A stretch of DNA of 64,000 nt, taken from NCBI RefSeq assembly GCF_001677475.2, contig NZ_CP015229.1; one strand, 5' to 3'. The notes beneath the pieces are model-generated. The model did no database searches. It was given only the letters and a program-made list of their open reading frames with translations, and had not been told where the DNA came from. Origin of the DNA: Escherichia coli (lineage in GTDB: Bacteria; Pseudomonadota; Gammaproteobacteria; Enterobacterales; Enterobacteriaceae). Positions 1 through 64,000 of this stretch are shown here, piece after piece. Position numbers and translations under genes: made by a program. Every line of letters begins with the position of its first letter. The first letter of the stretch is position 1.

Positions 1-87
1 TGGTGCGAGGGGGGGGACTTGAACCCCCACGTCCGTAAGGACACTAACACCTGAAGCTAGCGCGTCTACCAATTCCGCCACCTTCGC
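1..87 (-). tRNA. leuQ: tRNA-Leu (anticodon CAG), 87 nt, ends CCA
   Basis: Reverse complement of 1..87 reads GCGAAGGTGGCGGAATTGGTAGACGCGCTAGCTTCAGGTGTTAGTGTCCTTACGGACGTGGGGGTTCAAGTCCCCCCCCTCGCACCA, the E. coli Leu tRNA; adjacency to rsmC suggests leuQ. Window starts at the tRNA 3' end. Confidence 0.85.
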
Positions 88-128
88 ATACCGTCAATTC
101 TTAAAAAGAATTGCTACCACGGAGGCGC

Positions 129-156
129 ATTCTAGTGGTTTTCAGCTTTTCGTCAA
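129..156 (-). promoter_or_regulatory. sigma70 promoter of the leu tRNA operon (-35 TTGACG, 16-nt spacer, -10 TAGAAT, GC-rich discriminator)
   Basis: Read on the minus strand upstream of the tRNA 5' end: TTGACG-N16-TAGAAT followed by GCGCCTCC, typical of stringently controlled stable-RNA promoters. Confidence 0.55.
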
Positions 157-199
157 TAGTTAATTATCGCCGGAGGTGTAATTGCTGGAAAAATGTCCA

Positions 200-387
<188 letters not shown>

Positions 388-1419
388 TTAACCTTTCTTC
401 GCCTGGCGGGTCATAATGGCGCGATACACCTTGAAACGCCCGGTTTGCGCGATAACTTCGTGGAAGCCAAATGTCTCATCCAGCACGTCCGGATAAGGCA
501 GGAAGGCGTTCGCTACAATTCGCAGCTCGCCGCCGCTATTAAGATGACGCACCGCGCCGCGAATCAGCGTTTGCGCGGCATCCAGGCTGGTTTGCATCCC
601 ATCGTGGAACGGCGGGTTGGAGATGATCATATCAAAACGACCTTTCACCTCGGAAAAGACGTTACTGGCAAAGACTTCACCTTCAACACCGTTGGCCGCA
701 AGTGTTGCGCGGCTGGCTTCTACCGCTGGCGCAGAGACATCGCACAGAGTGAGACGAATTTTCGGTGAATGGCGCGCAAAGGCAACCGAAAGCACGCCCG
801 CGCCGCAGCCGACATCCAGCACTTTACCTTTCGTGTGCGGAGTTAACGTCGAGAGCAGCAACTGGCTACCGACATCCAGACCGTCGCGGCTAAACACGCC
901 AGGCAGCGTTTTGACCGTCAGGCCATCGACGCTGTATTCGCCCCAGAATTTATCGGCATCAAACACCGGCTGTTTTTCCAGACGACCAAAATAGAGGCCA
1001 CAGCGACGGGCGCTGTCGACTTTATTCAACGGCGCATAATCTGCCAGCATCTGTTCGGCGCTGCGCACGCCGCTGCGGTTCTCGCCAACGACAAAAATAT
1101 CCGTGCCCACCGGCAGCAGAGAAAGTAAATTCATCAACTGGAACTGGGCTTCCGGTTTGTTCTTCGGCCAGTAGTAAATCAAAGTATCGCAATCTGCGAC
1201 GTCATCCGCCGTGGCGACCAGGCTAAAACGGGCGTTATCCCCCATCTGGCGGCTTAACACCTGCCAATGGTGGAATTGCTGGGTATGAGCACGGCTGGCC
1301 GCGGTATCTAAACGCGCGGGCAGGTCATCCTGTAAGTCTCCGGCAAAAAGAATACGGCTTTGTTCGAAATCATCACTGTGACGCAGCAAGACTTCACTTG
1401 CCGGGGTAAATGCAGACAT
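388..1419 (-). CDS. rsmC: 16S rRNA (guanine1207-N2)-methyltransferase
   Basis: 343-aa ORF with a methyltransferase fold motif ([12 protein letters not shown]) and K-12 synteny next to holD. Confidence 0.9.
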
Positions 1420-1521
1420 GGAATGCTCCTCAATTAATACTGGCGGCGATTATAGCCATATGTTGGCGCGGTATCGACGAATTTGCTATATTTGCGCCCC
1501 TGACAACAGGAGCGATTCGCT

Positions 1522-1935
1522 ATGACATCCCGACGAGACTGGCAGTTACAGCAACTGGGCATTACCCAGTGGTCGCTGCGTCGCCCTGGCGCGTTGCAGG
1601 GGGAGATTGCCATTGCGATCCCGGCACACGTCCGTCTGGTGATGGTGGCAAACGATCTTCCCGCCCTGACTGATCCTTTAGTGAGCGATGTTCTGCGCGC
1701 ATTAACCGTCAGCCCCGATCAAGTGCTGCAACTGACGCCAGAAAAAATCGCGATGCTGCCACAAGGCAGTCGCTGCAACAGCTGGCGGTTGGGTACTGAC
1801 GAACCGCTATCACTGGAAGGCGCTCAGGTGGCATCACCGGCGCTCACCGAATTACGGGCAAACCCAACGGCACGCGCCGCGTTATGGCAACAAATTTGCA
1901 CATATGAACACGATTTCTTCCCTCGAAACGACTGA
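1522..1935 (+). CDS. holD: DNA polymerase III psi subunit
   Basis: 137-aa ORF MTSRRDWQLQQLGITQWSL...; recognised as HolD; overlaps rimI start as in K-12. Confidence 0.9.
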   Translation: MTSRRDWQLQQLGITQWSLRRPGALQGEIAIAIPAHVRLVMVANDLPALTDPLVSDVLRALTVSPDQVLQLTPEKIAMLPQGSRCNSWRLGTDEPLSLEGAQVASPALTELRANPTARAALWQQICTYEHDFFPRND

Positions 1936-2350
1936 TTTACCAGCGGCTTACCACATTGAACAACGCGCCCACGCCTTTCCGTGGAGTGAAAAAACCTTTG
2001 CCAGCAACCAGGGCGAGCGTTATCTCAACTTTCAGTTAACGCAAAACGGCAAAATGGCGGCGTTTGCGATTACGCAAGTGGTGCTAGATGAAGCTACATT
2101 GTTCAATATTGCGGTCGATCCTGACTATCAGCGTCAGGGATTGGGAAGGGCGCTGCTGGAACATCTGATCGACGAACTGGAAAAACGCGGCGTGGCGACG
2201 CTATGGCTGGAAGTCCGTGCTTCAAACGCTGCCGCCATTGCCCTGTACGAAAGTTTAGGCTTTAACGAGGCGACAATTCGCCGCAATTACTACCCCACCA
2301 CGGACGGTCGCGAAGACGCCATCATCATGGCGTTGCCAATCAGTATGTAA
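1904..2350 (+). CDS. rimI: ribosomal protein S18 alanine N-acetyltransferase (GNAT)
   Basis: 148-aa ORF with GNAT motif [13 protein letters not shown]; synteny holD-rimI-yjjG. Confidence 0.9.
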
Positions 2351-2364
2351 GACAAGGTGGAATA

Positions 2365-3042
2365 ATGAAGTGGGACTGGATTTTCTTTGATGCCGATGAA
2401 ACGCTGTTTACCTTTGACTCATTCACCGGCCTGCAGCGGATGTTTCTTGACTACAGCGTCACCTTTACCGCTGAAGATTTTCAGGACTATCAGGCCGTTA
2501 ACAAGCCACTGTGGGTGGATTATCAAAACGGCGCGATCACTTCATTACAGCTTCAGCACGGGCGGTTTGAGAGCTGGGCCGAACGGCTGAACGTCGAGCC
2601 GGGTAAACTCAACGAAGCCTTTATTAATGCGATGGCGGAAATCTGTACGCCGCTGCCGGGCGCGGTTTCTCTGCTTAACGCCATTCGTGGCAACGCCAAA
2701 ATCGGCATCATCACCAACGGCTTTAGTGCCTTGCAACAGGTGCGTCTGGAACGCACGGGCCTGCGTGATTACTTCGATTTGCTGGTGATTTCCGAAGAAG
2801 TTGGCGTTGCCAAACCGAATAAGAAAATTTTCGATTATGCGCTGGAACAGGCGGGCAATCCTGACCGTTCACGCGTGCTGATGGTTGGCGACACTGCCGA
2901 GTCCGATATTCTCGGTGGCATCAACGCCGGGCTTGCGACCTGCTGGCTGAATGCGCACAATCGCGAGCAACCAGAAGGCATCGCGCCCACCTGGACCGTT
3001 TCTTCGTTGCACGAACTGGAGCAGCTCCTGTGTAAACACTGA
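2365..3042 (+). CDS. yjjG: HAD-family pyrimidine 5'-nucleotidase
   Basis: 225-aa ORF starting [15 protein letters not shown] (HAD DxD motif); K-12 synteny. Confidence 0.88.
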
Positions 3043-3132
3043 TTGCCTCCCCCCCGTTGATGGGTAAAATAGCCGCAATTTTTCGTTTTCAACAAGCGCG
3101 GCGCGATGCCGCTTACTCAAGAAGAAAGAATT

Positions 3133-3207
3133 ATGACGTTGTCTCCTTATTTGCAAGAGGTGGCGAAGCGCCGCACTTTTGCCATTATTTCTCACCCCAA
3201 TAATTAA
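3133..3207 (+). pseudogene. prfC: Displaced 5' end of prfC (first ~21 codons) left at attL, running into phage DNA to a stop
   Basis: ATG at 3133 encodes [22 protein letters not shown] then diverges (NN*) after the att core; the full prfC is at 54307. Confidence 0.8.
3184..3197. other. attL core (ATTATTTCTCACCC), left prophage junction
   Basis: Identical 14-bp sequence recurs at 54355..54368 inside the intact prfC 5' end; flanking ~20 bp match with one mismatch. Confidence 0.75.
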
Positions 3208-3361
3208 GCCTAAATTAAAGCTCTTTTACTTTTTCAAAGTCCTTTCAGTTAATTGATGTTTGGTTTTATAAGTCATTTAAATACAGTTAGTTATGTGGCT
3301 TCTTTAATTGAAAATTCTTTCATGTAACTTTAAATCGATCAGGTTGCTTTCATCAAAAATC

Positions 3362-3418
3362 TGTACATATGCTTGTACATAATGTACAAAGCAGCAGAGG
3401 TGTTTTGCGATTTGTACA
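3362..3418. promoter_or_regulatory. Cluster of four TGTACA-containing repeats (TTGTACATA / ATGTACAAA) between attL and int; candidate integrase arm-type sites
   Basis: ctgTACAtatgctTGTACATAATGTACAAAg ... tTGTACAag; the same 9-mers recur near attR (54172..54286). Confidence 0.4.
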
Positions 3419-3427
3419 AGGTGAGTA

Positions 3428-4663
3428 ATGGCGCTGTCTGATGCGTGGTTGCGTTCAGTCGTTGGAAAGGAACGTGATAAGGTTTTGGTTAAATCCGATC
3501 GTGATGGTCTGTCTGTCAGAGTATCACCGAAAGGTCGCGTAGTGTTCCAATATCGTTATCAATGGGCAGGGAAAGGTGAGCGCCTTGATATCGGAACTTA
3601 CCCGGCAACTGGATTAAAAGAGGCCAGAGAAGAAGTTATCCGTCTCCGTGGTGAACTCGAGTCAAACCGCAATCCACGATTAGTCAAGCAGGCTGAAAAA
3701 CGAAAAGCTACTGAAGCCATGACGGTAGAGTCTGTGATCCGTGCCTGGTATGAAGCATATTGTGTAAAAAATAAAAAAGGTTCTGAACAGATACTCCGCT
3801 CGTTTGAGCTGCACCTGTTCTCTAAAATCGGGAATATCCCTCACGATGCAGCTACATTGCATGATTGGTTAGAAGTCCTGGAGCCTCTTAGCACCAAGAC
3901 TCCAGCAATAGTAGACCGATTGCTAATTAACGCAAAGCAGGCTCATGTCTGGGCGTATAAGAGAAAGCTCATTGAAACTCGCCCACTGTCGGATATCACG
4001 GGTAAAGATATGGATATCCGTAAAGGTCAGAAAAAACGGTTTCTGACACATGATGAAATTAACATCCTTTATGCTGCGATCGATGGTTCTCGAATGGTTC
4101 CTAAATACCGAGCCTTCATTAAACTATTGCTGCATTTTGGTTGCCGTAGTTCAGAGCTAATTACTGCTAGGGTGGATGATTTTGATTTCATAAATAAGGT
4201 ATGGACTGTACCACCAGAACGACATAAGACTGGGGACATAACAGGCGAACCGCTAAAGCGGCCCATTATTGAACCGGTTGAAGAGCTTATAAAATACGTT
4301 ATCTCTATGAACAACGGTTCCGATATGCTTTTTACTAAGGAAGGAAGCAGGGAGCCAGTTGGTCGGACATCATTGCAGTCGCTGCCTTACAATTTAATGC
4401 AGTTCGCATGGCGACGTTTGGGGTATCAATTTCCTCATTGGTCTCTTCATGATTTGAGACGAACAGCACGAACAAACTTTTCTGATCTTACTGCTCCTCA
4501 TATTGCTGAAATAATGCTTGGTCATAAACTGCCAGGTGTATGGCAAGTTTATGATAAGAGCGATTATCTAGAAGAACAGCGTAAAGCTTACTGGGCATGG
4601 TGGGAGAGGGTTGAATCGATCGTTACTTGTACTGACTTAATCTCCAACGGACAGTTTGCGTAG
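3428..4663 (+). CDS. int: Tyrosine integrase, P4-type (N-terminal arm-binding domain plus catalytic domain)
   Basis: 411-aa ORF directly inside attL; C-terminal HDLRRTARTN and catalytic Y region typical of tyrosine recombinases; SD AAGGTGAG before ATG. Confidence 0.9.
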   Translation: MALSDAWLRSVVGKERDKVLVKSDRDGLSVRVSPKGRVVFQYRYQWAGKGERLDIGTYPATGLKEAREEVIRLRGELESNRNPRLVKQAEKRKATEAMTVESVIRAWYEAYCVKNKKGSEQILRSFELHLFSKIGNIPHDAATLHDWLEVLEPLSTKTPAIVDRLLINAKQAHVWAYKRKLIETRPLSDITGKDMDIRKGQKKRFLTHDEINILYAAIDGSRMVPKYRAFIKLLLHFGCRSSELITARVDDFDFINKVWTVPPERHKTGDITGEPLKRPIIEPVEELIKYVISMNNGSDMLFTKEGSREPVGRTSLQSLPYNLMQFAWRRLGYQFPHWSLHDLRRTARTNFSDLTAPHIAEIMLGHKLPGVWQVYDKSDYLEEQRKAYWAWWERVESIVTCTDLISNGQFA

Positions 4664-4821
4664 CCAGAGCGTAATCATATCTGCCAGTCCGCTGCGGATA
4701 CCTTGTGTACTGGGTTTTTAGCCAGACTACGTTAACCGGTAGCTTCAGTATTTGGGGTGTCGGCAGGAGTTTGATGGTTTATTGGGTTACTGTGGGACTA
4801 AGGATGTAGGGATGCCAATCG

Positions 4822-5955
4822 ATGAATTATGAAAAATATCATAGCACAAACAGAAGCAAGGGTTTGCGAACCTTCTGCTACTTAATTTATTATGTGCAGG
4901 TGATTTTTAATGTGATGAAGTGTTTTATGACTCGCGGAAACTTTGATTTTATAAACTCTAACGTGGTTTTCTCAGAAGCCGATAAGTCATTGTGGATTGA
5001 TCTCATTAACACCGATTGTATTTGGTATGATATGATAATTAATCCTCCTGATGATATAAGAACAAATAAGATAATAAAGAACTATCTCAGAATTATGGAA
5101 AAATATACGAGGGAAAGCTGTGAAAAGAGATTTATTTATTTCTTAGGTTCAAGAAAAAAAGTGAGGTTTTCAACCAAGAAACAGCCTAGGTATAACCCAT
5201 TCACAAAAAATATAGTATTCACTCTGTTGATTGGCAAAGAAGAGCGAAAGCTTCGGATAAAATATTCCTTTTGCACGTTTACGCAGAATGGGGTAGTGAA
5301 GGTAACTCCAAATGTTAGAGTAACTGAGAAGTTTCTCTACATTGAATATGAAAATGGCAATTTATGTGTGATGTCAGTTCATGATTTCGTAAACGGACAT
5401 TATATTGATTTAGGAATTCATACAGAAGTGCATTACGTAGGATATACACGTCATCCGCATCGGCGCCCTGTTGATTTTATTCACCGTGGCTTATCAAAGA
5501 TGCTGTATAGCGTTTCAAATGACGATAATGATTTTTTTGTTTGTTTTAGTATATTTAATCCAAGGATTATATCTCTGAATAATAAATGTAATGTGGTCTT
5601 TAATATTTCAAATTCTCTACTGGATGAAATTGATGTTGATAATGAGGGGAGAATTATTGAAAACTGCTTAATACGTTACTTTGATCCTAAGCTTCAAGAT
5701 GATGACAAGGAAAGTAAAAGGTCAGATTTAAATAAAATGTTTATGGACCTGGTGGAAAATAAAAAAATTAAAAAAATATACGTTAATTTTCAATATGAAA
5801 GGAATAATGAGTATTTCTGCTTTTACTCTAAAGTTGTTCCGCCGAAATTTCATCATTTCTTTGTGTTGGATTTTTCTGATGGCAAGATAAATATTGATAG
5901 AGACCAGGATATGATGACTCAGATGGCATTGTGCATGGGGTATTATAATTATTAA
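4822..5955 (+). CDS. Hypothetical protein, strongly AT-rich cargo gene between int and xis (function unknown)
   Basis: Single uninterrupted 377-codon ORF with N/K/I/F-rich composition, much lower GC than the flanks; alternative in-frame ATG at ~4915 has a better SD. No motif I can assign. Confidence 0.55.
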   Translation: MNYEKYHSTNRSKGLRTFCYLIYYVQVIFNVMKCFMTRGNFDFINSNVVFSEADKSLWIDLINTDCIWYDMIINPPDDIRTNKIIKNYLRIMEKYTRESCEKRFIYFLGSRKKVRFSTKKQPRYNPFTKNIVFTLLIGKEERKLRIKYSFCTFTQNGVVKVTPNVRVTEKFLYIEYENGNLCVMSVHDFVNGHYIDLGIHTEVHYVGYTRHPHRRPVDFIHRGLSKMLYSVSNDDNDFFVCFSIFNPRIISLNNKCNVVFNISNSLLDEIDVDNEGRIIENCLIRYFDPKLQDDDKESKRSDLNKMFMDLVENKKIKKIYVNFQYERNNEYFCFYSKVVPPKFHHFFVLDFSDGKINIDRDQDMMTQMALCMGYYNY

Positions 5956-6164
5956 TATTTCGCCTGATGCCAACTCAAAATCTTTTTTGTCGCATCCATT
6001 GTGGATTAATATTCAGAGGTAAGGGGTATCTGCGGAATTTATATTTTGCAGGATGAGCATACAATACATGATATAACATCTGTTTTTGGCACAGAGCATA
6101 TAGTCAGATTATGTTTAGTTCTGTGCCATAGATGGATATTATCTCACCTCTTGGCTAACTCTCA

Positions 6165-6359
6165 TTACTCAATAACTCCAGCAAATCTGTATATTTTGCG
6201 TGATGCCCATTTATTTGGGCAGGATTTAATATCAGGATCTGGAAAATCTGGCCTGTATTTCTGGCCTGTCCTCCTGTTTACGCTGTTCCAGCGAAGCACC
6301 GTCGATATTGAAACGCCACAGAATTCGGCGACTTGTTTTGTTGTCATTAAGTTGCTCAT
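6165..6359 (-). CDS. xis: Excisionase / AlpA-family small DNA-binding protein
   Basis: 64-aa ORF MSNLMTTKQVAEFCGVSISTVLRW..., winged-helix pattern of the AlpA/Xis family; SD GGAGGGG upstream; last gene of the leftward operon. Confidence 0.6.
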   Translation of the reverse strand: MSNLMTTKQVAEFCGVSISTVLRWNSVNRRTGQKYRPDFPDPDIKSCPNKWASRKIYRFAGVIE

Positions 6360-6393
6360 TGCTACCCCTCCAGCGGTTGTTCAGTTGAAAGAC

Positions 6394-6930
6394 TCATGCG
6401 CATGTGCGTAACTCCGATAACTCGTTAAAGCGTTCCATAAACATCCCGTAGGCATGGCCTGGCGACAGTGGAATAACTTTGAACATCTCTGTGGCAGAGA
6501 TGCCTTCCAGTACTGGCCAGAAAGAGCCATCATCAAGCCCGAGATCGCGGCGTTCGGTTGCCAGCATGATGAGATCGGCATATTTCACGGGTGTACTCAT
6601 AACCGGGGGTAACCCGTATTTCTCACGGATTACTGTGTCTATTTTTTCTTCCATCCGTTTATAGTCAGGAAGAAAGCGTTTCAGTGGTGCGGGGATGTCC
6701 TGGCAATACGCTTCTGTTGCATCATGCATTAACGCTTCAAAAGCAAATTCCTGCGGTACCAGCTGGCTGCAAAGCACCGCATGTTGGGCGACGCTGTAGA
6801 AGTGTGAAAGATGACCGGCAAAGCGACAGATATTTGAAAGGGAAACCGCGATATCGTTAATATCGATGTCGTCTTTATTTATCCTGTCATAATAAAAATG
6901 CTTCCCGGAAAAAGTTTTAATAAATGACAT
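6394..6930 (-). CDS. HD-domain phosphohydrolase, YfdR-like (5'-deoxynucleotidase family)
   Basis: HD motif (ALMHDATEAY); N-terminus MSFIKTFSGKHFYYD with SD GGAGAA chosen at 6930 rather than the track start 6957. Confidence 0.75.
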   Translation of the reverse strand: MSFIKTFSGKHFYYDRINKDDIDINDIAVSLSNICRFAGHLSHFYSVAQHAVLCSQLVPQEFAFEALMHDATEAYCQDIPAPLKRFLPDYKRMEEKIDTVIREKYGLPPVMSTPVKYADLIMLATERRDLGLDDGSFWPVLEGISATEMFKVIPLSPGHAYGMFMERFNELSELRTCA

Positions 6931-7057
6931 TTTGTTCTCCACGTATATGCGTTGCACCGTGCTGAATTCTGGTAAAAGGAAGCCCTCACCATCTGGCGAT
7001 TATTGGGTAAATTATGTTGACATAAATGCCCCCGCAGGGGCATTTGCAGTAATGAAA

Positions 7058-7882
7058 TCAGGCGGTGAAAGTACCAATAAAGGTTTCTACTTTGCTGTCT
7101 TTGAATTTCTCAACAAGCAGATCACGAAATTCGTTAGCCATTTCTTCCTGCACCGCTTCCAGCTGAATAATGCGCAGAACCAGTACAGGACGATCGCCAG
7201 TGATAATGCTGAGGCGTAATTTAAACGGACGTTCTTTCAGACCTTCAAACGGAACGCATTTAAATTCAAATGCCACTGGCATAATGTCTTTGGTCTTCGC
7301 TTCGACAGACTCCATCAGGGAGCGTTTGCCGCTGAAGTCATTATCTTCAAAATCAGCGGTCTGGTTCGCTTCAATTGTGATTTTACGGATCGCCGCAGCC
7401 GCTTTGGTTGCCTGAATGGCGTCACCATTAGCATCAAAGCCCACAAGGTAGTCGGCCCAGTCTTCAATCCATTCTGCCAGTGACTTCTGGGAGTTACGCT
7501 CGCCGTTAACAGACAACAGGGCAGAGAACGGTGCTGTCTTTTTCAGTTTGAGAGTGGCGGTGTTATCTGCGTGACCTGGTTCATCAATAGTACCCAGGTT
7601 AAGCACACTGACTGCTCGCATATTATCGGCATCGATAAAGCAGCGGGTGCCTTCATCTGCAAGATCTTTAGAATAACGGGTAAAGTCATCGATGCTGGCA
7701 GTGGAAAGCGCACCACGGAAACGGAAGCGATTTAAATTAAATTTTTCCAGATCATGAATGCGGAAATTCTCAGGCAATGCCACAGCATCGGCACCAATCT
7801 TACTGATAATTTCATTAACACCCTGAGCAGAAATAAGGGCATGGATTTGATTAATTGCGGTTGCGTCTAAGTTCTGAGACAT
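7058..7882 (-). CDS. YfdQ-like (DUF2303) prophage protein
   Basis: 274-aa ORF; recalled similarity to KplE1 YfdQ; same operon as the YfdR-like gene. Confidence 0.6.
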
Positions 7883-7947
7883 AATAAGTCCTCACTATAT
7901 AAAGATATTCAGTGATGAGATAAATAATCGGTTAATTAAGAACGATA

Positions 7948-8310
7948 TTAATGACCTGCTGCGCGGAGTTTTCCGTCAGGTTCACCGGCAAGAGTCAGTA
8001 ATTGTCCCTGGTCTTCCTGCAGAATAGTCAGGCGACCACCGCGATTGACATACATCGGCGTTTCGGTGGTGTCTTCTTCGGAAATTTTCCCGCGGTTAGT
8101 CGGGCGAACATATGAGAGTTTGTGTTTGATTTTCACACGGTTCTCATCAAATGGTTCGATTTCCAGGTTGAGTGAGACCTTACCTTTGGTTTTCGTGTTC
8201 ATCACACCTGAAGCGACTTCACTGAGAACTGCGCCGATTTTGGTTTCAAATACGCCGCCGTCCAGCTCCCCGATAAATGCCTGCACATCAGTACTGCGTT
8301 CGCTAGCCAT
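7948..8310 (-). CDS. YfdP-like prophage protein (120 aa)
   Basis: Track ORF trimmed to internal ATG at 8310 (MASERSTDVQ...) preceded by SD GAGGAG; synteny with yfdQ/yfdR-like genes. Confidence 0.5.
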   Translation of the reverse strand: MASERSTDVQAFIGELDGGVFETKIGAVLSEVASGVMNTKTKGKVSLNLEIEPFDENRVKIKHKLSYVRPTNRGKISEEDTTETPMYVNRGGRLTILQEDQGQLLTLAGEPDGKLRAAGH

Positions 8311-8944
8311 TTTGCTGCTCCTCATCATATCGACCCTGCAAGGTCGGTTGGTTTCTCCACAAAACAGAGAAGAACACCTGCGGTGGCAGCCGCCCGGATG
8401 GATTGGGTTATGAGCCCGTCGTCCGGTGATGCTCTTCTCTGTTTTGTAAAAAGAGCGGTACCAGCCGGAAGCAAGTGTACAAACTGGTACCGCCAAAGCA
8501 GTGGCTGTTGTGGTGACCGGTGCTGATCTCCGGCTTGCGGTTATTTCAGACTCTCACGGGTGTTTAATTGCCCCGCCGAACAGCTCTTTTCCGCAATAGC
8601 TGCAATGTCTTTCGCGCATCAGCCTGCGCATTCACCACAACGCTGAGAGCACTTAGCCAGTTACGGCACCACACTTTGTCGCGGTTCCATAAATGCCCTC
8701 ATCGTTGCACCCTGGTCTCTTCCCAGGTGTCAAACCGAACCGCCACGCTGGTTAGGCGTCTTATCAGCATCATCATTGACTTGCACATTCCGGCTACCTG
8801 GTTTGTTTGCCCGAGCAAGGAGTGGATTGTCCCCTTTAACGTCCCCAGACCGCTAACGACGCATGTGCCATACGCCGTGTTACAACCAAATTTTGTTAGT
8901 ACCTTGTTTGTTGGTCTGGAAAGAAAGATAAAATGAAGTTGCGC

Positions 8945-8985
8945 ATTATGCAAGTGTTTTTGTTGCGAGATATGCAATTTGATGG
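8945..8985. promoter_or_regulatory. Putative OL operator/PL promoter region (TTGCG-N5-TGCAA palindromes)
   Basis: TTGCGCATTATGCAA and TTGCGAGATATGCAA immediately downstream of the cI terminator; the same half-site recurs in the cI-cro intergenic region. Confidence 0.4.
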
Positions 8986-8989
8986 GTAA

Positions 8990-9012
8990 TGAAAAGCCAC
9001 CTTCGGGTGGCT
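8990..9012 (-). terminator. Rho-independent terminator downstream of the repressor gene
   Basis: GCCACC-TTCG-GGTGGC stem-loop followed by a U-run on the minus strand. Confidence 0.6.
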
Positions 9013-9032
9013 AATTGATGAGGAGGTAAGGG

Positions 9033-9725
9033 TTAATTGTGTCGCTTAAGGGTTTGTGACTGGCTGATTAAGACCTTTCCAAAGACCATAAACCGGTGTT
9101 CATTTTCGCTGGTAATTCCCCATTCACGGTAAATCTGGTTATCAGAAATCACCAGTAGTTTGTCAGGTATCATTTGCAGTCGTTTGACATAAATTTTATC
9201 ATCAAAACCAAATACATAGATACCATCTCCATCAAACTGATTGATACTGACATCAACGAAGATGAGATCTCCTGGCTCAATGGTTGGACACATACTGTCC
9301 CCACGAACGTTGATTACTTTAATGTGATTTGCTGGCCGTCCGCCAAACATCGATACAGCATTATCAGTTCTGTATTCAATGGCATGAATCACATCAATGA
9401 CATCACCGCCCTGGATAAGGCCATTTCCCGCACTGGCACTGATATCCAGCATTTCAATACGGAATACATCCTTCACCTGCGCAACATCCTCACTAATACT
9501 GTTTTTACATACAGTATTACTTTTGAAGTCTGAGGTAAAGAGATCAGCAATATCAACACCTAAGCTCCTGGCAATATTACTCAGGGCTTGTTCAGTGAAT
9601 TGTTTCTGCTTACCTGTTTCCAGGCGCGAGATATTTGCCGCATCCACTCCTATTGCTTCAGCGAGATCGGCGATTTTCATGTTCTTCGCTTGGCGAAGTT
9701 GTCTGACTCGATTTCCTATGTTCAT
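9033..9725 (-). CDS. CI-like repressor (N-terminal HTH, C-terminal S24/LexA-type autopeptidase)
   Basis: 230-aa ORF; HTH (MKIADLAEAIGVDAANISRLETGK) and S24 peptidase motifs (GDSM ... KRL). Confidence 0.85.
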   Translation of the reverse strand: MNIGNRVRQLRQAKNMKIADLAEAIGVDAANISRLETGKQKQFTEQALSNIARSLGVDIADLFTSDFKSNTVCKNSISEDVAQVKDVFRIEMLDISASAGNGLIQGGDVIDVIHAIEYRTDNAVSMFGGRPANHIKVINVRGDSMCPTIEPGDLIFVDVSINQFDGDGIYVFGFDDKIYVKRLQMIPDKLLVISDNQIYREWGITSENEHRFMVFGKVLISQSQTLKRHN

Positions 9726-9729
9726 GCGT

Positions 9730-9822
9730 TTATTACATTTCTTTATTGCGCGTTAAGCAAATCAACTTGCGCAAAATATTTGCGTGAAATAATATGCTCA
9801 TCACGCAATATGTGGAGGTTAT
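9730..9822. promoter_or_regulatory. Divergent promoter/operator region between cI and cro (OR-like)
   Basis: Repeated TTGCGCAA / TTGCGTGA ... TCACGCAA palindromic half-sites between divergent genes. Confidence 0.5.
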
Positions 9823-10083
9823 ATGCAATCACCATTACGGAATGTGCGTAAAGCGCACGGATTTACTTTGCAGCATGTTGCTGCTGGCGTTCAGGTCAAT
9901 CCAGCGACGCTGAGTCGTATTGAAAGACTGGAACAAATTCCATCTATCGAGCTTGCAGAACGTCTGGCCAATTTTTTTAAGGGTGAAATCAGCGAAATGC
10001 AGATTCTTTATCCGGCACGTTTTCAATCTAGCCAAAACCAGAATGGGTTTAAACCACAGGAACAGGAGATAAGCCGTGGGTAA
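9823..10083 (+). CDS. Cro-like HTH regulator (YdaS-like)
   Basis: 86-aa HTH ORF divergent from cI; SD GGAGG before ATG. Confidence 0.7.
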   Translation: MQSPLRNVRKAHGFTLQHVAAGVQVNPATLSRIERLEQIPSIELAERLANFFKGEISEMQILYPARFQSSQNQNGFKPQEQEISRG

Positions 10084-10627
10084 GCATCACTGGAAAGTGG
10101 AAAAACAGCCTGAGTGGTACGTGAAAGCTGTCAGAAAAACTATCGCGGCGTTGCCGGGGGGTTACGCTGAAGCTGCTGAGTGGCTGGATGTAACAGAGAA
10201 CGCTTTATTCAACCGCCTTCGTGCAGATGGCGATCAGATTTTCCCGCTGGGATGGGCAATGATTTTACAGCGCGCTGCTGGCACTCACTACATTGCGGAT
10301 GCTGTCGCACAGTCTGCTGGTGGGGTGTTTGTATCGCTTCCTGAAATTGAGGAAGTAGAGAACGCCGATATAAACCAGCGCCTGCTGGAAGTCATCGAAC
10401 AAATCGGGAGTTACTCAAAGCAGATTCGTTCGGCAATCGAAGATGGGGTAGTGGAGCCACACGAGCAGACAGCAATTAATGATGAGTTGTATCTGTCGAT
10501 TTCGAAGCTCCAGGAGCATGCGGCACTGGTCTACAAAATTTTCTGCGCTCCAGAAAAGAGTGACGCCCGCGAGTGTGCAGCTCCGGGCGTCGTGGCGTTT
10601 TGTGTCTGTGGAGAAACTAACGCATGA
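10076..10627 (+). CDS. YdaT-like protein (CII-position regulator of Rac-type immunity regions)
   Basis: 183-aa ORF overlapping the cro-like gene; GTG start with SD AGGAG; position and size match racR-ydaS-ydaT arrangement. Confidence 0.55.
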   Translation: MGKHHWKVEKQPEWYVKAVRKTIAALPGGYAEAAEWLDVTENALFNRLRADGDQIFPLGWAMILQRAAGTHYIADAVAQSAGGVFVSLPEIEEVENADINQRLLEVIEQIGSYSKQIRSAIEDGVVEPHEQTAINDELYLSISKLQEHAALVYKIFCAPEKSDARECAAPGVVAFCVCGETNA

Positions 10628-10772
10628 ACAGTTTAACGGCAAATAACCGTTTGTCGCAACAGCTGGTGGTCAGCGTCTCTGAACACCTGTTGTTACGGCA
10701 TGAATGCAGATTACCAAATCACCAGGCTGTAAGTAACCACAGAGAACTTTACCTGACTGTGGGGGGCGAGTT

Positions 10773-10952
10773 GTGCAGGAACTTAACCGCTGGTTTCGTG
10801 ACGGAAGAGGGCTTTATGTTCATGTTATTCGTTGGGAACCAGAAACACAGCGCGTTATCTATCTTCGCAAAGACTACCCGCATGAGTGCTTTAGTCCTTT
10901 GTGGAAATTCAGGCGTGATTTTGTTGAGTGTGACGGACCACCAACACATTGA
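10773..10952 (+). CDS. Hypothetical 59-aa protein (GTG start), upstream of a terminator
   Basis: GTG preceded by GGGGGG; ORF MQELNRWFRDGRGLYVHVIRWEPETQRV...; below the track length cutoff; hand-translated. Confidence 0.3.
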   Translation: MQELNRWFRDGRGLYVHVIRWEPETQRVIYLRKDYPHECFSPLWKFRRDFVECDGPPTH

Positions 10953-11037
10953 TTCTGCCATTCCGGGACGTTACACTGTTCAGGCACCTTATAAAACGGG
11001 TGCCGGGCGTGGAAACCCGGAATTCACCAAAGCGCAC

Positions 11038-11060
11038 AACCGCGCTCTTGCGGTTTTTTT
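11038..11060 (+). terminator. Rho-independent terminator (tR1-like) containing a boxA-like CGCTCTT
   Basis: AACCGC-GCTCTT-GCGGTT stem followed by TTTTTTTG. Confidence 0.5.
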
Positions 11061-11229
11061 GTGTCATGAGCAGCATTACGCCCAAATTATGGTGGGGCGT
11101 GCAGGGCCAACTTCGGTTGGGCCGGGTTCTTTGGTGACCGGTATTTCCACCCCTGTACGTCTCACCACCAATAAGGTCGTGGAAAGCCTTGGTGGTGAGT
11201 TATTAAAAATCACCAAAGAGGCTGCCATC

Positions 11230-11775
11230 ATGGCTACGATCCCAACCCTCACTCAACCTGAAATTGCCATCGTTGATGGTCAGGTTGTTACTTCATCCCT
11301 GGCTGTTGCCAACTTCTTCTCCAAACGTCATGACGATGTACTGAAAAAGATCCGCACGCTTGAATGCTCAGCATCATTCACTGCCCGCAATTTTTCGGTG
11401 AGTGATTACACTGATTGCACAGGTCGCAAACTTCATTGCTACCAAATCACACGCGACGGTTTTGCGTTTCTTGCTATGGGTTTCACGGGTAAACGTGCTG
11501 CCCAGTTCAAAGAGGCATATATCAATGCCTTTAACCAGATGGAGAAACAGCTTTCAAAGCCCGCTGTACCGAGCGACGTTGCACATAACGCCAGCGTTCT
11601 CTGTTCCTACATTTCATCAATTCATCAGGTCTGGCTGCAGCAGCTTTATCCTATGTTGGCAAAAGCCGAATCTCCGCTGGCTGTTAGCTTATATGATTAT
11701 ATTAATGATGCTTCGGCGCTGGCCTGCCTCATAAATTTGTCGCTGAACCCTTCAGAGGTAAGGGGGCGCAAATGA
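11230..11775 (+). CDS. Rha-family phage regulatory protein / antirepressor-like
   Basis: C-terminal part of track ORF 10624..11775; start set at MATIPTLTQPEIAIVDGQVV with SD AAAGAGG; Rha-like N-terminus. Confidence 0.6.
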   Translation: MATIPTLTQPEIAIVDGQVVTSSLAVANFFSKRHDDVLKKIRTLECSASFTARNFSVSDYTDCTGRKLHCYQITRDGFAFLAMGFTGKRAAQFKEAYINAFNQMEKQLSKPAVPSDVAHNASVLCSYISSIHQVWLQQLYPMLAKAESPLAVSLYDYINDASALACLINLSLNPSEVRGRK

Positions 11776-11996
11776 TCCGGAATATTTTCAAACGTTTTAC
11801 CAATCAGACTTTCCGTTGTCCTCGTCCGGGTCAGTGGTACACCACGCCTGCAGGGCATGTTCTACGTGTTAGCCTGGTTGACCGTGAATGTCAGAAGGTG
11901 GTTTGTGAACCGCTGGGCCGTAATTACCGCGTCAGTATGCCGCTTATAGCCTTTTGCTCCGGAAAAAACATGAAGCATCTCGGAGGTGCAGCATGA
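11772..11996 (+). CDS. Hypothetical small phage protein (74 aa)
   Basis: ATGA overlaps with both neighbours, suggesting translational coupling. Confidence 0.4.
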   Translation: MIRNIFKRFTNQTFRCPRPGQWYTTPAGHVLRVSLVDRECQKVVCEPLGRNYRVSMPLIAFCSGKNMKHLGGAA

Positions 11997-12811
11997 GTAT
12001 GGAGCTGATGGTTAAAGCGATGAAAATTCGAGTGGGTAATCCATTGCGAAAACTGGTTCTGATCAAGCTGGCTGATAATGCCAGCGATCAGGGTGAGTGC
12101 TGGCCCAGCTACCAGCATATTGCTGACCAGTGCGAGATTAGCAAACGTTCTGTGATGAATCATATTGCGGCCCTTTGTGATTCCGGGCTGGTAAAAAAAG
12201 TCACCCGGAAAGGTGAAAAAGGTAACTCAAGTAATATCTATCTCCTTCATCTTGATGGTGCAGGAGATTCACTAGGGGGTAGTGCAAATAATTCACTATC
12301 TGGTGCAGCAAATTCACCAGGTAGTGCAGGAGTTGCACCAGGGGGTGGTGCAGGAGATTCACCCAGAACCAGTCACTCTTTTGAACCAGTCAAAGAACCA
12401 GTCAATGAACCAATAGCTGTTGGTGCATCTGCTGATGAGTCTGTGCGAGTTCGTTCAAACCGACCGGAATACTCTCCGGAGTTTGAGCAGGCATGGCTGG
12501 CATACCCCAAACGTGCTGGTGGCAATTCAAAATCTGCAGCCTTCAAAGCCTGGAAAGCCCGTTTGAATGAGGGGGTAAAACCCGAAACCATGCTGGAAGG
12601 TGTGAAACGCTACGCGGGCTGGGTATCTGCGATGGGTAACAGCGGCACACAATTTGTGAAACAGGCTGTCACGTTCTTTGGTCCGGATCGTCATTTCGAA
12701 GAATCCTGGGAAGTTCCTGCGGTATCTGCAGCCAGACGCGAGGACCCGTACTTCAAAGCCAGTTACGACAACGTGGACTACAGCCAGATCCCGGCAGGAT
12801 TCAGGGGGTAA
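11993..12811 (+). CDS. Replication initiator, O-like (N-terminal HTH)
   Basis: Start at MSMELMVKAMK with SD GGAGGTG; N-terminal winged-helix; internal iteron-like DNA repeats. Confidence 0.6.
   Translation: MSMELMVKAMKIRVGNPLRKLVLIKLADNASDQGECWPSYQHIADQCEISKRSVMNHIAALCDSGLVKKVTRKGEKGNSSNIYLLHLDGAGDSLGGSANNSLSGAANSPGSAGVAPGGGAGDSPRTSHSFEPVKEPVNEPIAVGASADESVRVRSNRPEYSPEFEQAWLAYPKRAGGNSKSAAFKAWKARLNEGVKPETMLEGVKRYAGWVSAMGNSGTQFVKQAVTFFGPDRHFEESWEVPAVSAARREDPYFKASYDNVDYSQIPAGFRG
12250..12420. repeat. Iteron-like direct repeats inside the O-like gene (putative ori)
   Basis: About five imperfect ~18-21 bp repeats (GGTGCAGGAGATTCAC-like) followed by three GAACCAGTCA repeats, analogous to lambda ori within O. 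Confidence 0.45.
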
Positions 12812-12813
12812 TC

Positions 12814-13302
12814 ATGAGTCTTTTGAATGAAGTTCAGAAATTCATTGAAGCCCATCCGGGGTGTACTTCCGGAGACATTGCAGATGCTTTTGCAGGTTAC
12901 TCACGGCAGCGCGTTCTGCAGTCAGCAAGCAAGTTACGTCAGAGTGGGCGTGTGGCTCACCGTTGTGAAGGAGATACACGCAGACATTTCCCGCGCCTGA
13001 CTGAGAGAGCGCAGGAGCCGGAACCACAACCAGTTCGTGAAACCAGACCTGTGCGCAATTTCTATGTCGGCACTAACGATCCCCGGGTAATTTTGTGCCT
13101 GACCCGCCAGGCTGAAGAACTGGAGTCCAGGGGCTTATACCGTCGTGCTGCAACCGTGTGGATGGCGGCATTCCGTGAAAGCCACTCCCAGTCAGAACGA
13201 AACAATTTTCTGGCGCGCCGTGAGCGGTGCTTACGGAAAAGCAGCAAGCGCGCTGTATCGGGTGATGAGTGGTATCTGTCAGGGAATTACGTGGGGGCTT
13301 AA
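12814..13302 (+). CDS. PerC-family (Pch-like) transcriptional activator candidate
   Basis: 162-aa ORF with C-terminal LESRGLYRRAATVWMAAF resembling the PerC signature; recalled, not searched. Confidence 0.4.
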   Translation: MSLLNEVQKFIEAHPGCTSGDIADAFAGYSRQRVLQSASKLRQSGRVAHRCEGDTRRHFPRLTERAQEPEPQPVRETRPVRNFYVGTNDPRVILCLTRQAEELESRGLYRRAATVWMAAFRESHSQSERNNFLARRERCLRKSSKRAVSGDEWYLSGNYVGA

Positions 13303-13955
13303 TGAGTAATAAATATTGCCAGGCGCTGGTGGAACTGCGGAACAAACCAGCCCATGAACTGAAGGAAGTGGGCGATCAGTGGCGCACGCCGGACAACATT
13401 TTCTGGGGAATTAACACCCTGTTTGGCCCGTTTGTTCTGGATCTGTTCACCGACGGTGATAACGCCAAATGTGCCGCGTATTACACGGCGGAAGACAATG
13501 CGCTGGCGCATGACTGGTCAGAACGTCTTGCGGAGCTTAAAGGTGCTGCCTTTGGTAATCCCCCATACAGCCGCGCCAGTCAGCATGAGGGGCAATACAT
13601 CACCGGCATGCGTTACATCATGAAGCATGCCAGTGCCATGCGTGATAAGGGCGGACGCTATGTTTTCCTGATCAAAGCTGCCACCAGCGAAGTGTGGTGG
13701 CCGGAAGATGCAGATCATATTGCTTTTATTCGCGGGCGTATTGGTTTTGAAGTGCCTGCCTGGTTTATCCCGAAAGACGAGAAGCAGGTGCCGACAGGCG
13801 CTTTCTTCGCTGGTGCTATTGCTGTTTTCGATAAGACCTGGAAGGGACCGGCAATCAGCTACATCGGGCGCGATGAACTTGAGGCATGTGGTGAGGCGTT
13901 TCTGGCGCAGGTTCGCCAGCAGGCAGAACGGCTGGTCAGGGAGATAGTGGCATGA
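13302..13955 (+). CDS. Phage N6-adenine DNA methyltransferase (Dam-like, orphan)
   Basis: FGNPPYS (NPPY) catalytic motif; ATG at 13302 with SD; no adjacent restriction gene. Confidence 0.75.
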   Translation: MSNKYCQALVELRNKPAHELKEVGDQWRTPDNIFWGINTLFGPFVLDLFTDGDNAKCAAYYTAEDNALAHDWSERLAELKGAAFGNPPYSRASQHEGQYITGMRYIMKHASAMRDKGGRYVFLIKAATSEVWWPEDADHIAFIRGRIGFEVPAWFIPKDEKQVPTGAFFAGAIAVFDKTWKGPAISYIGRDELEACGEAFLAQVRQQAERLVREIVA

Positions 13956-14341
13956 AGCTGATCCTGCCTTTTCCGCCCAGCGTGAACACGTACTGGCGAC
14001 ACCCCAACAAAGGGGCGTTTGCAGGTAAGAGCCTGATAAGCGCGGCGGGGCGCAAATTCCAGAGCGCGGCGTGTGCAGCAATAGTTGAGCAGTTACGTCG
14101 TCTGCCGAAACCAACGTCGGCACCTGCTTCAGTGGAGATCGTGTTGTTTCCTCCGGATAACCGGATCCGCGATCTGGACAACTATAACAAGGCGCTGTTT
14201 GACGCCCTGACCCACGCGGGTGTGTGGGAAGACGACAGTCAGGTGAAAAGAATGCTGGTGGAGTGGGGACCGGTTATCCCGGAAGGGAAGGTCGAGATCA
14301 CTATCAGTAAGTACGAGAAAACGGCGGGTGCAGCCGCCTGA
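13952..14341 (+). CDS. rusA: RusA Holliday-junction resolvase
   Basis: 129-aa ORF MKLILPFPPSVNTYW... with conserved Asp residues typical of RusA. Confidence 0.85.
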   Translation: MKLILPFPPSVNTYWRHPNKGAFAGKSLISAAGRKFQSAACAAIVEQLRRLPKPTSAPASVEIVLFPPDNRIRDLDNYNKALFDALTHAGVWEDDSQVKRMLVEWGPVIPEGKVEITISKYEKTAGAAA

Positions 14342-14360
14342 TCAAGAGGAGAAACGAAGT

Positions 14361-15203
14361 ATGAATAATCTGATGGTCATTGATGGTATTGAAGTTCGTC
14401 GTGATGCTTATGGGCGTTACAGCCTGAACGATCTGCATCGGGCTGCTGTTGCATCTGGTGCAAATGCCAGAACTAAGGAGCCGGGAAAGTTTCTTTCCAG
14501 CCAACAGATTACTGAGCTGGTTCAGGAATTGATCGATACCCAAAATTTGGGTGTCGGTTCATTCAATGAAACTACCCAAAATTTGGGTAGTAAACCAGTA
14601 AGTAAAATAGAAGGGCGGAATGGAGGAACGTATGTCTGCAAGGAACTGGTGTATGCCTATGCAATGTGGATCAGCCCGTCATTCCATCTGAAGGTGATCC
14701 GTACTTTCGATATGGTAACCAGCACACCGGAAAAATTATCCGGGCAGGCTGCTGACAAGATGCAGGCTGGCGTGATCCTGCTGGACTTTATGCGCCGGGA
14801 ATTAAACCTGTCTAACTCATCAGTGCTTGGAGCCTGTCAGAAGCTTCAGGAGGCTGTTGGCTTACCGAATCTGGCACCGCGCTATGCCATTGATGCTCCT
14901 GCTGACGCGCCTGATGGCTCAAGTCGCCCCACGCTGTCGCTGAGTGCACTGCTGAAACAGTATGGTATCCGCCTGACGGCTAATCAGGCATATCACCAGA
15001 TGGTGAAGCTGGGGATCGTTGAACAACGCGAACGATACAGCCGTACCGCGATTAACAACATCAAAAAATTCTGGTCGCTGACGGCGAAAGGCTGCATGTT
15101 CGGCAAGAACATCACCAGTCCTGCAAATCCGCGCGAGACGCAGCCGCATTTCTTCGAATCCCGATTCCCTGAGCTGTTAAAGCTGCTCGATACCGTTCAT
15201 TGA
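14361..15203 (+). CDS. KilA-N domain protein (antirepressor-like)
   Basis: N-terminus MNNLMVIDGIEVRRDAYGRYSLNDLHRA is a KilA-N signature; start trimmed to ATG with SD AGAGGAG. Confidence 0.65.
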   Translation: MNNLMVIDGIEVRRDAYGRYSLNDLHRAAVASGANARTKEPGKFLSSQQITELVQELIDTQNLGVGSFNETTQNLGSKPVSKIEGRNGGTYVCKELVYAYAMWISPSFHLKVIRTFDMVTSTPEKLSGQAADKMQAGVILLDFMRRELNLSNSSVLGACQKLQEAVGLPNLAPRYAIDAPADAPDGSSRPTLSLSALLKQYGIRLTANQAYHQMVKLGIVEQRERYSRTAINNIKKFWSLTAKGCMFGKNITSPANPRETQPHFFESRFPELLKLLDTVH

Positions 15204-15204
15204 G

Positions 15205-16200
15205 GTGACCGTGAGAGCACTACTGACCCCTGAAATTGCCCCGCGTATGGGGATCGTATTGTTCAGGCCAGGTTCAGAGCTGATGCCCCTGTTTATGCAG
15301 GGGCGTGTCCTGCTGGAGCCTGAGCCGGAACGTTATTCATCTTTCGCCAGTGGTGCCGTTCCGGCGGCATCACAACCGCTGGCGGATGATCCTGCCGTTC
15401 GGGCCGTGTTCCGCAATGAGGCAGTGATCCGTCGTGCTGGTGGCGTGGAATGTCTTGAAAGCTGGTTACTTCGTGAAAAGGGCTGTCAGTGGCCTCATTC
15501 CGACTGGCACAGCGAGAACATGACCACAATGCGACACGCGCCGGGCGCAATCCGTCTGTGTTGGCACTGCGATAACCAGTTGCGTGATCAGTTCACGGAA
15601 CGGCTGGAATCAATGGCAACGGATAACTGTGCCCGCTGGGTGTTATCTGTCGTGCGTCGGGATCTCGGTTTTGATGACAGTCACGTAGTGACAATGCCGG
15701 AACTGTGCTGGTGGCTGGTTCGTAATGACCTGGCGGATGCCTTACCGGAAAGTGCAGCCCGTAAGGCACTGAGATTACCGAAGCCTGTTGTGCCGTCTGT
15801 CACCCGGGAAAGTGACCTTGTGCCTTCGGTTCCTGCCACCAGCATCATCCAGGATAAAGCGAAAAAGGTGCTGGCGCTGAAAGTGGATCCGGAGTCGCCG
15901 GAGTCTTTTATGTTACGCCCAAAACGTCGCCGCTGGGTTAATGAAAAGTACACGCGCTGGGTTAAGACACAGCCGTGTGCATGTTGTGGAAAGCCCGCTG
16001 ATGATCCCCACCACCTGATAGGCCACGGTCAGGGTGGAATGGGTACAAAAGCGCATGACCTTTTTGTGTTGCCTTTGTGCAGAAAGCATCACGACGAGCT
16101 GCATGCGAATACCGTGGCATTTGAAGAGAATTATGGCTCCCAGCTGGAGCTGATATTTCGTTTTATCGATCGTGCGCTGGCAATAGGCGTACTGGCGTAA
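15205..16200 (+). CDS. DUF968-type prophage protein (YdfU-like), Cys/His-rich C-terminus
   Basis: 331-aa ORF upstream of Q as in Qin; C-terminal CACCGKPADDPHHLIGHG...CRKHHDELH. Confidence 0.55.
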   Translation: MTVRALLTPEIAPRMGIVLFRPGSELMPLFMQGRVLLEPEPERYSSFASGAVPAASQPLADDPAVRAVFRNEAVIRRAGGVECLESWLLREKGCQWPHSDWHSENMTTMRHAPGAIRLCWHCDNQLRDQFTERLESMATDNCARWVLSVVRRDLGFDDSHVVTMPELCWWLVRNDLADALPESAARKALRLPKPVVPSVTRESDLVPSVPATSIIQDKAKKVLALKVDPESPESFMLRPKRRRWVNEKYTRWVKTQPCACCGKPADDPHHLIGHGQGGMGTKAHDLFVLPLCRKHHDELHANTVAFEENYGSQLELIFRFIDRALAIGVLA

Positions 16201-16213
16201 GTGGAGAACGAGC

Positions 16214-16966
16214 ATGAACCTTGAAGCTTTACCAAAATATTACTCCCCAAAATCGCCAAAATTGAGTGATGACGCACCGGCGACAGGCTCGGGTGGTTTA
16301 ACAATAACAGATGTGATGGCTGCGCAGGGGATGGTGCAGTCGAAAGCTCCGCTTGGTTTTGCCTTATTCCTGGCAAAAGTTGGTGTTCAGGATCCTCAGT
16401 TTGCGATTGAAGGTCTGCTCAATTACGCGATGGCAATGGATAATCCGACATTGAACAAATTGAGTGAAGAAATCCGGTTACAGATCATCCCTTACCTTGT
16501 GAATTTTGCCTTTGCTGATTATTCCAGGTCTGCGGCAAGTAAGGCTCGCTGTGAGTATTGTGCTGGTACTGGATTTCATAATGTATTGCGCGAAGTGGTG
16601 AAACACTCCAGAAGCGGGGAATCTGTTATCAAGGAAGAGTGGGTGAAGGAACTATGTCAGCATTGCCATGGTAAGGGAGAAGTCAGCACAGCGTGCAGAG
16701 GGTGTAAGGGGAAAGGTATTGTCCTGGATGAAAAAAGAACCCGGCTTCATAGCACGCCTGTTTATAAGGTTTGTGGGCGTTGCAATGGAAACCGGTTTAG
16801 TCGTTTACCAACGACACTGGCGCGGTGTCATGTCCAGAAGCTGGTACCAGACCTGACGGATTATCAGTGGTACAAAGGATATGCAGATGTCATTGATAAA
16901 CTGGTTACAAAGTGCTGGCAGGAAGAAGCATATGCTGAGGTGCAATTAAGAAAAGTGACGAGATAA
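16214..16966 (+). CDS. Late-gene antiterminator Q (zinc-binding)
   Basis: 250-aa ORF with multiple CxxC motifs (CEYCAGTG, CQHCHGKG, CRGCKGKG, CGRCNGN); upstream of the lysis cassette. Confidence 0.75.
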   Translation: MNLEALPKYYSPKSPKLSDDAPATGSGGLTITDVMAAQGMVQSKAPLGFALFLAKVGVQDPQFAIEGLLNYAMAMDNPTLNKLSEEIRLQIIPYLVNFAFADYSRSAASKARCEYCAGTGFHNVLREVVKHSRSGESVIKEEWVKELCQHCHGKGEVSTACRGCKGKGIVLDEKRTRLHSTPVYKVCGRCNGNRFSRLPTTLARCHVQKLVPDLTDYQWYKGYADVIDKLVTKCWQEEAYAEVQLRKVTR

Positions 16967-17727
16967 ATGATTTTCACCGAACGATGGCGACATAACGATT
17001 GTATTTTCTAAGGAAACGTGCAAAGAGTTTTCCAATGATGAGCCTTATATGCATACCGGTGGAAAATATCAATAAGCCGCGCAGAGTGGTTTTTTTGTGG
17101 ACATAAACTTTGTGCAGAACGGTAACCATTATGGTTGCCGTGAATGCAGTTTTTTTACATTGCTGGCTTTTTTAGATTTGTGTTAGTTATTGATATTAAC
17201 AAGAAGGGGAAAAGACATGCTAAAACGGCAGGATATGAAGGAAACGGTTATGCGTGAATGTTCCAGTGTGATTAACCATATCATCTGGAGAAGCCATCCT
17301 GATGCAGGGAAGAGGTAACAGTAACGCGCATCAATCAGGCTGCAAATAAATGGCTTACGCCGGAAATCTGGCTATCGATGTATTACCGGTTTGTTACCCA
17401 TGAAGAAAATTAAGGTGATAACGAAACTGATTTTATAGGTGTCTTGTCAGAGTGTTGCGATGAAACTTGTGTTGGCAGTGCAGGGAAAACAGTAGGATGA
17501 AAATTATAAATTGCTTTAAATTAGCTTGATTTTCCTCATGTTATGAGATATTTGTCTTATATTGCTGGTTAATTATGAAAATTTTTGTAAATCTACAGCA
17601 ATAAAATCCATATTAATTAAAGCACTAGATGCGTTTCTGATTTGTGCATGAAACATACATATCATAATGATTAATTGCATCTATAATTACAGATACAGCA
17701 TTGTGCTGTTAAAAAACTGGAGTCCCC

Positions 17728-17835
17728 ATGAATACATTATATGTAAGTGATTCAAATGAAAAATCTCATGACAGGAATAAAAACAATGAGGATAGTAAGG
17801 GTAAGGATAATAAAAAAGACAACCGGAAAGAGTAA
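17728..17835 (+). CDS. Hypothetical 35-aa highly charged small protein
   Basis: ATG with upstream CTGGAG; MNTLYVSDSNEKSHDRNKNNEDSKGKDNKKDNRKE; hand-translated, below track cutoff. Confidence 0.25.
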   Translation: MNTLYVSDSNEKSHDRNKNNEDSKGKDNKKDNRKE

Positions 17836-17870
17836 ATAATCTTTCCTGCATAAAAATACTAGGGTGGAAT

Positions 17871-17990
17871 ATGTCAGAACATCCAGATTTTGATGACCGT
17901 AAGCCTGATGATGAGCCCGTTGAGCGTCCTGATGAGGGGCAACCATTGAACCCTTTTTCACCGGATGATAAAAGAGATCCTATTATTTAG
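17871..17990 (+). CDS. Hypothetical 39-aa acidic small protein
   Basis: ATG preceded by GGGTGG; MSEHPDFDDRKPDDEPVERPDEGQPLNPFSPDDKRDPII; followed by a terminator. Confidence 0.25.
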   Translation: MSEHPDFDDRKPDDEPVERPDEGQPLNPFSPDDKRDPII

Positions 17991-18044
17991 ATATAGCAGA
18001 ATATAGCCGTTTAAAGTAGGTTGTGTTTTGTTGCTATCCTTAAA

Positions 18045-18071
18045 CCACCTCCACAGGAGGTGGTTTTTTAC
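18045..18071 (+). terminator. Rho-independent terminator
   Basis: CCACCTCC-ACAG-GGAGGTGG followed by TTTTTTA. Confidence 0.7.
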
Positions 18072-18126
18072 TAATGGAACATTAATTGGCAGATGTGATT
18101 GTGTACAACTTATGGGAGGCTTAAGA

Positions 18127-18312
18127 TTATTTTCTGCCAATAATAAAACCAAGCGTTAACCCTATGCTTAGAGCAACCACCACGCTAGTCAGTGGATAAT
18201 TTCTAAATTTATCTTTAACGTTTTCTTTGCCTCCCTGCAAAGCATCGTCAGCACATGATGCATATTTTTTGACAGTATTAACTATTTCGTTTTCAGATTG
18301 ATTTGAAGTCAT
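18127..18312 (-). CDS. Small C-terminally membrane-anchored protein, DUF883 (ElaB/YqjD)-like
   Basis: C-terminus DKFRNYPLTSVVVALSIGLTLGFIIGRK resembles ElaB-family anchors; start taken at internal ATG. Confidence 0.35.
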   Translation of the reverse strand: MTSNQSENEIVNTVKKYASCADDALQGGKENVKDKFRNYPLTSVVVALSIGLTLGFIIGRK

Positions 18313-18765
18313 GTTTGAAGTCCTGATGTTAAGTGGCTTTTTAATTATAGCAGATATGCTTTCAATGATAGGGCGGAGAGTTGTTATTGAGGTGATACTA
18401 TGACCACTCAATCAACATTACATAAAATGACGTTTACTCCTGTTTGGCACAGTAGCAGAATTTTGCTTCTGCTACTGAAGTCGCTTTAGCACTAGAATAT
18501 GCAGATGGATAAAGCAGTTCAGCGTATGTACTGCGTCATGCATATCGGTCTTGCAGATATGACGAGAAGGGGAGACAAGGTGTGTGTAATGTAGAAGTCT
18601 TTAAAGTGCTGTCTGGGATAACTCTATACTGAAGTGCAATTGATAAAAGTAACACGATAAAGGTTTTTCAATGAAGATGGTAACGTGATGCTTGCATTTT
18701 TCAAAAAATATGGATAAAATTTTTTCAACGATGGGCTTTGTATACCCGACGTTAAGAAAAAGTAG

Positions 18766-18792
18766 AAAACCCGCTGATGAGCGGGTTTTGTG
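18766..18792. terminator. Bidirectional rho-independent terminator
   Basis: AAACCCGC-TGATGA-GCGGGTTTTG with T/A runs on both sides. Confidence 0.55.
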
Positions 18793-19081
18793 CTTTAAAT
18801 GGGGCAATGGTAATGTTGAATCTCATCCCGGGACTCATGTCTGTTAACTTATTATTTAGCTGGTGACTTGGTTATTTGCCTGATGTTTAAAATGTTTTCT
18901 TCCAGTACAATGTCCCTAAACACAATGAGTCTGCTTATTATATTATTAGCAGAGCTATTACGGCCAAAGTACAGCATAAGCTTTTAAAGCCAGTCAACCA
19001 GTCATCAAGACAGACGGGGTTATTCATAAAAACTCTCCATGTGTGATCCGATGGGGCCTGAAATTAAAGCTTTAATATAGC

Positions 19082-19294
19082 TCATGAAAGGTAAACATTG
19101 GCAGCTGAAGGGCCACGCAGAGCATTTATCCGGCAAAATTCCACGCGTAATCCGGTGGTAATTTCTTCTGCATCGCGGAGATTGAGCGCTGAAACATGAA
19201 GCTGGACATCGATACGACCATCGGATGGGGTGATAAGACCCTTGCCGCTTTTGCCGTCAAAGGTTTTGACAATTCCTGTCATTTTACGGGACAA
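19082..19294 (-). CDS. Cold-shock protein, CspF/CspH-like
   Basis: 70-aa [30 protein letters not shown]...; cold-shock domain; non-ATG start as in K-12 cspH/cspF. Confidence 0.85.
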
Positions 19295-19594
19295 AAAAAT
19301 TCCTTAATACTGATAACTTGGCGCACTATACACACGTTCCTGAAGAAAGCTATAGTTTTTTGATGGGGTTGAAGATGGCTGGATGTCTAAAATAAACATT
19401 GCTTCATATGTTCAACTATGCGTTAATGATTGCGTCGGTTTGAAGAACAGACGATATACGAAGTAGTTTACTAAAGCAGTTCTCATTTCAGGTGTTATTC
19501 ACTTATTCCTTCTTTGAGTCTCTCCAATTAAGTACGAAGTCGTTTCTGTTATACAAGCCATTTATGCCGAAAGGCTCAAGTTAAGGAATGTAGA

Positions 19595-19810
19595 ATGTCA
19601 AATAAAATGACTGGTTTAGTAAAATGGTTTAACGCTGATAAAGGTTTTGGCTTTATTTCTCCTGTTGATGGTAGTAAAGATGTGTTTGTGCATTTTTCTG
19701 CGATTCAGAATGATAATTTTCGAACCTTATTTGAAGGTCAAAAGGTTACCTTCTCTGTAGAGAGTGGTGCTAAAGGTCCTGCAGCAGCAAATGTCATAAT
19801 TACTGATTAA
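19595..19810 (+). CDS. cspB: Cold-shock protein CspB
   Basis: 71-aa [44 protein letters not shown]...; near-identical to recalled CspB; divergent from the cspF-like gene as in Qin. Confidence 0.9.
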
Positions 19811-20092
19811 AATTAATAGTTTGTCTGTATACGATAACGAAGAAGGCTGATGCCTGAGTGGAGATACAGACAGAGTGGTGAATATTGGATCTCTTTAATA
19901 AATAGTAAGGAGATCCAATACATGAAACAATGGCCAGCATATTTGGCAATAACTTAATCAGGAAAAGTATGCTAACCATTGTGGTGAAGTGCAGGTTTGC
20001 TGCATGAATAGTTTTACAGCAGAAGCTAACTGCTAGCATAGCAAAACAAAGTGCGTAAGTGGATGACTCCCACAAAAAGCACCACAATATTA

Positions 20093-20115
20093 AACCCGCT
20101 CAGGCGGGTTTTTTA
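20093..20115 (+). terminator. Rho-independent terminator
   Basis: CCCGC-TCAG-GCGGG followed by TTTTTTATT. Confidence 0.65.
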
Positions 20116-20173
20116 TTATCTGCTTTAAATATGTTATTAAAATATAAAAAATACTTGTTACGAATAAAATCAA

Positions 20174-20344
20174 TCAAGCTACAGCTTTAAGATTTGTCTG
20201 GAATACTTTGTTGCAATGAGGGCAGATCAAAAGAGCACCTTTTTGTACTCTTGAAAAACTGTGTTCTGACTCTTGGGTGCAGTTTGGGCAGGAACATTTA
20301 ACGAGATAATTACGGCGTGATTTTGAGTCTTTACGTTCTGACAT
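20174..20344 (-). CDS. Small zinc-ribbon protein (two CxxC pairs), function unknown
   Basis: MSERKDSKSRRNYLVKCSCPNCTQ...CPHCNKVF; start at internal ATG with SD AGGA; a TGTATA-N8-TATACA palindrome lies just upstream. Confidence 0.45.
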   Translation of the reverse strand: MSERKDSKSRRNYLVKCSCPNCTQESEHSFSRVQKGALLICPHCNKVFQTNLKAVA

Positions 20345-20562
20345 AGGCTTTTCCTGTATAAATGGCCGTATACAGTACACTAAATATGAAAACATATCTC
20401 GTATTATTATTTAATATATGATTTTCTTTTAAAATAATTACCCACATTTTTAATGTGTCTGTTTTTTAGCGCCGTTGAGAACAACGTTTGCTATAAAAAC
20501 TAACCCATAGACTCCGATCTTTTCAAACATATTGCACCATCTGTGTACATCGGGGTGAGGAT

Positions 20563-20778
20563 ATGAAATCAATGGATAAGTTAACAACAGGTATCGCCTA
20601 TGGCACATCGGCTGGTAATGCTGGTTTCTGGGCATTGCAGTTACTCGATAAAGTAACTCCGTCACAGTGGGCTGCAATCGGTGTGCTGGGTAGTCTGGTT
20701 TTTGGCCTGCTGACATATCTGACAAACCTTTATTTCAAGATTAAAGAAGACAGGCGTAAGGTTGCGAGAAGAGAGTAA
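20563..20778 (+). CDS. Holin (phage 21 S / EssD-EssQ class II type)
   Basis: 71-aa ORF with two TM segments and charged C-terminus ([13 protein letters not shown]). Confidence 0.85.
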
Positions 20779-20782
20779 TCCA

Positions 20783-21334
20783 ATGACTCAAGACTATGAA
20801 CTGGTTGTGAAAGGAGTTCGCAATTTTGAGAATAAAGTGGCGGTAACTGTAGCCTTACGGGACAAAAAACACTTTGACGGTGAAATTTTTGACCTGGACA
20901 TCTCGCTGGACCGTGTTGAAGGTGCCGCGCTGGAGTTTTATGAGGCAGCAGCCAGAAGGAGCATCAGACAGGTCTTCCTGGATGTTGCTGCCGGGTTATG
21001 TGAAGGGGATGAGCAGTCGCCGGAAAAGCGCCCCATAATTTTAGAGGCGCAGAATGTGTGGATAACCTACAAAGGAAAGCTACCGGGAAGAATTACTGGT
21101 TCTCTGAAGACGCCACCGACGGCATTGCGGTCAGAAAAAGATGATATTGAATCGCCCATTGAAAAACTGGAGGGCAGCGTCGCTGATCTGAATAAAAAAT
21201 TGTCGGTGCTGATTCCTTCTGAAGATGAAAAAAAACGCCGCGATGAGCAGTTTGCGGCGTTTTACGATTATTGCATTGAAGTTACTCGCAGGAATTTTGT
21301 GAAGATTTTTGAGGAGGGTAAATCTCTTCAGTAA
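20783..21334 (+). CDS. Hypothetical protein between holin and endolysin
   Basis: 184 aa from ATG at 20783 (MTQDYELVVKGV...); no recognised motif; possibly YdfR-position gene. Confidence 0.4.
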   Translation: MTQDYELVVKGVRNFENKVAVTVALRDKKHFDGEIFDLDISLDRVEGAALEFYEAAARRSIRQVFLDVAAGLCEGDEQSPEKRPIILEAQNVWITYKGKLPGRITGSLKTPPTALRSEKDDIESPIEKLEGSVADLNKKLSVLIPSEDEKKRRDEQFAAFYDYCIEVTRRNFVKIFEEGKSLQ

Positions 21335-21542
21335 GCTTATTGGCGGACGCTGCAATTAATTCAGGAAGGTCCGCAAGGTCATCTGTCAGTGGATATGATG
21401 AAAAATCGGCGGCAGTTCTGTTAAGAAGCGCTTTAACTAATTCCTTTTCCTTCTCCGGCAACAAGTTGATTAGAGCTACGACTGCTTGCCTGAGTGCGAT
21501 TAAATCAGCAAAAGTTTGTTTTGGTAGATTTGTGTAATCCAT
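21282..21542 (-). CDS. Hypothetical 86-aa protein, convergent and 3'-overlapping the preceding ORF
   Basis: Minus-strand ATG preceded by SD GAGGCG; non-repetitive protein-like composition. Confidence 0.35.
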   Translation of the reverse strand: MDYTNLPKQTFADLIALRQAVVALINLLPEKEKELVKALLNRTAADFSSYPLTDDLADLPELIAASANKLTEEIYPPQKSSQNSCE

Positions 21543-21655
21543 AGTCGCCTCGGTGTTTATCAGATTGACATCCTCCTCCCGCCAGTGCCCATCACTGGTG
21601 AGGTAAGATTTAACATATCCGGGGATTTGAAGCCGATAAATCCTGATAAATATCC

Positions 21656-22683
<1,028 letters not shown>

Positions 22684-23045
22684 ATTAATATTAAATCGGA
22701 TTATTTTTAGCGCTGAATGTGAAATTTAAATAAAAAGGACTCTTCCATGAGTCAAAATCCTTGAAATCTTAAGGGTAAGATAAAAGGTCATTAGACAGAA
22801 TGACACGTTTTATTAATAAATAAAGCTATTGTTTCATTCGTGTGTTTTTCTTTACAAAAGTAATCCTTGCTATGGTTGGTTAATCATGCGTTAATGGTGT
22901 TCTGGTTTGTTACAAAATTATCTGAAGCAGTCATTGTTATAATTTTATTATTTGTACCTCTTGAGATTTCCTTGTTGGTTTTTCTCTCTGATATTTTTTT
23001 CGGACCATTCTGCCCAAGGGCTAACTTCTTCAAAAGGTAATAATG

Positions 23046-23258
23046 ATGTCTAACAAAATGACTGGTTTAGTGAAATGGTTTAACCCTGAAAAAGGTTTTG
23101 GTTTCATCACGCCGAAAGATGGTAGCAAAGATGTGTTTGTCCATTTCTCAGCTATTCAGAGCAACGATTTCAAAACGTTAACTGAGAATCAGGAAGTCGA
23201 ATTTGGTATTGAGAACGGACCTAAAGGCCCCGCGGCTGTTCATGTTGTGGCACTTTGA
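23046..23258 (+). CDS. cspI: Cold-shock protein CspI
   Basis: [70 protein letters not shown] matches recalled CspI. Confidence 0.9.
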
Positions 23259-23461
23259 GGTAGAAAATATTACAAACCATATTCACTTTAGATGCCCGTG
23301 TTGCCATGGTTCTCAGTATAGAACATCATCTTTTGATGTTTCTGACAGGAATCCTTTCGGGGCAAAATGTATCTTTTGTAAATCAATGATGATTACATTT
23401 GATAATATTTCACAATACTTAAATGTTAGCCGTCTGTCGTTAGATTTAAGAAAGTGAAAAT

Positions 23462-23486
23462 GAAGGCTCCTTCGGGAGCTTTTTTG
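23462..23486 (+). terminator. Rho-independent terminator after cspI
   Basis: GGCTCC-TTCG-GGAGC followed by TTTTTTG. Confidence 0.7.
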
Positions 23487-23490
23487 CTTA

Positions 23491-23760
23491 GTGTCTAGTC
23501 GATGGATACTCACATATTACGGTAACATTATGAAAAAAATAATAGTTTTTTTTAACTCTGAACCAGCAATGGTAGTGCCAGTGATGACCGGAGTTAACAC
23601 CATCATGCGTGAATATCCAAATGGCGAAACAACACACCTCACTGTAATGGCTGCAGGGTTTCCATCTCTGACCGGAGATCATAAAGTCATTTATGTAGCA
23701 GCGGATCGACATGTAACTTCAGAAGAAATTCTGGAAGCAGCAATGAGACTCTTGAATTGA
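23491..23760 (+). CDS. Hypothetical small protein
   Basis: 89-codon ORF; start uncertain; no recognised motif. Confidence 0.3.
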   Translation: MSSRWILTYYGNIMKKIIVFFNSEPAMVVPVMTGVNTIMREYPNGETTHLTVMAAGFPSLTGDHKVIYVAADRHVTSEEILEAAMRLLN

Positions 23761-23932
23761 TTTGATTCTAATGCATTGATAATAAATGATAATCATCTTT
23801 ATCTGTTTGTGTGAAATTTAGACCGTCGTATGTTGATTATTGCGATGTTTCATCTTATCTTTTATACGTTTGCTCCATATAATTGACACTACTGTGTACC
23901 AGGAAAGTCATAACAGACTAAAAGAGGAAATG

Positions 23933-24106
23933 ATGAACATTGAAGAGTTAAAAACAAAAACAGAAGCAGATATTTCTGAATATATAACAAAAAAAATCAT
24001 TGAGCTTAAGAAAAAGACCGGGAAAGAAGTTACCAGTATCCAGTTTACTGCACGGGAAAAAATGACTGGTCTTGAAAGCTATGATATCAAGATTGATTTA
24101 ATCTAG
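23933..24106 (+). CDS. gnsB: GnsA/GnsB-family small protein
   Basis: MNIEELKTKTEADISEYITKKIIELKKKTGKEVTSIQFTAREKMTGLESYDIKIDLI resembles GnsB; SD AGAGGA upstream. Confidence 0.75.
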   Translation: MNIEELKTKTEADISEYITKKIIELKKKTGKEVTSIQFTAREKMTGLESYDIKIDLI

Positions 24107-24401
24107 TCTGTTTATAGTATTAGCATCAATTTCTTGTCAGATGCTATTCAACAATACAATTTACCCATAAACCTCGTTTTTACGGGGTTTTGTTATATTT
24201 AAACATTACCGAATAGATATAAATCTCGATAGTCGGTGGTATTGGTTGTGTGACAATACCTAGTCTTTTCGGTATGCCTGGAGAGAATACAAACGACAGA
24301 TTATGTAAGGGAAACGCGCTGAAACTTTCACACTTTCATGCTGAGTGATTTGACGTTATATTTTTAGCCGCAAGTGAAGAGCAAACGCATGGAGCGACAA
24401 A

Positions 24402-24608
24402 ATGCATAAAGATCAATACACTGATGACTCATCCCTGGATCAGGTCCGTGTAAAAACTATGCTCACTAGCACCATTTCTATGAGTTATCCGGATGTTGTA
24501 ATTGCATGTATAGAACATCAAGTGTCTCTGGAAGCATTCAGGGCAATTGAGGCAGCGTTGGTGAAGCACGATAAGAATTCGAAGGATTATTCCCTGGTGG
24601 TTGACTGA
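24402..24608 (+). CDS. Hypothetical small protein
   Basis: 68-aa ORF, no recognised motif. Confidence 0.3.
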
Positions 24609-24858
24609 TCACCATAACTGCTAACCATTCAAACTATTTCACCTGTGACAGAGTCAATATCGCATTCTGTCACTGTCAGGCTAATACAGAACTACAATTC
24701 AACTACTGCAATGCCTCGTAATTAGGTGAATTTACAATATCGTCCTGTTCGGATGCCAACTGCATTTCTGAGGATAAGGCGTTTATGACTCACATATTTG
24801 TCCCACACGCTCGCCAGTCCTGTGCGGGGTGGGAGGGGAGGTAAAGAAACCGGGATGT

Positions 24859-25053
24859 TCATCCATCATCACTTTGGATTGATGTATATGCTCTCTTTTC
24901 TGACGTTAGTCTCCGACGGCAGGCTTCAATGACCCAGGCTGAGAAATTCCCAGACCCTTTTTGCTCAAGAGCGATGTTAATTTGTTCAATCATTTGGTTA
25001 GGAAAGCGGATGTTGCGGGTTGTTGTTCTGCAGGTTCTGTTCTTCGTTGACAT
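24859..25053 (-). CDS. Small DNA-binding protein (DUF3950-like) upstream of cos
   Basis: 64-aa ORF MSTKNRTCRTTTRNIRFPNQMIEQINIALEQKGSGNFSAWVIEACRRRL, ribbon-helix-helix-like pattern. Confidence 0.5.
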   Translation of the reverse strand: MSTKNRTCRTTTRNIRFPNQMIEQINIALEQKGSGNFSAWVIEACRRRLTSEKRAYTSIQSDDG

Positions 25054-25239
25054 GAGGTTGCCCCGTATTCAGTGTCGCTGATTTGTATTGTCTGAAGTTG
25101 TTTTTACGTTAAGTTGATGCAGATCAATTAATACGATACCTGCGTCATAATTGATTATTTGACGTGGTTTGATGGCGTAGATGCACGTTGTGACATGTAG
25201 ATGATAATTATTATCATTTTGCGGGTCCTTTCCGGCGAT

Positions 25240-25330
25240 CCGACAGGTTACGGGGCGGCGACCTCGCGGTTTTTCGCTATTTATGAGATTTTTTGAGGGG
25301 GTGGTTGTTGTTTAATTGTTTGGTATATCT
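25240..25330. other. cos site; cosN cohesive end GGGCGGCGACCT at about 25253..25264
   Basis: Sequence ACAGGTTACG|GGGCGGCGACCT|CGCGGTTTTTCGCTATTTATGA matches the lambda cos junction from memory. Confidence 0.8.
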
Positions 25331-25480
25331 AATTGATAAGTAAGGTGAAAATAAAATAAATACAACAACCTTACGATGTGCTTTGATGTCATTAATGTGA
25401 AAAAATTAAATGATATCAAATGGTTTTGTAAAAACACATGGTTGTTGTATCGCTTTTTATCGATGACTTATGGAGAGGAG

Positions 25481-25987
25481 ATGGCCTTTTTATTGAATAA
25501 AAGTGATATGGCCTCCTCCATCGGTATCTCTGTTCAGGCATTTGATAAATGGGGCGTTCCTCCTGTCGAGCGTCGGGGGAGGGAAGTTTTTTATGACGTT
25601 AAAACTGTACTGGAGATAGATCGCGAGCGGCGACAACACAATCATAGAACACCTGATGACGGGGGCGATCTGGAGGAAAGGCTGCTTCGGGCCAGAGCTG
25701 AACTGACAGAAGAACAGGCCGTAGCTCAAAAACTTAAAAATCAGGTAACCGAAGGTAAGCTCATCGATTCAGACTTCTGCGTTTTCGCCCTCAGCAAGCT
25801 GGCGATGGCATTGTCCAGTACGCTTGATTCTATTCCGTTATCCATGCAGCGACAGTTCCCGGATTTAACGCCACGTCATCTTGACCATCTGAAAACCCTT
25901 ATTGCGAAGGGCGCAAATCAGTGTGCGCGGGCAGGGGATAAATTACCGGATTTGCTGGATGAATATATCAGAGCAACAACTGAATAA
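25481..25987 (+). CDS. nu1: Terminase small subunit Nu1
   Basis: Lambda Nu1-like; start at ATG with SD GGAGAGGAG in the track frame. Confidence 0.85.
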   Translation: MAFLLNKSDMASSIGISVQAFDKWGVPPVERRGREVFYDVKTVLEIDRERRQHNHRTPDDGGDLEERLLRARAELTEEQAVAQKLKNQVTEGKLIDSDFCVFALSKLAMALSSTLDSIPLSMQRQFPDLTPRHLDHLKTLIAKGANQCARAGDKLPDLLDEYIRATTE

Positions 25988-27887
25988 TCTGATGGCTGCC
26001 GTTTCGGTTGCGCTGCAGCCTCTGGTCAGGGTTGTACCGATGACGGCAGTTGAATGGGCTGACCAGTATTATTATCTGCCGAAAGAATCCTCATACGGTG
26101 ACGGCGAATGGAAAACGCTGCCGTTCCAGATCGCCATCATGAACAGTATGGGGAATGATCAGATCCGCACTGTTAATCTGATTAAATCTGCCCGTGTTGG
26201 CTATACAAAGATGTTGCTGGGGGTGGTCGGGTATTTTATTGAGCATAAATCCCGAAACAGTCTGCTTTTTCAGCCCACGGATTCTGCCGCTGAAGATTTT
26301 ATGAAGTCTCACGTGGAGACGACGATTAGGGACGTGCCATGCCTGAAAGACCTTTCCCCATGGCTGGGTCGTAAACATCGTGATAATACCCTCACGCTGA
26401 AACGCTTTTCATCGGGCGTCGGTTTCTGGTGCCTGGGCGGCGCTGCCGCCAAAAACTACCGTGAAAAATCCGTGGATGTGGTCTGCTATGACGAACTTTC
26501 CTCGTTCGAACCGGATGTTGAAAAAGAGGGTTCGCCAACCCTGCTGGGGGATAAACGTATTGAGGGCTCTGTATGGCCAAAATCCATTCGCGGCTCGACG
26601 CCTAAAATCAAAGGCTCCTGCCAGATCGAAAAAGCCGCTAACGAGTCGGCACATTTCATGCGTTTTTATGTGCCCTGTCCGCACTGTGGGGGGGAGCAGT
26701 ATCTGAAATTTGGCGATGATGCCTCGCCTTTCGGTCTTAAGTGGGAGAAGAATAAGCCAGAAAGTGTTTTCTACCTTTGTGAGCATCATGGCTGTGTGAT
26801 CCATCAGTCTGAGCTTGACCAGAGTAACGGGCGGTGGATCTGTGAAAACACGGGCATGTGGACCCGTGACGGCCTGATGTTTTTCAGCGCCCGGGGTGAT
26901 GAAATTCCGCCGCCGCGCTCCATCACTTTCCATATCTGGACGGCGTACAGTCCGTTCACCACCTGGGTACAGATTGTCTATGACTGGCTGGATGCACTGA
27001 AAGATCCCAACGGCCTGAAAACCTTTGTGAACACCACGCTGGGCGAGACCTACGAAGAGGCCGTGGGCGAAAAACTCGATCACCAGGTACTGATGGATAA
27101 GGTTGTGCGTTACACGGCGGCGGTGCCTGCCCGGGTGGTTTATCTGACGGCCGGCATTGACTCGCAGCGAAACCGTTTTGAGATGTATGTCTGGGGATGG
27201 GCTCCGGGAGAGGAAGCCTTTCTGGTGGATAAAATCATCATTATGGGGCGTCCCGATGAGGAAGAGACGCTGTTACGTGTGGATGCGGCGATCAACAAAA
27301 AATACCGCCATGCAGACGGAACCGAAATGACCATTTCCCGTGTCTGCTGGGACATCGGGGGGATCGATGGCGAAATCGTTTATCAGAGGTCAAAAAAACA
27401 CGGTGTTTTCCGGGTGCTGCCGGTAAAAGGCGCATCTGTCTATGGCAAGCCGGTGATCACCATGCCAAAAACCCGCAATCAGCGGGGCGTGTATCTGTGT
27501 GAAGTGGGGACGGACACCGCAAAAGAAATTCTCTATGCCCGTATGAGAGCCGATCCCACGCCTGCGGATGAAGCCACGTCGTATGCCATCCGTTTTCCTG
27601 ATGATCCGGAGATTTTTTCGCAGACAGAGGCGCAGCAACTGGTGGCGGAAGAGCTTGTGGAGAAGTGGGAAAAAGGAAAGATGCGTCTGCTGTGGGATAA
27701 CAAAAAGCGGCGTAACGAAGCGCTGGACTGCCTGGTGTATGCCTACGCGGCATTACGTGTGTCCGTGCAACGTTGGCAGCTTGATCTGGCTGTACTGGCA
27801 AAATCCCGGGAAGAAGAGACGACCCGGCCAACCCTTAAAGAACTGGCAGCGAAGCTGTCCGGAGGAGTGAATGGTTACAGTCGCTGA
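25959..27887 (+). CDS. A: Terminase large subunit A
   Basis: MNISEQQLNNL... with strong recalled similarity to lambda gpA (Walker A and endonuclease regions). Confidence 0.92.
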   Translation: MNISEQQLNNLMAAVSVALQPLVRVVPMTAVEWADQYYYLPKESSYGDGEWKTLPFQIAIMNSMGNDQIRTVNLIKSARVGYTKMLLGVVGYFIEHKSRNSLLFQPTDSAAEDFMKSHVETTIRDVPCLKDLSPWLGRKHRDNTLTLKRFSSGVGFWCLGGAAAKNYREKSVDVVCYDELSSFEPDVEKEGSPTLLGDKRIEGSVWPKSIRGSTPKIKGSCQIEKAANESAHFMRFYVPCPHCGGEQYLKFGDDASPFGLKWEKNKPESVFYLCEHHGCVIHQSELDQSNGRWICENTGMWTRDGLMFFSARGDEIPPPRSITFHIWTAYSPFTTWVQIVYDWLDALKDPNGLKTFVNTTLGETYEEAVGEKLDHQVLMDKVVRYTAAVPARVVYLTAGIDSQRNRFEMYVWGWAPGEEAFLVDKIIIMGRPDEEETLLRVDAAINKKYRHADGTEMTISRVCWDIGGIDGEIVYQRSKKHGVFRVLPVKGASVYGKPVITMPKTRNQRGVYLCEVGTDTAKEILYARMRADPTPADEATSYAIRFPDDPEIFSQTEAQQLVAEELVEKWEKGKMRLLWDNKKRRNEALDCLVYAYAALRVSVQRWQLDLAVLAKSREEETTRPTLKELAAKLSGGVNGYSR

Positions 27888-28077
27888 ACTGCAGGCGCTG
27901 CGTCAGGCGCGCCTTGATTTATTAACCGGTAAACGGGTGGTGTCTGTCCAGAAAGATGGTCGCAGAATTGAATATACGGCGGCTTCTCTGGATGAGCTTA
28001 ACCGGGCGATCAATGATGCGGAGTCGGTACTGGGGACAACCCGACGTCGCCGTCGTCCGCTGGGAGTGAGGTTATGA
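27871..28077 (+). CDS. W: Head-tail joining protein W
   Basis: 68-aa lambda W-like (TGKRVVSVQKDGRRIEYTA). Confidence 0.85.
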   Translation: MVTVAELQALRQARLDLLTGKRVVSVQKDGRRIEYTAASLDELNRAINDAESVLGTTRRRRRPLGVRL

Positions 28078-29666
28078 AACGAACGCCTGTCCTGATTGAT
28101 GTGAACGGTGTTCCGCTTCGTGAGAGTCTCAGCTACAACGGGGGCGGCGCAGGATTTGGCGGGCAAATGGCGGAGTGGTTGCCACCGGCGCAGAGTGCCG
28201 ATGCGGCCCTGCTGCCCGCGTTGCGTCTGGGGAATGCCCGGGCAGATGATCTGGTGCGCAATAACGGAATAGCGGCTAATGCGGTTGCCCTGCATAAGGA
28301 TCACATTGTCGGGCATATGTTTCTGATCAGCTACCGTCCGAACTGGCGCTGGCTGGGGATGCGGGAGACCGCAGCAAAAAGCTTTGTCGATGAGGTGGAG
28401 GCGTCCTGGTCGGAATACGCCGAAGGGATGTTTGGCGAGATCGACGTGGAAGGAAAACGCACGTTCACGGAATTTATCCGTGAAGGTGTGGGCGTTCATG
28501 CGTTTAACGGCGAAATCTTTGTGCAGCCGGTCTGGGATACGGAAACCACGCAGTTATTCCGTACGCGTTTTAAAGCTGTGAGTCCGAAACGGGTGGACAC
28601 GCCTGGACACGGTATGGGGAACCGTTTTCTGCGGGCCGGTGTGGAGGTCGATCGATATGGCCGTGCCGTCGCGTACCATATCTGTGAGGATGATTTTCCG
28701 TTCTCTGGTAGTGGACGATGGGAACGGATCCCGCGTGAACTTCCCACCGGGCGTCCGGCCATGCTGCATATTTTCGAGCCGGTGGAGGACGGGCAGACCC
28801 GTGGGGCTAATCAGTTTTACAGCGTCATGGAACGGCTGAAGATGCTCGATTCCCTGCAGGCAACACAGCTTCAGTCGGCCATAGTGAAGGCGATGTATGC
28901 AGCGACGATTGAAAGTGAACTTGATACCGAAAAGGCCTTTGAATATATCGCCGGCGCGCCACAGGAGCAGAAGGATAATCCGCTTATTAATATTCTGGAG
29001 AAGTTCTCCAGCTGGTATGACACGAATAACGTGACACTGGGCGGAGTCAAAATTCCGCACCTTTTCCCTGGTGATGATCTGAAACTACAGACTGCGCAGG
29101 ATTCAGACAATGGATTTTCTGCACTTGAACAGGCGCTGCTGCGGTATATCGCCGCCGGTCTTGGCGTTTCCTACGAACAGTTGTCCCGTGATTACTCGAA
29201 GGTCAGTTACTCAAGTGCCCGCGCCTCCGCCAATGAGTCGTGGCGCTATTTTATGGGGCGGCGAAAATTTATTGCGGCCCGGCTGGCCACGCAGATGTTT
29301 TCCTGCTGGCTGGAAGAGGCACTTCTTCGGGGGATTATTCGTCCGCCACGGGCACGTTTTGATTTTTATCAGGCGCGATCAGCCTGGTCACGGGCAGAGT
29401 GGATTGGTGCCGGAAGAATGGCCATTGACGGGCTCAAGGAAGTCCAGGAATCAGTGATGCGCATTGAGGCCGGACTGAGCACGTATGAGAAAGAGCTGGC
29501 GCTAATGGGCGAGGATTATCAGGACATTTTCCGCCAGCAGGTCAGGGAATCTGCAGAGCGGCAAAAAGCCGGACTCTCACGTCCGGTGTGGATATCGCAG
29601 GCGTATCAGCAGCAGATAGCGGAGAGTCGCAGGCCGGAAGAGGAGACAACACCACGTGAGACGTAA
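28074..29666 (+). CDS. B: Portal protein B
   Basis: 530-aa lambda gpB-like; packaging gene order. Confidence 0.9.
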   Translation: MKRTPVLIDVNGVPLRESLSYNGGGAGFGGQMAEWLPPAQSADAALLPALRLGNARADDLVRNNGIAANAVALHKDHIVGHMFLISYRPNWRWLGMRETAAKSFVDEVEASWSEYAEGMFGEIDVEGKRTFTEFIREGVGVHAFNGEIFVQPVWDTETTQLFRTRFKAVSPKRVDTPGHGMGNRFLRAGVEVDRYGRAVAYHICEDDFPFSGSGRWERIPRELPTGRPAMLHIFEPVEDGQTRGANQFYSVMERLKMLDSLQATQLQSAIVKAMYAATIESELDTEKAFEYIAGAPQEQKDNPLINILEKFSSWYDTNNVTLGGVKIPHLFPGDDLKLQTAQDSDNGFSALEQALLRYIAAGLGVSYEQLSRDYSKVSYSSARASANESWRYFMGRRKFIAARLATQMFSCWLEEALLRGIIRPPRARFDFYQARSAWSRAEWIGAGRMAIDGLKEVQESVMRIEAGLSTYEKELALMGEDYQDIFRQQVRESAERQKAGLSRPVWISQAYQQQIAESRRPEEETTPRET

Positions 29667-31161
29667 TCTTTCACACATTATTGCCGCAGCATTCAATGAA
29701 CCGCTGCTTCTGGAGCCCGCCTATGCGCGGGTTTTCTTTTGCGCGCTCGGGCGCGAGATGGGGGCAGCAAGTCTTTCGGTACCACAACAACAGGTACAGC
29801 TTGATGCTCCCGGAATGCTGGCTGAAACGGACGAGTATATGGCCGGAGGTAAACGACCGGCCCGTGTTTACCGGGTGGTGAACGGTATTGCTGTACTGCC
29901 GGTGACCGGCACGCTGGTGCACCGGCTGGGTGGTATGCGGCCATTTTCCGGAATGACAGGCTATGACGGCATTGTCGCCTGTCTTCAGCAGGCAATGGCG
30001 GATAGCCAGGTGCGGGGCGTACTGCTGGACATTGACAGTCCGGGCGGGCAGGCCGCCGGCGCGTTTGACTGCGCTGACATGATTTACCGCCTCCGTCAGC
30101 AGAAGCCGGTCTGGGCACTGTGCAATGACACGGCCTGTTCTGCAGCCATGCTGCTGGCGTCGGCCTGCTCCCGACGGCTGGTTACCCAGACATCCCGTAT
30201 CGGCTCCATTGGCGTGATGATGAGCCATGTCAGCTATGCCGGTCATCTGGCGCAGGCCGGTGTGGATATCACGCTGATTTACTCAGGGGCGCACAAGGTG
30301 GATGGCAATCAGTTTGAAGCGTTGCCGGCAGAGGTTCGCCAGGACATGCAGCAGCGGATTGATGCGGCGCGCCGGATGTTTGCCGAAAAAGTGGCGATGT
30401 ATACCGGTCTGTCTGTTGATGCCATCACGGGAACAGAGGCTGCCGTTTTTGAAGGTCAGTCCGGCATTGAGGCCGGGCTGGCGGATGAATTAATCAATGC
30501 GTCGGATGCCATCAGTGTGATGGCCACGGCGCTGAACAGTAATGTCAGAGGAGGCACTATGCCGCAATTAACTGCAACGGAAGCCGCCGCGCAGGAGAAC
30601 CAGCGAGTGATGGGGAGCCTGACATGCCAGGAAGCGAAAGGACGTGAACAGCTTGCCACGATGCTGGCAGGACAACAGGGCATGAGCGTTGAACAGGCCC
30701 GGGCGATTCTGGCCGCGGCGGCACCGCAGCAGCCGGTGGCATCCACGCAGAGTGAAGCCGATCGCATTATGGCGTGTGAAGAAGCGAACGGTCGTGAACA
30801 ACTGGCGGCAACGCTGGCGGCGATGCCGGAGATGACGGTGGAAAAAGCCCGCCCGATCCTGGCTGCTTCACCGCAGGCGGATGCCGGACCATCACTCCGT
30901 GATCAGATCATGGCACTGGATGAGGCAAAAGGGGCTGAGGCGCAGGCTGAACAGCTGGCTGCCTGCCCGGGAATGACAGTGGAGAGCGCCCGGGCTGTGC
31001 TGGCTGCGGGATCAGGTAAGGCAGAACCGGTCTCTGCATCCACAACCGCCATGTTTGAACATTTCATGGCGAACCATTCACCGGCAGCGGTACAGGGTGG
31101 CGTGGCACAGACGTCAGCAGACGGTGATGCGGACGTGAAAATGCTCATGGCCATGCCATGA
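29656..31161 (+). CDS. C: Head maturation protease C (S49 family) with nested scaffold Nu3-like C-terminal region
   Basis: 501-aa ORF; C-terminal three tandem ~35-aa repeats. Confidence 0.85.
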   Translation: MRRNLSHIIAAAFNEPLLLEPAYARVFFCALGREMGAASLSVPQQQVQLDAPGMLAETDEYMAGGKRPARVYRVVNGIAVLPVTGTLVHRLGGMRPFSGMTGYDGIVACLQQAMADSQVRGVLLDIDSPGGQAAGAFDCADMIYRLRQQKPVWALCNDTACSAAMLLASACSRRLVTQTSRIGSIGVMMSHVSYAGHLAQAGVDITLIYSGAHKVDGNQFEALPAEVRQDMQQRIDAARRMFAEKVAMYTGLSVDAITGTEAAVFEGQSGIEAGLADELINASDAISVMATALNSNVRGGTMPQLTATEAAAQENQRVMGSLTCQEAKGREQLATMLAGQQGMSVEQARAILAAAAPQQPVASTQSEADRIMACEEANGREQLAATLAAMPEMTVEKARPILAASPQADAGPSLRDQIMALDEAKGAEAQAEQLAACPGMTVESARAVLAAGSGKAEPVSASTTAMFEHFMANHSPAAVQGGVAQTSADGDADVKMLMAMP

Positions 31162-31197
31162 AGTCAGTGCTGACCATCAATAGGAGGTTTTTACAAT

Positions 31198-31545
31198 ATG
31201 GTGACGAAAACCATCACTGAACAGCGTGCGGAAGTACGTATTTTTGCCGGTAATGATCCGGCTCATACCGCCACAGGCAGCAGCGGGATTTCTCAGGCAA
31301 CACCGGCACTGACGCCCCTGATGCTGGATGAGTCTACCGGGAAACTGGTGGTCTGGGACGGACAGAAAGCCGGTAGTGCGGCTGGCATACTGGTACTGCC
31401 GCTTGAAGGCACAGAGACGGTGCTGACGTATTACAAGTCGGGAACCTTTGCGACGGAGGCAATCCACTGGCCTGAAAGTGTGGATGAACACAAAAAGGCC
31501 AACGCCTTTGCCGGCAGTGCCCTGAGTCACGCGGCGCTGCCGTAA
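31198..31545 (+). CDS. D: Head decoration protein D
   Basis: Lambda gpD-like (NDPAHTATG...PLMLD...KSGTFA). Confidence 0.88.
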   Translation: MVTKTITEQRAEVRIFAGNDPAHTATGSSGISQATPALTPLMLDESTGKLVVWDGQKAGSAAGILVLPLEGTETVLTYYKSGTFATEAIHWPESVDEHKKANAFAGSALSHAALP

Positions 31546-31602
31546 CACGTTATCAGGCCACCGCGGTGGCCTGACTGATTTCTGAATGAAAGGAACTGAT
31601 TT

Positions 31603-32631
31603 ATGGGATTGTTTACGACCCGCCAGTTGCTCGGTTATACCGAACAAAAAGTGAAATATCGTGCGCTGTTTCTGGAGCTGTTTTTCCGCCGTACGGTGAA
31701 TTTCCATACCGAAGAGGTGATGCTGGACAAAATTACCGGAAAAACGCCGGTGGCGGCCTATGTCTCCCCGGTTGTTGAAGGAAAAGTGCTGCGTCATCGT
31801 GGTGGTGAAACCCGCGTGTTGCGTCCGGGCTACGTCAAGCCGAAACACGAATTTAATTACCAGCAGGCGGTTGAGCGCCTTCCTGGTGAAGATCCATCTC
31901 AACTGAACGATCCGGCTTACCGCCGTCTGCGTATCATTACCGATAACCTCAAACAGGAAGAGCACGCGATTGTCCAGGTGGAAGAAATGCAGGCGGTAAA
32001 TGCTGTGTTGTATGGCAAATACACCATGGAAGGAGACCAGTTCGAGAAAATTGAGGTCGATTTTGGCAGGTCGACGAAGAATAACATCACACAGGGTAGC
32101 GGTAAGGAATGGTCAAAACAGGATCGTGACACGTTCGATCCTACACATGATATTGATCTTTACTGCGACCAGGCCAGCGGTCTTGTGAATATTGCCATCA
32201 TGGACGGTACCGTTTGGCGTCTGCTGAATGGTTTTAAGCTGTTTCGCGAAAAACTGGATACCCGTCGCGGTTCAAATTCACAACTCGAAACGGCAGTGAA
32301 AGATCTGGGCGCAGTGGTGTCCTTCAAGGGGTATTACGGCGATCTGGCTATTGTTGTGGCGAAAACGTCTTATATAGCAGAAGACGGTATCGAAAAACGT
32401 TATCTTCCAGATGGCATGCTGGTCCTGGGGAATACTGCTGCAGATGGGATCCGTTGTTACGGAGCCATTCAGGATGCGCAGGCGTTGTCCGAAGGTGTGG
32501 TGGCTTCTTCCCGTTATCCGAAACACTGGCTGACGGTGGGGGATCCTGCCCGTGAATTTACCATGACGCAGTCCGCACCGCTGATGGTGTTGCCGGACCC
32601 GGATGAGTTTGTGGTGGTACAGGTGAAATAA
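31603..32631 (+). CDS. E: Major capsid protein E
   Basis: 342-aa lambda gpE-like (PGYVKPKHE, DPAREFTM, LPDPDEFV). Confidence 0.92.
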   Translation: MGLFTTRQLLGYTEQKVKYRALFLELFFRRTVNFHTEEVMLDKITGKTPVAAYVSPVVEGKVLRHRGGETRVLRPGYVKPKHEFNYQQAVERLPGEDPSQLNDPAYRRLRIITDNLKQEEHAIVQVEEMQAVNAVLYGKYTMEGDQFEKIEVDFGRSTKNNITQGSGKEWSKQDRDTFDPTHDIDLYCDQASGLVNIAIMDGTVWRLLNGFKLFREKLDTRRGSNSQLETAVKDLGAVVSFKGYYGDLAIVVAKTSYIAEDGIEKRYLPDGMLVLGNTAADGIRCYGAIQDAQALSEGVVASSRYPKHWLTVGDPAREFTMTQSAPLMVLPDPDEFVVVQVK

Positions 32632-32640
32632 TCCGTGAGC

Positions 32641-32668
32641 GGGGGCGAAATGCCCCCGTGTCTTTTTT
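32641..32668 (+). terminator. Terminator-like hairpin between E and FI (possible attenuator)
   Basis: GGGGGC-GAAAT-GCCCCC followed by GTGTCTTTTTTC. Confidence 0.35.
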
Positions 32669-32682
32669 CACAGGGGGCTGAT

Positions 32683-33057
32683 ATGGCAACGAAAGAGCAA
32701 AATCTGAAACGGCTTGATGAACTGGCCCTGATTCTGGGGCGTGAGCCGGATATATCCGGGAGTGCCGCAGAGATAGCGCAGCGGGTGGCGGAATGGGAAG
32801 AGGAAATGCAGTCATCCGGCGATGATGTACAGGTTATGAATATGGATATCCGGGAGCAGGAAACCGCGGCTCATGATGTTCGTGAGGAAACATCCGGCGC
32901 GTTAACGCGCATCAGAGTTCTGACCTGCCTCCATCTCTGTGGCATTGATGGTGAAACGGGGGAATCCGTTGAGCTTGCGGATGTTGGTCGGGTGATTCTG
33001 ATTATGTCCTCAGATGCAAAAACACACGTTGATGGCGGAATGGCTGTTTATGCGTGA
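32683..33057 (+). CDS. FI: DNA packaging protein FI
   Basis: Start at MATKEQN with SD GGGGG; position between E and FII. Confidence 0.7.
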   Translation: MATKEQNLKRLDELALILGREPDISGSAAEIAQRVAEWEEEMQSSGDDVQVMNMDIREQETAAHDVREETSGALTRIRVLTCLHLCGIDGETGESVELADVGRVILIMSSDAKTHVDGGMAVYA

Positions 33058-33403
33058 TTTTCAGAATGCCTTTGATGCCGCCCTTGCCGGGGTGGACAGT
33101 ACGATTGTTGAAGTGATGGGCATCAGTGCGCAGTTCACCTCCGGTGCACAGCGTGGCGGCGAGGTTCATGGCGTTTTTGACGATCCGGAGTCGCTGGGTT
33201 TTGCCAGTAGTGGGATCCGTATTGAAGGAAGCAACCCGTCATTATTTGTGCTTACGGATACGGTTTGTGCTGTACGGCGTGGTGACACGCTGACCATTAA
33301 CGGCGAGATATTCTGGGTGGATCGTGTTTCTCCGGATGACGGAGGGAGTTGTTATCTCTGGCTCAACCGGGGGCAACCACCTGCCGTTAACCGTCGCCGC
33401 TGA
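33050..33403 (+). CDS. FII: Head-tail connector FII
   Basis: 117 aa from MRDFQNAF; C-terminus VDRVSPDDGGSC.LWL.RG.PPAVNRRR as in lambda FII. Confidence 0.85.
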   Translation: MRDFQNAFDAALAGVDSTIVEVMGISAQFTSGAQRGGEVHGVFDDPESLGFASSGIRIEGSNPSLFVLTDTVCAVRRGDTLTINGEIFWVDRVSPDDGGSCYLWLNRGQPPAVNRRR

Positions 33404-33414
33404 AAGGGGGATGT

Positions 33415-33993
33415 ATGGCCATAAAAGGTCTTGAGCAGGCCGTTGAAAACCTCAGCCGTATCAGCAAAACGGCGGTGCCTGGTGCCGCCGCAATGGCCAT
33501 TAACCGCGTTGCTTCATCCGCGATATCGCAGTCGGCGTCACAGGTTGCCCGTGAGACAAAGGTACGCCGGAAACTGGTAAAGGAAAGGGCCAGGCTGAAA
33601 AGGGCCACGGTCAAAAATCCGCAGGCCAGAATCAAGGTTAACCGGGGGGATTTGCCCGTAATCAAGCTGGGTAACGCGCGGATTGTCCTGCCCCGACGCA
33701 GGCGTCGTAAAAAGGGGCAGCGTTCAGCCCTGAAAGGTGGCGGCAGCGTGCTTGTGGTGGGAAACCGTCGTATTCCCGGCGCGTTTATTCAGCAACTGAA
33801 AAATGGCCGCTGGCATGTTATGCAGCGTGTGGCCGGGAAAAACCGTTACCCCATTGATGTAGTGAAAATCCCGATGGCGGTGCCGCTGACCACGGCGTTT
33901 AAACAAAATATTGAGCGGATACGGCGTGAACGTCTTCCGAAAGAGCTGGGCTATGCGCTGCAGCATCAACTGAGGATGGTAATAAAGCGATGA
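33415..33993 (+). CDS. Z: Tail completion protein Z
   Basis: 192-aa lambda gpZ-like. Confidence 0.85.
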   Translation: MAIKGLEQAVENLSRISKTAVPGAAAMAINRVASSAISQSASQVARETKVRRKLVKERARLKRATVKNPQARIKVNRGDLPVIKLGNARIVLPRRRRRKKGQRSALKGGGSVLVVGNRRIPGAFIQQLKNGRWHVMQRVAGKNRYPIDVVKIPMAVPLTTAFKQNIERIRRERLPKELGYALQHQLRMVIKR

Positions 33994-34385
33994 AACATAC
34001 TGAACTCCGTGCAGCCGTACTGGATGCACTGGAGAAGCATGACACCGGGGCGACGTTTTTTGATGGTCGCCCCGCTGTTTTTGATGAGGCGGATTTTCCG
34101 GCAGTTGCCGTTTATCTCACCGGCGCTGAATACACGGGCGAAGAGCTGGACAGCGATACCTGGCAGGCGGAGCTGCATATCGAAGTTTTCCTGCCTGCTC
34201 AGGTGCCGGATTCAGAGCTGGATGCGTGGATGGAGTCCCGGATTTATCCGGTGATGAGTGATATCCCGGCACTGTCAGATTTGATCACCAGTATGGTGGC
34301 CAGCGGCTATGACTACCGGCGCGACGATGATGTGGGCCTGTGGAGTTCAGCCGATCTGACTTATGTCATTACCTATGAAATGTGA
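33990..34385 (+). CDS. U: Tail terminator protein U
   Basis: 131 aa; matches recalled lambda gpU almost residue for residue. Confidence 0.95.
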
Positions 34386-34392
34386 GGACGCT

Positions 34393-35133
34393 ATGCCTGT
34401 ACCAAATCCTACAATGCCGGTGAAAGGTGCCGGGACCACCCTGTGGGTTTATAAGGGGAGCGGTGACCCTTATGCGAATCCGCTTTCAGACGTTGACTGG
34501 TCGCGTCTGGCAAAAGTTAAAGACCTGACGCCCGGCGAACTGACCGCTGAGTCCTATGACGACAGCTATCTCGATGATGAAGATGCAGACTGGACTGCGA
34601 CCGGGCAGGGGCAGAAATCCGCCGGAGATACCAGCTTCACGCTGGCGTGGATGCCCGGAGAGCAGGGGCAGCAGGCGCTGCTGGCGTGGTTTAATGAAGG
34701 TGATACCCGTGCCTATAAAATCCGCTTCCCGAACGGCACGGTCGATGTGTTCCGTGGCTGGGTGAGCAGTATCGGTAAGGCGGTGACGGCGAAGGAAGTG
34801 ATCCCCCGTACGGTGAAGGTCACCAATGTGGGCCGTCCGTCAATGGCAGAAGATCGCAGTACGGTAACAGCGGCAACCGGTATGACTGTGACGCCTGCCA
34901 GCTCCTCGGTGGTGAAAGGGCAGAGCACCACGCTGACCGTGGCATTCCAGCCGGAGGGCGCAACTGACAAGAGCTTCCGTGCGGTGTCAGCGGATAAAAC
35001 AAAAGCCACCGTGTCGGTCAGTGGTATGACCATCACCGTGAAAGGCGTTGCTGCAGGCAAGGTCAACATTCCGGTTGTATCCGGTAATGGTGAACTTGCT
35101 GCGGTTGCAGAAATCACTGTCACCGACAGTTAA
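34393..35133 (+). CDS. V: Major tail protein V
   Basis: [31 protein letters not shown]...; near-identical to recalled lambda gpV including the C-terminal Ig-like domain. Confidence 0.95.
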
Positions 35134-35148
35134 TCCGGAGAGTCAGCG

Positions 35149-35571
35149 ATGTTCCTGAAAACCGAATCATTTGAACATAACGGCGTGACCGTCACGCTTT
35201 CTGAACTGTCAGCCCTGCAGCGTATTGAGCATCTCGCCCTGATGAAACGGCAGGCAGAACAGGCGGAGTCAGACAGCAACCGGCAGGTTACTGTGGAAGA
35301 CGTCATCAGAACCGGTGCTTGTGTGGTGGCGATGTCCCTGTGGCATAACCATCCGAAGAAGACGCAGATGCCGTCCATGAATGAAGCCGTTAAACAGATT
35401 GAGCAGGAAGTGCTTACCACCTGGCCCACAGAGGCAATTTCTCATGCTGAAAACGTGGTGTACCGGCTGTCCGGAATGTATGAGTTTGTGGTGAATGATG
35501 CCCCTGACCAGGCAGAGGACGCCGGGCCTGCAGAGCCTGTTTCTGCGGGAAAGTGTTCGACGGTGAGCTGA
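35149..35571 (+). CDS. G: Tail assembly chaperone G
   Basis: 140-aa lambda gpG-like; ends just past the slippery site. Confidence 0.9.
   Translation: MFLKTESFEHNGVTVTLSELSALQRIEHLALMKRQAEQAESDSNRQVTVEDVIRTGACVVAMSLWHNHPKKTQMPSMNEAVKQIEQEVLTTWPTEAISHAENVVYRLSGMYEFVVNDAPDQAEDAGPAEPVSAGKCSTVS
35547..35553 (+). other. Programmed -1 ribosomal frameshift slippery heptamer GGGAAAG (G to G-T fusion)
   Basis: G GGA AAG in the G frame, followed by the T ORF in the -1 frame. Confidence 0.85.
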
Positions 35572-35987
35572 GTTTTGCCCTGAAACTGGCGCGCGAGATG
35601 GGGCGACCCGACTGGCGTGCCATGCTTGCCGGGATGTCATCCACGGAGTATGCCGACTGGCACCGCTTTTACAGTACCCATTATTTTCATGATGTTCTGC
35701 TGGATATGCACTTTTCCGGGCTGACGTACACCGTACTCAGCCTGTTTTTCAGCGATCCGGATATGCATCCGCTGGATTTCAGTCTGCTGAACCGGCGCGA
35801 GGCTGACGAAGAGCCTGAAGATGATGTGCTGATGCAGAAAGCGGCAGGGCTTGCCGGAGGTGTCCGCTTTGGCCCGGACGGGAATGAAGTTATCCCTACT
35901 TCCCCGGATGTGGCGGACATGACGGAGGATGACGTAATGCTGATGACAGTATCAGAAGGGATCGCAGGAGGAGTCCGGTATGGCTGA
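35553..35987 (+). CDS. T: Tail assembly protein T (expressed as G-T frameshift fusion)
   Basis: -1 frame ORF downstream of the slippery site; lambda gpT-like. Confidence 0.85.
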   Translation: MFDGELSFALKLAREMGRPDWRAMLAGMSSTEYADWHRFYSTHYFHDVLLDMHFSGLTYTVLSLFFSDPDMHPLDFSLLNRREADEEPEDDVLMQKAAGLAGGVRFGPDGNEVIPTSPDVADMTEDDVMLMTVSEGIAGGVRYG

Positions 35988-38541
35988 ACCGGTAGGCGAT
36001 CTGGTCGTTGATTTGAGTCTGGATGCGGCCAGATTTGACGAGCAGATGGCCAGAGTCAGGCGTCATTTTTCCGGTACGGAAAGTGATGCGAAAAAAACAG
36101 CGGCAGTCGTTGAACAGTCGCTGAGCCGACAGGTGCTGGCTGCACAGAAAGCGGGGATTTCCGTCGGGCAGTATAAAGCCGCCATGCGTATGCTGCCTGC
36201 ACAGTTCACCGACGTGGCCACGCAGCTTGCAGGCGGGCAAAGTCCGTGGCTGATCCTGCTGCAACAGGGGGGGCAGGTGAAGGACTCCTTCGGCGGGATG
36301 ATCCCCATGTTCAGGGGGCTTGCCGGTGCGATCACTCTGCCGATGGTCGGGGCCACCTCGCTGGCGGTGGCGACCGGTGCGCTGGCGTATGCCTGGTATC
36401 AGGGCAACTCAACCCTGTCCGATTTCAACAAAACGCTGGTCCTTTCCGGCAATCAGGCGGGACTGACGGCAGATCGTATGCTGGTCCTGTCCAGAGCCGG
36501 GCAGGCGGCAGGGCTGACGTTTAACCAGACCAGCGAGTCACTCAGCGCACTGGTTAAGGCGGGGGTAAGCGGTGAGGCTCAGATTGCGTCCATCAGCCAG
36601 AGTGTGGCGCGTTTCTCCTCTGCATCCGGCGTGGAGGTGGACAAGGTCGCTGAAGCCTTCGGGAAGCTGACCACAGACCCGACGTCGGGGCTGACGGCGA
36701 TGGCACGCCAGTTCCATAACGTGACGGCGGAGCAGATTGCGTATGTTGCTCAGTTGCAGCGTTCCGGCGATGAAGCCGGGGCATTGCAGGCGGCGAACGA
36801 GGCCGCAACGAAAGGGTTTGATGACCAGACCCGCCGCCTGAAAGAGAACATGGGCACGCTGGAGACCTGGGCAGACAGGACTGCGCGGGCATTCAAATCC
36901 ATGTGGGATGCGGTGCTGGATATTGGTCGTCCTGATACCGCGCAGGAGATGCTGATTAAGGCAGAGGCTGCGTTTAAGAAAGCAGACGACATCTGGAATC
37001 TGCGCAAGGATGATTATTTTGTTAACGATGAAGCGCGGGCGCGTTACTGGGATGATCGTGAAAAGGCCCGTCTTGCGCTTGAAGCCGCCCGAAAGAAGGC
37101 TGAGCAGCAGACTCAACAGGACAAAAATGCGCAGCAGCAGAGCGATACCGAAGCGTCACGGCTGAAATATACCGAAGAGGCGCAGAAGGCTTACGAACGG
37201 CTGCAGACGCCGCTGGAGAAATATACCGCCCGTCAGGAAGAACTGAACAAGGCACTGAAAGACGGGAAAATCCTGCAGGCGGATTACAACACGCTGATGG
37301 CGGCGGCGAAAAAGGATTATGAAGCGACGCTGAAAAAGCCGAAACAGTCCGGCGTGAAGGTGTCTGCGGGCGATCGTCAGGAAGACAGTGCTCATGCTGC
37401 CCTGCTGACGCTTCAGGCAGAACTCCGGACGCTGGAGAAGCATGCCGGAGCGAATGAGAAAATCAGCCAGCAGCGCCGGGATTTGTGGAAGGCAGAAAGT
37501 CAGTTCGCGGTACTGGAGGAGGCGGCACAACGTCGCCAGCTGTCCGCACAGGAGAAATCCCTGCTGGCGCATAAAGATGAGACGCTGGAGTACAAACGCC
37601 AGCTGGCTGCACTTGGCGACAAGGTTACGTATCAGGAGCGCCTGAACGCGCTGGCGCAGCAGGCGGATAAATTCGCACAGCAGCAACGGGCAAAACGGGC
37701 CGCCATTGATGCGAAAAGCCGGGGGCTGACTGACCGGCAGGCAGAACGGGAAGCCACGGAACAGCGCCTGAAGGAACAGTATGGCGATAATCCGCTGGCG
37801 CTGAATAACGTCATGTCAGAGCAGAAAAAGACCTGGGCGGCTGAAGACCAGCTTCGCGGGAGCTGGATGGCAGGCCTGAAGTCCGGCTGGAGTGAGTGGG
37901 AAGAGAGCGCCACGGACAGTATGTCGCAGGTAAAAAGTGCAGCCACGCAGACCTTTGATGGTATTGCACAGAATATGGCGGCGATGCTGACCGGCAGTGA
38001 GCAGAACTGGCGCAGCTTCACCCGTTCCGTGCTGTCCATGATGACAGAAATTCTGCTTAAGCAGGCAATGGTGGGGATTGTCGGGAGTATCGGCAGCGCC
38101 ATTGGCGGGGCTGTTGGTGGCGGCGCATCCGCGTCAGGCGGTACAGCCATTCAGGCCGCTGCGGCGAAATTCCATTTTGCAACCGGAGGATTTACGGGAA
38201 CCGGCGGCAAATATGAGCCAGCGGGGATTGTTCACCGTGGTGAGTTTGTCTTCACGAAGGAGGCAACCAGCCGGATTGGCGTGGGGAATCTTTACCGGCT
38301 GATGCGCGGCTATGCCACCGGCGGTTATGTCGGTACACCGGGCAGCATGGCAGACAGCCGGTCGCAGGCGTCCGGGACGTTTGAGCAGAATAACCATGTG
38401 GTGATTAACAACGACGGCACGAACGGGCAGATAGGTCCGGCTGCTCTGAAGACGGTGTATGACATGGCCCGCAAGGGTGCCCGTGATGAAATTCAGACAC
38501 AGATGCGTGATGGTGGCCTGTTCTCCGGAGGTGGACGATGA
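35980..38541 (+). CDS. H: Tape measure protein H
   Basis: 853-aa ORF, near-identical to recalled lambda gpH. Confidence 0.95.
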   Translation: MAEPVGDLVVDLSLDAARFDEQMARVRRHFSGTESDAKKTAAVVEQSLSRQVLAAQKAGISVGQYKAAMRMLPAQFTDVATQLAGGQSPWLILLQQGGQVKDSFGGMIPMFRGLAGAITLPMVGATSLAVATGALAYAWYQGNSTLSDFNKTLVLSGNQAGLTADRMLVLSRAGQAAGLTFNQTSESLSALVKAGVSGEAQIASISQSVARFSSASGVEVDKVAEAFGKLTTDPTSGLTAMARQFHNVTAEQIAYVAQLQRSGDEAGALQAANEAATKGFDDQTRRLKENMGTLETWADRTARAFKSMWDAVLDIGRPDTAQEMLIKAEAAFKKADDIWNLRKDDYFVNDEARARYWDDREKARLALEAARKKAEQQTQQDKNAQQQSDTEASRLKYTEEAQKAYERLQTPLEKYTARQEELNKALKDGKILQADYNTLMAAAKKDYEATLKKPKQSGVKVSAGDRQEDSAHAALLTLQAELRTLEKHAGANEKISQQRRDLWKAESQFAVLEEAAQRRQLSAQEKSLLAHKDETLEYKRQLAALGDKVTYQERLNALAQQADKFAQQQRAKRAAIDAKSRGLTDRQAEREATEQRLKEQYGDNPLALNNVMSEQKKTWAAEDQLRGSWMAGLKSGWSEWEESATDSMSQVKSAATQTFDGIAQNMAAMLTGSEQNWRSFTRSVLSMMTEILLKQAMVGIVGSIGSAIGGAVGGGASASGGTAIQAAAAKFHFATGGFTGTGGKYEPAGIVHRGEFVFTKEATSRIGVGNLYRLMRGYATGGYVGTPGSMADSRSQASGTFEQNNHVVINNDGTNGQIGPAALKTVYDMARKGARDEIQTQMRDGGLFSGGGR

Positions 38542-38867
38542 AGACCTTCCGCTGGAAAGTGAAACCCGGTATGGATGTGGCTTCGGTCCCTTCTGTAAGA
38601 AAGGTGCGCTTTGGTGATGGCTATTCCCAGCGAGCGCCTGCCGGGCTGAATGCCAACCTGAAAACGTACAGCGTGACGCTTTCTGTCCCCCGTGAGGAGG
38701 CCACGGTACTGGAGTCGTTTCTGGAAGAGCACGGGGGCTGGAAATCCTTTCTGTGGACGCCGCCTTATGAGTGGCGGCAGATAAAGGTGACCTGCGCAAA
38801 ATGGTCGTCGCGGGTCAGTATGCTGCGTGTTGAGTTCAGCGCAGAGTTTGAACAGGTGGTGAACTGA
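38538..38867 (+). CDS. M: Minor tail protein M
   Basis: 109-aa lambda gpM-like. Confidence 0.92.
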   Translation: MKTFRWKVKPGMDVASVPSVRKVRFGDGYSQRAPAGLNANLKTYSVTLSVPREEATVLESFLEEHGGWKSFLWTPPYEWRQIKVTCAKWSSRVSMLRVEFSAEFEQVVN

Positions 38868-39565
38868 TGCAGGATATCCGGCAGGAAACACTGAATGAAT
38901 GCACCCGTGCGGAGCAGTCGGCCAGCGTGGTGCTCTGGGAAATCGACCTGACAGAGGTCGGTGGAGAACGTTATTTTTTCTGTAATGAGCAGAACGAAAA
39001 AGGTGAGCCGGTCACCTGGCAGGGGCGACAGTATCAGCCGTATCCCATTCAGGGGAGCGGTTTTGAACTGAATGGCAAAGGCACCAGTACGCGCCCCACG
39101 CTGACGGTTTCTAACCTGTACGGTATGGTCACCGGGATGGCGGAAGATCTGCAGAGTCTGGTCGGCGGAACGGTGGTCCGGCGTAAGGTTTACGCCCGTT
39201 TTCTGGATGCGGTGAACTTCGTCAACGGAAACAGTGACGCCGATCCGGAGCAGGAGGTGATCAGCCGCTGGCGCATCGAGCAGTGCAGCGAACTGAGCGC
39301 GGTGAGTGCCTCCTTTGTACTGTCCACGCCGACGGAAACGGATGGCGCTGTTTTTCCGGGACGTATCATGCTGGCCAACACCTGCACCTGGACCTATCGC
39401 GGTGACGAGTGCGGTTATAGCGGTCCGGCTGTCGCGGATGAATATGACCAGCCAACGTCCGATATCACGAAGGATAAATGCAGCAAATGCCTGAGCGGTT
39501 GTAAGTTCCGCAATAACGTCGGCAACTTTGGCGGCTTCCTTTCCATTAACAAACTTTCGCAGTAA
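38867..39565 (+). CDS. L: Minor tail protein L
   Basis: 232-aa lambda gpL-like with C-terminal Cys cluster. Confidence 0.92.
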   Translation: MQDIRQETLNECTRAEQSASVVLWEIDLTEVGGERYFFCNEQNEKGEPVTWQGRQYQPYPIQGSGFELNGKGTSTRPTLTVSNLYGMVTGMAEDLQSLVGGTVVRRKVYARFLDAVNFVNGNSDADPEQEVISRWRIEQCSELSAVSASFVLSTPTETDGAVFPGRIMLANTCTWTYRGDECGYSGPAVADEYDQPTSDITKDKCSKCLSGCKFRNNVGNFGGFLSINKLSQ

Positions 39566-39570
39566 ATCCC

Positions 39571-40314
39571 ATGACACAGACAGAATCAGCGATTCTGGCG
39601 CACGCCCGGCGATGTGCGCCAGCGGAGTCGTGCGGCTTCGTGGTGAGAACGCCGGAGGGGGAAAGATATTTTCCCTGCGTGAATATTTCCGGTGAGCCGG
39701 AGGCGTATTTCCGTATGTCGCCGGAAGACTGGCTGCAGGCAGAAATGCAGGGTGAGATTGTGGCGCTGGTCCACAGCCACCCCGGTGGTCTGCCCTGGCT
39801 GAGTGAGGCCGACCGGCGGCTGCAGGTGCAGAGTGATTTGCCGTGGTGGCTGGTCTGCCGGGGGACGATTCATAAGTTCCGCTGTGTGCCGCATCTCACC
39901 GGGCGGCGCTTTGAGCACGGTGTGACGGACTGTTACACACTGTTCCGGGATGCTTATCATCTGGCGGGGATTGAGATGCCGGATTTTCATCGCGAGGATG
40001 ACTGGTGGCGTAACGGCCAGAATCTCTATCTGGATAATCTGGAGGCGACGGGGCTGTATCAGGTGCCGTTGTCAGCGGCACAGCCGGGCGATGTGCTGCT
40101 GTGCTGTTTTGGTTCATCGGTGCCGAATCACGCCGCAATTTACTGCGGCGACGGCGAGCTGCTGCACCATATTCCTGAACAACTGAGCAAACGAGAGAGG
40201 TACACCGACAAATGGCAGCGACGCACACACTCCCTCTGGCGTCACCGGGCATGGCGCGCATCTGCCTTTACGGGGATTTACAACGATTTGGTCGCCGCAT
40301 CGACCTTCGTGTGA
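39571..40314 (+). CDS. K: Tail assembly protein K (MPN/JAB plus NlpC/P60-like)
   Basis: 247-aa lambda gpK-like (HSHP motif). Confidence 0.9.
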   Translation: MTQTESAILAHARRCAPAESCGFVVRTPEGERYFPCVNISGEPEAYFRMSPEDWLQAEMQGEIVALVHSHPGGLPWLSEADRRLQVQSDLPWWLVCRGTIHKFRCVPHLTGRRFEHGVTDCYTLFRDAYHLAGIEMPDFHREDDWWRNGQNLYLDNLEATGLYQVPLSAAQPGDVLLCCFGSSVPNHAAIYCGDGELLHHIPEQLSKRERYTDKWQRRTHSLWRHRAWRASAFTGIYNDLVAASTFV

Positions 40315-40883
40315 AAACGGGGGCTGAAGCCATCCGGGCACTGGCCACACAGCTCCCGGCGTTTCGTCAGAAACTGAGCGACGGCTGGTATCAGGTACGG
40401 ATTGCCGGGCGGGACGTCAGCACGTCCGGGTTAACGGCGCAGTTACATGAGACTCTGCCTGATGGCGCTGTGATTCATATTGTTCCCAGAGTCGCCGGGG
40501 CCAAGTCAGGTGGCGTATTCCAGATTGTCCTGGGGGCTGCCGCCATTGCCGGATCATTCTTTACCGCCGGAGCCACCCTTGCAGCATGGGGGGCAGCCAT
40601 TGGGGCCGGTGGTATGACCGGCATCCTGTTTTCTCTCGGTGCCAGTATGGTGCTCGGTGGTGTGGCGCAGATGCTGGCACCGAAAGCCAGAACTCCCCGT
40701 ACACAGACAACGGATAACGGTAAGCAGAACACCTATTTCTCCTCACTGGATAACATGGTTGCCCAGGGCAATGTTCTGCCTGTTCTGTACGGGGAAATGC
40801 GCGTGGGGTCACGCGTGGTTTCTCAGGAGATCAGCACGGCAGACGAAGGGGACGGTGGTCAGGTTGTGGTGATTGGTCGCTGA
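40212..40883 (+). CDS. I: Tail assembly protein I
   Basis: 223-aa ORF matching recalled lambda gpI; overlaps K 3' end. Confidence 0.9.
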   Translation: MAATHTLPLASPGMARICLYGDLQRFGRRIDLRVKTGAEAIRALATQLPAFRQKLSDGWYQVRIAGRDVSTSGLTAQLHETLPDGAVIHIVPRVAGAKSGGVFQIVLGAAAIAGSFFTAGATLAAWGAAIGAGGMTGILFSLGASMVLGGVAQMLAPKARTPRTQTTDNGKQNTYFSSLDNMVAQGNVLPVLYGEMRVGSRVVSQEISTADEGDGGQVVVIGR

Positions 40884-40943
40884 TGCAAAATGTTTTATGT
40901 GAAACCGCCTGCGGGCGGTTTTGTCATTTATGGAGCGTGAGGA

Positions 40944-42370
40944 ATGGGTAAAGGAAGCAGTAAGGGGCATACCCCGCGCGAAGCGAAGGACAACCTGAAG
41001 TCCACGCAGTTGCTGAGTGTGATCGATGCCATCAGCGAAGGGCCGGTTGAAGGTCCGGTGGATGGATTAAAAAGCGTGCTGCTGAACAGTACGCCGGTGC
41101 TGGACACTGAGGGGAATACCAACATCTCCGGTATCACGGTGGTGTTCCGTGCCGGTGAGCAGGAGCAGACACCGCCGGAGGGGTTTGAATCCTCCGGCTC
41201 CGAGACGGTGCTGGGTACGGAAGTGAAATATGACACGCCGATCACCCGCACCATTACGTCTGCAAACATCGACCGTCTGCGCTTTACCTTCGGTGTACAG
41301 GCACTGGTGGAAACCACCTCAAAGGGTGACAGGAATCCGTCGGAAGTCCGTCTGCTGGTTCAGATACAACGTAACGGTGGCTGGGTGACGGAAAAAGACA
41401 TCACCATTAAGGGCAAAACCACCTCGCAGTATCTGGCCTCGGTGGTGGTGGATAACCTGCCGCCGCGCCCGTTTAATATCCGGATGCGCAGGATGACGCC
41501 GGACAGCACCACAGACCAGCTGCAGAACAAAACGCTCTGGTCGTCATACACCGAAATTATCGATGTGAAACAGGGCTACCCGAACACGGCACTGGTCGGC
41601 GTGCAGGTGGACTCGGAGCAGTTCGGCAGCCAGCAGGTGAGCCGTAATTATCATCTGCGCGGGCGTATTCTGCAGGTGCCGTCGAATTATAACCCGCAGA
41701 CGCGGCAATACAGCGGTATCTGGGACGGAACGTTTAAACCGGCATACAGCAACAACATGGCCTGGTGTCTGTGGGATATGCTGACCCATCCGCGCTACGG
41801 CATGGGGAAACGTCTTGGTGCGGCGGATGTGGACAAATGGGCGCTGTATGTCATCGGCCAGTACTGCGACCAGTCAGTACCGGACGGCTTTGGCGGCACG
41901 GAGCCGCGCATCACCTGTAATGCATACCTGACCACACAGCGCAAGGCGTGGGATGTGCTCAGTGATTTCTGCTCGGCGATGCGCTGTATGCCGGTATGGA
42001 ACGGGCAGACGCTGACGTTCGTGCAGGACCGACCATCAGATAAGGTGTGGACCTATAACCGCAGTAATGTGGTGATGCCGGATGATGGCGCGCCGTTCCG
42101 CTACAGCTTCAGCGCCCTGAAGGACCGCCATAATGCCGTTGAGGTGAACTGGATTGACCCGAACAACGGCTGGGAGACGGCGACAGAGCTTGTTGAAGAT
42201 ACGCAGGCCATTGCCCGTTACGGTCGTAATGTCACGAAGATGGATGCCTTTGGCTGTACCAGCCGGGGGCAGGCACACCGCGCCGGGCTGTGGCTGATTA
42301 AAACGGAACTGCTGGAGACGCAGACCGTGGATTTCAGCGTGGGTGCTGAAGGGCTTCGCCATGTACCGGG
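40944..42370 (+). pseudogene. J: Tail tip/host-specificity protein J, 5' fragment (~476 codons) truncated by IS insertion
   Basis: Lambda J-like N-terminus ending ...GLRHVPG at the IS junction; track ORF runs a few codons into the IS to a stop. Confidence 0.9.
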
Positions 42371-42463
42371 TATGAGACGACAATAACTCAGTCCGCCTGG
42401 CGCCGATTATTCTGGCCGGTTTTGTAACCTGAGTGTCATTTACATGATCCAACAGGAAATGGC

Positions 42464-43963
42464 GTGACGCTCAATACTTCTCAGGTCAGTTACTATATGA
42501 CTCAGCGTAAGAAAGGTATAACTCAGCATATCTCGGCCATGAAGGCTGGTATCTCAGTCCGTTCTGGTCGTCGGATCGAAAAAGGAGAGTGGGCAAAAAA
42601 CAGTGTTCGGCACTGGCGCACACGCAAAGATCCTCTGGAAGCTGTGTGGGACAGCATGCTTGTTCCTCTGTTGAAAGAGAGGCCGGCTCTGACACCAACA
42701 ACTCTACTGGAGATGCTACAGGATAAATATCCCGGCCAGTACCCCAACAGCCTTCGAAGAACAATGCAACGGCGGGTTCGCGAATGGAAACTACAGTATG
42801 GTACAGAGCAGGAGGTCATGTTCCGCCAGCAACATCAGCCCGGCCTGCGAGGCCTGTCGGACTTTACTGAACTGAAAGGTGTAGTTGTCACCATCGCCGG
42901 TAAGTTGTTGGCGCATAAGTTGTATCACTTCCGTCTGGAATGGAGCCACTGGAGCTGGATGCGGGTTGTTCTGGGTGGTGAGAGCTTCTCTGCTCTGGCT
43001 GAAGGCCTGCAGGAAGCCCTCGGACAACTGGGCGGAGTGCCGGTAGAACATAAAACGGACAGCCTGAGGGCAGCATGGAAACAACAGGGCGAAGATGGAC
43101 GCCGCGAGCTGACTGAGCGTTATGCTACTCTCTGTCAGCACTACGGAATGCAGGGCGTACACAATAATGCCGGTCGGGGCCACGAAAATGGCTCGGTTGA
43201 AAGTGCCCACGGACATCTGAAAAGGCGTATCTGTCAGGCGCTGATACTGCGGGGCAGTAACGACTTCAGCACCATAGAAGAATATCAGGCCTTCATCACT
43301 CAGCAGGTTATGCGGCACAACCGTAACAATCAGGATCTGGTCAAGGAAGAACGTCTTCATCTGAAACCGCTGCCGCTTCGTCGCAGTGCTGACTATGATG
43401 AGCTGACTGTGAGGGTTAGTCGCAGCAGTACCATCAATGTGAAGCACGTCGTCTACAGCGTACCTTCCCGGCTTGTAGGTCAACTGTTACGGGTCAGGTT
43501 ATGGGACGATCGTCTGAGCTGTTACGTTGGCAGCAGCGAGGTCATGAGCTGCCCTCGCGTCAGACCAGAAAAAGGGAAGACGCGGGCCCGTCGTATCGAC
43601 TTCCGACATGTGATCGACAGTCTGGCAAAAAAGCCCGGTGCGTTCTGCCATGCAACGCTGAGAAATGACATCCTGCCGGACGATGAATGGCGGAGGCTGT
43701 GGCGTCGCTTATGTAATCATCTGGAGCCCGATATGGCAGGAAGGCTGATGGTACATGCCCTGAAACTGGCTGCAGGATACGACGATATCTCAGTCGTGGC
43801 AAAAGGTATGGAGCAGATGCTGAATACCCCGGGAAACGTGGATCTGCACCGGCTGATGCGCTTCCTGGGTATAAAAGAAAAGGCGTTGCCGGTAGTCAAT
43901 GTGATACAGCATAACCTGAGCAGTTATGAGCAACTACTGCGTGGCAAGGGAGGTTCGCAGTGA
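42464..43963 (+). CDS. istA: IS21-family transposase IstA
   Basis: 499-aa ORF with N-terminal HTH and DDE-type core; followed by overlapping IstB. Confidence 0.8.
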   Translation: MTLNTSQVSYYMTQRKKGITQHISAMKAGISVRSGRRIEKGEWAKNSVRHWRTRKDPLEAVWDSMLVPLLKERPALTPTTLLEMLQDKYPGQYPNSLRRTMQRRVREWKLQYGTEQEVMFRQQHQPGLRGLSDFTELKGVVVTIAGKLLAHKLYHFRLEWSHWSWMRVVLGGESFSALAEGLQEALGQLGGVPVEHKTDSLRAAWKQQGEDGRRELTERYATLCQHYGMQGVHNNAGRGHENGSVESAHGHLKRRICQALILRGSNDFSTIEEYQAFITQQVMRHNRNNQDLVKEERLHLKPLPLRRSADYDELTVRVSRSSTINVKHVVYSVPSRLVGQLLRVRLWDDRLSCYVGSSEVMSCPRVRPEKGKTRARRIDFRHVIDSLAKKPGAFCHATLRNDILPDDEWRRLWRRLCNHLEPDMAGRLMVHALKLAAGYDDISVVAKGMEQMLNTPGNVDLHRLMRFLGIKEKALPVVNVIQHNLSSYEQLLRGKGGSQ

Positions 43964-44715
43964 GCAATATCCATCACCTTGAACATAGCCTGCGTAAACT
44001 ACGCCTGACACGAGTTGGAGCTGAATGGCACGCTCTGGAAAAACGAGCGCTGGCAGAAGGCTGGACACCATCGCGCTATCTTCTGACGCTATGCAATGAA
44101 GAACTCCTGTGGCGCGAGAGTGAAAAACTGCGTCGTTATAAAAAGGAGGCCCGGTTGCCAGTTGCCAAAACGCTGAGCGAATACGACTTCAGTCAGGTGC
44201 CGGAACTGAATGGAGCTCAGTTCCGGCAACTCTGTGAAACGACAGACTGGGTTGATGCAGGAGAAAACGTTCTGCTGTTCGGAGCCAGCGGGTTGGGGAA
44301 AAGCCATCTGGCGGCAGCGATCGTGGATGGCGTAGTAGGTCAGGGCTACCGGGCCCGGTTCTACAGCGCAGGAGAGCTGTTGCAGGAACTACGTAAAGCC
44401 AGAGCTCAGTTGAAACTGAATGAGCTGCTACTGAAACTGGATCGCTACCGGGTGATAGTGGTGGATGATCTTGGCTATGTCAAACGCGATAGTGCCGAAA
44501 CGGGTGTGCTGTTCGAGTTAATAGCGCATCGCTATGAACGTGGGAGCCTGGTGATAACCAGTAACCATCCGTTCAGCATGTGGGGCAGCATCTTCGTGGA
44601 TGAGACTATGGCGGTGGCTGCGGCAGACAGGCTGATCCATCACGGATATATGTTCGAACTGAAAGGGGAAAGCTACAGGAAAAAGACAGCGAAGGCAGTA
44701 ACAAGCGCGACTTGA
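43960..44715 (+). CDS. istB: IS21-family ATP-binding helper IstB
   Basis: Walker A (LLFGASGLGKSHLA), Walker B (VVDDLGYV) and C-terminal DRLIHHG motif. Confidence 0.88.
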   Translation: MSNIHHLEHSLRKLRLTRVGAEWHALEKRALAEGWTPSRYLLTLCNEELLWRESEKLRRYKKEARLPVAKTLSEYDFSQVPELNGAQFRQLCETTDWVDAGENVLLFGASGLGKSHLAAAIVDGVVGQGYRARFYSAGELLQELRKARAQLKLNELLLKLDRYRVIVVDDLGYVKRDSAETGVLFELIAHRYERGSLVITSNHPFSMWGSIFVDETMAVAAADRLIHHGYMFELKGESYRKKTAKAVTSAT

Positions 44716-44781
44716 TGTCGCCCTGAAGGGTGCGGCCAGTATAGTTGGCGCGAGTCGGCAAAACTAGTTGACGTCTAATAA

Positions 44782-46773
44782 CCGGGCGATGTCATTGAAA
44801 TCTGCGATGATGACTATGCCGGTATCAGCACCGGTGGTCGCGTGCTGGCGGTGAACAGCCAGACCCGGACGCTGACGCTCGACCGTGAAATCACGCTGCC
44901 ATCCTCCGGTACCACGCTGATAAGCCTGGTTGACGGAAGTGGTAATCCGGTCAGCGTGGAGGTTCAGTCCGTCACCGACGGACTTAAGGTGAAAGTGAAC
45001 CGGGTTCCTGACGGCGTTGCAGAATACAGCGTGTGGGGGCTGAAGCTGCCGACGCTGCGCCAGCGCCTGTTCCGCTGCGTGAGTATCCGTGAGAACGACG
45101 ACGGCACGTATGCCATCACTGCCGTGCAGCATGTACCGGAAAAAGAAGCCATCGTGGATAACGGGGCGCACTTTGACGGCGACCAGAGCGGCACGGTGAA
45201 TGGTGTCACGCCGCCAGCGGTGCAGCACCTGACCGCCGAAGTCACCGCAGACAGCGGGGAATATCAGGTGCTGGCGCGCTGGGACACGCCGAAGGTGGTG
45301 AAGGGCGTGAGCTTCCTGCTCCGTCTGACCGTAACAGCGGATGACGGCAGTGAGCGGCTGGTCAGCACGGCCCGGACGACGGAAACCACATACCGCTTCA
45401 CGCAACTGGCGCTGGGGAACTACAGGCTGACAGTCCGGGCGGTAAATGCGTGGGGGCAGCAGGGCGATCCGGCGTCGGTATCGTTCCGGATTGCCGCACC
45501 GGCAGCACCGTCGAGGATTGAGCTGACGCCGGGCTATTTTCAGATAACCGCCACGCCGCATCTTGCCGTTTATGACCCGACGGTACAGTTTGAGTTCTGG
45601 TTCTCGGAAAAGCGGATTACCGATATCAGGCAGGTTGAAACCACAGCCCGCTATCTTGGTACGGCGCTGTACTGGATAGCCGCCAGTATCAATATCAAAC
45701 CGGGCCATGATTATTACTTTTATATCCGCAGTGTGAACACCGTTGGCAAATCGGCATTCGTGGAGGGCGTCGGTCGGGCGAGCGATGATGCGGAAGGTTA
45801 CCTGGATTTTTTCAAAGGCAAGATAACCGAATCCCATCTCGGTAAAGAGCTGCTGGAAAAAGTTGATTTGACGGAGGATAACGCCAGCAGACTGGATGAG
45901 TTTTCGAAAGAGTGGAAGGACGCTAACGATAAATGGAATGCCATGTGGGGCGTCAAAATTGAGCAGACCAAAGACGGCAAACATTATGTCGCGGGTATTG
46001 GCCTCAGCATGGAGGACACGGAGGAAGGCAAGCTGAGCCAGTTTCTGGTTGCCGCTAACCGTATCGCGTTTATTGACCCGGCAAACGGGAATGAAACGCC
46101 GATGTTTGTGGCGCAGGGCAACCAGATATTCATGAACGACGTGTTCCTGAAGCGCCTGACAGCCCCCACCATTACCAGCGGTGGCAGTCCTCCGGTATTT
46201 TCCCTGACATCAGACGGAAAGCTGACCGCTAAAAATGCGGATATCAGTGGTAGTGTGAATGCGAACTCAGGAACGCTCAACAATGTCACGATTAACCAGA
46301 ACTGTACGATTAAGGGCATGCTGGAGGCGACTCAGGTCAGAGGTGACTTCGTTAAAGCTGTATCCAAATCATTTCCGAAACAGGCTGGTACGTGGGGTAA
46401 CACGGAAACACCAAACGGGACGGTTACAGTCACCATCAGCGATGATCATAACTTTGACCGTCAAATCATTATTCCGCCCATTATCTTTAACGGAATAGCG
46501 TATAGCGATCCGGGAAGTGGTAATAACCCGGGAGGTACAAGATACACGGGTTATGGTTTTGAAGTTCGCAAAAACGGTGTATTAATCGCATCCAGAGAAA
46601 CTAAAGGGGCCATTCCCGGTAGCTACAGTGCGGTTATTGATATGCCGAGTGGCAGGGGAAGCGTCACTCTGGAGTTTAAGGTTTTCCATAAAGGCAATCA
46701 GTGGGCAGGTAATATCACCGACTGTACGGTGATTGTGACCAAAAAAGCCGCTTCCGGCATCAGTATTCGTTGA
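44782..46773 (+). pseudogene. J: Tail tip/host-specificity protein J, 3' fragment
   Basis: Resumes in frame ([29 protein letters not shown]...) exactly as lambda J continues after ...HVPG. Confidence 0.9.
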
Positions 46774-46794
46774 AATTGTTATAACCCATATAAG

Positions 46795-46820
46795 GGCACC
46801 AGAAATGGTGCCTTTTTTAT
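46795..46820 (+). terminator. Rho-independent terminator after J
   Basis: GGCACC-AGAAAT-GGTGCC followed by TTTTTTATT. Confidence 0.7.
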
Positions 46821-46842
46821 TGCAGAAAAGCGAGAGGTAATT

Positions 46843-47442
46843 ATGCGTAAACTTTATGCCGCCATTTTGTCCGCAGCCATTTGTCTGGCCGTATCCGGTG
46901 CGCTTGCATGGGCATCTGAACATCAGTCCACGCTGAGCGCGGGGTATCTTCATGCCCGGACCAACGTTCCCGGCAGTGATGATCTGAACGGGATTAACGT
47001 GAAATACCGTTATGAGTTTACGGATACGCTGGGGCTGGTGACGTCATTCAGCTATGCAGGAGACAAGAATCGCCAGCTGACCCGTTACAGCGATACCCGC
47101 TGGCATGAAGATTCCGTGCGTAACCGCTGGTTCAGCGTGATGGCGGGGCCGTCTGTGCGCGTGAATGAATGGTTCAGCGCGTATGCGATGGCGGGTATGG
47201 CTTACAGCCGTGTTTCGACTTTTTCCGGGGATTACCTTCGCGTAACTGACAACAAGGGGAAAACGCACGATGTGCTGACCGGAAGTGATGACGGTCGCCA
47301 CAGCAACACGTCTCTGGCGTGGGGGGCTGGCGTGCAGTTTAACCCGACCGAATCCGTGGCCATTGATATTGCTTATGAAGGTTCTGGCAGTGGTGACTGG
47401 CGCACTGACGGTTTCATCGTGGGTGTCGGTTATAAATTCTGA
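46843..47442 (+). CDS. lom: Lom-like outer-membrane beta-barrel protein (Ail/Lom family)
   Basis: 199-aa ORF with signal peptide and C-terminal ...GVGYKF; position J-lom-stf as in lambda. Confidence 0.85.
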   Translation: MRKLYAAILSAAICLAVSGALAWASEHQSTLSAGYLHARTNVPGSDDLNGINVKYRYEFTDTLGLVTSFSYAGDKNRQLTRYSDTRWHEDSVRNRWFSVMAGPSVRVNEWFSAYAMAGMAYSRVSTFSGDYLRVTDNKGKTHDVLTGSDDGRHSNTSLAWGAGVQFNPTESVAIDIAYEGSGSGDWRTDGFIVGVGYKF

Positions 47443-47467
47443 TTAGCCAGGTAACACAGTGTTATGA

Positions 47468-47496
47468 CAGCCCGCCGGTTCAGGTGGGCTTTTTTG
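47468..47496 (+). terminator. Terminator-like hairpin after lom
   Basis: AGCCCGCC...GGTGGGCT followed by TTTTTTG. Confidence 0.45.
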
Positions 47497-47506
47497 TGGG
47501 GGGAAT

Positions 47507-50446
47507 ATGGCAGTAAAGATTTCAGGTGTACTGAAAGACGGCACAGGAAAACCGGTACAGAACTGCACAATCCAGCTGAAAGCAAAACGTAACAGCACCA
47601 CGGTGGTGGTGAACACGCTGGCCTCAGAAAATCCGGATGAAGCCGGGCGTTATAGCATGGACGTTGAGTACGGTCAGTACAGCGTTATTCTGTTGGTGGA
47701 AGGATGCCCGCCGTCACATGCCGGGACCATCACCGTGTATGAAGATTCCCGACCCGGTACGCTGAATGATTTTCTCGGTGCCATGACGGAGGATGATGCC
47801 CGTCCGGAGGCTCTGCGCCGTTTTGAACTGATGGTGGAAGAGGTGGCGCGTAACGCGTCCGCGGTGGCACAGAACACGGCAGCCGCGAAGAAGTCAGCCG
47901 GCGATGCCGGCACATCTGCCCGTGAGGCGGCAACCCATGCGACTGATGCTGCAGATTCAGCACGTGCAGCCAGCACGTCAGCCGGACAGGCCGCGACGTC
48001 AGCTCAGGAGGCTTTTTCCTGCGCAGGAACGGCATCAGCAAAAGCCTCTGAGGCATCAAAAAGTGCTGCCGCTGCAGAGTCCTCAAAAAGCGCGGCGGCC
48101 ACCAGTGCCGGTGCCGCGAAAACGTCTGAAACGAATGCTGCAGCGTCACAACAATCAGCAGCCACTTCTGCATCCACCGCGACCACGAAAGCGTCAGAAG
48201 CTGCCACCTCAGCCCGGGATGCGTCGGCTTCAAAAGAGGCGGCAAAATCATCAGAAACGAGCGCAGCCTCGAGCGCAAGTAGTTCCGCTTCCTCGGCAAC
48301 AGCGGCAGCAAATTCTGCGAAGGCGGCAAAAACGTCCGAGACGAACGCCAGGTCTTCTGAAACGGCAGCGGAACAGAGCGCCTCAGCTGCGGCAGGTTCA
48401 GAAACTACCGCTGCATCATCAGCCCGTGAGGCGTCAGTCAAAGCGGAGGAGGCTGCAGCCAGTGCCACTGCCGCCGGAAAATCGGCAGAAAGCGCCGCAT
48501 CATCCGCTTCAACAGCCACAACGAAGGCTGGCGAAGCCACTGAACAGGCCAGCGCAGCAGCGAGGTCAGCTTCCGCAGCGAAGACATCCGAAACGAACGC
48601 GAAAGCGTCGGAAACCAGCGCAGAATCCTCAAAAACGGCTGCCGCATCGTCCGCCAGTTCGGCGGCGTCATCGGCCTCATCGGCGTCTGCTTCAAAAGAT
48701 GAGGCGACCAGACAAGCGTCAGCAGCGAAGGGCAGCGCCACGACGGCATCCACGAAGGCAACAGAGGCTGCTGGCAGTGCGACGGCGGCAGCACAGAGCA
48801 AAAGTACGGCGGAATCCGCGGCAACGCGCGCCGAGACAGCGGCAAAACGGGCAGAGGATATTGCATCCGCCGTGGCGCTTGAGGATGCGAGCACGACGAA
48901 AAAGGGGATAGTACAGCTCAGCAGTGCGACCAACAGCACTTCCGAGTCACAGGCGGCAACGCCAAAGGCAGTAAAAGCAGCCAATGACAATGCTGAGAAA
49001 CGTCTGCAGAAAGATCAGAACGGTGCGGATATCCCTGGCAAAGACACCTTTACGAAAAATATTGGTGCCTGCCGTGCCTTCGGTGGGTCAGTAAGCACAA
49101 CAACAGGAAACTGGACGACTGCACAGTTTATCGAGTGGCTGGATTCTCAGGGAGCATTTAACCATCCATACTGGATGTGCAAGGGTTCCTGGTCTTATGG
49201 CAATAATAAAATCATTACTGATACTGGCTGCGGTAATATTCATCTCGCCGGAGCTGTCATTGAAGTAATGGGGATAAAGTCAGCGATGACGATCCGCATT
49301 ACCACTCCGACTACATCCAGCGGTGGCGGAACAACCAACGCCCAGTTTACCTATATTAATCACGGAACAGATTATTCACCTGGCTGGCGAAGGGACTATA
49401 ACTCCAGAAATAAGCCAACGGCATCAGAGATCGGGGCGCTACCGTCAGGTGGAACAGCAGTATCATCAGTTAATCTGGCTTCAAAAGGTCGGGTAGCCGC
49501 GCTGACAGACAATACGCAGGGGGCAGCAGGTCTTGAGTTATACGAGGTGTATAACAACGGATATCCAACAGCGTATGGAAATATCATTCACCTGAAAGGG
49601 ATGACAGCCGTTGGCGAAGGTGAGTTACTCATCGGCTGGAGTGGTACAAGCGGTGCTCATGCTCCGGCATTTATTCGTTCACGACGGGATACGACCGACG
49701 CAAACTGGTCGCCGTGGGCGCAGCTTTACACCTCGGCTCATCCTCCTGCAGAGTTTTATCCAGTCGGTGCACCAATCCCGTGGCCATCAGATACCGTTCC
49801 GTCTGGCTATGCCCTGATGCAGGGGCAGACTTTTGACAAATCTGCATACCCGAAACTTGCAGCGGCTTATCCGTCAGGCGTTATTCCTGATATGCGTGGC
49901 TGGACGATTAAGGGCAAGCCCGCCAGTGGTCGTGCCGTATTGTCTCAGGAACAGGACGGCATTAAATCGCACACCCACAGCGCCAGCGCATCCAGTACGG
50001 ATTTGGGGACGAAAACCACATCGTCGTTTGATTACGGCACTAAATCCACGAATAACACCGGTGCGCATACCCATAGTTTAAGTGGCAGCACGAATGCGGC
50101 TGGTAATCACAGCCATAGAGATGGCCGTCGATTTAACCCCAGTGTTTTTAAAGATACTTATCAATATGGTTATACAAGCTCAGGTCAAAATACCTGGGGG
50201 GTACAAGGCTCAGTAGGTATGTCTACGGGGTGGTTAGCTAATACCAGTACAGATGGTAATCATAGCCACTCACTGTCCGGTACAGCAGTATCTGCAGGTG
50301 CACACGCGCATACTGTCGGTATTGGTGCTCATACGCACTCCGTTGCGATAGGGTCACATGGACACACCATCACCGTTAACGCTGCTGGTAACGCGGAAAA
50401 CACCGTCAAAAACATCGCATTTAACTATATTGTGAGGCTTGCATGA
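47507..50446 (+). CDS. stf: Side tail fibre protein Stf (Ala/Ser-rich repeats; C-terminal HxH repeats)
   Basis: 979-aa ORF; long low-complexity central region; C-terminus [18 protein letters not shown]...[15 protein letters not shown] typical of lambda-type Stf. Confidence 0.85.
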
Positions 50447-51345
50447 TTACGCTCATTCTTTCTGCACCAGTAACAGAAATGGCTGAAGCATTTAAGCGGG
50501 TATTCGCAAATGCAGATAATGTGAATATTGTCGGAAAGCCATTTGAAACAATCAGGGAATTTGACTGCATGGTAAGTGCGGCAAACAGTTTCGGCCTGAT
50601 GGATGGCGGTGTTGATGCCGCCATTACCGCATTCTTCGGTACTCAGTTACAGTCCCGCGTTCAGAATCATATTCTTCGTGAATATCTCGGCGAGCAGCCT
50701 GTAGGTTCTGCATTTGTTATTGAAACGGGGCATAATCATCATCCCTGGCTGGTACATGCGCCAACAATGCGTGTTCCGCTGACAATTGACGGAACAGACG
50801 CTGTATATAACGCAACCTGGGCCGCTCTGCTTGCCATCTTTCAGCACAATAAACACGCAACGACAGACAGGAAAATAAAAACGGTGGTATTCCCTGCAAT
50901 GGGAGCCGGATGTGGTCAGGTGCCGTTTGAAAGTGTTGCCCGGCAGATGAAGCAGGCATGGGATAACTTTAATAAAAAAACAGAATCAATTAACTGGGAA
51001 TACGCACAATCCCGCCAGTCGGCAGTATTTGGCACATATGCATACTGTCCGGGTAATTCTGTTTGCCGTTATGCGGATACTAAATATATTGGATGCGGCG
51101 ATTATCGGACGTATTGCTCACGTTCCGGGCAGGTCTGTATTAACCCTGAACATCAGGCTGATGATGTACTGATACAACATCAGGCTAATAACCGGTTTCG
51201 CCCTGGTTCGCATATACACCGGATTAATCCAGAAAATCCCGTAGGTAATGTCATCTCTGGCGCACATAGCCACGGAAGTAGCATCGTTATTGGTGCTCAC
51301 ACCCATACGCTCAATAAACAATATTCTGTCTCTGATATTAAGTAG
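50443..51345 (+). CDS. Macro-domain (ADP-ribose binding/hydrolase-like) protein with tail-fibre-like His-repeat C-terminus, inserted between stf and tfa
   Basis: ATGA overlap with stf stop; macro motifs [18 protein letters not shown] and [14 protein letters not shown]; C-terminal [18 protein letters not shown] echoes the Stf C-terminus; stop 8 nt before tfa ATG. Confidence 0.6.
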
Positions 51346-51353
51346 AGGTGAAC

Positions 51354-51929
51354 ATGGATTTCAGAATGAGTGAACAACCACGGACCATAACAATTTATAA
51401 TCTGCTGGCCGGAACTAATGAATTTATTGGTGAAGGTGATGCATATATTCCGCCTCATACAGGTCTGCCAGCAAACAGTACCGATATTGCACCGCCAGAT
51501 ATTCCGGCTGGCTTTGTGGCTGTTTTCAACAGTGATGAGGCATCGTGGCATCTCGTTGAAGACCATCGGGGTAAAACCGTCTATGACGTGGCTTCCGGCG
51601 ACGCGTTATTTATTTCTGAACTTGGCCCATTACCGGAAAATGTCACTTGGTTATCCCCGGAAGGGGAGTTTCAGAAGTGGAACGGCACAGCCTGGGTGAA
51701 GGATACGGAAGCAGAAAAACTGTTCCGGATCCGGGAGGCGGAAGAAACAAAAAACAACCTGATGCAGGTAGCCAGTGAGCATATTGCGCCGCTTCAGGAT
51801 GCTGCAGATCTGGAAATTGCAACGGAGGAAGAAATCTCGTTGCTGGAAGCATGGAAAAAGTATCGGGTATTGCTGAACCGTGTTGATACGTCAACTGCAC
51901 AGGATATTGAATGGCCAGCACTGCCGTAG
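51354..51929 (+). CDS. tfa: Tail fibre assembly protein Tfa
   Basis: [41 protein letters not shown]... matches recalled lambda Tfa; SD GAGGTG upstream. Confidence 0.9.
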
Positions 51930-52026
51930 GGTAAAACATATAAATTCTATAATTAGATGTATCTTTCCATTTACGGCAAGGAAGGGGGCTTGGAAGACGT
52001 AAAGCATCTCACACCGAGATTATTTT

Positions 52027-52617
52027 TTATATGTCAGGTGTCTGAAGTTTTGCTTTGGCTCTTAAAATGGTTTGCCGCGAGGTTTTGAATTCCCGGGCAA
52101 TGGCACTTATACTTACACCTGACTTAATTCGTTCGAATACCACCTGTTTCTGTTCTTCATTTAACACAGGTGGTCGACCAAAACGTTTCCCTGCGCCCCG
52201 GGCTCTTACTATCCCGGAATGAGTGCGTTCAAGTAAAAGGTCTCGTTCAAATTCAGCGACTGCTGAAATTACTTGCATCATCATTTTTCCTGTTGGACTG
52301 GTCAGGTCAATGCCCCCCAATGCTAAGCAATGCACTCTGATACCTGTTTCGGTCAGTTGTTCCACTGTTTTCCTGATATCCATTGCATTACAACCAAGGC
52401 GATCCAGTTTTGTCACAATCAATTGATCACCACATTTCAGGCGAGCAAGCAACCGGTTAAAACCAGGACGCTCACTGGTTGCTGCTGAGCCGCTAATGTG
52501 TTCTTCGATTATTTGCTGAGGTTTGATTTTAAAACCTGCACTTTCGATTTCCCGGCGTTGATTTTCGGGGGTCTGATCCAGCGTTGATATCCGACAGTAA
52601 GCAAAAATTCGAGACAT
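52027..52617 (-). CDS. pin: Serine recombinase / DNA invertase (Pin/Hin/Gin family)
   Basis: 196-aa [18 protein letters not shown]... with catalytic Ser motif and C-terminal HTH; adjacent to tfa as in e14/Rac/Qin. Confidence 0.88.
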
Positions 52618-52996
52618 AGTGAGACTCTATACGAAATTGGTGTACATATCATAATGCATATCCAAAAATTATTTCGCTTATTATTGTACATATTTGTATG
52701 TATACGTTCGAAAATAAACGAATTCGGATGCAGTCCCGTAATTTTGGTGTAACCAAAAATCGATTTTTTGAAAAATGGCTTTAACTCGGTTTGTTTTTCG
52801 AACTCCGGGCGGACTCGAGGAAGACGAATAATAGTGTTGTATGTTATTTTAACCAGATTTTAAGTTGTTTGGTCGTGGAAAAGTGGAGCAAAATGTTGTT
52901 AAAGTGGAAAAATGGTAAAAAAAGTAGGTTGTTGCGGAATAACGTAGTTGTTGATATTTTTTTAATGCATTGAAAAATTATTTTTCAGGGGGGGTA

Positions 52997-53230
52997 TTAC
53001 ACTTTACCATTTAAATTTTGGTTGTCTTTAAGAACTGATATCGCTGTTTGTAATAATTCTTTGTTATCCAGCCATGACTTTTTCTTTATGTTTCCTTCAA
53101 TGTAATCAAGCAATGTTCTGGTATTGATAGGTCTTCCCTGTTTTGCTACTTCCACGACAGCATCTCCCAGGATAATTCTGACTTCAGGAAGCTGCGCAGG
53201 GAACCACTTTAGGGTGTCTTTTGATTTCAT
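52997..53230 (-). CDS. YdfK/YnaE-like cold-shock-induced prophage protein
   Basis: MKSKDTLKWFPAQLPEVRIILGDAVVEVAKQGRPINTRTLLDYIEGNIKK...; matches recalled YdfK; start trimmed to internal Met. Confidence 0.75.
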   Translation of the reverse strand: MKSKDTLKWFPAQLPEVRIILGDAVVEVAKQGRPINTRTLLDYIEGNIKKKSWLDNKELLQTAISVLKDNQNLNGKV

Positions 53231-53298
53231 GAAGATATTCCTTAAAATATTATTGGTTTTCATTGCAATATTGTATGTCTGATTCAGGATATGTTGAC

Positions 53299-53412
53299 TT
53301 ATACATCGGTTTTGTCCGGGTTATTGGATATGCCAATCCCTAATTTTATTAGAGCATGACCAAAAATGCTGAATATGATAAGTAGTGAAGTGATTATCAG
53401 TATGCTGTTCAT
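53299..53412 (-). CDS. Hypothetical 37-aa hydrophobic membrane peptide (type I toxin-like)
   Basis: Hand-translated [37 protein letters not shown]; SD GAGG 4 nt upstream; TTGTCA/TATATA promoter-like elements upstream. Confidence 0.3.
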
Positions 53413-53838
53413 ATAGCCTCGAATTAGTATGGTGTTATATATAATATAGTTGACAATTTTTATCCTGGGTGTTCTTAAAGTTCGTAGATGAACCCTGTAG
53501 TTTCAGGTATACAGGAATGCTTACAGATAGCGGCAAAAGTCAGGAGGTTAATGGCGCAAACTGAAGGGGTAGCTGCGAACTAACTTAGGTAGAGACTCTA
53601 CACGGATTCGGTTTAAAAGTATACATAGATAACAATTTTTATCTGAAGAAGAAAAATATTAAGGTGATATGGTCATATATACTTTAATGCGGAAGAATGA
53701 ATGTGATGAGAGTGCTGTATCTGAATGGTTGAAAAACCGCAGACACGTCGTATGCAAGAACGTGCTGCGGTTGGCTGGTGAACTTCCGATAGTGCGAGTA
53801 TTGAATGATTTCCAGCCGTTACCGATTTTACGTGTTAA

Positions 53839-54087
53839 TTAGTGAACAAACCACTCGTCAGCAGACTCCCAGGTATCTTTCAGAGTTTCCTGAACAAAAG
53901 TTTTAGCTGAATCTTTATCGGCGGTGCGCGTAACAGAAAGGCCATCGTTGCTGGTGGCTTTTACGATCACCTCTACATCGTCATAACGCTTACTGATGCG
54001 TCGAGTTAATTCTTCCTTTAACGCATCCACAGCACCGTTTGGCATTTTAGTCATTTTCTCTTTGGCTATGCAGATCTCAATACGCAT
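53839..54087 (-). CDS. dinI: DinI-family damage-inducible protein
   Basis: 82-aa [13 protein letters not shown]...[11 protein letters not shown] matching the DinI family; two LexA boxes upstream. Confidence 0.85.
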
Positions 54088-54102
54088 AAAAATCCCTCTA
54101 CA

Positions 54103-54146
54103 CTGTGTTTGTATACAGTGTTATTTTTAACTGTATGAATAAACAG
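54103..54146. promoter_or_regulatory. Two tandem LexA boxes (CTGT-N8-ACAG) in the dinI-like promoter
   Basis: CACTGTGTTTGTATACAGTG at 54101..54120 and AACTGTATGAATAAACAGTG at 54129..54148. Confidence 0.75.
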
Positions 54147-54171
54147 TGTCAATAGAACAAAGATTGCTGCA

Positions 54172-54286
54172 TGTACAAATGTTCTTTGGCTACAAATACA
54201 CCTACTGATCATGTTCTGCTATGCTCTGATACCTCCAAAATGTACAATCAGCGGCATGAATTTTTCTTTGTACATATGATTGTACA
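54172..54286. promoter_or_regulatory. TGTACA-containing repeats near attR (ATGTACAAA, TTGTACATA x2); candidate arm-type sites overlapping the phage-borne prfC promoter region
   Basis: Same 9-mers as at 3362..3418 near attL. Confidence 0.4.
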
Positions 54287-54306
54287 TAATCAAAGAGACA
54301 ACAATT

Positions 54307-55893
54307 ATGACAAGCCTTTTGGCCGCAGAGGTAGCGAAAAGAAGAACCTTTGCAATTATTTCTCACCCGGACGCCGGTAAAACAACCATCACCGAGAAGG
54401 TGCTGCTGTTCGGACAGGCCATTCAGACCGCCGGTACAGTAAAAGGCCGTGGCTCTAACCAGCACGCTAAGTCGGACTGGATGGAGATGGAAAAGCAGCG
54501 TGGGATCTCCATTACCACGTCTGTGATGCAGTTTCCGTATCACGACTGCCTGGTTAACCTGCTCGACACCCCGGGGCACGAAGACTTCTCGGAAGATACC
54601 TATCGTACTCTGACGGCGGTGGACTGCTGCCTGATGGTTATCGACGCTGCAAAAGGTGTTGAAGATCGTACCCGCAAGCTGATGGAAGTTACCCGTCTGC
54701 GCGACACGCCGATCCTCACCTTTATGAACAAACTTGACCGTGATATCCGCGACCCGATGGAGCTGCTCGATGAAGTTGAGAACGAGCTGAAAATCGGCTG
54801 TGCACCGATCACCTGGCCGATTGGCTGCGGCAAGCTGTTTAAAGGCGTTTACCACCTTTATAAAGATGAAACCTATCTTTATCAGAGCGGTAAAGGCCAC
54901 ACCATTCAGGAAGTCCGCATTGTTAAAGGGCTGAATAACCCGGATCTCGATGCTGCGGTTGGTGAAGATCTGGCGCAGCAGCTGCGTGACGAACTGGAAC
55001 TGGTGAAAGGCGCGTCTAACGAGTTCGACAAAGAGCTGTTCCTTGCGGGCGAAATCACTCCGGTATTCTTCGGTACTGCGCTGGGTAACTTCGGCGTTGA
55101 TCATATGCTGGATGGCCTGGTGGAGTGGGCCCCTGCGCCGATGCCGCGTCAGACTGATACCCGTACCGTAGAGGCGAGCGAAGACAAATTTACCGGCTTC
55201 GTATTTAAAATTCAGGCCAACATGGACCCGAAACACCGCGACCGCGTGGCGTTTATGCGTGTGGTGTCCGGTAAATATGAAAAAGGCATGAAGCTGCGCC
55301 AGGTGCGTACTGCGAAAGATGTGGTGATCTCCGACGCGCTGACCTTTATGGCGGGTGACCGTTCGCACGTTGAAGAAGCGTATCCTGGCGATATCCTCGG
55401 CCTGCACAACCACGGCACCATTCAGATCGGCGACACCTTTACCCAGGGTGAGATGATGAAGTTCACCGGTATTCCGAACTTCGCGCCAGAACTGTTCCGT
55501 CGTATCCGCCTGAAAGATCCGCTGAAGCAAAAACAGCTGCTTAAAGGGCTGGTACAGCTTTCCGAAGAGGGCGCGGTGCAGGTGTTCCGTCCGATCTCCA
55601 ACAACGATCTGATCGTTGGTGCGGTTGGTGTGCTGCAGTTTGATGTGGTGGTAGCGCGTCTGAAGAGCGAATACAACGTTGAAGCAGTGTATGAGTCAGT
55701 CAACGTTGCCACTGCCCGCTGGGTAGAATGTGCGGACGCGAAGAAATTCGAAGAGTTCAAGCGTAAGAACGAAAGCCAACTGGCGCTTGATGGCGGCGAT
55801 AACCTCGCTTACATCGCTACCAGCATGGTCAATCTGCGCCTGGCGCAGGAACGTTATCCGGACGTTCAGTTCCACCAGACCCGCGAGCATTAA
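54307..55893 (+). CDS. prfC: Peptide chain release factor 3 (RF3), reconstituted with a phage-derived 5' end
   Basis: [27 protein letters not shown]... with GTPase motifs; first ~16 codons come from the prophage side of attR. Confidence 0.92.
54355..54368. other. attR core (ATTATTTCTCACCC) within prfC codons 17-21
   Basis: Exact copy of the 14-bp sequence at 3184..3197. Confidence 0.75.
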
Positions 55894-56285
55894 TTCTTGC
55901 CTCCAGGGCGCGGTAGCCGCTGCGCCCTGTCAATTTCCCTTCCTTATTAGCCGCTTACGGAATGTTCTTAAAACATTCACTTTTGCTTATGTTTTCGCTG
56001 ATATCCCGAGCGGTTTCAAAATTGTGATCTATATTTAACAAAGTAATGACATTTCTGACGGCGTTAAATACCGTTCAATGCGTAGATATCAGTATCTAAA
56101 GCCGTCGATTGTCATTCTACCGATATTAATAACTGATTCAGAGGCTGTAATGGTCGTTATTCATCACCCATCGCTTTTGTGATGGCGACCATTGACTTCT
56201 GTAGAGGGTGAAGTCTCTCCCTATTCAGCAATGCAACCTCGTGTTGCCAGGCTCAAATTACGAGCAAACATACAGGAATAAATCG

Positions 56286-56891
56286 ATGACTATGACAAGA
56301 CTGAAGATTTCGAAAACTCTGCTGGCTGTAATGTTGACCTCTGCCGTCGCGACCGGCTCTGCCTACGCGGAAAACAACGCACAGACTACCAATGAAAGCG
56401 CAGGGCAAAAAGTCGATAGCTCTATGAATAAAGTCGGTAATTTCATGGATGACAGCGCCATCACCGCGAAAGTGAAGGCGGCGCTGGTGGATCATGACAA
56501 CATCAAGAGCACCGATATCTCTGTCAAAACCGATCAAAAAGTCGTGACCCTGAGCGGTTTCGTTGAAAGCCAGGCTCAGGCCGAAGAGGCAGTGAAAGTG
56601 GCGAAAGGCGTTGAAGGGGTGACCTCTGTCAGCGACAAACTGCACGTTCGCGACGCTAAAGAAGGCTCTGTGAAGGGCTACGCGGGTGACACCGCCACCA
56701 CCAGTGAAATCAAAGCCAAACTGCTGGCGGACGATATCGTCCCTTCCCGTCATGTGAAAGTTGAAACCACCGACGGCGTGGTTCAGCTCTCCGGTACCGT
56801 CGATTCCCAGGCACAGAGCGACCGTGCTGAAAGTATCGCCAAAGCGGTAGATGGTGTGAAAAGCGTTAAAAATGATCTGAAAACTAAGTAA
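56286..56891 (+). CDS. osmY: Periplasmic osmotically inducible protein OsmY (two BON domains)
   Basis: [28 protein letters not shown] signal peptide then BON repeats; track start 56208 is upstream of the recognised start. Confidence 0.9.
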
Positions 56892-57017
56892 TTCGTCGTA
56901 ATTCGTCCTCCCGAACTTTGTCGGGAGGCGCGATGTGCACCACACTAAAAATATCGCATTGAGTGATTTTCACGCTCATATCAAGCGGTGACATTAACTA
57001 TGGTAAAGGAGACGCTT

Positions 57018-57179
57018 ATGTTTCGTTGGGGCATCATATTTCTGGTTATCGCGTTAATCGCCGCCGCACTTGGGTTTGGTGGTCTGGCCGGTACCGCTGC
57101 AGGCGCAGCTAAAATTGTCTTTGTCGTCGGGATTATTCTGTTCCTGGTGAGTTTGTTCATGGGCCGAAAACGACCCTAG
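57018..57179 (+). CDS. ytjA: Small membrane protein YtjA (DUF1328)
   Basis: 53 aa [22 protein letters not shown]... with SD AAGGAG. Confidence 0.8.
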
Positions 57180-57210
57180 ATTTCAGACCATTAAGAAAAT
57201 TTTATCCAAA

Positions 57211-57240
57211 GCCAGTCCAGCGGACTGGCTTTTGCGGTTT
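57211..57240 (+). terminator. Rho-independent terminator after ytjA
   Basis: GCCAGTCC-AGCG-GACTGGC followed by TTTTGCGGTTTT. Confidence 0.7.
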
Positions 57241-57300
57241 TAGCGAATAATAAATTGCGTTACTTTGTCATTCTTTCACAACAAAAACAGGAAGGCAGAG

Positions 57301-58370
57301 GTGGGGCAGCGAATACCTGTAACGCTTGGTAATATTGCGCCGTTGTCGCTAAGGCCGTTCCAGCCTGGACGAATAGCTCTGGTGTGCGAAGGCGGCGGAC
57401 AGCGTGGAATTTTCACGGCTGGCGTGCTGGATGAGTTTATGCGCGCGCAGTTTAATCCTTTCGATCTTTATCTCGGCACATCTGCCGGGGCGCAGAACCT
57501 CTCGGCGTATATCTGCAATCAGCCCGGTTACGCGCGCAAAGTCATCATGCGCTATACCACAAAACGCGAATTTTTCGATCCATTGCGCTTTGTCCGTGGA
57601 GGAAATCTTATCGATCTCGACTGGCTGGTGGAGGCCACCGCAAGCCAGATGCCGTTGCAAATGGATACCGCAGCGCGGTTATTTGACAGCGGCAAATCGT
57701 TTTATATGTGCGCCTGTCGTCAGGATGACTATGCGCCGAATTACTTTTTGCCAACTAAACAAAACTGGCTGGATGTGATTCGCTCCTCCAGTGCGATACC
57801 TGGCTTTTATCGTAGCGGAGTGTCGCTGGAAGGTATTAACTACCTGGATGGTGGGATCAGTGATGCGATCCCGGTTAAAGAGGCGGCAAGGCAGGGCGCT
57901 AAAACGTTAGTCGTCATCCGCACTGTGCCGTCACAAATGTACTACACGCCGCAGTGGTTCAAACGCATGGAACGCTGGCTGGGTGACAGTAGCCTGCAGC
58001 CGCTGGTCAATCTGGTGCAGCATCATGAAACCAGCTATCGTGACATTCAGCAATTTATTGAGAAACCACCGGGCAAGCTGCGGATATTCGAAATTTATCC
58101 GCCGAAGCCATTACATAGTATCGCGCTTGGCAGTCGGATTCCGGCGCTGCGTGAAGACTATAAACTTGGGCGTTTATGCGGTCGTTATTTCCTCGCCACG
58201 GTCGGTAAATTATTGACTGAAAAAGCGCCGCTTACCCGCCATCTGGTGCCAGTGGTGACGCCGGAATCGATCGTTATTCCGCCTGCGCCAGTCGCCAACG
58301 ATACGCTGGTTGCCGAAGTGAGCGATGCTCCGCAGGCGAACGACCCGACATTTAACAATGAGGATCTGGC

Positions 58371-58374
<4 letters not shown>
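57301..58374 (+). CDS. yjjU: Patatin-like phospholipase YjjU
   Basis: GxGxxG (CEGGGQRG) and GTSAG serine motif; GTG start with SD AGGAAGG preferred over the track start. Confidence 0.8.
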
Positions 58375-59350
<976 letters not shown>

Positions 59351-59352
59351 TG

Positions 59353-60216
59353 TTACAAATACAGCGCCGGGAATATTAAGCGGCTCACCCCGCGCACCTT
59401 TAATGCATCAGCCAACGGCTCAACGTCTTCCGGCGTGGCGCTCGCCCAGCTTTGCGCTTCGCCATACACGCCGTGGGCATGAAACGCGTTCAGGCGTACC
59501 GGAACATCGCCGACTCCCTTGATAAACGCCGCCAGTTCTTCGATGTGTTGCAAATAATCCACCTGGCCAGGGATTACCAGCAAACGCAGTTCCGCCAGCT
59601 TACCGCGCTCTGCCAGCAAACAGATGCTGCGCTTAATCTGCTGATTATCGCGTCCGGTTAATTGCTGATGACATTCGCTCCCCCACGCTTTGAGATCGAG
59701 CATTGCGCCGTCGCACACCGGAAGCAATTTTTCCCAGCCGGTTTCGCTCAACATGCCATTACTGTCCACCAGACAGGTGAGGTGGCGCAGTTGCGGATCA
59801 TTTTTGATAGCAGTAAACAGCGCCACCACAAACGGTAGCTGGGTCGTGGCTTCGCCGCCGCTTACCGTTATCCCTTCGATAAACAGCACTGCTTTGCGGA
59901 TATGGCTAAGCACCTCATCCACGCTCATGGACTGCGCCATTGGCGTGGCATGTTGCGGACACATCTTCAGGCAGGTATCACATTGCTCGCAGACCACAGC
60001 GTTCCACACCACTTTGCCGTCAACAATCTGCAACGCCTGATGCGGACACTGTGGCACGCACTCCCCACAGTCATTGCAGCGTCCCATCGTCCACGGATTG
60101 TGACAGTTTTTACAGCGCAGATTGCAGCCCTGCAAAAACAGAGCCAGACGACTGCCTGGCCCGTCAACGCAGGAGAAGGGGATAATCTTACTGACTAAAG
60201 CGCATCTGCTGTTCAT
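59353..60216 (-). CDS. yjjW: Glycyl-radical enzyme activating protein YjjW (radical SAM)
   Basis: CxxxCxxC radical-SAM and ferredoxin-like Cys clusters. Confidence 0.85.
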
Positions 60217-61738
60217 GGCTTATCACGCGCGGCTGGCGTTCCAGAATACGAGTGTTGCGTGCTGCTTCTTCGCCTAGCCAGGTGGTGTTGGTGCGTGAAC
60301 CTTCGGCGCGATATTTTTCTAAATCCGACAAACGCACCATATAACCGGTAACGCGAACCAGATCGTTACCGCTGACATTGGCGGTAAATTCACGCATTCC
60401 GGCTTTAAAGGCTCCGAGGCAAAGCTGTACCAGCGCCTGCGGATTACGTTTGATGGTTTCGTCGAGCGTCAGAATATCGCTGATACCGGAATAATAATAA
60501 GCATGATGCGGGGCGACAGTTTGCAGATGGGTGATCGGATCTGGCTCATCGCCATACGGCAAACGCGCGCCCGGCGTGGTGCCGATATCGGAACTGATCC
60601 CCGACTGTGCGTGTAACATGGCGCGTTTTTGCCAGCCATATTTCACGGGGGTATTGGCGACAAACTCCGCCAGTTGCGCGCTGATGCGATAACCCACTTC
60701 ATTTGCAGCAGCTTCTTTACCGTAACGTGCGACAATTCCTTCTTTCTCACACAGTAAGTTAACTGCTTCCGCCAGTCCGTACATGCCAAACATTGGCACA
60801 AAACGTTCAGGGTTAATCAGCCCTTCTTTCACCAGGAAGCTATTCTCAAAGAAGTGTGATTGTTGATAGAGGAATTCACACCGCGCATCGATGATGGCGA
60901 TCTGCTGCTGGCAGTAGTGCGGTAGAGTGCGCGTAAAGAAGTCTTCCAGCGATTCACTGCGCTCGGCAATGGCTTTCAGGTTAAGGCGTACCAGCGTGCT
61001 GCCACCACCCGCCAGCGGCAGTGAGTTGTAACAGCTCACAATCCCGTAGCCCCCTTTTGTGAAAATTTTATCATGCACCGGACCGTTGGCGATGTGCGGT
61101 TTGCTACATTCACAGATGTTTTTCGCCACTTCCAGCAGCAGGTCATCAGGGGTGATTTCAGGATCGTAGATAAAGGTCAGGTTCGGTGAAACCTGCTTCA
61201 ACTCTGCGTCTGCACGTAAAATCGCACGGGTAATGGGCGAATCAGATGGGCCGATATTGGCATGCATAAAGGCGTCTGGCAGGGTTCTGTCGAGGTAACG
61301 CCAGAAACGTTTTATTCGAATATCGATCTCGTCTTGTGTTAGAATTCTAACATACGGTTGCAACAACGCATCCAGTTGCCCCAGGTAGACCGGCATCGAT
61401 GTGACCGACGGTACGTGGTGGTAAAGAATGGTCAGCAGAGAGAGTGCGTCATCAAGATCTTTCGCGCCTTCCAGCTCCAGCCATTCGGAACCGTTCGCCA
61501 GAAAACGGGCGTAATCGGGTAAGACATAGCGCGGTTTGTACGGCGCATGACCTTCAAACATATCGCAGATTACACCCTCATCCAGCGCGCGGCGGGCTTC
61601 GGCAGGAAGCTGCGGATAAGGCAGATTGTTTTCTGCTTCCAGTGCCAGAAAATGGCGCTTCTGCTCCGGGCTAAGCACTGGGCTGGTGACAATTTGCTGG
61701 CAACGTTGTTGCAGTGCATTTTCATGAGAAGTGGGCAT
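60188..61738 (-). CDS. yjjI: YjjI, putative glycine-radical enzyme
   Basis: 516-aa ORF, K-12 synteny, overlaps yjjW start. Confidence 0.85.
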
Positions 61739-61995
61739 CTTCTTTTCCTTTTATGCCGAAGGTGATGCGCCATTGTAAGAAGTTTCGTGATGTTCACTTT
61801 GATCCTGATGCGTTTGCCACCACTGACGCATTCATTTGAAAGTGAATTATTTGAACCAGATCGCATTACAGTGATGCAAACTTGTAAGTAGATTTCCTTA
61901 ATTGTGATGTATATCGAAGTGTGTTGCGGAGTAGATGTTAGAATACTAACAAACTCGCAAGGTGAATTTTATTGGCGACAAGCCAGGAGAATGAA

Positions 61996-62775
61996 ATGAC
62001 TGATCTGAAAGCAAGCAGCCTGCGTGCACTGAAATTGATGGACCTGACCACCCTGAATGACGACGACACCGACGAGAAAGTAATCGCTCTGTGTCATCAG
62101 GCCAAAACTCCGGTTGGCAATACCGCCGCTATCTGTATCTATCCTCGCTTTATCCCAATTGCTCGCAAAACGCTGAAAGAGCAGGGTACCCCGGAAATCC
62201 GTATCGCTACGGTAACCAACTTCCCACACGGTAACGACGACATCGAAATCGCGCTGGCAGAAACCCGTGCGGCAATCGCCTACGGTGCTGATGAAGTTGA
62301 CGTTGTGTTCCCGTACCGCGCGCTGATGGCGGGTAACGAGCAGGTTGGTTTTGACCTGGTGAAAGCCTGTAAAGAGGCTTGCGCGGCAGCGAATGTACTG
62401 CTGAAAGTGATCATCGAAACCGGCGAACTAAAAGACGAAGCGCTGATCCGTAAAGCGTCTGAAATCTCCATCAAAGCGGGTGCTGACTTCATCAAAACCT
62501 CTACCGGTAAAGTGGCAGTGAACGCGACGCCGGAAAGCGCACGCATCATGATGGAAGTGATCCGTGATATGGGCGTAGAAAAAACCGTTGGTTTCAAACC
62601 GGCGGGCGGCGTGCGTACTGCGGAAGATGCGCAGAAATATCTCGCCATCGCAGATGAACTGTTCGGTGCTGACTGGGCCGATGCGCGTCACTACCGCTTT
62701 GGCGCTTCCAGCCTGCTGGCAAGCCTGCTGAAGGCTCTGGGCCACGGCGACGGTAAGAGCGCCAGCAGCTACTAA
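61996..62775 (+). CDS. deoC: Deoxyribose-phosphate aldolase
   Basis: [29 protein letters not shown]... with SD AGGAGAATGAA; track start is 8 codons upstream. Confidence 0.92.
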
Positions 62776-62852
62776 GGCTTGATTTGCCGGATGACGCAGC
62801 GATGCTCATCCGGTTCCCCGATTACCTCGTCTCTTTTCCACGGGAGGTTACC

Positions 62853-64000
62853 TTGTTTCTCGCACAAGAAATTATTCGTAAAAAACGTGATGGTCATGCG
62901 CTGAGCGATGAAGAAATTCGTTTCTTTATCAACGGTATTCGCGACAACACTATCTCCGAAGGGCAGATTGCCGCCCTCGCGATGACCATTTTCTTCCACG
63001 ATATGACAATGCCTGAGCGTGTCTCGCTGACCATGGCGATGCGAGATTCAGGAACCGTTCTCGACTGGAAAAGCCTGCATCTGAATGGCCCGATTGTTGA
63101 TAAACACTCGACCGGCGGCGTCGGCGATGTGACTTCGCTGATGTTGGGGCCGATGGTCGCAGCCTGCGGCGGCTATATTCCGATGATCTCCGGTCGCGGC
63201 CTCGGTCATACTGGCGGTACGCTCGACAAACTGGAATCCATCCCTGGCTTCGACATTTTCCCGGATGACAACCGTTTCCGCGAAATTATTAAAGACGTCG
63301 GCGTGGCGATTATCGGCCAGACCAGCTCACTGGCTCCGGCGGATAAACGTTTCTACGCGACCCGTGATATTACCGCAACCGTGGACTCCATCCCGCTGAT
63401 CACTGCCTCGATCCTGGCGAAGAAACTGGCGGAAGGTCTGGATGCGTTGGTGATGGACGTGAAAGTAGGTAGTGGTGCATTTATGCCGACCTACGAACTC
63501 TCTGAAGCCCTTGCCGAAGCGATTGTTGGCGTAGCTAACGGCGCGGGCGTGCGCACCACCGCGCTGCTCACCGATATGAATCAGGTACTGGCCTCCAGTG
63601 CAGGTAACGCGGTTGAGGTTCGTGAAGCAGTGCAGTTCCTGACGGGAGAATATCGTAACCCGCGTCTGTTTGATGTCACGATGGCGCTGTGCGTTGAGAT
63701 GCTTATCTCCGGCAAACTGGCGAAAGATGACGCCGAAGCGCGCGCGAAATTGCAGGCGGTGCTGGACAACGGTAAAGCGGCAGAAGTCTTTGGTCGTATG
63801 GTAGCGGCACAAAAAGGCCCGACTGACTTCGTTGAGAACTACGCGAAGTATCTACCGACAGCGATGCTGACGAAAGCAGTCTATGCTGATACCGAAGGTT
63901 TTGTCAGTGAAATGGATACCCGTGCGCTGGGGATGGCAGTGGTTGCAATGGGCGGCGGACGCCGTCAGGCATCTGACACCATCGATTACAGCGTCGGCTT
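62853..64000 (+). CDS. deoA: Thymidine phosphorylase, 3'-truncated by window end
   Basis: TTG start; [29 protein letters not shown]...; runs off the window. Confidence 0.9.

What the first reader, a model, noticed from the sequence alone, without database searches (positions are those of the whole stretch)
9730..9822. Immunity-region operators share a TTGCG...GCAA half-site on both sides of cI
The cI-cro intergenic region and the region just past the cI terminator (8945..8985) both carry 15-bp pseudo-palindromes built on TTGCG/CGCAA, consistent with OR and OL of a CI/Cro-type switch.
Basis: seen in the sequence. Interest (0 to 1): 0.3.

Follow-up and report, generated by a model that had tools for sequence, protein, structure and literature searches.

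The report
Repressor operators flanking prophage cI
The repeated TTGCG...GCAA palindromes on both sides of this prophage's repressor gene are very probably the binding sites of its lambda-style CI/Cro switch, an ordinary kind of element, although the same region also hides a conserved host LexA site inside the repressor gene.

Summary
Four 15-bp sites of the form TTGCG-N5-YGCAA flank cI: OL1 (8939-8953) and OL2 (8963-8977) just past the cI terminator, and OR3 (9746-9760) and OR1 (9794-9808) in the 97-bp cI-cro gap. A weight matrix built only from relatives' sites ranks these four as the top four positions in the 64-kb window.

About 60 diverged relatives (CI 67-83% identical) keep the half-sites, while the central N5 and the flanks vary. 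Phages with the same flanks but an e14-type cI/cro cassette carry different palindromes at the same places.

- The OL coordinates are about 6 bp off.
- The TTGCG at 9780 is not conserved.
- TTGCGCAA (9767-9774) is the PR -35 and a remnant of OR2.
- A further conserved site lies inside cro (9844-9858).

The operators overlap three inferred promoters: PR, PL, and PRM, which would give a leaderless cI mRNA. No binding was tested, and I found no paper describing these operators. Verdict: supported; a new member of a known kind; modest interest.

In passing: a near-consensus LexA box (9497-9516) sits in the cI linker and is conserved at the nucleotide level.

The parts
8898..10047 (.). Immunity cassette (PL/OL, cI terminator, cI, OR, cro), exchanged as a unit between heteroimmune relatives
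   Evidence: blastn to Stx2c phage L178 and to e14: homology stops at 8897 and resumes at 10048. Those phages carry an e14-type cI/cro in between.
8939..8953 (.). OL1, TTGCGCATTATGCAA; its right half on the minus strand (TTGCAT) is the inferred PL -35
   Evidence: Exact pattern match. PWM rank 1 of the window, score 20.3. Present in 68 of 72 unique relatives' OL regions.
8963..8977 (.). OL2, TTGCGAGATATGCAA, 24 bp from OL1
   Evidence: rank 2, score 19.3. Spacing in relatives is 22-24 bp.
8925..8930 (-). Inferred PL -10 (TATCTT). The -35 TTGCAT is at 8948-8953, with a 17-nt spacer; start near 8917-8919, leftward.
   Evidence: Read from the sequence. AAGATAA is kept at the same distance from OL1 in most relatives. 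Inferred, no transcript data.
8995..9012 (-). cI intrinsic terminator
   Evidence: Terminator scan. The stem is kept by different sequences in relatives, always followed by a T run on the cI strand.
9033..9725 (-). cI repressor, 230 aa: HTH domain, variable linker, S24 self-cleaving domain (A99-G100, S144 and K181 invariant)
   Evidence: The long start is supported because residues 1-15 form helix 1 of the HTH and are conserved.
9497..9516 (.). Near-consensus LexA (SOS) box TACTGTTTTTACATACAGTA inside the cI linker codons 70-77. Not a CI/Cro operator, but part of the immunity cassette.
9732..9737 (-). Inferred PRM -10 (TGTAAT). The -35 TTGCTT is at 9755-9760, with a 17-nt spacer. The start falls on the A of the cI ATG (9725), giving a leaderless mRNA.
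   Evidence: ATTACA is invariant in 64 unique relatives. Six to seven nt without a Shine-Dalgarno lie before the ATG. Inferred.
9746..9760 (.). OR3, TTGCGCGTTAAGCAA; covers the PRM -35 and spacer
   Evidence: (rank 3, score 15.5), and 62 (mean 17.5 in 26 relatives, all 8 or higher).
9767..9781 (.). TTGCGCAA box (9767-9774): the inferred PR -35 TTGCGC plus the left half of an OR2-like site. The right half is degenerate in this window.
   Evidence: ACTTGCGCAA is invariant. The PWM mean is 6.1, with 54% of relatives at 8 or higher; the window scores -4.4.
9790..9795 (+). Inferred PR -10 (TAATAT), 17 nt after TTGCGC; start near 9801-9803
   Evidence: TAnnAT is kept in all relatives. Inferred.
9794..9808 (.). 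OR1, ATGCTCATCACGCAA (reverse complement TTGCGTGATGAGCAT); covers the end of the PR -10 and the start site
   Evidence: (rank 4, score 13.3), and 62 (mean 20.4, all relatives 8 or higher).
9823..10083 (+). cro-like HTH gene, 86 aa, with Shine-Dalgarno GGAGG at 9814-9818
9844..9858 (.). Operator-like palindrome inside cro codons 8-12, GTGCGTAAAGCGCAC. Weak here; consensus TTGCG-N5-CGCAA in relatives.
   Evidence: An OL-derived PWM gives mean 15.5, with 92% of relatives at 8 or higher; the window scores 6.6. The third bases of codons 8 and 11 are invariant although the amino acids vary.
10076..10627 (+). CII-like regulator (Phage_CP76 / YmfL family), context only

Best explanation
These are the operators of a lambda-style CI/Cro switch belonging to the mEp460 / SfII / ST64B immunity group.

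What is shown:
- Four full 15-bp sites of the form TTGCG-N5-YGCAA, with an AT-rich centre.
- Their conservation across relatives.
- Their co-inheritance with cI/cro.

What is inferred:
- Dimers of the HTH domain of CI bind OL1 and OL2, covering the -35 and upstream region of a leftward promoter PL.
- CI binds OR1, covering the -10 and start of PR, which shuts off cro and the rightward genes.
- CI binds OR3, covering the -35 of PRM, and so limits its own synthesis.
- PRM starts at the cI ATG, giving a leaderless mRNA as in lambda.
- Cro has a similar recognition helix (A-x-[IL]-S-R-[LI]-E) and is expected to bind the same sites to shut PRM during lytic growth.
- SOS-activated self-cleavage of CI (Ala99-Gly100, Ser144, Lys181) lifts repression.

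Each of the three promoters uses an operator half-site as its -35. The TTGCGCAA box is the PR -35 and the left half of an OR2 that is fuller in about half of the relatives but degenerate here. A further site inside cro, about +42 to +56 from the PR start, probably adds a downstream repressor contact.
For: - Gene identities.
- Site counts against chance.
- A PWM from relatives alone puts the four sites at ranks 1-4 of the window.
- A PWM from OL sites alone finds OR1, OR3 and the cro-internal site in 92-100% of 26 representative relatives.
- Per-column conservation peaks exactly on the half-sites and on TGTAAT, TAnnAT and TTGCGC, with low conservation in the N5 and spacers.
- OL has two sites 22-24 bp apart in 68 of 72 relatives.
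- The CI recognition helix VDAANISRLETGKQK is nearly invariant across relatives of 67-83% identity, and Cro shares the motif.
- Natural cassette swap: the same flanks with an e14-type cI/cro have no TTGCG-type site, and GGTACA/GATACA palindromes at the same places.
- Substitutions between close relatives fall in the N5.
Against: - No binding, footprint or transcript start is available, and all promoter positions are read by eye. The tool's stricter promoter scan did not call them.
- In this window OR has only two full sites, 48 bp apart, not the regular three of lambda. OR2 and the cro-internal site score poorly here (-4.4 and 6.6).
- OR1 carries a mismatch in one half.
- Single PWM hits of this strength also occur in shuffled sequence. 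The case rests on clustering and conservation.
Confidence: 0.85

Rival explanations
1. The TTGCG motifs are only sigma-70 -35 elements (TTGCGC, TTGCAT, TTGCTT resemble TTGACA) of three clustered promoters, not protein operators.
For: Each inferred promoter does use a half-site as its -35. ACTTGCG recurs at PR and PL.
Against: A -35 role does not need the partner half-site CGCAA exactly 10 nt away, yet that half is as conserved as TTGCG. OR1, OL2 and the cro-internal site do not coincide with any -35. The motif disappears when cI/cro is swapped, although promoters must remain.
Confidence: 0.04
2. The palindromes bind another factor: a host regulator, or the CII-like YmfL protein acting at an establishment promoter (lambda CII uses TTGC repeats).
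For: TTGC is also the lambda CII half-site (my own knowledge). One TTGC-N6-TTGC direct repeat lies in cro at 9868-9881.
Against: The sites here are inverted, not direct, repeats. TTGC-N6-TTGC is not enriched (2 found, 4.9 expected), and the copy at 9868 is not conserved. YmfL is a 186-type CP76 protein, not lambda CII. It is shared with e14-type phages that lack the TTGCG sites, so the sites track cI/cro and not ymfL or the host.
Confidence: 0.04
3. Only one of the two regulators uses the 15-bp palindromes (CI). Cro acts through a different or single site, such as the invariant TTGCGCAA box, as PY54 Cro does at a single operator.
For: The abstract of PMC4488713 (listed) reports a Cro with a single operator. 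ACTTGCGCAA is more conserved than a -35 alone would need, and it extends to a 12-16-bp palindrome in some relatives.
Against: The CI and Cro recognition helices share A-x-[IL]-S-R-[LI]-E, which points to the same half-site. No separate Cro motif recurs at OL.
Confidence: 0.1
4. Chance clustering of a short GC-containing word in an AT-rich intergenic region.
For: Individual matches of similar PWM score arise in shuffles.
Against: The top four PWM positions of 64 kb all fall in a 1.15-kb cassette. Position and half-sites are conserved in about 60 diverged relatives.
Confidence: 0.01

Closest known systems
Lambda / 434 / P22 CI-Cro switch (OR and OL operators)
   Same: Divergent cI (HTH plus self-cleaving S24 domain) and cro. 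Partly symmetric operators overlap PR and PRM in the gap, and a second cluster sits at a leftward promoter beyond cI. The cI message is inferred to be leaderless as at lambda PRM. The central bases are AT-rich and probably non-contacted, as in 434 (my own knowledge). The closest solved relative of the CI N-terminal domain is a 434-repressor-derived protein, only E = 2e-4.
   Different: The operator is 15 bp with half-site TTGCG, a different sequence. OR has two full sites 48 bp apart plus a half-site, instead of three at about 24 bp. OL has two sites. An extra site lies inside cro. No N gene was identified; PMC3851460 says SfII lacks N, CII and CIII homologues.
Phage 933W operators (two-site OL)
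   Same: A lambdoid Stx-phage switch whose OL has only two operators, and whose operator affinities depart from the lambda pattern. The abstract of PMC3317979 reports apparently non-cooperative binding; the two-site OL is from my own knowledge.
   Different: Unrelated operator sequence and repressor specificity. 933W has three sites in OR.
TP901-1 CI operators OR, OL and OD
   Same: [quoted passage not shown]
   Different: TP901-1 CI is a hexamer without a peptidase domain, and it needs MOR as a partner. Here the site lies in the first 12 codons of cro, and CI is an S24 protein.
e14 / SfV-type immunity region (YmfK, YmfT)
   Same: Same genome neighbourhood and the same ymfL downstream. The architecture is the same: palindromes in the gap and just past the cI terminator.
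   Different: Unrelated DNA-binding domains and different palindromes (TTGTACC-N5-GGTACAA, GATACA). It is a heteroimmune cassette.

Membership tests
Lambdoid CI/Cro operator set (OR/OL) | Divergent genes for an HTH plus S24-peptidase repressor and a small HTH Cro, separated by a short gap | tested here: met
   Pfam HTH_3 plus Peptidase_S24 for 9033-9725(-), and HTH_3 for 9823-10083(+). The gap is 97 bp.
Lambdoid CI/Cro operator set (OR/OL) | Repeated, partly two-fold symmetric operator in the gap, overlapping divergent promoters | tested here: met
   OR3 and OR1. The overlap with promoters is inferred from conserved hexamers, not from transcript data.
Lambdoid CI/Cro operator set (OR/OL) | Second operator cluster of the same consensus at a leftward early promoter on the far side of cI | tested here: met
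   OL1 and OL2 at 8939-8977, directly past the terminator.
Lambdoid CI/Cro operator set (OR/OL) | Operator sequence is specific to the immunity type and travels with cI/cro | tested here: met
   The cassette swap at 8898-10047 replaces the TTGCG sites with GGTACA/GATACA palindromes.
Lambdoid CI/Cro operator set (OR/OL) | Three adjacent operators in OR at regular spacing of about 24 bp | tested here: not met
   The window has two full sites 48 bp apart. The 15-mer at the midpoint (9770-9784) scores -45, and the OR2-like site at 9767 scores -4.4 here and 8 or higher in only 54% of relatives.
Lambdoid CI/Cro operator set (OR/OL) | Direct, differential binding by CI and Cro | not testable with these tools
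   Needs EMSA or footprinting.
Lambdoid CI/Cro operator set (OR/OL) | SOS-inducible repressor: Ala-Gly cleavage site with a Ser/Lys dyad | tested here: met
   A99, G100, S144 and K181 are invariant in the alignment. Cleavage itself was not tested.
Lambda CII activator sites | Direct repeats TTGC-N6-TTGC flanking a -35 | tested here: not met
   The sites are inverted repeats. The direct-repeat pattern was found 2 times against 4.9 expected, and not in the operators.
Intrinsic terminator (for the hairpin 9843-9859) | GC-rich stem followed by a conserved T run | tested here: not met
   The scan flagged it, but relatives have no T run after it and the outer base pair is not maintained.
LexA (SOS) box | CTGT-N8-ACAG with an AT-rich centre and TA flanks | tested here: met
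   This applies to 9497-9516 only: TACTGTTTTTACATACAGTA. It is exact in 46 of 53 unique relatives. The TTGCG sites do not fit this pattern.
TP901-1-type operator topology | Repressor operator inside the cro-equivalent gene | tested here: met
   Site at 9844-9858, conserved at synonymous positions. This is a resemblance in layout only, because CI here has an S24 domain, unlike TP901-1 CI.

The most novel reading that the evidence does not exclude
The immunity cassette carries two conserved cis-elements that the lambda paradigm lacks: a repressor operator inside the first codons of cro, and a consensus host LexA operator embedded in the hypervariable linker codons of cI itself. If LexA binds there in vivo, the SOS response would act on this switch twice: by CI self-cleavage, and through LexA control of transcription within cI. 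That control could be an SOS-induced internal promoter or a LexA roadblock that buffers CI supply.
Probability: 0.4. Interest if true: 0.55.

Novelty: new member of a known kind. Interest (0 to 1): 0.27.

Why it matters
This immunity cassette is common. 1039 of 5426 complete E. coli genomes hold at least 80% of the region. It also occurs in Stx2a-converting phages, Shigella SfII and, at 83% CI identity, Salmonella ST64B.

Knowing the operator consensus (TTGCG-TAWTA-CGCAA) and the promoter layout has three uses:
- It lets one predict heteroimmunity between these prophages.
- It lets one design reporters for their induction, including Stx phage induction.
- It corrects annotations that truncate CI by 15 residues.

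As biology it is a routine variant of the lambda switch. The LexA box inside cI is the part that could change how induction of this group is understood.

Tried and rejected
- **e14 as the reference.** Its YmfK and YmfT are unrelated in the DNA-binding part and use other palindromes. It was useful only as a heteroimmune control.
- **A regular OR2 at the midpoint (9770-9784, CGCAAAATATTTGCG).** The half-sites face the wrong way, it scores -45, and it is not conserved.
- **The 32-nt imperfect inverted repeat spanning OR (I1).** It is a by-product of OR3 and OR1 facing each other, and its centre is not conserved.
- **The promoter called by the scan on the minus strand (TCCACA-16-TATTAT).** It is not conserved in relatives. 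The conserved TGTAAT-based PRM is preferred.
- **The hairpin at 9843-9859 as a terminator or RNA structure.** There is no conserved T run, and the outer pair is not maintained.
- **First viral-contig scan with the window CI.** It gave only 99-100% identical loci, useless for footprinting.
- **Literature.** The Mehta et al. 2004 e14 paper and the Alonso et al. 2005 ST64B paper are not held. Searches on ymfK, SfV, SfII, ST64B and on a LexA box in a repressor gene found no description of these operators.
- **Downstream of the LexA box.** There is no conserved ATG-initiated frame and no convincing antisense promoter.
- **Folding of the PL leader.** It is not significant (z = -0.94).

Full report
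**What is there**

The finding lies in the immunity region of a lambdoid prophage integrated next to a tRNA-Leu gene. Window 9033-9725(-) encodes a 230-aa CI-like repressor (HTH_3 plus Peptidase_S24). Window 9823-10083(+) encodes an 86-aa HTH Cro-like protein, and 10076-10627(+) a CII-like protein of the Phage_CP76/YmfL family.

The region is 100% identical to Escherichia phage PhiR63_1, 97% to mEp460, 96% to Stx2a-converting phages and 91% to Shigella phage SfII. At least 80% of it is present in 1039 of 5426 complete E. coli genomes. It is not the e14 immunity type. e14 YmfK and YmfT are unrelated in their DNA-binding parts and use GGTACA-type palindromes.

**Checking the observation**

The 97-bp cI-cro gap holds five TTGCG words, counting both strands. 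The whole window has 129, so about 0.2 are expected in the gap.

Exact TTGC-N7-GCAA occurs 7 times in the window against 2.4 expected. Three of these are at 8939-8953, 8963-8977 and 9746-9760, and the repeat finder groups them as one family. The reverse complement of 9794-9808 (TTGCGTGATGAGCAT) is a fourth copy with one mismatch.

They are at 8939-8977, not 8945-8985.

**Test against chance without circularity**

I collected relatives whose CI is 67-83% identical to the window's:
- from Salmonella, Citrobacter, Lonsdalea, Kosakonia, Trabulsiella and Buttiauxella genomes;
- from phage Eeyore;
- from 80 viral contigs.

A weight matrix built only from their sites ranks 8939, 8963, 9746 and 9794 as positions 1-4 of the whole 64-kb window. 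Single hits of that strength do occur in shuffles, so the weight is on the clustering and on what follows.

**Phylogenetic footprint**

All relatives keep a gap of 97-98 bp. Among 23 representatives below 92% identity, the conserved columns are these:
- the cI start;
- ATTACA (9732-9737);
- TTGCG and TGCAA of OR3;
- AGCAACTTGCGCAA (9761-9774);
- TAnnAT (9790-9795), fused to GCG-N5-CGCAA of OR1;
- the Shine-Dalgarno sequence and the first codons of cro.

The N5 centres and the 15 nt at 9775-9789 are variable. The TTGCG at 9780-9784 is therefore a lineage-specific copy, not a conserved site.

A matrix built from OL sites alone finds three strong positions in the OR of 26 representatives:
- 9794: mean score 20.4, all relatives at 8 or higher;
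- 9746: mean 17.5, all relatives at 8 or higher;
- 9844: mean 15.5, with 92% at 8 or higher.

It also finds a weaker position at 9767 (mean 6.1, 54% at 8 or higher). In this window the sites at 9767 and 9844 are degenerate (-4.4 and 6.6).

At OL, 68 of 72 unique relatives have exactly two sites, 22-24 bp apart, abutting the terminator. Between close relatives, substitutions fall in the N5. The consensus is TTGCG-TAWTA-CGCAA.

**Link to the repressor**

The CI recognition helix VDAANISRLETGKQK is almost invariant across the family. Cro carries a similar helix, PA(T/N)LSRIER.

A natural swap gives the control. An Stx2c phage and e14 share the flanks up to 8897 and from 10048 onward, but carry an e14-type cI/cro between them. 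They have no TTGCG-type site, and they have GATACA/GGTACA palindromes in the gap and just past their cI terminator. So the sites travel with cI/cro, not with the host, with ymfL or with the flanking genes.

**How it most likely works**

The promoters are inferred from conserved hexamers.
- PR: TTGCGC (9767-9772), 17 nt, TAATAT (9790-9795), starting near 9802. OR1 covers the end of the -10 and the start site.
- PRM, on the minus strand: TTGCTT (9760..9755), 17 nt, TGTAAT (9737..9732). This places the start on the A of the cI ATG. No Shine-Dalgarno is present in any relative, so the cI mRNA would be leaderless, as at lambda PRM (my own knowledge). OR3 covers the -35 and spacer.
- PL, on the minus strand: TTGCAT (8953..8948), 17 nt, TATCTT (8930..8925). 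OL1 sits at the same position relative to PL as OR3 does to PRM, with OL2 upstream.

CI has the Ala-Gly, Ser and Lys of self-cleaving repressors, so SOS induction is expected. None of this was measured. The tool's stricter promoter scan did not call these promoters.

**The site inside cro**

At 9844-9858 (cro codons 8-12), relatives read TTGCG-N5-NCGCA(A/C/T). Among 36 representatives, the third bases of codons 8 and 11 are invariant G (2.0 bits, against a mean of 0.62 for third positions). Codon 11 meanwhile changes between Ser, Ala, Thr and Leu through its first two bases. The constraint is therefore on the DNA.

The site is not a terminator, because there is no conserved T run. It is not a maintained RNA pair either. 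An operator inside the cro-equivalent gene is known from TP901-1 (OD; PMC7250872). HK022 has a far-right operator (my own recollection).

**Comparison and novelty**

This works like the lambda, 434 and P22 switches, and it meets the architectural features tested. It departs in four ways:
- the operator sequence and its length (15 bp);
- the lack of a regular three-site OR in this window;
- a two-site OL, as in 933W (my own knowledge);
- the site inside cro.

No close solved structure exists. I found no paper describing these operators. The only switch-related statement found for SfII is that it lacks CII, cIII and N homologues (PMC3851460). The library is incomplete, and the e14 and ST64B papers are not held. 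I file it as a new member of a known kind.

**Seen in passing and partly followed**

A near-consensus LexA box, TACTGTTTTTACATACAGTA, lies at 9497-9516 inside cI. It falls in the linker between the two domains.

Among 31 representatives, the nucleotides are fixed although several of the amino acids vary:
- Codons 71, 72 and 76 are always ACT, GTA and AGT.
- The third base of codon 70 is always T, although the residue varies among S, T, N, I and F.
- Codon 75 keeps xAC in 28 of 31, although the residue varies among N, Y, D, S and T.
- The neighbouring linker codons are highly variable.

The typical form, TACTGTATATAAAAACAGTA, is as I recall identical to the umuDC SOS box. The box is also present in Cronobacter phage ENT47670, whose CI is 50% identical. 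It is absent from ST104, HK022, Mannheimia PHL101 and e14-type repressor genes.

No conserved downstream ATG frame or clear promoter was found. The best guess is a weak sense-strand promoter: TTTACC, 17 nt, TACTGT. I found no literature on it. Its function is open. Candidates are an SOS-controlled internal promoter or a LexA roadblock.

Noticed in passing
window 9497-9516 (inside cI, codons 70-77): Near-consensus LexA/SOS box TACTGTTTTTACATACAGTA in the hypervariable linker of cI. Exact CTGT-N8-ACAG is kept in 46 of 53 unique relatives, with invariant synonymous positions while the amino acids vary. It is also present in a 50%-identical Cronobacter phage CI and absent from P22-like, HK022 and e14-type cI. 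Function unknown; no literature found.
   Followed up: partly
window 9844-9858 (cro codons 8-12): Operator-like palindrome inside cro, conserved at synonymous positions across the family but degenerate in this window (GTGCG...CGCAC). It was flagged as terminator-like by the scan.
   Followed up: yes
window 10984-11172, within the ORF 10624-11775 annotated 'Rha': Rfam hits to the isrK Hfq-binding RNA (10984-11060) and the C4 antisense RNA (11085-11172). The long ORF is therefore probably a P1 immI-like c4/antirepressor module, with the real Ant/Rha protein starting later. A weaker LexA-like box, CTGTAAGTAACCACAG, lies upstream at 10727-10742 and is kept in the Stx2c phage.
   Followed up: no
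window 54103-54118 and 54131-54146: Two exact CTGT-N8-ACAG boxes with AT-rich centres, 28 bp apart (CTGTGTTTGTATACAG and CTGTATGAATAAACAG). This is probably a genuine tandem SOS operator of a neighbouring gene, which was not identified.
   Followed up: no
window 8330-8918, minus strand (PL leader): About 590 nt between the inferred PL start and yfdP have no convincing ORF. A 10-bp-stem hairpin at about 8848-8870 (ACGGCGUAUG-GCA-CAUGCGUCGU) recurs in relatives with one compensatory change. Other relatives and e14 instead carry the conserved element GCGGCTACTTCGTGGGCGTCCTGCCTGTTCGC. The overall fold is not significant (z = -0.94).
   Followed up: partly
window 9681-9725 (cI 5' end): Several public annotations (mEp460, Stx2a_1447) start CI at Met16, giving 215 aa. 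That would delete helix 1 of the HTH. Residues 1-15 are conserved across the family, which supports the 230-aa form.
   Followed up: yes
window 9826-9840 (cro codons 2-6): The first codons of cro (CAA TCA CCN ...) are unusually conserved at synonymous positions: third-base information is 1.0-1.8 bits against a mean of 0.62. ATGCAA also contains an operator-like half-site. The cause could be translation initiation or protein binding; not resolved.
   Followed up: no
window 19434-19873, 22889-23304, 51697-51895, 227-309, 59150-59329: Other Rfam hits in the window: two cspA thermoregulator leaders, IS009, and three naRNA4 copies. They are unrelated to the finding.
   Followed up: no

What the first reader, a model, noticed from the sequence alone, without database searches (positions are those of the whole stretch)
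10628..11229. Possible nutR/tR1-like regulatory block with a small GTG-start ORF
The first ~600 bp of track ORF 10624..11775 look non-coding for the Rha domain and contain a 59-codon GTG ORF with a G-rich SD (10773..10952), several hairpins, and a terminator whose stem includes CGCTCTT, a boxA-like sequence. This may be the early right-operon termination/antitermination point.
Basis: inference. Interest (0 to 1): 0.4.

Follow-up and report, generated by a model that had tools for sequence, protein, structure and literature searches.

The report
P1/P4-type antisense-RNA switch upstream of rha
The "non-coding" first 600 bases of the annotated Rha gene are not a lambda-style nut site: they hold a real small gene plus a well-known phage immunity cassette, two small RNAs (IsrK and C4) that control translation of the Rha antirepressor-like protein, and gene callers routinely mis-annotate this cassette as protein.

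Summary
The Rha domain starts only at residue 223 of ORF 10624..11775. The 59-codon GTG ORF with a G-rich SD is real, and there are strong hairpins and an intrinsic terminator at 11038-11061.

The nutR/tR1/boxA reading does not hold. CGCTCTT occurs at chance frequency, is not conserved in homologues, and the identical phage record has no annotated N gene.

Rfam places an IsrK RNA at 10984-11060 and a C4 antisense RNA at 11085-11172. The layout is collinear with P1 immI, P4 seqA-CI-seqC and Gifsy-1 isrK-orf45-anrP: promoter, a1/b1, terminator, C4, a2/b2, SD, ATG 11230.

In 16 modules the C4 loops a'/b' covary with their own targets, and b2 covers the rha SD. C4 therefore most likely blocks Rha translation, and IsrK (a1/b1) most likely counteracts C4.

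The small ORF is a DUF4222 gene under purifying selection, read in a different frame from the long ORF. The Pfam "Ash" hit is a conceptual translation of the RNA genes.

One twist remains. The long frame shows no amino-acid-level constraint but avoids stop codons, and it starts on the upstream gene's stop codon. P4 ORF199 has the same layout, and I take ORF199 to be eta.

This is a known kind of system. Interest is low to moderate.

The parts
10624..10627 (+). ATGA overlap: ATG of the long ORF on the TGA stop of the CII/YmfL-like gene (10076..10627), an arrangement typical of translational coupling
   Evidence: The same ATGA-type junction to unrelated upstream genes occurs in at least 6 other contexts and in P4 orf88/ORF199.
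10628..10772 (+). 145-nt spacer with no coding signal; contains local hairpins
   Evidence: Variable columns fall 9/14/13 by codon phase. Fold z = -1.0. It is found only in relatives that also share the ymfL-like gene.
10761..10952 (+). DUF4222 small gene: SD GGGGGG at 10761-10766, GTG start at 10773, stop TGA at 10950-10952 overlapping the -35 box
   Evidence: Pfam PF13973 E 9e-14. phrog_1343 E 2e-36. Variable columns 10/7/36 at codon positions 1/2/3. The AlphaFold model (pLDDT 85.6) is a small SH3/KOW-like beta-barrel with no significant PDB hit.
10949..10977 (+). Putative constitutive promoter of the RNA module: -35 TTGATT (10949-10954), 17-nt spacer, -10 TACACT (10972-10977), predicted +1 near 10984
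   Evidence: It aligns column for column with the annotated P1 promoter P1c4/P51b. It is nearly invariant in 11 lambdoid modules. It falls below the threshold of the consensus scan (8 of 12 matches).
10984..11060 (+). IsrK / P4 seqA-like leader sRNA. Hairpin 1 at 10984-11003. Hairpin 2 at 11004-11019 with a1 (GTGGAAA, 11009-11015) in its loop. b1 (TCACCAAAG) at 11024-11032. Intrinsic terminator at 11038-11055 plus a U-run
   Evidence: Rfam RF01394, 67.9 bits against gathering 50. Terminator scan. Compensatory changes in 4 of 13 pairs. a1/b1 are complementary to the C4 loops.
11085..11172 (+). C4 / P4 CI-type antisense RNA (mature form about 11091-11169 by homology with the P1 c4 ends). b' loop GTTCTTTGGTGA at 11126-11137; a' TTTCCAC at 11144-11150
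   Evidence: Rfam RF01695, 83.6 bits against gathering 45, E 4e-16. MFE -44.6 kcal/mol, z = -4.1. 27 pairs, 15 of them with compensatory double changes across 17 homologues. 85% identity to P1 c4 over 55 nt (H82).
11179..11185 (+). a2 target (GTGGAAA) for the a' segment of C4
   Evidence: 7/7 complementarity. It covaries with a' in 16 modules. Its position matches the annotated P1 a2.
11210..11221 (+). b2 target (TCACCAAAGAG, 11210-11220) overlapping the Shine-Dalgarno AAGAGG (11216-11221) of rha
   Evidence: 11/11 complementarity to b'. It covaries in 16 modules. The motif occurs 4 times in the window (3 of them inside the module) against 0.95 expected.
11230..11775 (+). rha, short (C4-controlled) form of 181 aa: Rha-family DNA-binding / antirepressor-like protein. 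The first ~36 nt after the start are C-rich and G-poor
   Evidence: Pfam Phage_pRha aa 21-106, E 3e-30. PHROG transcriptional regulator / anti-repressor families. SD plus ATG conserved as GAGGCTGCCATCATGGCTAC. C 37% / G 10% at +7..+42.
10624..11775 (+). Long nested frame (383 codons) running through the DUF4222 gene (in another frame), the promoter, IsrK, C4 and a2/b2 into rha. It is annotated as one 'Rha' CDS in public records
   Evidence: No codon periodicity: 85/84/82 in the RNA part, and 7/36/10 over DUF4222. Stop codons are avoided: distinct stop sites by frame are 0/11/14 from the C4 AUG to the start, 2/9/12 over IsrK, and 0 versus 10 over DUF4222. P4 ORF199 has the same architecture.

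Best explanation
The interval holds two things: a real small gene (DUF4222, 10773..10952) and a portable RNA-based immunity cassette. The cassette is of the type known from P1/P7 (immI: a1 b1 - c4 - a2 b2 - icd/ant), P4 (seqA - CI - seqC - kil) and Gifsy-1 (isrK - orf45/STnc1160 - anrP).

Proposed mechanism:
1. A promoter at 10949-10977 starts transcription near 10984. This is inferred from homology with P1 P51b and from the IsrK 5' end.
2. Most transcripts stop at the intrinsic terminator (11038-11061). This gives a ~77-nt IsrK-like RNA that carries the a1 and b1 sequences. Partial read-through was shown in Gifsy-1.
3. Read-through transcripts contain the C4 RNA (11085-11172). By homology with P1 and P4, it is cut out by RNase P and 3' trimming.
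4. The two exposed segments of mature C4, b' and a', pair with b2 (which covers the rha Shine-Dalgarno sequence) and a2. This blocks ribosome binding at ATG 11230. The Rha antirepressor-like protein is then not made in the lysogen or from a superinfecting phage of the same specificity. The complementarity and covariation are shown here. The repression itself is inferred from P1.
5. The a1/b1 copies in IsrK pair with the same C4 loops, in cis or in trans, and so act as an anti-antisense that relieves repression. This was shown by compensatory mutations in Gifsy-1, and those mutations map onto a1 and a'.

The 383-codon 'Rha' ORF comes from a frame that stays open through all of this. It is not a conserved 383-aa protein.
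For: - Rfam hits: C4 at 83.6 bits (gathering 45) and isrK at 67.9 bits (gathering 50).
- The region is collinear with the annotated P1 immI features: promoter, a1, b1, c4, a2, b2 and start codon.
- The same two RNA families sit in the same order in 14 other phage loci, in P4 and in Gifsy-1.
- C4 structure: 27 pairs, 15 of them with compensatory double changes.
- Loop-target covariation in 16 modules: each C4's a'/b' matches its own a2/b2 and a1/b1. Self matches average 17.6 and 15.9 nt against 12.1 and 11.2 for non-self. At least 9 specificities exist, and b2 always abuts or overlaps the GAGG SD.
- In the window, a':a2 is 7/7, b':b2 is 11/11, a':a1 is 7/7 and b':b1 is 9/9.
- The Gifsy-1 compensatory mutants G28A/C162U and G31A/C159U (PMC4825925, Table 1D) fall exactly in a1 and a' when mapped on L021.
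- The DUF4222 frame shows a 10/7/36 codon-position bias, while the long frame shows 7/36/10 there and 85/84/82 over the RNAs.
- The Pfam Ash domain maps onto isrK plus C4. In P4 it maps onto the obsolete 'cI protein' ORF that overlaps the CI RNA, not onto epsilon.
Against: - No expression data exist for this phage. The promoter matches only 8 of 12 consensus positions and was not called by the scan.
- Unlike P1, no icd-like gene lies between b2 and the cargo. Unlike Gifsy-1, the ORF that starts at the C4 5' AUG has no stop and is fused in frame to rha.
- The cargo protein family differs from case to case: Rha here, ORF6N in Gifsy-1, KilAC-Ant in P1 and Kil in P4.
- The biochemical role of Rha as an antirepressor is by annotation only.
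- The long frame avoids stop codons, so some translation across the RNA genes is likely. The simple 'non-coding' picture does not account for this.
Confidence: 0.85

Rival explanations
1. Lambda-type nutR/tR1. A boxA (CGCTCTT) and a boxB hairpin would load an N-like antiterminator so that PR transcription passes a tR1-like terminator.
For: An intrinsic terminator does sit in the early-right operon, between the cII-like gene and the replication genes. The heptamer CGCTCTT lies at 11043-11049.
Against: - The heptamer occurs at chance frequency: 7 observed against 7.7 expected.
- It sits inside the terminator stem-loop.
- Homologues carry CGCTCAT, CGTAGAT or CGCGCCA there, with compensating stem changes.
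- No N gene is annotated in the identical phage; only a Q gene is.
- cro and the cII-like gene overlap, so the canonical nutR position does not exist.
- The sequence is fully accounted for by the isrK and C4 covariance models.
Confidence: 0.02
2. ORF 10624..11775 encodes a genuine 383-aa two-domain 'Ash-Rha' protein. On this reading its N-terminal ~200 residues form a conserved functional protein domain, and the RNA-family hits are incidental.
For: - The ORF is annotated as a single CDS in PhiR63_1, mEp460, ST64B, cdtI and many PGAP genomes.
- Pfam Phage_ASH matches aa 117-213 at 57.6 bits.
- PHROG 821 and 995 include the long form.
- The frame is open in all group-A relatives.
Against: - Substitutions show no codon periodicity over the RNA part (85/84/82) or the spacer (9/14/13).
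- Over 10773-10952 the substitutions fall on the second position of the long frame, because another frame (DUF4222) is the coding one.
- Peptide sequences across the a/b elements change radically between specificities.
- In P4 the Ash profile maps onto the CI RNA gene. From my own knowledge of the P4 literature (Ghisotti/Deho 1992, Forti 1995), P4 immunity is RNA-based.
- F004 annotators and other group members start the CDS at the post-b2 ATG.
Confidence: 0.05
3. The cassette is an inactive evolutionary relic. On this reading rha is expressed simply from PR, and the RNAs have no role in this phage.
For: There are no experimental data for this phage. The promoter is only a moderate consensus match.
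Against: - All four target sites are perfectly complementary to the loops.
- The C4 fold is intact (z = -4.1).
- The module scores as high as those of P1, P4 and Gifsy-1.
- Loops and targets have co-evolved into many specificities, which requires ongoing selection.
Confidence: 0.08

Closest known systems
Bacteriophage P1/P7 immI region (P51b promoter - a1 b1 - c4 RNA - a2 b2 - icd - ant1/2)
   Same: - The order and spacing of promoter, a1, b1, a terminator-like hairpin, C4, a2, b2 and the start codon are the same.
- C4 is a homologous RNA: same Rfam family, and 85% identity over 55 nt.
- b2 overlaps the ribosome-binding site of the first downstream gene.
- Loop and target sequences differ between phages while staying mutually complementary. 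This is the basis of P1/P7 heteroimmunity.
   Different: - There is no icd gene: b2 directly precedes the cargo gene.
- The cargo is a Rha-domain protein, not a KilAC-type Ant.
- No C1-controlled second promoter or operator was identified.
- In P1 the frame from the C4 AUG is closed by stop codons; here it is open and in frame with the cargo.
- The cassette sits inside a lambdoid PR operon rather than in a plasmid prophage.
Salmonella Gifsy-1 isrK - orf45 (STnc1160) - anrP locus (Hershko-Shalev et al. 2016, PMC4825925)
   Same: - The isrK and C4 Rfam families occur in the same order, followed by an antirepressor-like gene.
- There is an intrinsic terminator with read-through.
- IsrK carries a1/b1, and the published helix b-I corresponds to a1:a'.
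- An ORF starts at the conserved AUG in the 5' strand of C4.
   Different: - In Gifsy-1, orf45 ends with a TGA overlapping the anrP ATG (ATGA coupling). Here the same frame has no stop and continues into rha, as a 47-codon in-frame extension.
- The cargo is ORF6N in Gifsy-1 and Rha here.
- The Gifsy-1 locus lies next to the Q gene, not in the early-right operon.
- The a/b specificity is different.
Satellite phage P4 immunity region (PLE - seqA - CI RNA - seqC - kil, nested in ORF199, taken to be eta; Rho-dependent terminator timm)
   Same: - P4 gives the same isrK and C4 Rfam hits.
- The junction GAGGCTGCCATCATGGCTAC and the 'MAT..' start of the first gene are identical.
- A long nested ORF starts on the stop codon of the upstream gene (ATGA), 75 nt upstream of the immunity promoter's +1. 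It runs in frame through both RNAs into the first gene.
- A C-rich, G-poor tract follows the start codon, where P4 timm lies (coordinates from PMC3177188).
   Different: - The cargo is the 65-aa Kil, not Rha.
- P4 CI acts mainly through Rho-dependent termination. Whether that applies here is untested.
- P4 lacks the DUF4222 gene.
- The P4 long ORF has 199 codons; here it has 383.
Lambda nutR / tR1
   Same: It lies in the early-right operon, and it contains a terminator that early transcription must pass to reach the replication genes.
   Different: There is no conserved boxA, no N gene, and no similarity to nut sites. The terminator belongs to an sRNA gene.

Membership tests
C4 antisense RNA (Rfam RF01695; P1/P7 c4, P4 CI) | Covariance-model score at or above the curated gathering score | tested here: met
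   83.6 bits against 45, E 3.7e-16, full-length model match at 11085-11172.
C4 antisense RNA (Rfam RF01695; P1/P7 c4, P4 CI) | Long closing stem enclosing two hairpins, supported by covariation | tested here: met
   MFE -44.6 kcal/mol, z = -4.1. 27 consensus pairs, 15 of them with compensatory double changes in 17 sequences.
C4 antisense RNA (Rfam RF01695; P1/P7 c4, P4 CI) | Two exposed segments (a', b') complementary to a2 and b2 downstream, with b2 covering the ribosome-binding site of the first gene | tested here: met
   a':a2 is 7/7 (11144-50 with 11179-85). b':b2 is 11/11 (11127-37 with 11210-20). The SD is AAGAGG at 11216-21. The pairs covary in 16 modules.
C4 antisense RNA (Rfam RF01695; P1/P7 c4, P4 CI) | Upstream duplicate targets a1/b1 in the leader | tested here: met
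   a1 at 11009-15 (7/7) and b1 at 11024-32 (9/9). The weak RF03163 hit (22.6 bits, below gathering) overlaps them.
C4 antisense RNA (Rfam RF01695; P1/P7 c4, P4 CI) | Released from a longer precursor by RNase P (5' end) and 3' trimming | not testable with these tools
   By alignment with the annotated P1 c4 ends (L016 1545-1621), the mature RNA would be about 11091-11169, with cleavage inside AU|G. There are no RNA data.
C4 antisense RNA (Rfam RF01695; P1/P7 c4, P4 CI) | Represses synthesis of an antirepressor | not testable with these tools
   The downstream gene is Rha-family, and related PHROGs are annotated as anti-repressor.
P1 immI operon architecture | icd leader gene between b2 and ant, translationally coupled | tested here: not met
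   ATG 11230 directly follows b2/SD and opens the Rha-domain protein. There is no separate small gene.
isrK (Rfam RF01394) | Covariance-model score at or above gathering; two 5' hairpins plus a Rho-independent terminator | tested here: met
   67.9 bits against 50 at 10984-11060. Terminator at 11038-11055 plus a U-run. Fold and covariation.
isrK (Rfam RF01394) | Hfq binding and trans-activation of downstream translation | not testable with these tools
   Known only for Gifsy-1 (PMC4825925).
P4-type nested long/short ORF (eta/kil) | The long ORF starts upstream of the immunity promoter, abuts the stop of the upstream gene, and is in frame with the first C4/CI-controlled gene | tested here: met
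   Window: ATG 10624 on TGA 10625-27, 360 nt upstream of +1, in frame with ATG 11230. P4: ORF 8168..8812, with ATGATGATG on the orf88 TGA, in frame with kil. 62 of 64 group-A contexts start upstream of isrK +1.
P4-type nested long/short ORF (eta/kil) | Translation of the long ORF prevents premature (Rho-dependent) termination and makes upstream-promoter transcripts immunity-insensitive | not testable with these tools
   The evidence is indirect only. The long frame avoids stop codons (0/11/14, 2/9/12 and 0 versus 10). A C-rich tract follows the start codon. The P4 experiments are recalled from Forti et al. 1999, which could not be retrieved.
Lambda nutR | Conserved boxA (CGCTCTTA-type) next to a boxB hairpin | tested here: not met
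   The heptamer is at chance frequency, lies inside the terminator stem-loop, and is not conserved. boxB was not searched for separately.
Lambda nutR | Cognate N antiterminator encoded by the phage | tested here: not met
   No N gene is annotated in the 100%-identical PhiR63_1 record; Q is present. This test is annotation-based only.
Pfam Phage_ASH (PF10554) as a protein domain | HMM score above the curated cut-off | tested here: met
   57.6 bits against 26, aa 117-213, corresponding to nt 10972-11262.
Pfam Phage_ASH (PF10554) as a protein domain | Evolves as a protein (excess of third-codon-position substitutions) | tested here: not met
   Changes by phase are 85/84/82 over 10984-11229 in 11 modules. 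In P4 the profile maps on the CI RNA gene.
DUF4222 (PF13973) | HMM score above cut-off and a protein-like substitution pattern | tested here: met
   51.2 bits against 27. Variable columns 10/7/36. 33 homologues in Enterobacteriaceae.

The most novel reading that the evidence does not exclude
The 383-codon ORF may be neither an annotation artefact nor a conventional protein. It could be a 'ribosome conveyor', the counterpart of what I recall as P4 eta.

On this reading it is translated only on transcripts that start upstream (PR, through cro and ymfL), by ribosomes handed over at the ATGA junction at 10624. These ribosomes would run across the IsrK terminator, the C4 gene and a2/b2. That would suppress intrinsic and Rho-dependent termination. 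It would also make PR-driven expression of rha and the replication genes insensitive to C4. Transcripts from the internal promoter (+1 near 10984) lack that start codon and stay under C4 control.

This would be the N-independent antitermination device of this N-less lambdoid lineage. The phage would also make N-terminally extended Rha isoforms.
Probability: 0.4. Interest if true: 0.55.

Novelty: already known. Interest (0 to 1): 0.3.

Why it matters
The cassette decides whether an antirepressor-like protein is made, so it bears on prophage induction and on superinfection immunity. Some sequence from the queried interval (window 10600-11300) matches 2247 of 5426 complete E. coli genomes, with 80% or more of the interval covered in 474. 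The cassette also occurs in Stx-converting phages, where induction controls toxin release.

Public annotation largely misses it:
- The RNAs are read as a long 'Rha' or 'ash family' protein.
- A Pfam family (PF10554) appears to be the translation of the two RNA genes.
- A 2025 review lists IsrK and c4 as separate, unconnected systems.

Recognising that P1 immI, P4 immunity and Gifsy-1 IsrK are one modular system, with exchangeable a/b specificities and exchangeable cargo, allows two things. Immunity groups can be predicted from sequence. The stop-free nested frame also makes a translation-dependent read-through mechanism directly testable in lambdoid phages.

Tried and rejected
- **boxA/nut reading.** Rejected on a frequency test, lack of conservation and the absence of an annotated N gene.
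- **Long ORF as a conserved protein.** Rejected by the codon-phase counts.
- **Universal stop-free 'orf45-like' frame through C4.** I first thought this was a feature of all C4 modules, since 15 of 16 had it. A wider scan of viral contigs showed this is wrong. Only 54 of 89 distinct modules are open. Group B (P1, Gifsy-1 relatives and the KilA/Bro-type cargo) has stops in all frames equally, at 28/30/33 distinct sites. The property is confined to the 'MAT..P' group that includes the window and P4.
- **b' loops alone.** The test on b' loop types (0/14 against 5/24 with an in-frame stop) is not significant (Fisher p = 0.14).
- **DUF4222 function.** The fold search gave only generic SH3/KOW/Tudor-like barrels, with best E 0.05, so no function can be assigned. 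Similarity to the 74-aa ORF downstream of rha is marginal (E 0.084).
- **Spacer 10628-10772.** There is no coding signal and no exceptional folding energy. One stem looks compensated between the window and ST64B by eye, but two lineages are too few to conclude anything.
- **Forti et al. 1999 (P4 kil/eta).** The paper could not be retrieved. What I say about it rests on memory.
- **Promoter.** It was not confirmed by the consensus scan.
Full report
**Context.** The window around the finding is the immunity and early-right region of a lambdoid prophage.
- A cI-like repressor lies at 9033..9725 (-).
- cro lies at 9823..10083.
- A CII/CP76/YmfL-like gene lies at 10076..10627.
- The 383-codon ORF spans 10624..11775.
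- A 74-aa ORF and an O-like replication gene follow.

The DNA is 100% identical to Escherichia phage PhiR63_1 and to a prophage of E. coli strain A3. In both records 10624..11775 is annotated as one 'Rha' CDS.

**Checking the observation.**
- The Rha domain (PF09669) occupies only residues 223-308 of the long ORF.
- The 59-codon GTG ORF (10773..10952) has GGGGGG 6 nt upstream of its start codon.
- A terminator-like hairpin at 11038-11055 with a T-run was found by the scan.
- Two segments fold much better than shuffled controls: 11085-11172 (-44.6 kcal/mol, z = -4.1) and 11160-11240 (z = -4.1).

The 'boxA-like' CGCTCTT is not meaningful. It occurs 7 times in the window against 7.7 expected. At the same position homologues read CGCTCAT, CGTAGAT or CGCGCCA, with compensating changes in the stem.

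**What it is.** A covariance-model scan gave two full-length matches above Rfam's gathering scores.
- isrK (RF01394) at 10984-11060, 67.9 bits against 50.
- C4 antisense RNA (RF01695) at 11085-11172, 83.6 bits against 45, E 4e-16.

BLAST links the C4 segment directly to c4 of P1 and P7, at 84-85% identity over 55 nt. Aligning the window with the richly annotated P1 immI region shows column-for-column collinearity:

| P1 feature | Window counterpart |
|---|---|
| Promoter P1c4/P51b (-35/-10) | TTGATT 10949-54 / TACACT 10972-77 |
| a1, b1 | 11009-15, 11024-32 |
| c4 | 11085-11172 |
| a2, b2 | 11179-85, 11210-20 |
| Start codon | ATG 11230, preceded by AAGAGG |

The same pair of RNA families, in the same order, occurs in ST64B, SfV, cdtI, 1720a-02, phiP27, several Stx phages, two P2-like phages and N15. 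It also occurs in P4, where the two RNAs are seqA and the CI immunity RNA. In Gifsy-1 they are IsrK and STnc1160/orf45. One record (Stx2 phage F004) already annotates both ncRNAs.

**Evidence that the antisense logic is intact and under selection.** The C4 consensus structure has 27 pairs, and 15 of them show compensatory double substitutions across 17 homologues. More telling is what happens to the two exposed C4 segments. In each of 16 modules these segments are complementary to that module's own downstream sites and upstream sites. The actual sequences differ between modules.
- Longest a' and b' matches, summed per module: self 17.6 nt (downstream sites) and 15.9 nt (upstream sites), against 12.1 and 11.2 nt for non-self.
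- There are at least 9 b specificities.
- The a and b specificities reassort independently.
- b2 always runs into the GAGG Shine-Dalgarno sequence.

In the window the pairings are perfect: 7/7, 11/11, 7/7 and 9/9. The b motif occurs three times within the module, and 4 times in the whole window against 0.95 expected.

The published Gifsy-1 compensatory mutants (IsrK G28A with C162U, and G31A with C159U; PMC4825925) fall exactly in a1 and a' when I map them on the Gifsy-1 sequence. The authors' 'helix b-I' is therefore the a1:a' pairing of the P1 nomenclature. They themselves compare IsrK with P4 SeqA, and STnc1160 with CI.

**Mechanism (shown versus inferred).**
- *Shown here:* the anatomy, the complementarity, the covariation and the homology.
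- *Shown elsewhere for homologues:* the IsrK terminator is partly read through, and IsrK in trans activates translation of the downstream antirepressor (Gifsy-1, PMC4825925). C4 represses ant by pairing around the RBS (P1; summarised in PMC12197685).
- *From my own knowledge of the P1 and P4 literature:* C4 and CI are excised from the precursor by RNase P.
- *Inferred for this phage:* the internal promoter fires in the lysogen. Most transcripts end as the ~77-nt IsrK-like RNA. Read-through transcripts yield C4, at about 11091-11169 by alignment with the P1 ends. C4 occludes the rha SD through b':b2 and a':a2. IsrK (a1/b1) titrates C4.

The cargo is exchangeable: Rha here, ORF6N (AnrP) in Gifsy-1, Icd plus KilAC-Ant in P1, and Kil in P4.

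**The small ORF.** 10773..10952 is a real gene.
- It matches Pfam DUF4222 at E 9e-14 and phrog_1343 at E 2e-36.
- It has 33 homologues.
- Across 7 homologous loci, variable columns fall 10/7/36 at codon positions 1/2/3.
- An AlphaFold model (pLDDT 85.6) is a small SH3/KOW/Tudor-like beta-barrel, with no significant PDB match. Its function remains unknown.
- It precedes the RNA module at a fixed distance in 22 of 79 distinct modules, all of them in the MAT-start group.

**Is the long ORF a protein?** It is not a conserved protein.
- Over the DUF4222 gene, substitutions hit the second codon position of the long frame (7/36/10).
- Over the spacer they show no periodicity (9/14/13).
- Over the RNA genes they are flat (85/84/82).

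The one protein-level argument for translation is the Pfam Phage_ASH hit at aa 117-213, and it dissolves on inspection. That stretch is exactly isrK plus C4. In P4 the same profile hits the obsolete 'cI gene product (AA 1-137)' ORF that overlaps the CI RNA. P4 epsilon belongs to a different family, PF25738.

**The long frame is nevertheless not random.** In the subgroup sharing the junction GAGGCTGCCATCATGGCTAC there are 36 distinct modules from a viral-contig scan. The window and P4 carry the same junction. Distinct stop-codon sites by frame, with the long frame listed first:

| Segment | Long frame | Other two frames |
|---|---|---|
| C4 5' AUG to cargo ATG | 0 | 11, 14 |
| IsrK | 2 | 9, 12 |
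| DUF4222 gene | 0 | 10 (the only other non-coding frame) |

- The remaining modules, which include P1 icd-type and Gifsy-1 relatives, show no frame bias (28/30/33).
- In 62 of 64 distinct contexts the long frame begins upstream of the IsrK start.
- The long frame often begins with its ATG on the stop codon of the preceding gene (ATGA), in at least six unrelated upstream contexts.

P4 has the same layout. ORF199 starts ATGATGATG on the orf88 stop, 75 nt upstream of the seqA 5' end. It runs through seqA, CI and seqC and ends as the 65-aa Kil, which begins MATTLTPSHPEF.

From memory of Forti et al. 1999 (J Bacteriol 181:5225; not retrievable here):
- kil and eta are nested genes.
- eta is translated only from the upstream PLL promoter.
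- Nonsense codons in eta cause premature termination at the Rho-dependent terminator timm.

The first ~36 nt after the start codon are C-rich and G-poor in this subgroup (C 37%, G 10%). That is where P4 timm lies (coordinates from PMC3177188).

I therefore consider it plausible (about 0.4) that the window's long ORF is an eta-like conveyor frame. On that reading it lets PR transcripts pass the IsrK terminator and escape C4.

**Verdict.** The finding is a correctly observed but wrongly named instance of a known system. The known system is the C4/CI-IsrK/seqA RNA immunity cassette, here controlling a Rha-family gene, with a DUF4222 gene upstream. It is common, and it is mis-annotated in most of the records inspected.

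Noticed in passing
L010 1711-1899 and 2367-2555 (PPyecE_EH1910); also L053, L064, L104, L127: Some phages carry two tandem isrK-C4-cargo modules with different a/b specificities in one operon. The second long frame starts on the stop codon of the first module's cargo gene.
   Followed up: partly
L011 versus L007 and L008: The a and b specificities reassort independently. Stx2_EH1910 combines the a' of Stx1_14744 with the b' of phiP27. This suggests recombination inside the C4 gene, or convergent evolution.
   Followed up: no
window 10972-11262; L020 8168-8584 (-): Pfam PF10554 (Phage_ASH) and the PGAP product name 'ash family protein' correspond to the conceptual translation of the isrK and C4 RNA genes. 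The P4 RefSeq record still carries a 137-aa 'cI gene product' CDS over the CI RNA. A paper on P4-like satellites used PF10554 as the profile for epsilon, but P4 epsilon matches PF25738 instead.
   Followed up: yes
window 11089-11091: By alignment with the annotated ends of P1 c4, RNase P would cleave between U and G of the conserved AUG that opens the orf45-like frame. C4 maturation and translation from that AUG would then be mutually exclusive on a given transcript.
   Followed up: partly
window 11236-11271: A C-rich, G-poor tract lies right after the rha start codon (13 C against 3 G in the first 30 nt). It is shared by all 'MAT..P' cargo genes and by P4 kil, where the Rho-dependent terminator timm begins. 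It may be a rut-like site that belongs to the cassette rather than to the cargo.
   Followed up: partly
window 11772-11996: A 74-aa ORF (phrog_1153) starts with an ATGA overlap on the rha stop. It shows marginal similarity to the DUF4222 protein (BLASTP E 0.084), so small beta-barrel proteins may flank the cassette on both sides.
   Followed up: partly
window 10762-10917 (long frame): phrog_1170 (112-position profile) matches the long-frame translation across the DUF4222 gene, and some records call this region 'YmfM'. This suggests that ymfM-type annotations are in the wrong frame.
   Followed up: no
window 19434-19873 and 22889-23304: Two cspA thermoregulator (RF01766) matches lie in the prophage late/accessory region, next to cold-shock protein genes.
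   Followed up: no
window 4-87 (-), 227-309, 51697-51895, 59150-59329: There is a tRNA at the left edge (likely the attachment site), an IS009 RNA, and three naRNA4 (REP-derived) matches outside the prophage.
   Followed up: no
window 10655-10695 versus L003: A hairpin in the spacer (CAACAGCTGGTG...CACCTGTTG) is replaced in ST64B by CAACAACCGG...CCGGCCGTTG, together with a 6-nt in-frame deletion. This looks like compensatory change, but only two lineages are available.
   Followed up: no

Follow-up and report, generated by a model that had tools for sequence, protein, structure and literature searches.

The locus described here lies in a prophage within a 64-kb stretch of Escherichia coli DNA (hereafter, the window), and its central feature is a gene for a 272-residue protein (Table 1). 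A Shine-Dalgarno sequence (GGAGG) lies 6 nt 5' of the start of this gene, and the start overlaps the stop of a 74-aa open reading frame (11772-11996). The product matches phrog_270, “replication initiation protein” (1.5e-88), and shares 98-100% identity with the replication proteins of phages 2H10, SfV and mEp460 and of Stx2c/Stx2a phages. Judging from these similarities, it is very likely the replication initiator of the prophage, of the type found in SfV, ST64B, mEp460 and the “Eru6” Stx phages. Its best Pfam family is HTH_36 (PF13730; residues 17-67, 43.5 bits against a gathering score of 25); the match to DnaD_N is weak, and Phage_rep_O (PF04492) gave no match at E<=0.01. Because the N-terminal domain is HTH_36 and not Phage_rep_O, the protein is “O-like”, as a preliminary description had called it, by analogy only: its identification as a replication initiator holds (phrog_270; 98% identity to the SfV, mEp460 and Stx-phage genes), but membership in the lambda O family does not. 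In an alignment of the family, residues 1-47 are nearly invariant, and residues 48-79, which comprise the recognition helix and wing, are variable. The C-terminal helical domain, which is not covered by any Pfam model, is an effector domain found widely among phage initiators.

Immediately beyond the part that encodes HTH_36, the gene contains five 15-bp sites of the form GTGCA-N5-T(T/G)CAC, all in one codon phase, that together span 12258-12362 with periods of 24, 21, 21 and 24 bp. The corresponding pattern, GTGCANNNNNTKCAC, has no sites in the 64 kb other than these five (0.29 expected), and six matches were reached in 0 of 100 shuffled sequences. Next to these iterons (52% GC) lies a segment that we term the constant box, in which GAACCAGTCA occurs three times (12366, 12383 and 12395) and which holds the only copies in the window (0.13 expected). 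A fourth, degenerate copy, GAACCAATAG, begins at 12407, such that the GAACC units are spaced by 17, 12 and 12 bp. The box has a GC content of 41% (59% AT), compared to 50% for the whole gene, and no dip in GC within 420 nt on either side is deeper; a local minimum lies about 30 nt from its start. Tandem Repeats Finder (TRF) reported both a 21-bp and a 12-bp array at the locus. The repeats encode residues 88-143, DGAGDSLGGSANNSLSGAANSPGSAGVAPGGGAGDSPRTSHSFEPVKEPVNEPIAV, a linker rich in Gly, Ser, Ala and Asn. Thus, the motif scans and TRF bear out the earlier claim of five repeats and three GAACCAGTCA copies inside the initiator gene that encode a Gly/Ser/Ala linker. Their description as direct repeats needs amendment: the five are indeed in register, but each one consists of two inverted 5-nt arms around a 5-nt spacer, and the frame in which the first copy of GAACCAGTCA is translated (R-T-S-H) is not that of the second and third (E-P-V). 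A scan of this stretch for DnaA boxes, the IHF consensus and GATC found none. An RNA element was also considered and dropped, as Rfam had no credible match at the locus (a hit to mir-875, E=0.15, is spurious).

Table 1. Coordinates of features in and beside the initiator gene (positions in the window)
Feature	Position	Strand	Basis or remark
Replication initiator gene, 272 aa	11993..12811	+	ORF list, phrog_270, Pfam HTH_36, identity to phage replication proteins
N-terminal winged-helix DNA-binding domain, aa 1-87	11993..12253	+	Alignment, Pfam HTH_36, recognition helix/iteron class table
Iteron 1, GTGCAGGAGATTCAC	12258..12272	.	Pattern scan
Iteron 2, GTGCAAATAATTCAC	12282..12296	.	Pattern scan
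Iteron 3, GTGCAGCAAATTCAC	12303..12317	.	Pattern scan
Iteron 4, GTGCAGGAGTTGCAC	12324..12338	.	Perfect 5-5-5 palindrome, pattern matched on both strands
Iteron 5, GTGCAGGAGATTCAC	12348..12362	.	2 nt before constant box
Constant box, CC-AGAACCAGTCAC-TCTTT-TGAACCAGTCAA-AGAACCAGTCAA-TGAACCAATAGC	12363..12417	.	Motif scan, IMG/VR, GC profile
C-terminal helical domain, aa ~158-245, motif YPKRAGGN...RY...TFFGPD	12464..12727	+	
Tail SQIPAGFRG	12782..12808	+	Protein and nucleotide comparison with E. coli DnaT
yfdN, PerC-family regulator	12814..13302	+	Pfam PerC 1.1e-09, phrog_1324 “transcriptional activator”, PGAP

Searches for related loci with an alignment of the N-terminal domain returned only copies that were 98-100% identical, and phage records retrieved by protein similarity were therefore used to sample diversity. 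The preliminary description held that absence of the repeats from homologues would speak against it; a repeat array is present at the same position in every homologue examined, from phages of E. coli, Salmonella, Klebsiella, Vibrio, Psychrobacter and Pseudomonas. The array sequences are lineage-specific, and the 5-5-5 dyad design is common to the classes. Examples are GGGCAGGAGCTGCCC in phi24B, TGCCA-N5-TGGCA in a Klebsiella phage, GTGAY-N4-TGTCAC in Vibrio D160, GTGAC-N5-GTCAC in Vibrio 252E42.2 and Psychrobacter, and GGTCA-N5-TGACC and GTGTA-N5-TACAC in viral contigs. Copy number ranges from 1 (Salmonella phage SI8) to 8 in the sampled relatives.

Repeats in a coding sequence could be a by-product of a low-complexity, flexible linker that changes length by replication slippage, with the DNA itself having no function. 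The encoded segment, rich in Gly, Ser, Ala and Pro, is presumably disordered, the repeats are in frame with every period a multiple of three, and close relatives vary in copy number, all as this explanation would have it. However, the arms of 24 distinct last-iteron cores are complementary at a mean of 4.29 of 5 positions (1.25 by random expectation), and a mere coding repeat gives no cause for dyads. The encoded linker peptides differ wholly between lineages (GAGDS, PMPSDGT, GGAGAA, PSDKMS), yet the architecture of the DNA is kept. Further, the GTGAA-N5-TGCAC iterons of Vibrio phage 236O40-1 are read in a frame that differs from that of other phages with this iteron type, and identical DNA motifs thus yield unrelated peptides. 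In the SfV class (34 variants compared), polymorphism is lowest at the half-sites, where 4 of 50 positions vary, compared with 12 of 30 in the linkers between iterons (Fisher p=0.001); the flanking codons, which belong to the folded domain, vary more (46 of 54 positions). The distance from the last iteron to the constant box is also fixed, at 2 nt, in the box-containing relatives examined. Finally, the type of half-site follows the sequence of the recognition helix; a Mantel comparison with the half-sites gave r = 0.57 (p=0.0005) for the variable DNA-binding region and 0.32 for conserved residues 1-47, although some co-variation of linked features is expected from shared descent alone. Taken together, the lineage-specific dyads, their co-variation with the recognition helix, their independence of frame and the conservation of their half-sites argue for iterons that bind the initiator and not for a repeated peptide, and we consider the slippage explanation very improbable.

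Dyads that bind the initiator need not constitute an origin. Inverted repeats bound by dimeric winged-helix proteins are typical operators, and dimers of plasmid Rep proteins bind inverted repeats to repress their own synthesis. The dyads could therefore bind the initiator or another regulator for autoregulation, for roadblock control of transcription or in a partition-like role, with the origin elsewhere in the phage. We think this improbable. The sites are not at a promoter but some 265 bp into the coding sequence; a pattern scan found no second cluster of the iteron motif in the 64-kb window; and the arrays accompany the initiator across five different helicase/loader contexts. Moreover, the arrangement is that established for ori-lambda and the origins of Stx phages (PMC7466680).

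In ori-lambda, the iterons are situated between the DNA-binding and effector domains of the initiator and are followed by a segment of lower GC content; there are four iterons in lambda and six in Stx phages (PMC7466680). The origins of lambda (in gene O), 933W and P27 resemble the proposed one in the window in being placed mid-gene in the initiator gene, in having a variable number of tandem dyad iterons about two helical turns apart that precede a lower-GC segment, and in that the iterons encode the linker from a DNA-binding N-terminal domain to a helicase-recruiting C-terminal domain. The preliminary description was thus right to see in the locus a mirror of the lambda origin within O. We conclude that the 170-bp stretch is probably the replication origin of a lambdoid E. 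coli prophage, located where its initiator gene encodes the linker. Against this stand the modest AT content of the segment after the iterons, the lack there of a DnaA box, IHF consensus or GATC, and the single iteron of Salmonella phage SI8. The two systems do differ. Lambda O has a Phage_rep_O N-terminal domain where the initiator in the window has HTH_36, and the lambda iterons, of the type TCCCTC...GAGGGA, are unrelated in sequence to those described here. In lambda, the iterons are followed by a strongly AT-rich tract, whereas the window has a conserved array of GAACC 12-mers, whose AT bias is far weaker. Lambda also has a P gene, which this prophage lacks.

Another useful comparison is with iteron plasmids (RK2, F, R6K, pPS10) and the unwinding element of oriC, in which initiator sites likewise adjoin tandem 12-13-mers, the site of melting. 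Rep and DnaA are reported to bind one strand of such 12-13-mers (PMC4081077). In plasmids, monomers bind the iterons, which are direct repeats and usually have DnaA boxes nearby; the sites in the window are inverted repeats. Further, unlike at plasmid iteron origins, no zero-mismatch DnaA box lies within 1 kb of the array: the exact sequence is absent from 11900-12900, and the two sites there with one mismatch are both outside the repeat region.

We propose that the constant box is the unwinding or helicase-entry part of the origin. A 28-bp sequence of the box, AGAACCAGTCACTCTTTTGAACCAGTCA (from 12365, adjoining the last iteron), occurs exactly in at least 120 IMG/VR contigs with many iteron classes; most comparison loci were retrieved with this very sequence, so its invariance in that set is circular, and the support independent of this bait comes from only about 13 homologues retrieved by protein similarity. 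The near-invariance of the box could instead reflect a conserved peptide (RTSHSFEPVxEP), a recombination junction between N- and C-terminal modules, or both. The box is the exact boundary at which units of N-terminal domain and iterons are joined to at least 10 types of C-terminal domain, divergence in the SfV class begins abruptly to its right, and its peptide is conserved wherever the frame is shared. On the other hand, the box of a GC-rich Pseudomonas phage still contains the rare codons AGA and ATA. Degenerate GAACC arrays are found in other reading frames in phages of Psychrobacter, Pseudomonas and Vibrio (in Vibrio phage 236O40-1, CCAGAACCAGTCAC is translated P-E-P-V-T); the 12-bp GAACC period recurs while the intervening sequence varies, and the motif survives a change of frame. 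Even within the gene in the window, the first and later GAACC copies specify different peptides. On balance, we judge the peptide or junction account of the box rather unlikely, and prefer a role for it in unwinding or helicase entry.

In relatives, the unit of N-terminal domain, iterons and box is followed by genes of the lambda-P family, by DnaC-like and DnaB genes, or by DnaB-like or Toprim-DnaB genes; this pairing makes the unit part of bona fide replication modules. In the prophage, that slot is occupied by yfdN, which is not itself a helicase loader. As the preliminary description had noted, no helicase-loader gene follows. Neither a helicase nor a loader gene is present in the PGAP annotation of the near-identical M114 prophage, which equals the window in the early region but differs from it in the late region by indels and the IS element; for this reason, the absence was also checked on the window directly. 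There, tblastn with 20 helicase, loader and partner queries plus host DnaT detected only IstB of an IS21 element. That protein, the sole DnaC-like sequence in the window, accounts for a weak DnaC/DnaB match at 44.1-44.5 kb that we had considered as a hidden loader. The IS21 element is inserted beside a tail gene of the prophage (J-like ORF, 44842-46773); the prophage may be defective, which has no bearing on the origin sequence. The same solo initiator is also encoded by a whole phage genome, a circular 44.6-kb record in PLSDB. The prophage, without helicase or loader, fits the class of initiator-only (“solo”) phage replication modules reportedly defined by Weigel & Seitz (2006).

In the absence of a phage helicase or loader, the initiator would have to recruit DnaB-DnaC of the host. 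The end of the protein offers a candidate for this contact. Its last nine residues, SQIPAGFRG, match the last nine of E. coli DnaT, SQIPPGFRG, at 8 of 9 positions, and the coding DNAs are identical at 25 of 30 nt, with mostly synonymous differences. The motif is C-terminal in both proteins and is conserved in fragments of DnaT from Salmonella and Citrobacter. In the phage protein, it is part of a module of about 31 residues (from about 12716) that is common to otherwise different solo initiators and also ends those of phages 569R4 and mEp460_4F5; when tails were tabulated against downstream genes, it was the initiators without a helicase/loader gene that ended in SQIPAGFRG. The remainder of DnaT is unrelated to the initiator, and DnaT acts at abandoned forks with PriA and PriB. 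The function of DnaT residues 154-179 has not been established (PMC4132743, PMC13377028), and a full-text literature search for “PGFRG” yielded nothing relevant. From sequence comparison, this peptide is our best, if speculative, candidate for the contact to host DnaB-DnaC.

These considerations suggest a mechanism in which dimers of the N-terminal winged-helix domain would bind the five iterons and assemble a nucleoprotein complex resembling the O-some, the constant box next to them would melt to provide a helicase entry site, and the C-terminal domain and tail would bring in the replicative helicase, host DnaB-DnaC, perhaps through the DnaT-like peptide. Binding specificity would reside in an exchangeable pair of recognition helix and iteron unit, and the constant box and the helicase-recruiting C-terminus would be separate modules that recombine independently. 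More broadly, and tentatively, since we think it less likely than not, the GAACC 12-mer box may be the unwinding/helicase-entry element that a very large family of phage origins has in common; exchangeable iteron/helix pairs alone would then determine specificity, and solo initiators would recruit host DnaB-DnaC or another primosome partner via the peptide that copies the DnaT tail. The searchable literature contains no experimental report of binding, unwinding or autonomous replication for any family member; Weigel & Seitz (2006) and Allison et al. (2002) may tabulate the iterons. A full-text search for the motif strings returned unrelated primers only.

The module is also carried by Stx2-converting phages. 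The window aligns with the Eru6 reference phage Stx2a_WGPS2 (AP012537) at 98.3% identity over 1701 nt and has the same gene order, with Rha/Ash first and HTH_36 second (Pfam). Downstream of cI, a Rha-family gene and then one for an HTH_36 protein define Eru6 (Fagerlund et al. 2022, PMC8951638). In the Eru5-type phage phi24B, an HTH_36 initiator precedes a primase-helicase; it shares the N-terminal domain and has an iteron array, and its box differs at 3 of 28 nt. Eru5 and Eru6 were classed by gene content only and termed “non-lambdoid”, with no mention of iterons, and nothing was said to be known of the replication proteins of Eru phages (PMC8951638). Our comparisons indicate that the Eru5 and Eru6 regions keep a lambda-style origin design. 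The lambda-like layout is an expected design, to which the constant 28-bp box and the DnaT-like tail of solo initiators are two less expected additions.

A 1.7-kb query containing the module found a match in 2728 of 5426 complete E. coli genomes; in 837 of these, the match covers at least 80% of the query. Replication of Stx phages is reportedly needed for effective toxin production (PMC7466680). The probable location of the origin and its lambda-like logic provide a handle for mini-replicons, for incompatibility typing by iteron class and for replication-blocking targets. The family also represents a natural experiment in how winged-helix initiators change specificity, as many iteron/recognition-helix pairs share a single constant scaffold. 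With the DnaT-like tail of the helicase-less initiators, the way in which DnaB-DnaC is brought in when neither DnaA nor a phage loader takes part becomes testable and, if the mimicry is real, this protein would give a clue to what the DnaT tail itself does.

We regard the repeats within the initiator gene as candidate initiator-binding iterons of a phage origin, an assignment that their sequence makes quite probable. The preliminary description had placed five imperfect repeats inside this reading frame, with three short ones after them. Five in-register cores are indeed found, spaced by 24, 21, 21 and 24 bp; each is an inverted repeat with 5-nt arms and a 5-nt spacer, and the fourth is a perfect palindrome. 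A 64-kb scan finds the pattern nowhere else (0.29 matches expected; the observed count was attained in 0 of 100 shuffles). They are followed by three copies of GAACCAGTCA, none of which recurs outside the constant box in the same 64 kb (0.13 expected), and by a degenerate fourth GAACC unit. The layout of 12240-12420 is ...GAT-GGTGCAGGAGATTCAC-TAGGGGGT-AGTGCAAATAATTCAC-TATCT-GGTGCAGCAAATTCAC-CAGGT-AGTGCAGGAGTTGCAC-CAGGGGGT-GGTGCAGGAGATTCAC-CC-AGAACCAGTCAC-TCTTT-TGAACCAGTCAA-AGAACCAGTCAA-TGAACCAATAGC.

Features of the initiator region and of the insertion element, in window coordinates
Feature	Position	Strand	Basis or remark
Rha/Ash ORF, 383 aa	10624-11775		Rfam matches span 10971-11172 (+)
isrK Hfq-binding RNA	10984-11060	+	Rfam, 67.9 bits, above gathering
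C4 antisense RNA	11085-11172	+	Rfam, 83.6 bits, above gathering
Conserved 74-aa ORF	11772-11996	+	phrog_1153, 1.8e-45; stop overlaps initiator start (ATGA)
Initiator, 272 aa	11993-12811	+	
Iterons 1-5, core GTGCA-N5-T(T/G)CAC, 15 bp	12258, 12282, 12303, 12324, 12348 (array to 12362)		pattern match
Constant GAACC box	12363-12417		
Degenerate fourth GAACC unit	12407		
SQIPAGFRG tail	12782-12808 (tail module from ~12716)	+	DnaT comparison
IS21-family element	42464-44715	+	499-aa transposase-like ORF; 251-aa IstB (Pfam IstB_IS21, 9.3e-62)
J-like tail ORF	44842-46773		

Six independent lines of sequence comparison point to DNA elements rather than a merely repetitive protein linker. Among 24 distinct last-iteron cores, a mean of 4.29 of the 5 arm positions are complementary (1.25 expected at random). 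In the family alignment, residues 1-47 of the initiator are nearly invariant and residues 48-79, the recognition helix and wing, are variable; the half-site type follows the helix, with EISKRSVMNH accompanying GTGCA/GTGAA, ECS(K/R)(S/T)AVRNH TGCCA, E(I/V)(G/S)RSTVKxH GGGCA and EIDRSTVRKH TAGGC. The Mantel correlation with half-sites is 0.57 (p=0.0005) for the variable region and 0.32 for the conserved one, which is supportive rather than decisive because shared descent adds to such correlations. The reading frame shifts under the repeats: the first copy of GAACCAGTCA is read (A)GA-ACC-AGT-CA(C), giving R-T-S-H, and copies 2 and 3 are read GAA-CCA-GTC, giving E-P-V; in Vibrio phage 236O40-1, CCAGAACCAGTCAC is translated P-E-P-V-T. 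Likewise, GTGAA-N5-TGCAC iterons encode VVNLLH in that phage and SENSAP in other phages with this type. Linker peptides are thus unrelated between iteron classes; the DNA design is constant. Further, across 34 distinct sequences of the SfV class, polymorphic positions number 4/50 in half-sites, 4/25 in spacers, 12/30 in inter-iteron linkers (Fisher p=0.001 versus half-sites) and 46/54 in flanks. Finally, the gap from the last iteron to AGAACC is 2 nt in the box-containing relatives examined.

The design matches ori-lambda, whose dyad iterons, to which initiator dimers bind, sit midway along the initiator gene next to a segment of lower GC (PMC7466680). The comparison with lambda ori within O that had been drawn from the sequence holds for the design of the putative origin, but not for the protein: the initiator is O-like in its working, but is a winged-helix protein outside the O family (Pfam HTH_36 at residues 17-67, 43.5 bits against a cutoff of 25; no Phage_rep_O match in the Pfam search). 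PHROGs assigns it to phrog_270, “replication initiation protein” (1.5e-88), and its C-terminal half matches families named “DnaD-like helicase loader” or “primosomal protein”.

The genes yjjG and prfC flank the locus, a lambdoid E. coli prophage with early genes in the order cI-like repressor, cro-like, YmfL (CII-like), Rha/Ash, 74-aa ORF, initiator, yfdN (PerC family), Dam methylase, RusA, KilA-N, DUF968 and Q. E. coli M114 is 100% identical to it over the 1.7-kb initiator region, which is matched in 2728 of 5426 complete E. coli genomes and at ~98% identity in phages SfV, mEp460, 1720a-02 and Stx2c/Stx2a phages, among them Stx2a_WGPS2, the “Eru6” replication-type reference (PMC8951638). So far, the annotated relatives (e.g. 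PhiR49_2, SfV, mEp460) have the 74-aa ORF together with the initiator. Given the isrK and C4 matches within the Rha/Ash ORF (a c4-a1b1 target match is sub-threshold), the 5' third of that ORF probably represents an antisense-RNA immunity cassette of the P1/P7 type, with the actual Ash/Rha protein probably starting further downstream.

Every relative retrieved by protein similarity carries an array at the equivalent position, directly after the winged-helix domain, and homologues without repeats were thus not encountered; the iteron sequences vary by lineage. The unit of N-domain, iterons and box is joined to at least 10 types of C-terminal domain, and the type tracks the downstream gene.

Iterons and downstream genes in the window and its relatives
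Source	Iterons	Downstream gene
Window, SfV		no helicase/loader; yfdN (PerC family) next
ST64B	window type	no helicase/loader; yfdN (PerC family) next
PhiR49_2	window type	DnaC-like + DnaB
phi24B	GGGCAGGAGCTGCCC x3	Toprim-DnaB primase-helicase
Salmonella S107	five related sites	Toprim-DnaB primase-helicase
SI8		Toprim-DnaB primase-helicase
Klebsiella phage	TGCCA-N5-TGGCA x4	lambda-P family (Pfam Phage_lambda_P, 1.8e-58)
Pseudomonas MD8	GCAG...TGCAC x7	lambda-P family (Pfam Phage_lambda_P, 4.5e-31)
Vibrio D160	GTGAY-N4-TGTCAC x3	
Vibrio 252E42.2	GTGACAGAGAGTCAC x5	
Vibrio 381E49-1		DnaB-like
Psychrobacter Y8A	GTGAC-N5-GTCAC	

An IMG/VR scan with the 28-nt box adds at least 10 further iteron classes, of 1-8 copies, on at least 120 contigs (e.g. 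GGTCA-N5-TGACC, GTGTA-N5-TACAC, GTAGGC-N5-GCCTAC). Two IMG/VR contigs (L018, L090) have arrays grown to ~8 copies through duplication of a multi-repeat block, analogous to the 4 iterons of lambda versus 6 in Stx phages. The P22-like Salmonella phage SI8 (L006, 2501-3133), with its primase-helicase gene after the initiator, has one iteron only, GGGCAGGAGCTGACC, beside the box; this origin may be minimal or degenerate. Initiators with unrelated N-domains have internal repeat arrays of their own and lack the GAACC box: 569R4 (L217, 2661-3602; GTCAAAATCTGAC-type), mEp460_4F5 (L218, 2622-3602; CATCGGGTCAAAATG-type) and PPyecE_EH1910 (L010, 1997-2890; GGGAAAC-type). Iteron arrays like that of the window may already be listed by Weigel and Seitz (2006).

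At least 120 viral contigs contain an exact copy of the 28-mer AGAACCAGTCACTCTTTTGAACCAGTCA of the box, whatever their iteron class, an invariance that is circular because these contigs were selected on the box. Protein-retrieved homologues from E. coli, Salmonella, Klebsiella and Vibrio phages show 0-3 nt of difference in it. Farther afield, the box decays to 3-4 GAACC units with an 11-14-bp period, as in Psychrobacter (GAACCTATCAAT x3) and Pseudomonas MD8 (AGAACCGTAAT-AGAACCTACAAGG-GAACCATCAGGA-GAACCGTCACC), where the rare codons AGA and ATA are kept despite the GC-rich phage. Vibrio 252E42.2, the homologue farthest removed (29% identity), carries another short repeat, TCCTAACA, again with a 12-bp period. 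Within an HTH-domain gene, a 43.5-kb plasmid of the marine gammaproteobacterium Microbulbifer sp. MI-G (NZ_CP098024.1, 8669-8767) matches the last iterons and box only (query 323-421, 81.8% identity), which takes the box beyond enteric and Vibrio phages.

The GC content is 41% in the box, 50% in the gene and 52% in the iterons, and aligning 16 representatives on the box places the lowest GC dip within +/-420 nt there. A motif scan of the box found no DnaA box, IHF consensus or GATC. Its placement and repeat layout recall the tandem 13-mers in the unwinding elements of oriC and RK2; by this analogy, we give about an even chance to its being the origin unwinding element. It may instead be a conserved peptide or a recombination junction, given that it marks the precise point of exchange between N- and C-terminal modules. 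As an unwinding element, the box would melt and serve as the helicase-entry segment.

The earlier remark that no helicase-loader gene follows the initiator is borne out: the PGAP annotation of the near-identical M114 prophage contains no helicase or loader gene, and tblastn of the window with host DnaT and 20 queries covering helicases, loaders and partner proteins gave a single weak match, at 44.1-44.5 kb. That match was rejected as a helicase loader; it is IstB of the IS21-family element, the sole DnaC-like sequence in the window. The element lies directly upstream of the J-like tail ORF and is missing from the otherwise near-identical M114 prophage; the window prophage may therefore be tail-defective. 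Deposited as a 44.6-kb circular “plasmid” of an E. coli isolate, NZ_CP148393.1 is a whole lambdoid phage genome that carries yfdN and the same solo initiator, one without a phage helicase or loader gene; similar records measure 33-39 kb. These records are consistent with extrachromosomal replication or spontaneous induction.

The initiator's C-terminal domain (residues ~158-245) is a widespread module (4430 cluster representatives) that matches no Pfam model, is modelled by AF2 as a four-helix unit (pLDDT 85), and occurs in fusions with HTH_36, Phage_rep_O, DUF1376 and other N-domains. Beyond it, the protein finishes in SQIPAGFRG, which shares 8 of 9 residues with the extreme C-terminus of E. 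coli DnaT (SQIPPGFRG); the corresponding DNA is the same as dnaT at 25 of 30 nt, with mostly synonymous differences. DnaT fragments from Salmonella (TIPPGFRG) and Citrobacter (EIPKGFRG) keep the motif, and the preceding linker varies. Two initiators that otherwise differ, those of phages 569R4 and mEp460_4F5, close with the same ~31-aa tail module, again with yfdN next and no helicase. PhiR49_2 and PPyecE have the C-domain core in common with the window initiator, other tails, and DnaC-like and DnaB-like genes. Among 192 sampled initiators, 121 have the tail, and in none of these is a DnaC-like, helicase or loader gene next, an association that may be partly linkage because tail and yfdN are physically adjacent. 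A downstream DnaC-type or helicase-type Walker A gene is present for 24 of the 71 tail-less initiators; the rest mostly have the lambda-P-family partner type. How DnaT recruits DnaB-DnaC is unknown, and its residues 154-179 are uncharacterised (PMC13377028, PMC4132743). We propose only tentatively, from these similarities, that the initiator draws in the host helicase through this tail, and think it less likely than not.

In the Stx-phage literature, replication regions of the Eru6 type are termed “non-lambdoid”, their replication is described as unknown, and iterons are never mentioned (PMC8951638). Two aspects are possibly new, the constant box shared across genera and the DnaT-like tail; the tail is a lead, rather than a result, on the way in which a solo initiator engages the host's loading machinery.

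What the first reader, a model, noticed from the sequence alone, without database searches (positions are those of the whole stretch)
12814..13302. PerC/Pch-like activator candidate in the early region
The C-terminal LESRGLYRRAATVWMAAF segment resembles the PerC signature. Prophage-encoded PerC homologues can regulate chromosomal virulence loci, so this could mediate phage-host regulatory cross-talk.
Basis: inference. Interest (0 to 1): 0.4.

Follow-up and report, generated by a model that had tools for sequence, protein, structure and literature searches.

The report
Known prophage gene yfdN, PerC-family
The flagged ORF is real and does belong to the PerC family, but it is the common prophage gene yfdN, already annotated this way in about half of all complete E. 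coli genomes, and nothing here shows that it controls virulence genes.

Summary
The ORF at 12814-13302 (+) is real and encodes 162 aa containing LESRGLYRRAATVWMAAF. The match covers only residues 98-151, about 60% of the PerC profile.

The protein is 96% identical to E. coli K-12 YfdN. An identical protein is annotated by PGAP as "PerC family transcriptional regulator". The gene occurs in 2667 of 5426 complete E. coli genomes and in 49 phage records.

Unlike PerC and PchA-E (single domain, 89-104 aa), it has two modules: a predicted N-terminal winged helix and a C-terminal PerC/ANR-type, TPR-like three-helix unit. It sits in the early-right operon of a lambda-like prophage, translationally coupled to a replication-organiser gene upstream and a Dam methylase downstream. 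This position is kept in homologues down to 25% identity.

A LEE role is unsupported. At least 1970 carrier genomes lack LEE, and published PerC homologues activate, ignore or repress LEE.

The most likely function is a DNA-tethered modulator of nucleoprotein complexes serving the phage's own early programme; this is inferred, not shown. Verdict: already known, low interest.

The parts
12814..13302 (+). yfdN-type CDS, 162 aa plus stop; PerC family transcriptional regulator (PGAP name)
   Evidence: ORF list and sequence. 100% DNA identity to annotated yfdN / 'PerC family transcriptional regulator' genes. 96% protein identity to K-12 YfdN b2357. phrog_1324 matches over the full length, E 3e-78.
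12814..12999 (+). N-terminal winged-helix module (residues 1-62; H3-13, H19-25, H31-44, beta hairpin 47-60); basic, pI 9.8
13000..13080 (+). Variable, predicted-disordered linker (residues 63-89), Pro/Glu-rich
   Evidence: pLDDT about 47. Length and sequence are not conserved in the 40-member alignment.
13081..13242 (+).
13243..13299 (+). C-terminal tail (residues 144-162) with the family motif W-x-L-x-G-x-Y-x-G; replaces the longer C-terminal half of PerC/Pch
   Evidence: Alignment A1, G161 near-invariant. Alignment with PerC/Pch shows that the roughly 30-residue segment before their FRNY end is absent here. Low pLDDT.
12804..12816 (+). Translation initiation region: GGGGG (12804-12808), stop of the upstream gene (TAA 12809-12811), ATG 12814-12816
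   Evidence: Read directly from the sequence. The same junction is present in L001 and SfV.
11993..12811 (+). Upstream, translationally coupled gene: replication-organiser/O-like protein (N-terminal HTH_36/DnaD_N winged helix, low-complexity linker, C-terminal domain ending in IPAGFRG)
   Evidence: Pfam HTH_36 E 2.9e-11; DnaD_N below cutoff. SfV orf39 is annotated 'replication protein'. PGAP start taken. Homologous organisers (HTH_36 + Phg_2220_C) precede YfdN-like genes in 7 distant loci; an eighth, L017, shows only Phg_2220_C.
13302..13955 (+). Downstream, overlapping gene (TAATG): phage Dam-type N6-adenine DNA methyltransferase
   Evidence: Pfam PF05869 E 9.7e-46. PADLOC MTase_II E 1e-156. 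PGAP annotation.

Best explanation
What it is (near-certain): the yfdN-type early gene of a complete lambda-like prophage integrated between yjjG and prfC.

The product is a basic (pI 9.9) 162-aa protein with four parts: (1) an N-terminal winged helix, residues 1-62; (2) a disordered linker; (3) a PerC/ANR-type, TPR-like three-helix unit, residues 90-143; and (4) a short conserved tail.

No sigma-70-like promoter or convincing terminator separates it from the cro-side early promoter. It is start/stop-coupled to the replication-organiser gene upstream and to the dam gene downstream. It should therefore be made when the prophage is induced or infects, not as an independently expressed lysogenic-conversion gene.

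How it most likely works (inferred): the winged helix tethers the protein to DNA. The PerC-type helical unit makes protein-protein contacts with nucleoid or regulatory proteins. This is the activity shown for its relatives: Pch displaces H-NS/StpA from promoter DNA, and ANR proteins bind H-NS, Ler and AraC-family activators. On this reading YfdN remodels nucleoprotein complexes for the phage's own early programme (replication / nin region / late switch). Any effect on host loci such as LEE would be incidental and allele-specific.

Shown here: sequence, family match, predicted fold, operon position, conserved synteny. Inferred: DNA binding, partner proteins, targets.
For: Identity: 100% DNA matches annotated yfdN / PerC family. 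96% identity to K-12 YfdN with the same yfdO-yfdN-yfdM order.

Family: PF06069 above its cutoff. All 40 two-domain homologues hit PF06069. Reciprocal PHROG hits.

Operon: start/stop coupling. Only 3 weak promoter-like sites in 9000-17500, none next to the gene. yfdN rises 12.6-fold together with neighbouring prophage genes under NO stress in CFT073 (PMC5320621).

Mechanistic precedent: Pch acts as an H-NS anti-silencer (PMC4764244). ANR proteins bind H-NS and Ler (PMC10148876). The query and PerC/Pch all align weakly to the same part of the ANR profile.
Against: No experiment addresses YfdN itself. DNA binding by the winged helix is not shown, and some of the best structural neighbours use this fold to bind proteins rather than DNA (T4 MotA NTD, RPA32C, ESCRT-II). 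Only 54 of 90 PerC profile positions are matched, and the C-terminal half of PerC/Pch is missing, so Pch-like activity may not carry over. The ANR match is below NCBIfam's cutoff. TPR/MIT-like matches for a 55-residue helical unit are generic. The tight, conserved linkage to replication genes fits a replication-linked role at least as naturally as a transcriptional one.
Confidence: 0.4

Rival explanations
1. Replication-module accessory. YfdN works with the upstream replisome-organiser protein at the phage origin, for example by docking on its conserved C-terminal IPxGFRG tail through the TPR-like unit, or by bridging to host helicase or loader.
For: In 8 of 12 loci with distant homologues (25-35% identity) the gene directly follows an organiser gene: HTH_36/Phg_2220_C in 7, Phg_2220_C only in L017. 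The junction is a 4-nt ATGA/GTGA overlap in 7 of these and a short gap in L024. L014 is similar, but its upstream protein was not domain-annotated. No lambda-P, DnaC or DnaB-type gene is annotated between cro and Q in this prophage. The organisers share an invariant-looking C-terminal tail despite 25-40% overall identity. TPR-like folds often bind terminal peptides (general knowledge). PchE also lies just after primase and SSB genes in Sakai Sp7.
Against: One homologue (P0149, 41% identity) directly follows a lambda-P-family gene, so YfdN is not simply a substitute for P and does not need the IPxGFRG organiser. Two other homologues lie in non-replication contexts: after RecT, and between a type-I-like MTase/S pair and Q. 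No interaction could be modelled or tested here. Gene overlaps are common throughout phage operons.
Confidence: 0.2
2. Ren-like early protein. YfdN is the positional and partly homologous counterpart of lambda Ren, protecting the phage from exclusion or abortive infection by resident prophages (Rex-type).
For: It is the first gene after the replication genes, which is the position of ren in lambda. In locus L026 it follows a lambda-P-family gene exactly as ren does. The N-terminal module hits the Ren PHROG (phrog_142) at E 0.007. Ren and YfdN-N both hit phrog_633 and phrog_19053 in the same profile regions. hhalign aligns residues 2-49 with Ren 2-48.
Against: hhalign probability is only 11.7% and BLASTP finds nothing, so the similarity may be no more than a shared winged-helix fold. 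Ren has no PerC-type module. Ren's own mechanism is unknown. PADLOC gives no defence-related hit.
Confidence: 0.12
3. Methylation-linked factor. YfdN regulates or targets the adjacent orphan DNA methyltransferase, or reads methylation state as the small winged-helix protein PapI does with Lrp at GATC sites.
For: The gene immediately downstream is a DNA MTase in the window and in 7 distant loci, drawn from four Pfam families: PF05869, PF05063, PF02086, and a PF00145+PF02086 fusion. In L026 a PF02086 MTase lies about 2.3 kb downstream instead. Another homologue sits next to a type-I-like MTase plus S subunit. The family profile aligns to PapI over its full length at E 0.006, and one member hits Pfam FaeA.
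Against: In 2H10, S88, APEC O1 and MS7163 the next gene is a LexA-family protein, not an MTase. This fits better with a variable cargo slot after yfdN. Unrelated MTase families make a conserved physical partnership unlikely. The PapI and FaeA hits are no better than hits to many other winged helices.
Confidence: 0.08
4. One reading: a Pch-like activator that switches on chromosomal virulence loci (LEE/ler) in the host.
For: True PerC-family core with the conserved residues. PchA/B/C and PerC do activate ler (PMC5931665, PMC11773190). One group deleted K-12 yfdN from a ler::lacZ reporter strain as a possible confounder.
Against: At least 1970 of 2667 carrier genomes lack LEE, and K-12 carries the gene. 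The architecture and PHROG differ from all tested activators. Single-domain relatives PchD/E and PICI homologues are inactive or repress. The gene is embedded in the lytic early operon rather than in a moron position like pchA.
Confidence: 0.07

Closest known systems
E. coli K-12 YfdN (b2357, cryptic prophage CPS-53) and its phage orthologues (SfV orf40; mEp460, 2H10 and Stx2c-phage genes)
   Same: 96% protein identity over the full length. Same local order: O-like gene, then yfdN, then methyltransferase. Same PGAP name.
   Different: K-12 is annotated with two extra N-terminal residues, and its neighbours yfdO and yfdM are truncated remnants. Here the prophage looks complete.
PerC of EPEC (pMAR2) and PchA/B/C of EHEC O157:H7
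   Same: Shared core of about 50 residues: A-x2-LE-x2-G-x-YRRAA-x2-W ... R ... RR-x2-C. Identity is 32% (PerC) and 40% (PchA) over 50-56 residues. Same Pfam family.
   Different: PerC and Pch are single-domain proteins of 89-104 aa that match the whole 90-position profile at 143-149 bits (PchA, PerC). The query scores 38.9 bits on positions 5-58, lacks their C-terminal segment, and adds a winged helix and a linker. The PHROGs differ: 994 versus 1324. pchA lies in a late-region moron position and perC in the perABC operon, whereas this gene is in the early replication operon.
PchD, PchE and PICI-encoded PerC-like proteins (e.g. EcCIMP1_025)
   Same: PerC-family members carried by mobile elements. 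PchE lies just downstream of replication genes (primase, SSB) in the PICI-like Sp7. They have little, no or negative effect on LEE, which shows that family membership does not predict LEE activation.
   Different: They are single-domain proteins (PchD 89 aa, PchE 90 aa) in phrog_994, with 23-35% identity in the core.
ANR family (Aar, Rnr; NCBIfam NF033650)
   Same: The query's residues 96-142 align to ANR profile positions 5-51 of 54. PerC and Pch align to the same part. ANR proteins act by protein-protein binding to H-NS, Ler and AraC-type activators (PMC10148876).
   Different: The score of 24.2 bits is below the curated cutoff of 32. ANR proteins are 4-10 kDa single hairpins with no DNA-binding module.
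Lambda Ren
   Same: Position directly after the replication genes. Small winged-helix-like N-terminus with weak profile similarity.
   Different: No significant pairwise similarity. Ren has no PerC-type module.
BlaI/MecI-type repressors (architecture analogue only)
   Different: There is no sequence relationship in the C-terminal module. No evidence that the PerC-type unit dimerises, and no cognate sensor-protease context.

Membership tests
PerC (Pfam PF06069) | Profile match at or above the curated gathering score | tested here: met
   38.9 bits against a cutoff of 22.6, E 1.1e-9. All 40 two-domain homologues also match.
PerC (Pfam PF06069) | Match over the whole ~90-residue domain, including the C-terminal half | tested here: not met
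   Only profile positions 5-58 of 90 are matched. PerC, PchA, PchD and PchE match positions 1-90 (PchD 6-89) at 124-153 bits. The alignment shows their ~30-residue C-terminal segment is absent here.
PerC (Pfam PF06069) | Conserved core residues (LE..G.YRRAA..W ... R ... RR..C) | tested here: met
   Eleven invariant columns shared with PerC, PchA, PchD and PchE.
PerC/Pch LEE activators (functional group: PerC, PchA/B/C) | Small single-domain protein of about 89-104 aa | tested here: not met
   162 aa with an additional N-terminal winged helix and a linker.
PerC/Pch LEE activators (functional group: PerC, PchA/B/C) | Activates the LEE1/ler promoter | not testable with these tools
   No experiment on YfdN was found. 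PchD/E and PICI homologues do not activate (PMC5931665, PMC11773190). At least 1970 carrier genomes have no LEE.
PerC/Pch LEE activators (functional group: PerC, PchA/B/C) | Same remote-homology cluster as the tested activators (phrog_994) | tested here: not met
   The best PHROG is 1324 (E 3e-78); phrog_994 reaches only E 2.6e-11. PerC, PchA, PchD and PchE all have phrog_994 as best hit.
YfdN orthologous group (K-12 b2357) | High full-length identity and conserved neighbours (O-like gene upstream, methyltransferase downstream) | tested here: met
   96% identity over 162 aa. The synteny is the same in K-12, SfV and strains 144 and 1504D004.
ANR (NCBIfam NF033650) | Profile match at or above the curated cutoff | tested here: not met
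   24.2 bits against a cutoff of 32.
Ren-like exclusion proteins (phrog_142) | Significant sequence or profile similarity to lambda Ren | tested here: inconclusive
   phrog_142 E 0.007. hhalign E 0.0025 but probability 11.7%. BLASTP finds nothing. The genomic position matches.
Winged helix-turn-helix fold | H1-S1-H2-H3-S2-wing-S3 topology with close structural neighbours | tested here: met

The most novel reading that the evidence does not exclude
YfdN-type proteins may not be virulence activators at all. They may be a conserved 'post-replication-module' component of one lambdoid lineage: a Ren-position winged helix fused to a single TPR-like PerC unit. That unit would dock a partner peptide, for instance the invariant IPxGFRG tail of the replisome organiser encoded just upstream, or H-NS-family proteins, to couple origin activity, DNA methylation or escape from exclusion. 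If so, the PerC/Pch/ANR virulence regulators would be stand-alone derivatives of a phage and PICI housekeeping module.
Probability: 0.15. Interest if true: 0.45.

Novelty: already known. Interest (0 to 1): 0.15.

Why it matters
It matters little as a discovery. The gene and its family assignment are already in RefSeq for thousands of genomes, and the literature already calls yfdN the K-12 PerC homologue.

The work does have some value as a caution and as a lead.

Caution: "PerC family" annotation on prophage early genes should not be read as "LEE or virulence activator". The yfdN type has a different architecture, sits in the lytic early operon, and is mostly found in LEE-negative strains.

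Lead: about half of complete E. coli genomes carry this uncharacterised two-module protein in a conserved slot after the phage replication genes. Working out its function would also show what the PerC/ANR helical unit does in its native mobile-element setting.

Tried and rejected
(1) YfdN as a stand-in for lambda P (helicase loader). I considered this because no P, DnaC or DnaB gene is annotated in the operon. It is weakened because homologue P0149 directly follows a lambda-P-family gene.

(2) An obligatory partnership with the downstream methyltransferase. This is set aside. The MTases belong to four unrelated Pfam families, and the slot holds a LexA-family gene in 2H10, S88 and APEC O1. A variable cargo slot explains this better.

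(3) A link to anti-phage defence. PADLOC gives only a 12.9-bit noise hit.

(4) A solved structure for the PerC core. None was found by sequence profile; the best E-value is 0.076, to ribosomal protein uS3.

(5) Using EPEC PerC as a query in the word-indexed protein search to retrieve Pch proteins returned only 3 near-identical hits. I took the Pch sequences from the Sakai genome instead.

(6) Porter et al. 2005 (PMC543544), the paper most likely to mention yfdN-type homologues, is not held.

(7) A filamentation screen hit a 2.5-kb UTI89 fragment containing yfdN2 plus four other genes. It was not resolved to yfdN, so I did not use it as evidence.

(8) An independent promoter for lysogenic expression. 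No convincing site was found. SfV annotates only a predicted dam promoter inside orf40.

(9) I did not attempt complex or dimer modelling, because the structure tool returns no coordinates or PAE with which to judge an interface.

(10) I could not determine whether the window's own host carries LEE. The source strain is not identified, and only closest matches at 99.7% identity are known.

Full report
OBSERVATION

It has a GGGGG ribosome-binding run at 12804-12808. The upstream gene stops at 12809-12811, and the ORF's own stop overlaps the next start (TAATG). The quoted LESRGLYRRAATVWMAAF is residues 103-120 (nt 13120-13173).

It is positive: PF06069 scores 38.9 bits against a gathering score of 22.6, E 1.1e-9. 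BLASTP against the canonical proteins gives 40% identity over 50 residues to O157 PchA (E 3e-8) and 32% over 56 residues to EPEC PerC (E 1e-7). I fetched those sequences from pMAR2 and the Sakai chromosome. A five-way alignment has eleven invariant columns: A, LE, G, RRA, W, R, R, C.

IT IS A KNOWN GENE

The DNA is 100% identical to genes that PGAP annotates as "yfdN: PerC family transcriptional regulator" (WP_021539742.1) in several complete genomes. A match is present in 2667 of 5426 complete E. coli genomes and in 49 phage records, including SfV (orf40, "unknown"), mEp460, 2H10 and a series of Stx2c phages. The protein is 96% identical to K-12 YfdN (b2357) of cryptic prophage CPS-53, which has the same yfdO-yfdN-yfdM order.

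The large protein search returned only "PerC family transcriptional regulator" names. One paper explicitly calls yfdN "the K12 unique PerC homologue" and deleted it from a ler::lacZ reporter strain as a precaution, without reporting any effect (PMC5931665). Other mentions are lists: uncharacterised genes affecting glycogen when overexpressed, a five-gene fragment in a filamentation screen, a predicted-interactome cluster, and 12.6-fold induction together with neighbouring prophage genes under NO stress in CFT073.

CONTEXT

In the closest genome (99.7% identity over window 1-25000) the window begins in tRNA-Leu/rsmC/holD/rimI/yjjG and then enters a prophage. The gene order is:

- integrase, then yfdR/yfdQ/yfdP on the minus strand
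- a cI-like repressor (minus strand)
- a cro-like HTH protein, YmfL, and an Ash+Rha protein
- a 74-aa ORF
- an HTH_36/DnaD_N replication-organiser protein
- YfdN
- Dam, RusA, a KilA-N protein, DUF968 and the Q antiterminator
- lysis genes and lambda-type head and tail genes
- prfC at the far end

. I did not check the far side of the window (25001-64000) against that genome base by base.

The gene is thus in the early-right operon. The pattern scan finds only three weak promoter-like sites in 9000-17500, fewer than the shuffled expectation of 8.5, and none next to the gene.

ARCHITECTURE: NOT A PLAIN PerC

The Pfam match covers only residues 98-151, which is profile positions 5-58 of 90. By contrast, PerC, PchA, PchD and PchE are 89-104-aa single-domain proteins matching essentially the whole profile at 124-153 bits.

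PHROGs separates the two groups. The query is phrog_1324 (E 3e-78, full length), while the four canonical proteins are phrog_994. Weaker reciprocal hits link the two families.

An exhaustive HMMER search of 1.84 billion cluster representatives found only 104 relatives. These include about 30 full-length two-module homologues at 25-48% identity. Their alignment shows:

- a conserved N-terminal block (MSLxxxVxxFIxxNPGxT..IAxAF)
- a variable linker
- the PerC-type core
- a tail motif W-x-L-x-G-x-Y-x-G

.

AlphaFold2 on this alignment (mean pLDDT 81) gives a winged helix at residues 1-60, a disordered stretch at 61-89, and three helices at 90-143.

The query, and more weakly PerC and Pch, align to the same part of NCBIfam's ANR profile. 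All are below its cutoff: 24.2 bits for the query and 13.6-18.2 for PerC/Pch, against a cutoff of 32.

CONSERVED POSITION

I looked up the genomic contexts of twelve distant homologues.

Upstream:
- Seven follow a gene for an HTH_36 + Phg_2220_C organiser, and an eighth (L017) follows a gene with Phg_2220_C only. Seven of these eight junctions are 4-nt overlaps; L024 has a short gap.
- One (P0149, 41% identity) follows a lambda-P-family gene, exactly the position of ren in lambda.
- Two are elsewhere: one after RecT, and one between a type-I-like methylase/S pair and Q.
- One (P0155) lies at a contig end, so its upstream gene is unknown.

Downstream, the adjacent gene is a DNA methyltransferase in seven of these loci, drawn from four Pfam families: PF05869, PF05063, PF02086, and a PF00145+PF02086 fusion. 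In L026 a PF02086 methyltransferase lies about 2.3 kb further downstream. In 2H10, S88 and APEC O1 the next gene is a LexA-family gene instead. I read this as a variable cargo slot after yfdN rather than an obligatory partnership.

The organiser proteins share a striking C-terminal tail, IPxGFRG, despite 25-40% overall identity.

The N-terminal module gives weak hits to the Ren PHROG (E 0.007). It also hits two further PHROGs that Ren hits in the same profile regions. However, hhalign probability is only 11.7% and BLASTP finds nothing.

DOES IT REGULATE LEE?

Nothing here says so. A conserved LEE segment (escV-escN) is found in 697 of 5426 genomes, against 2667 for the yfdN type. At least 1970 carriers therefore lack LEE, and K-12 is one of them.

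Among tested family members:
- PchA/B/C raise ler::lacZ at least 4-fold. PchE raises it less than 2-fold and PchD not at all (PMC5931665).
- PICI-encoded homologues from EDL933 and CFT073 are reported to have no effect, and EcCIMP1_025 represses LEE1 (PMC11773190).
- pchA sits in a late-region moron position, unlike this gene.

Whether the window's own host has LEE could not be determined.

MECHANISM

What is shown: sequence, family match, predicted folds, operon coupling and conserved synteny.

What is inferred: the winged helix binds DNA, and the PerC-type unit contacts other proteins. Two precedents support the second point. Pch relieves H-NS/StpA/Hha/YdgT silencing and reduces H-NS binding at LEE1 in vivo and in vitro (PMC4764244). 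ANR proteins bind H-NS, Ler and AraC-type activators (PMC10148876).

I therefore favour a DNA-tethered modulator of nucleoprotein complexes acting in the phage's early programme (confidence 0.4). The rivals are:
- a replication-module accessory, 0.2
- a Ren-like anti-exclusion protein, 0.12
- a methylation-linked factor, 0.08

PADLOC gives no defence link.

VERDICT

The gene and its annotation are already known. The two-module architecture and the conserved slot after the replication genes are modest additions. Interest is low (0.15).

The most novel reading still open is that yfdN-type proteins are a housekeeping module of lambdoid phages and PICIs, from which the stand-alone PerC/Pch/ANR regulators derive. 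I give it a probability of about 0.15 and an interest of about 0.45 if true.

Noticed in passing
window 12788-12808 (end of the upstream gene); also L011, L012, L014, L016, L017, L021, L022, L024: The replication-organiser proteins encoded just upstream of YfdN-like genes end in a conserved tail, I/L-P-x-(x)-G-F-R-G/Q/S (IPAGFRG here). Their overall identity is only 25-40%. This looks like a short docking motif for an unknown partner.
   Followed up: partly
window 13302-13955 and loci L010, L011, L012, L016, L021, L022, L024: The slot right after the YfdN-like gene holds DNA methyltransferases from four different Pfam families (Dam PF05869, MT-A70 PF05063, MethyltransfD12 PF02086, and a C5+D12 fusion). 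In some phages it holds a LexA-family gene instead. This appears to be a hot spot for swapping orphan methylases.
   Followed up: partly
window about 9800-17000 (early-right operon): No lambda-P, DnaC or DnaB-type helicase or loader gene is annotated between the cro-like gene and Q. The only recognisable replication gene is the HTH_36/DnaD_N organiser at 11993-12811. How this phage type recruits a helicase is not evident.
   Followed up: partly
L004 31103-32044 (E. coli O157:H7 Sakai, element Sp7): pchE lies directly after a primase gene, a small ORF and an SSB-like gene in a PICI-like element (integrase, primase, capsid and terminase genes). PerC-family genes therefore sit next to replication genes in two different kinds of mobile element.
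   Followed up: no
window 10624-11775 (+): A 383-aa ORF combines an Ash domain (residues 117-213) and a Rha domain (residues 223-308) behind about 116 residues with no family match. PGAP annotates it as one 'Rha family phage regulatory protein'.
   Followed up: no
window about 12250-12480 (middle of the organiser gene): The organiser has a long Gly/Ser/Ala/Asn/Pro-rich low-complexity linker. The protein is 272 aa here and in SfV but 280 aa in strain 144 (L001), which suggests length polymorphism. I did not locate the indel.
   Followed up: no
window about 19000-24100 (coordinates inferred from L002): In the closest genome, the region between Q and the terminase genes carries a cluster of cold-shock-type and small stress genes (cspF, cspB, cspI, ymcF, ynfN, gnsB, ydfK further on), as in the Qin/Rac-type prophage regions of K-12.
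   Followed up: no
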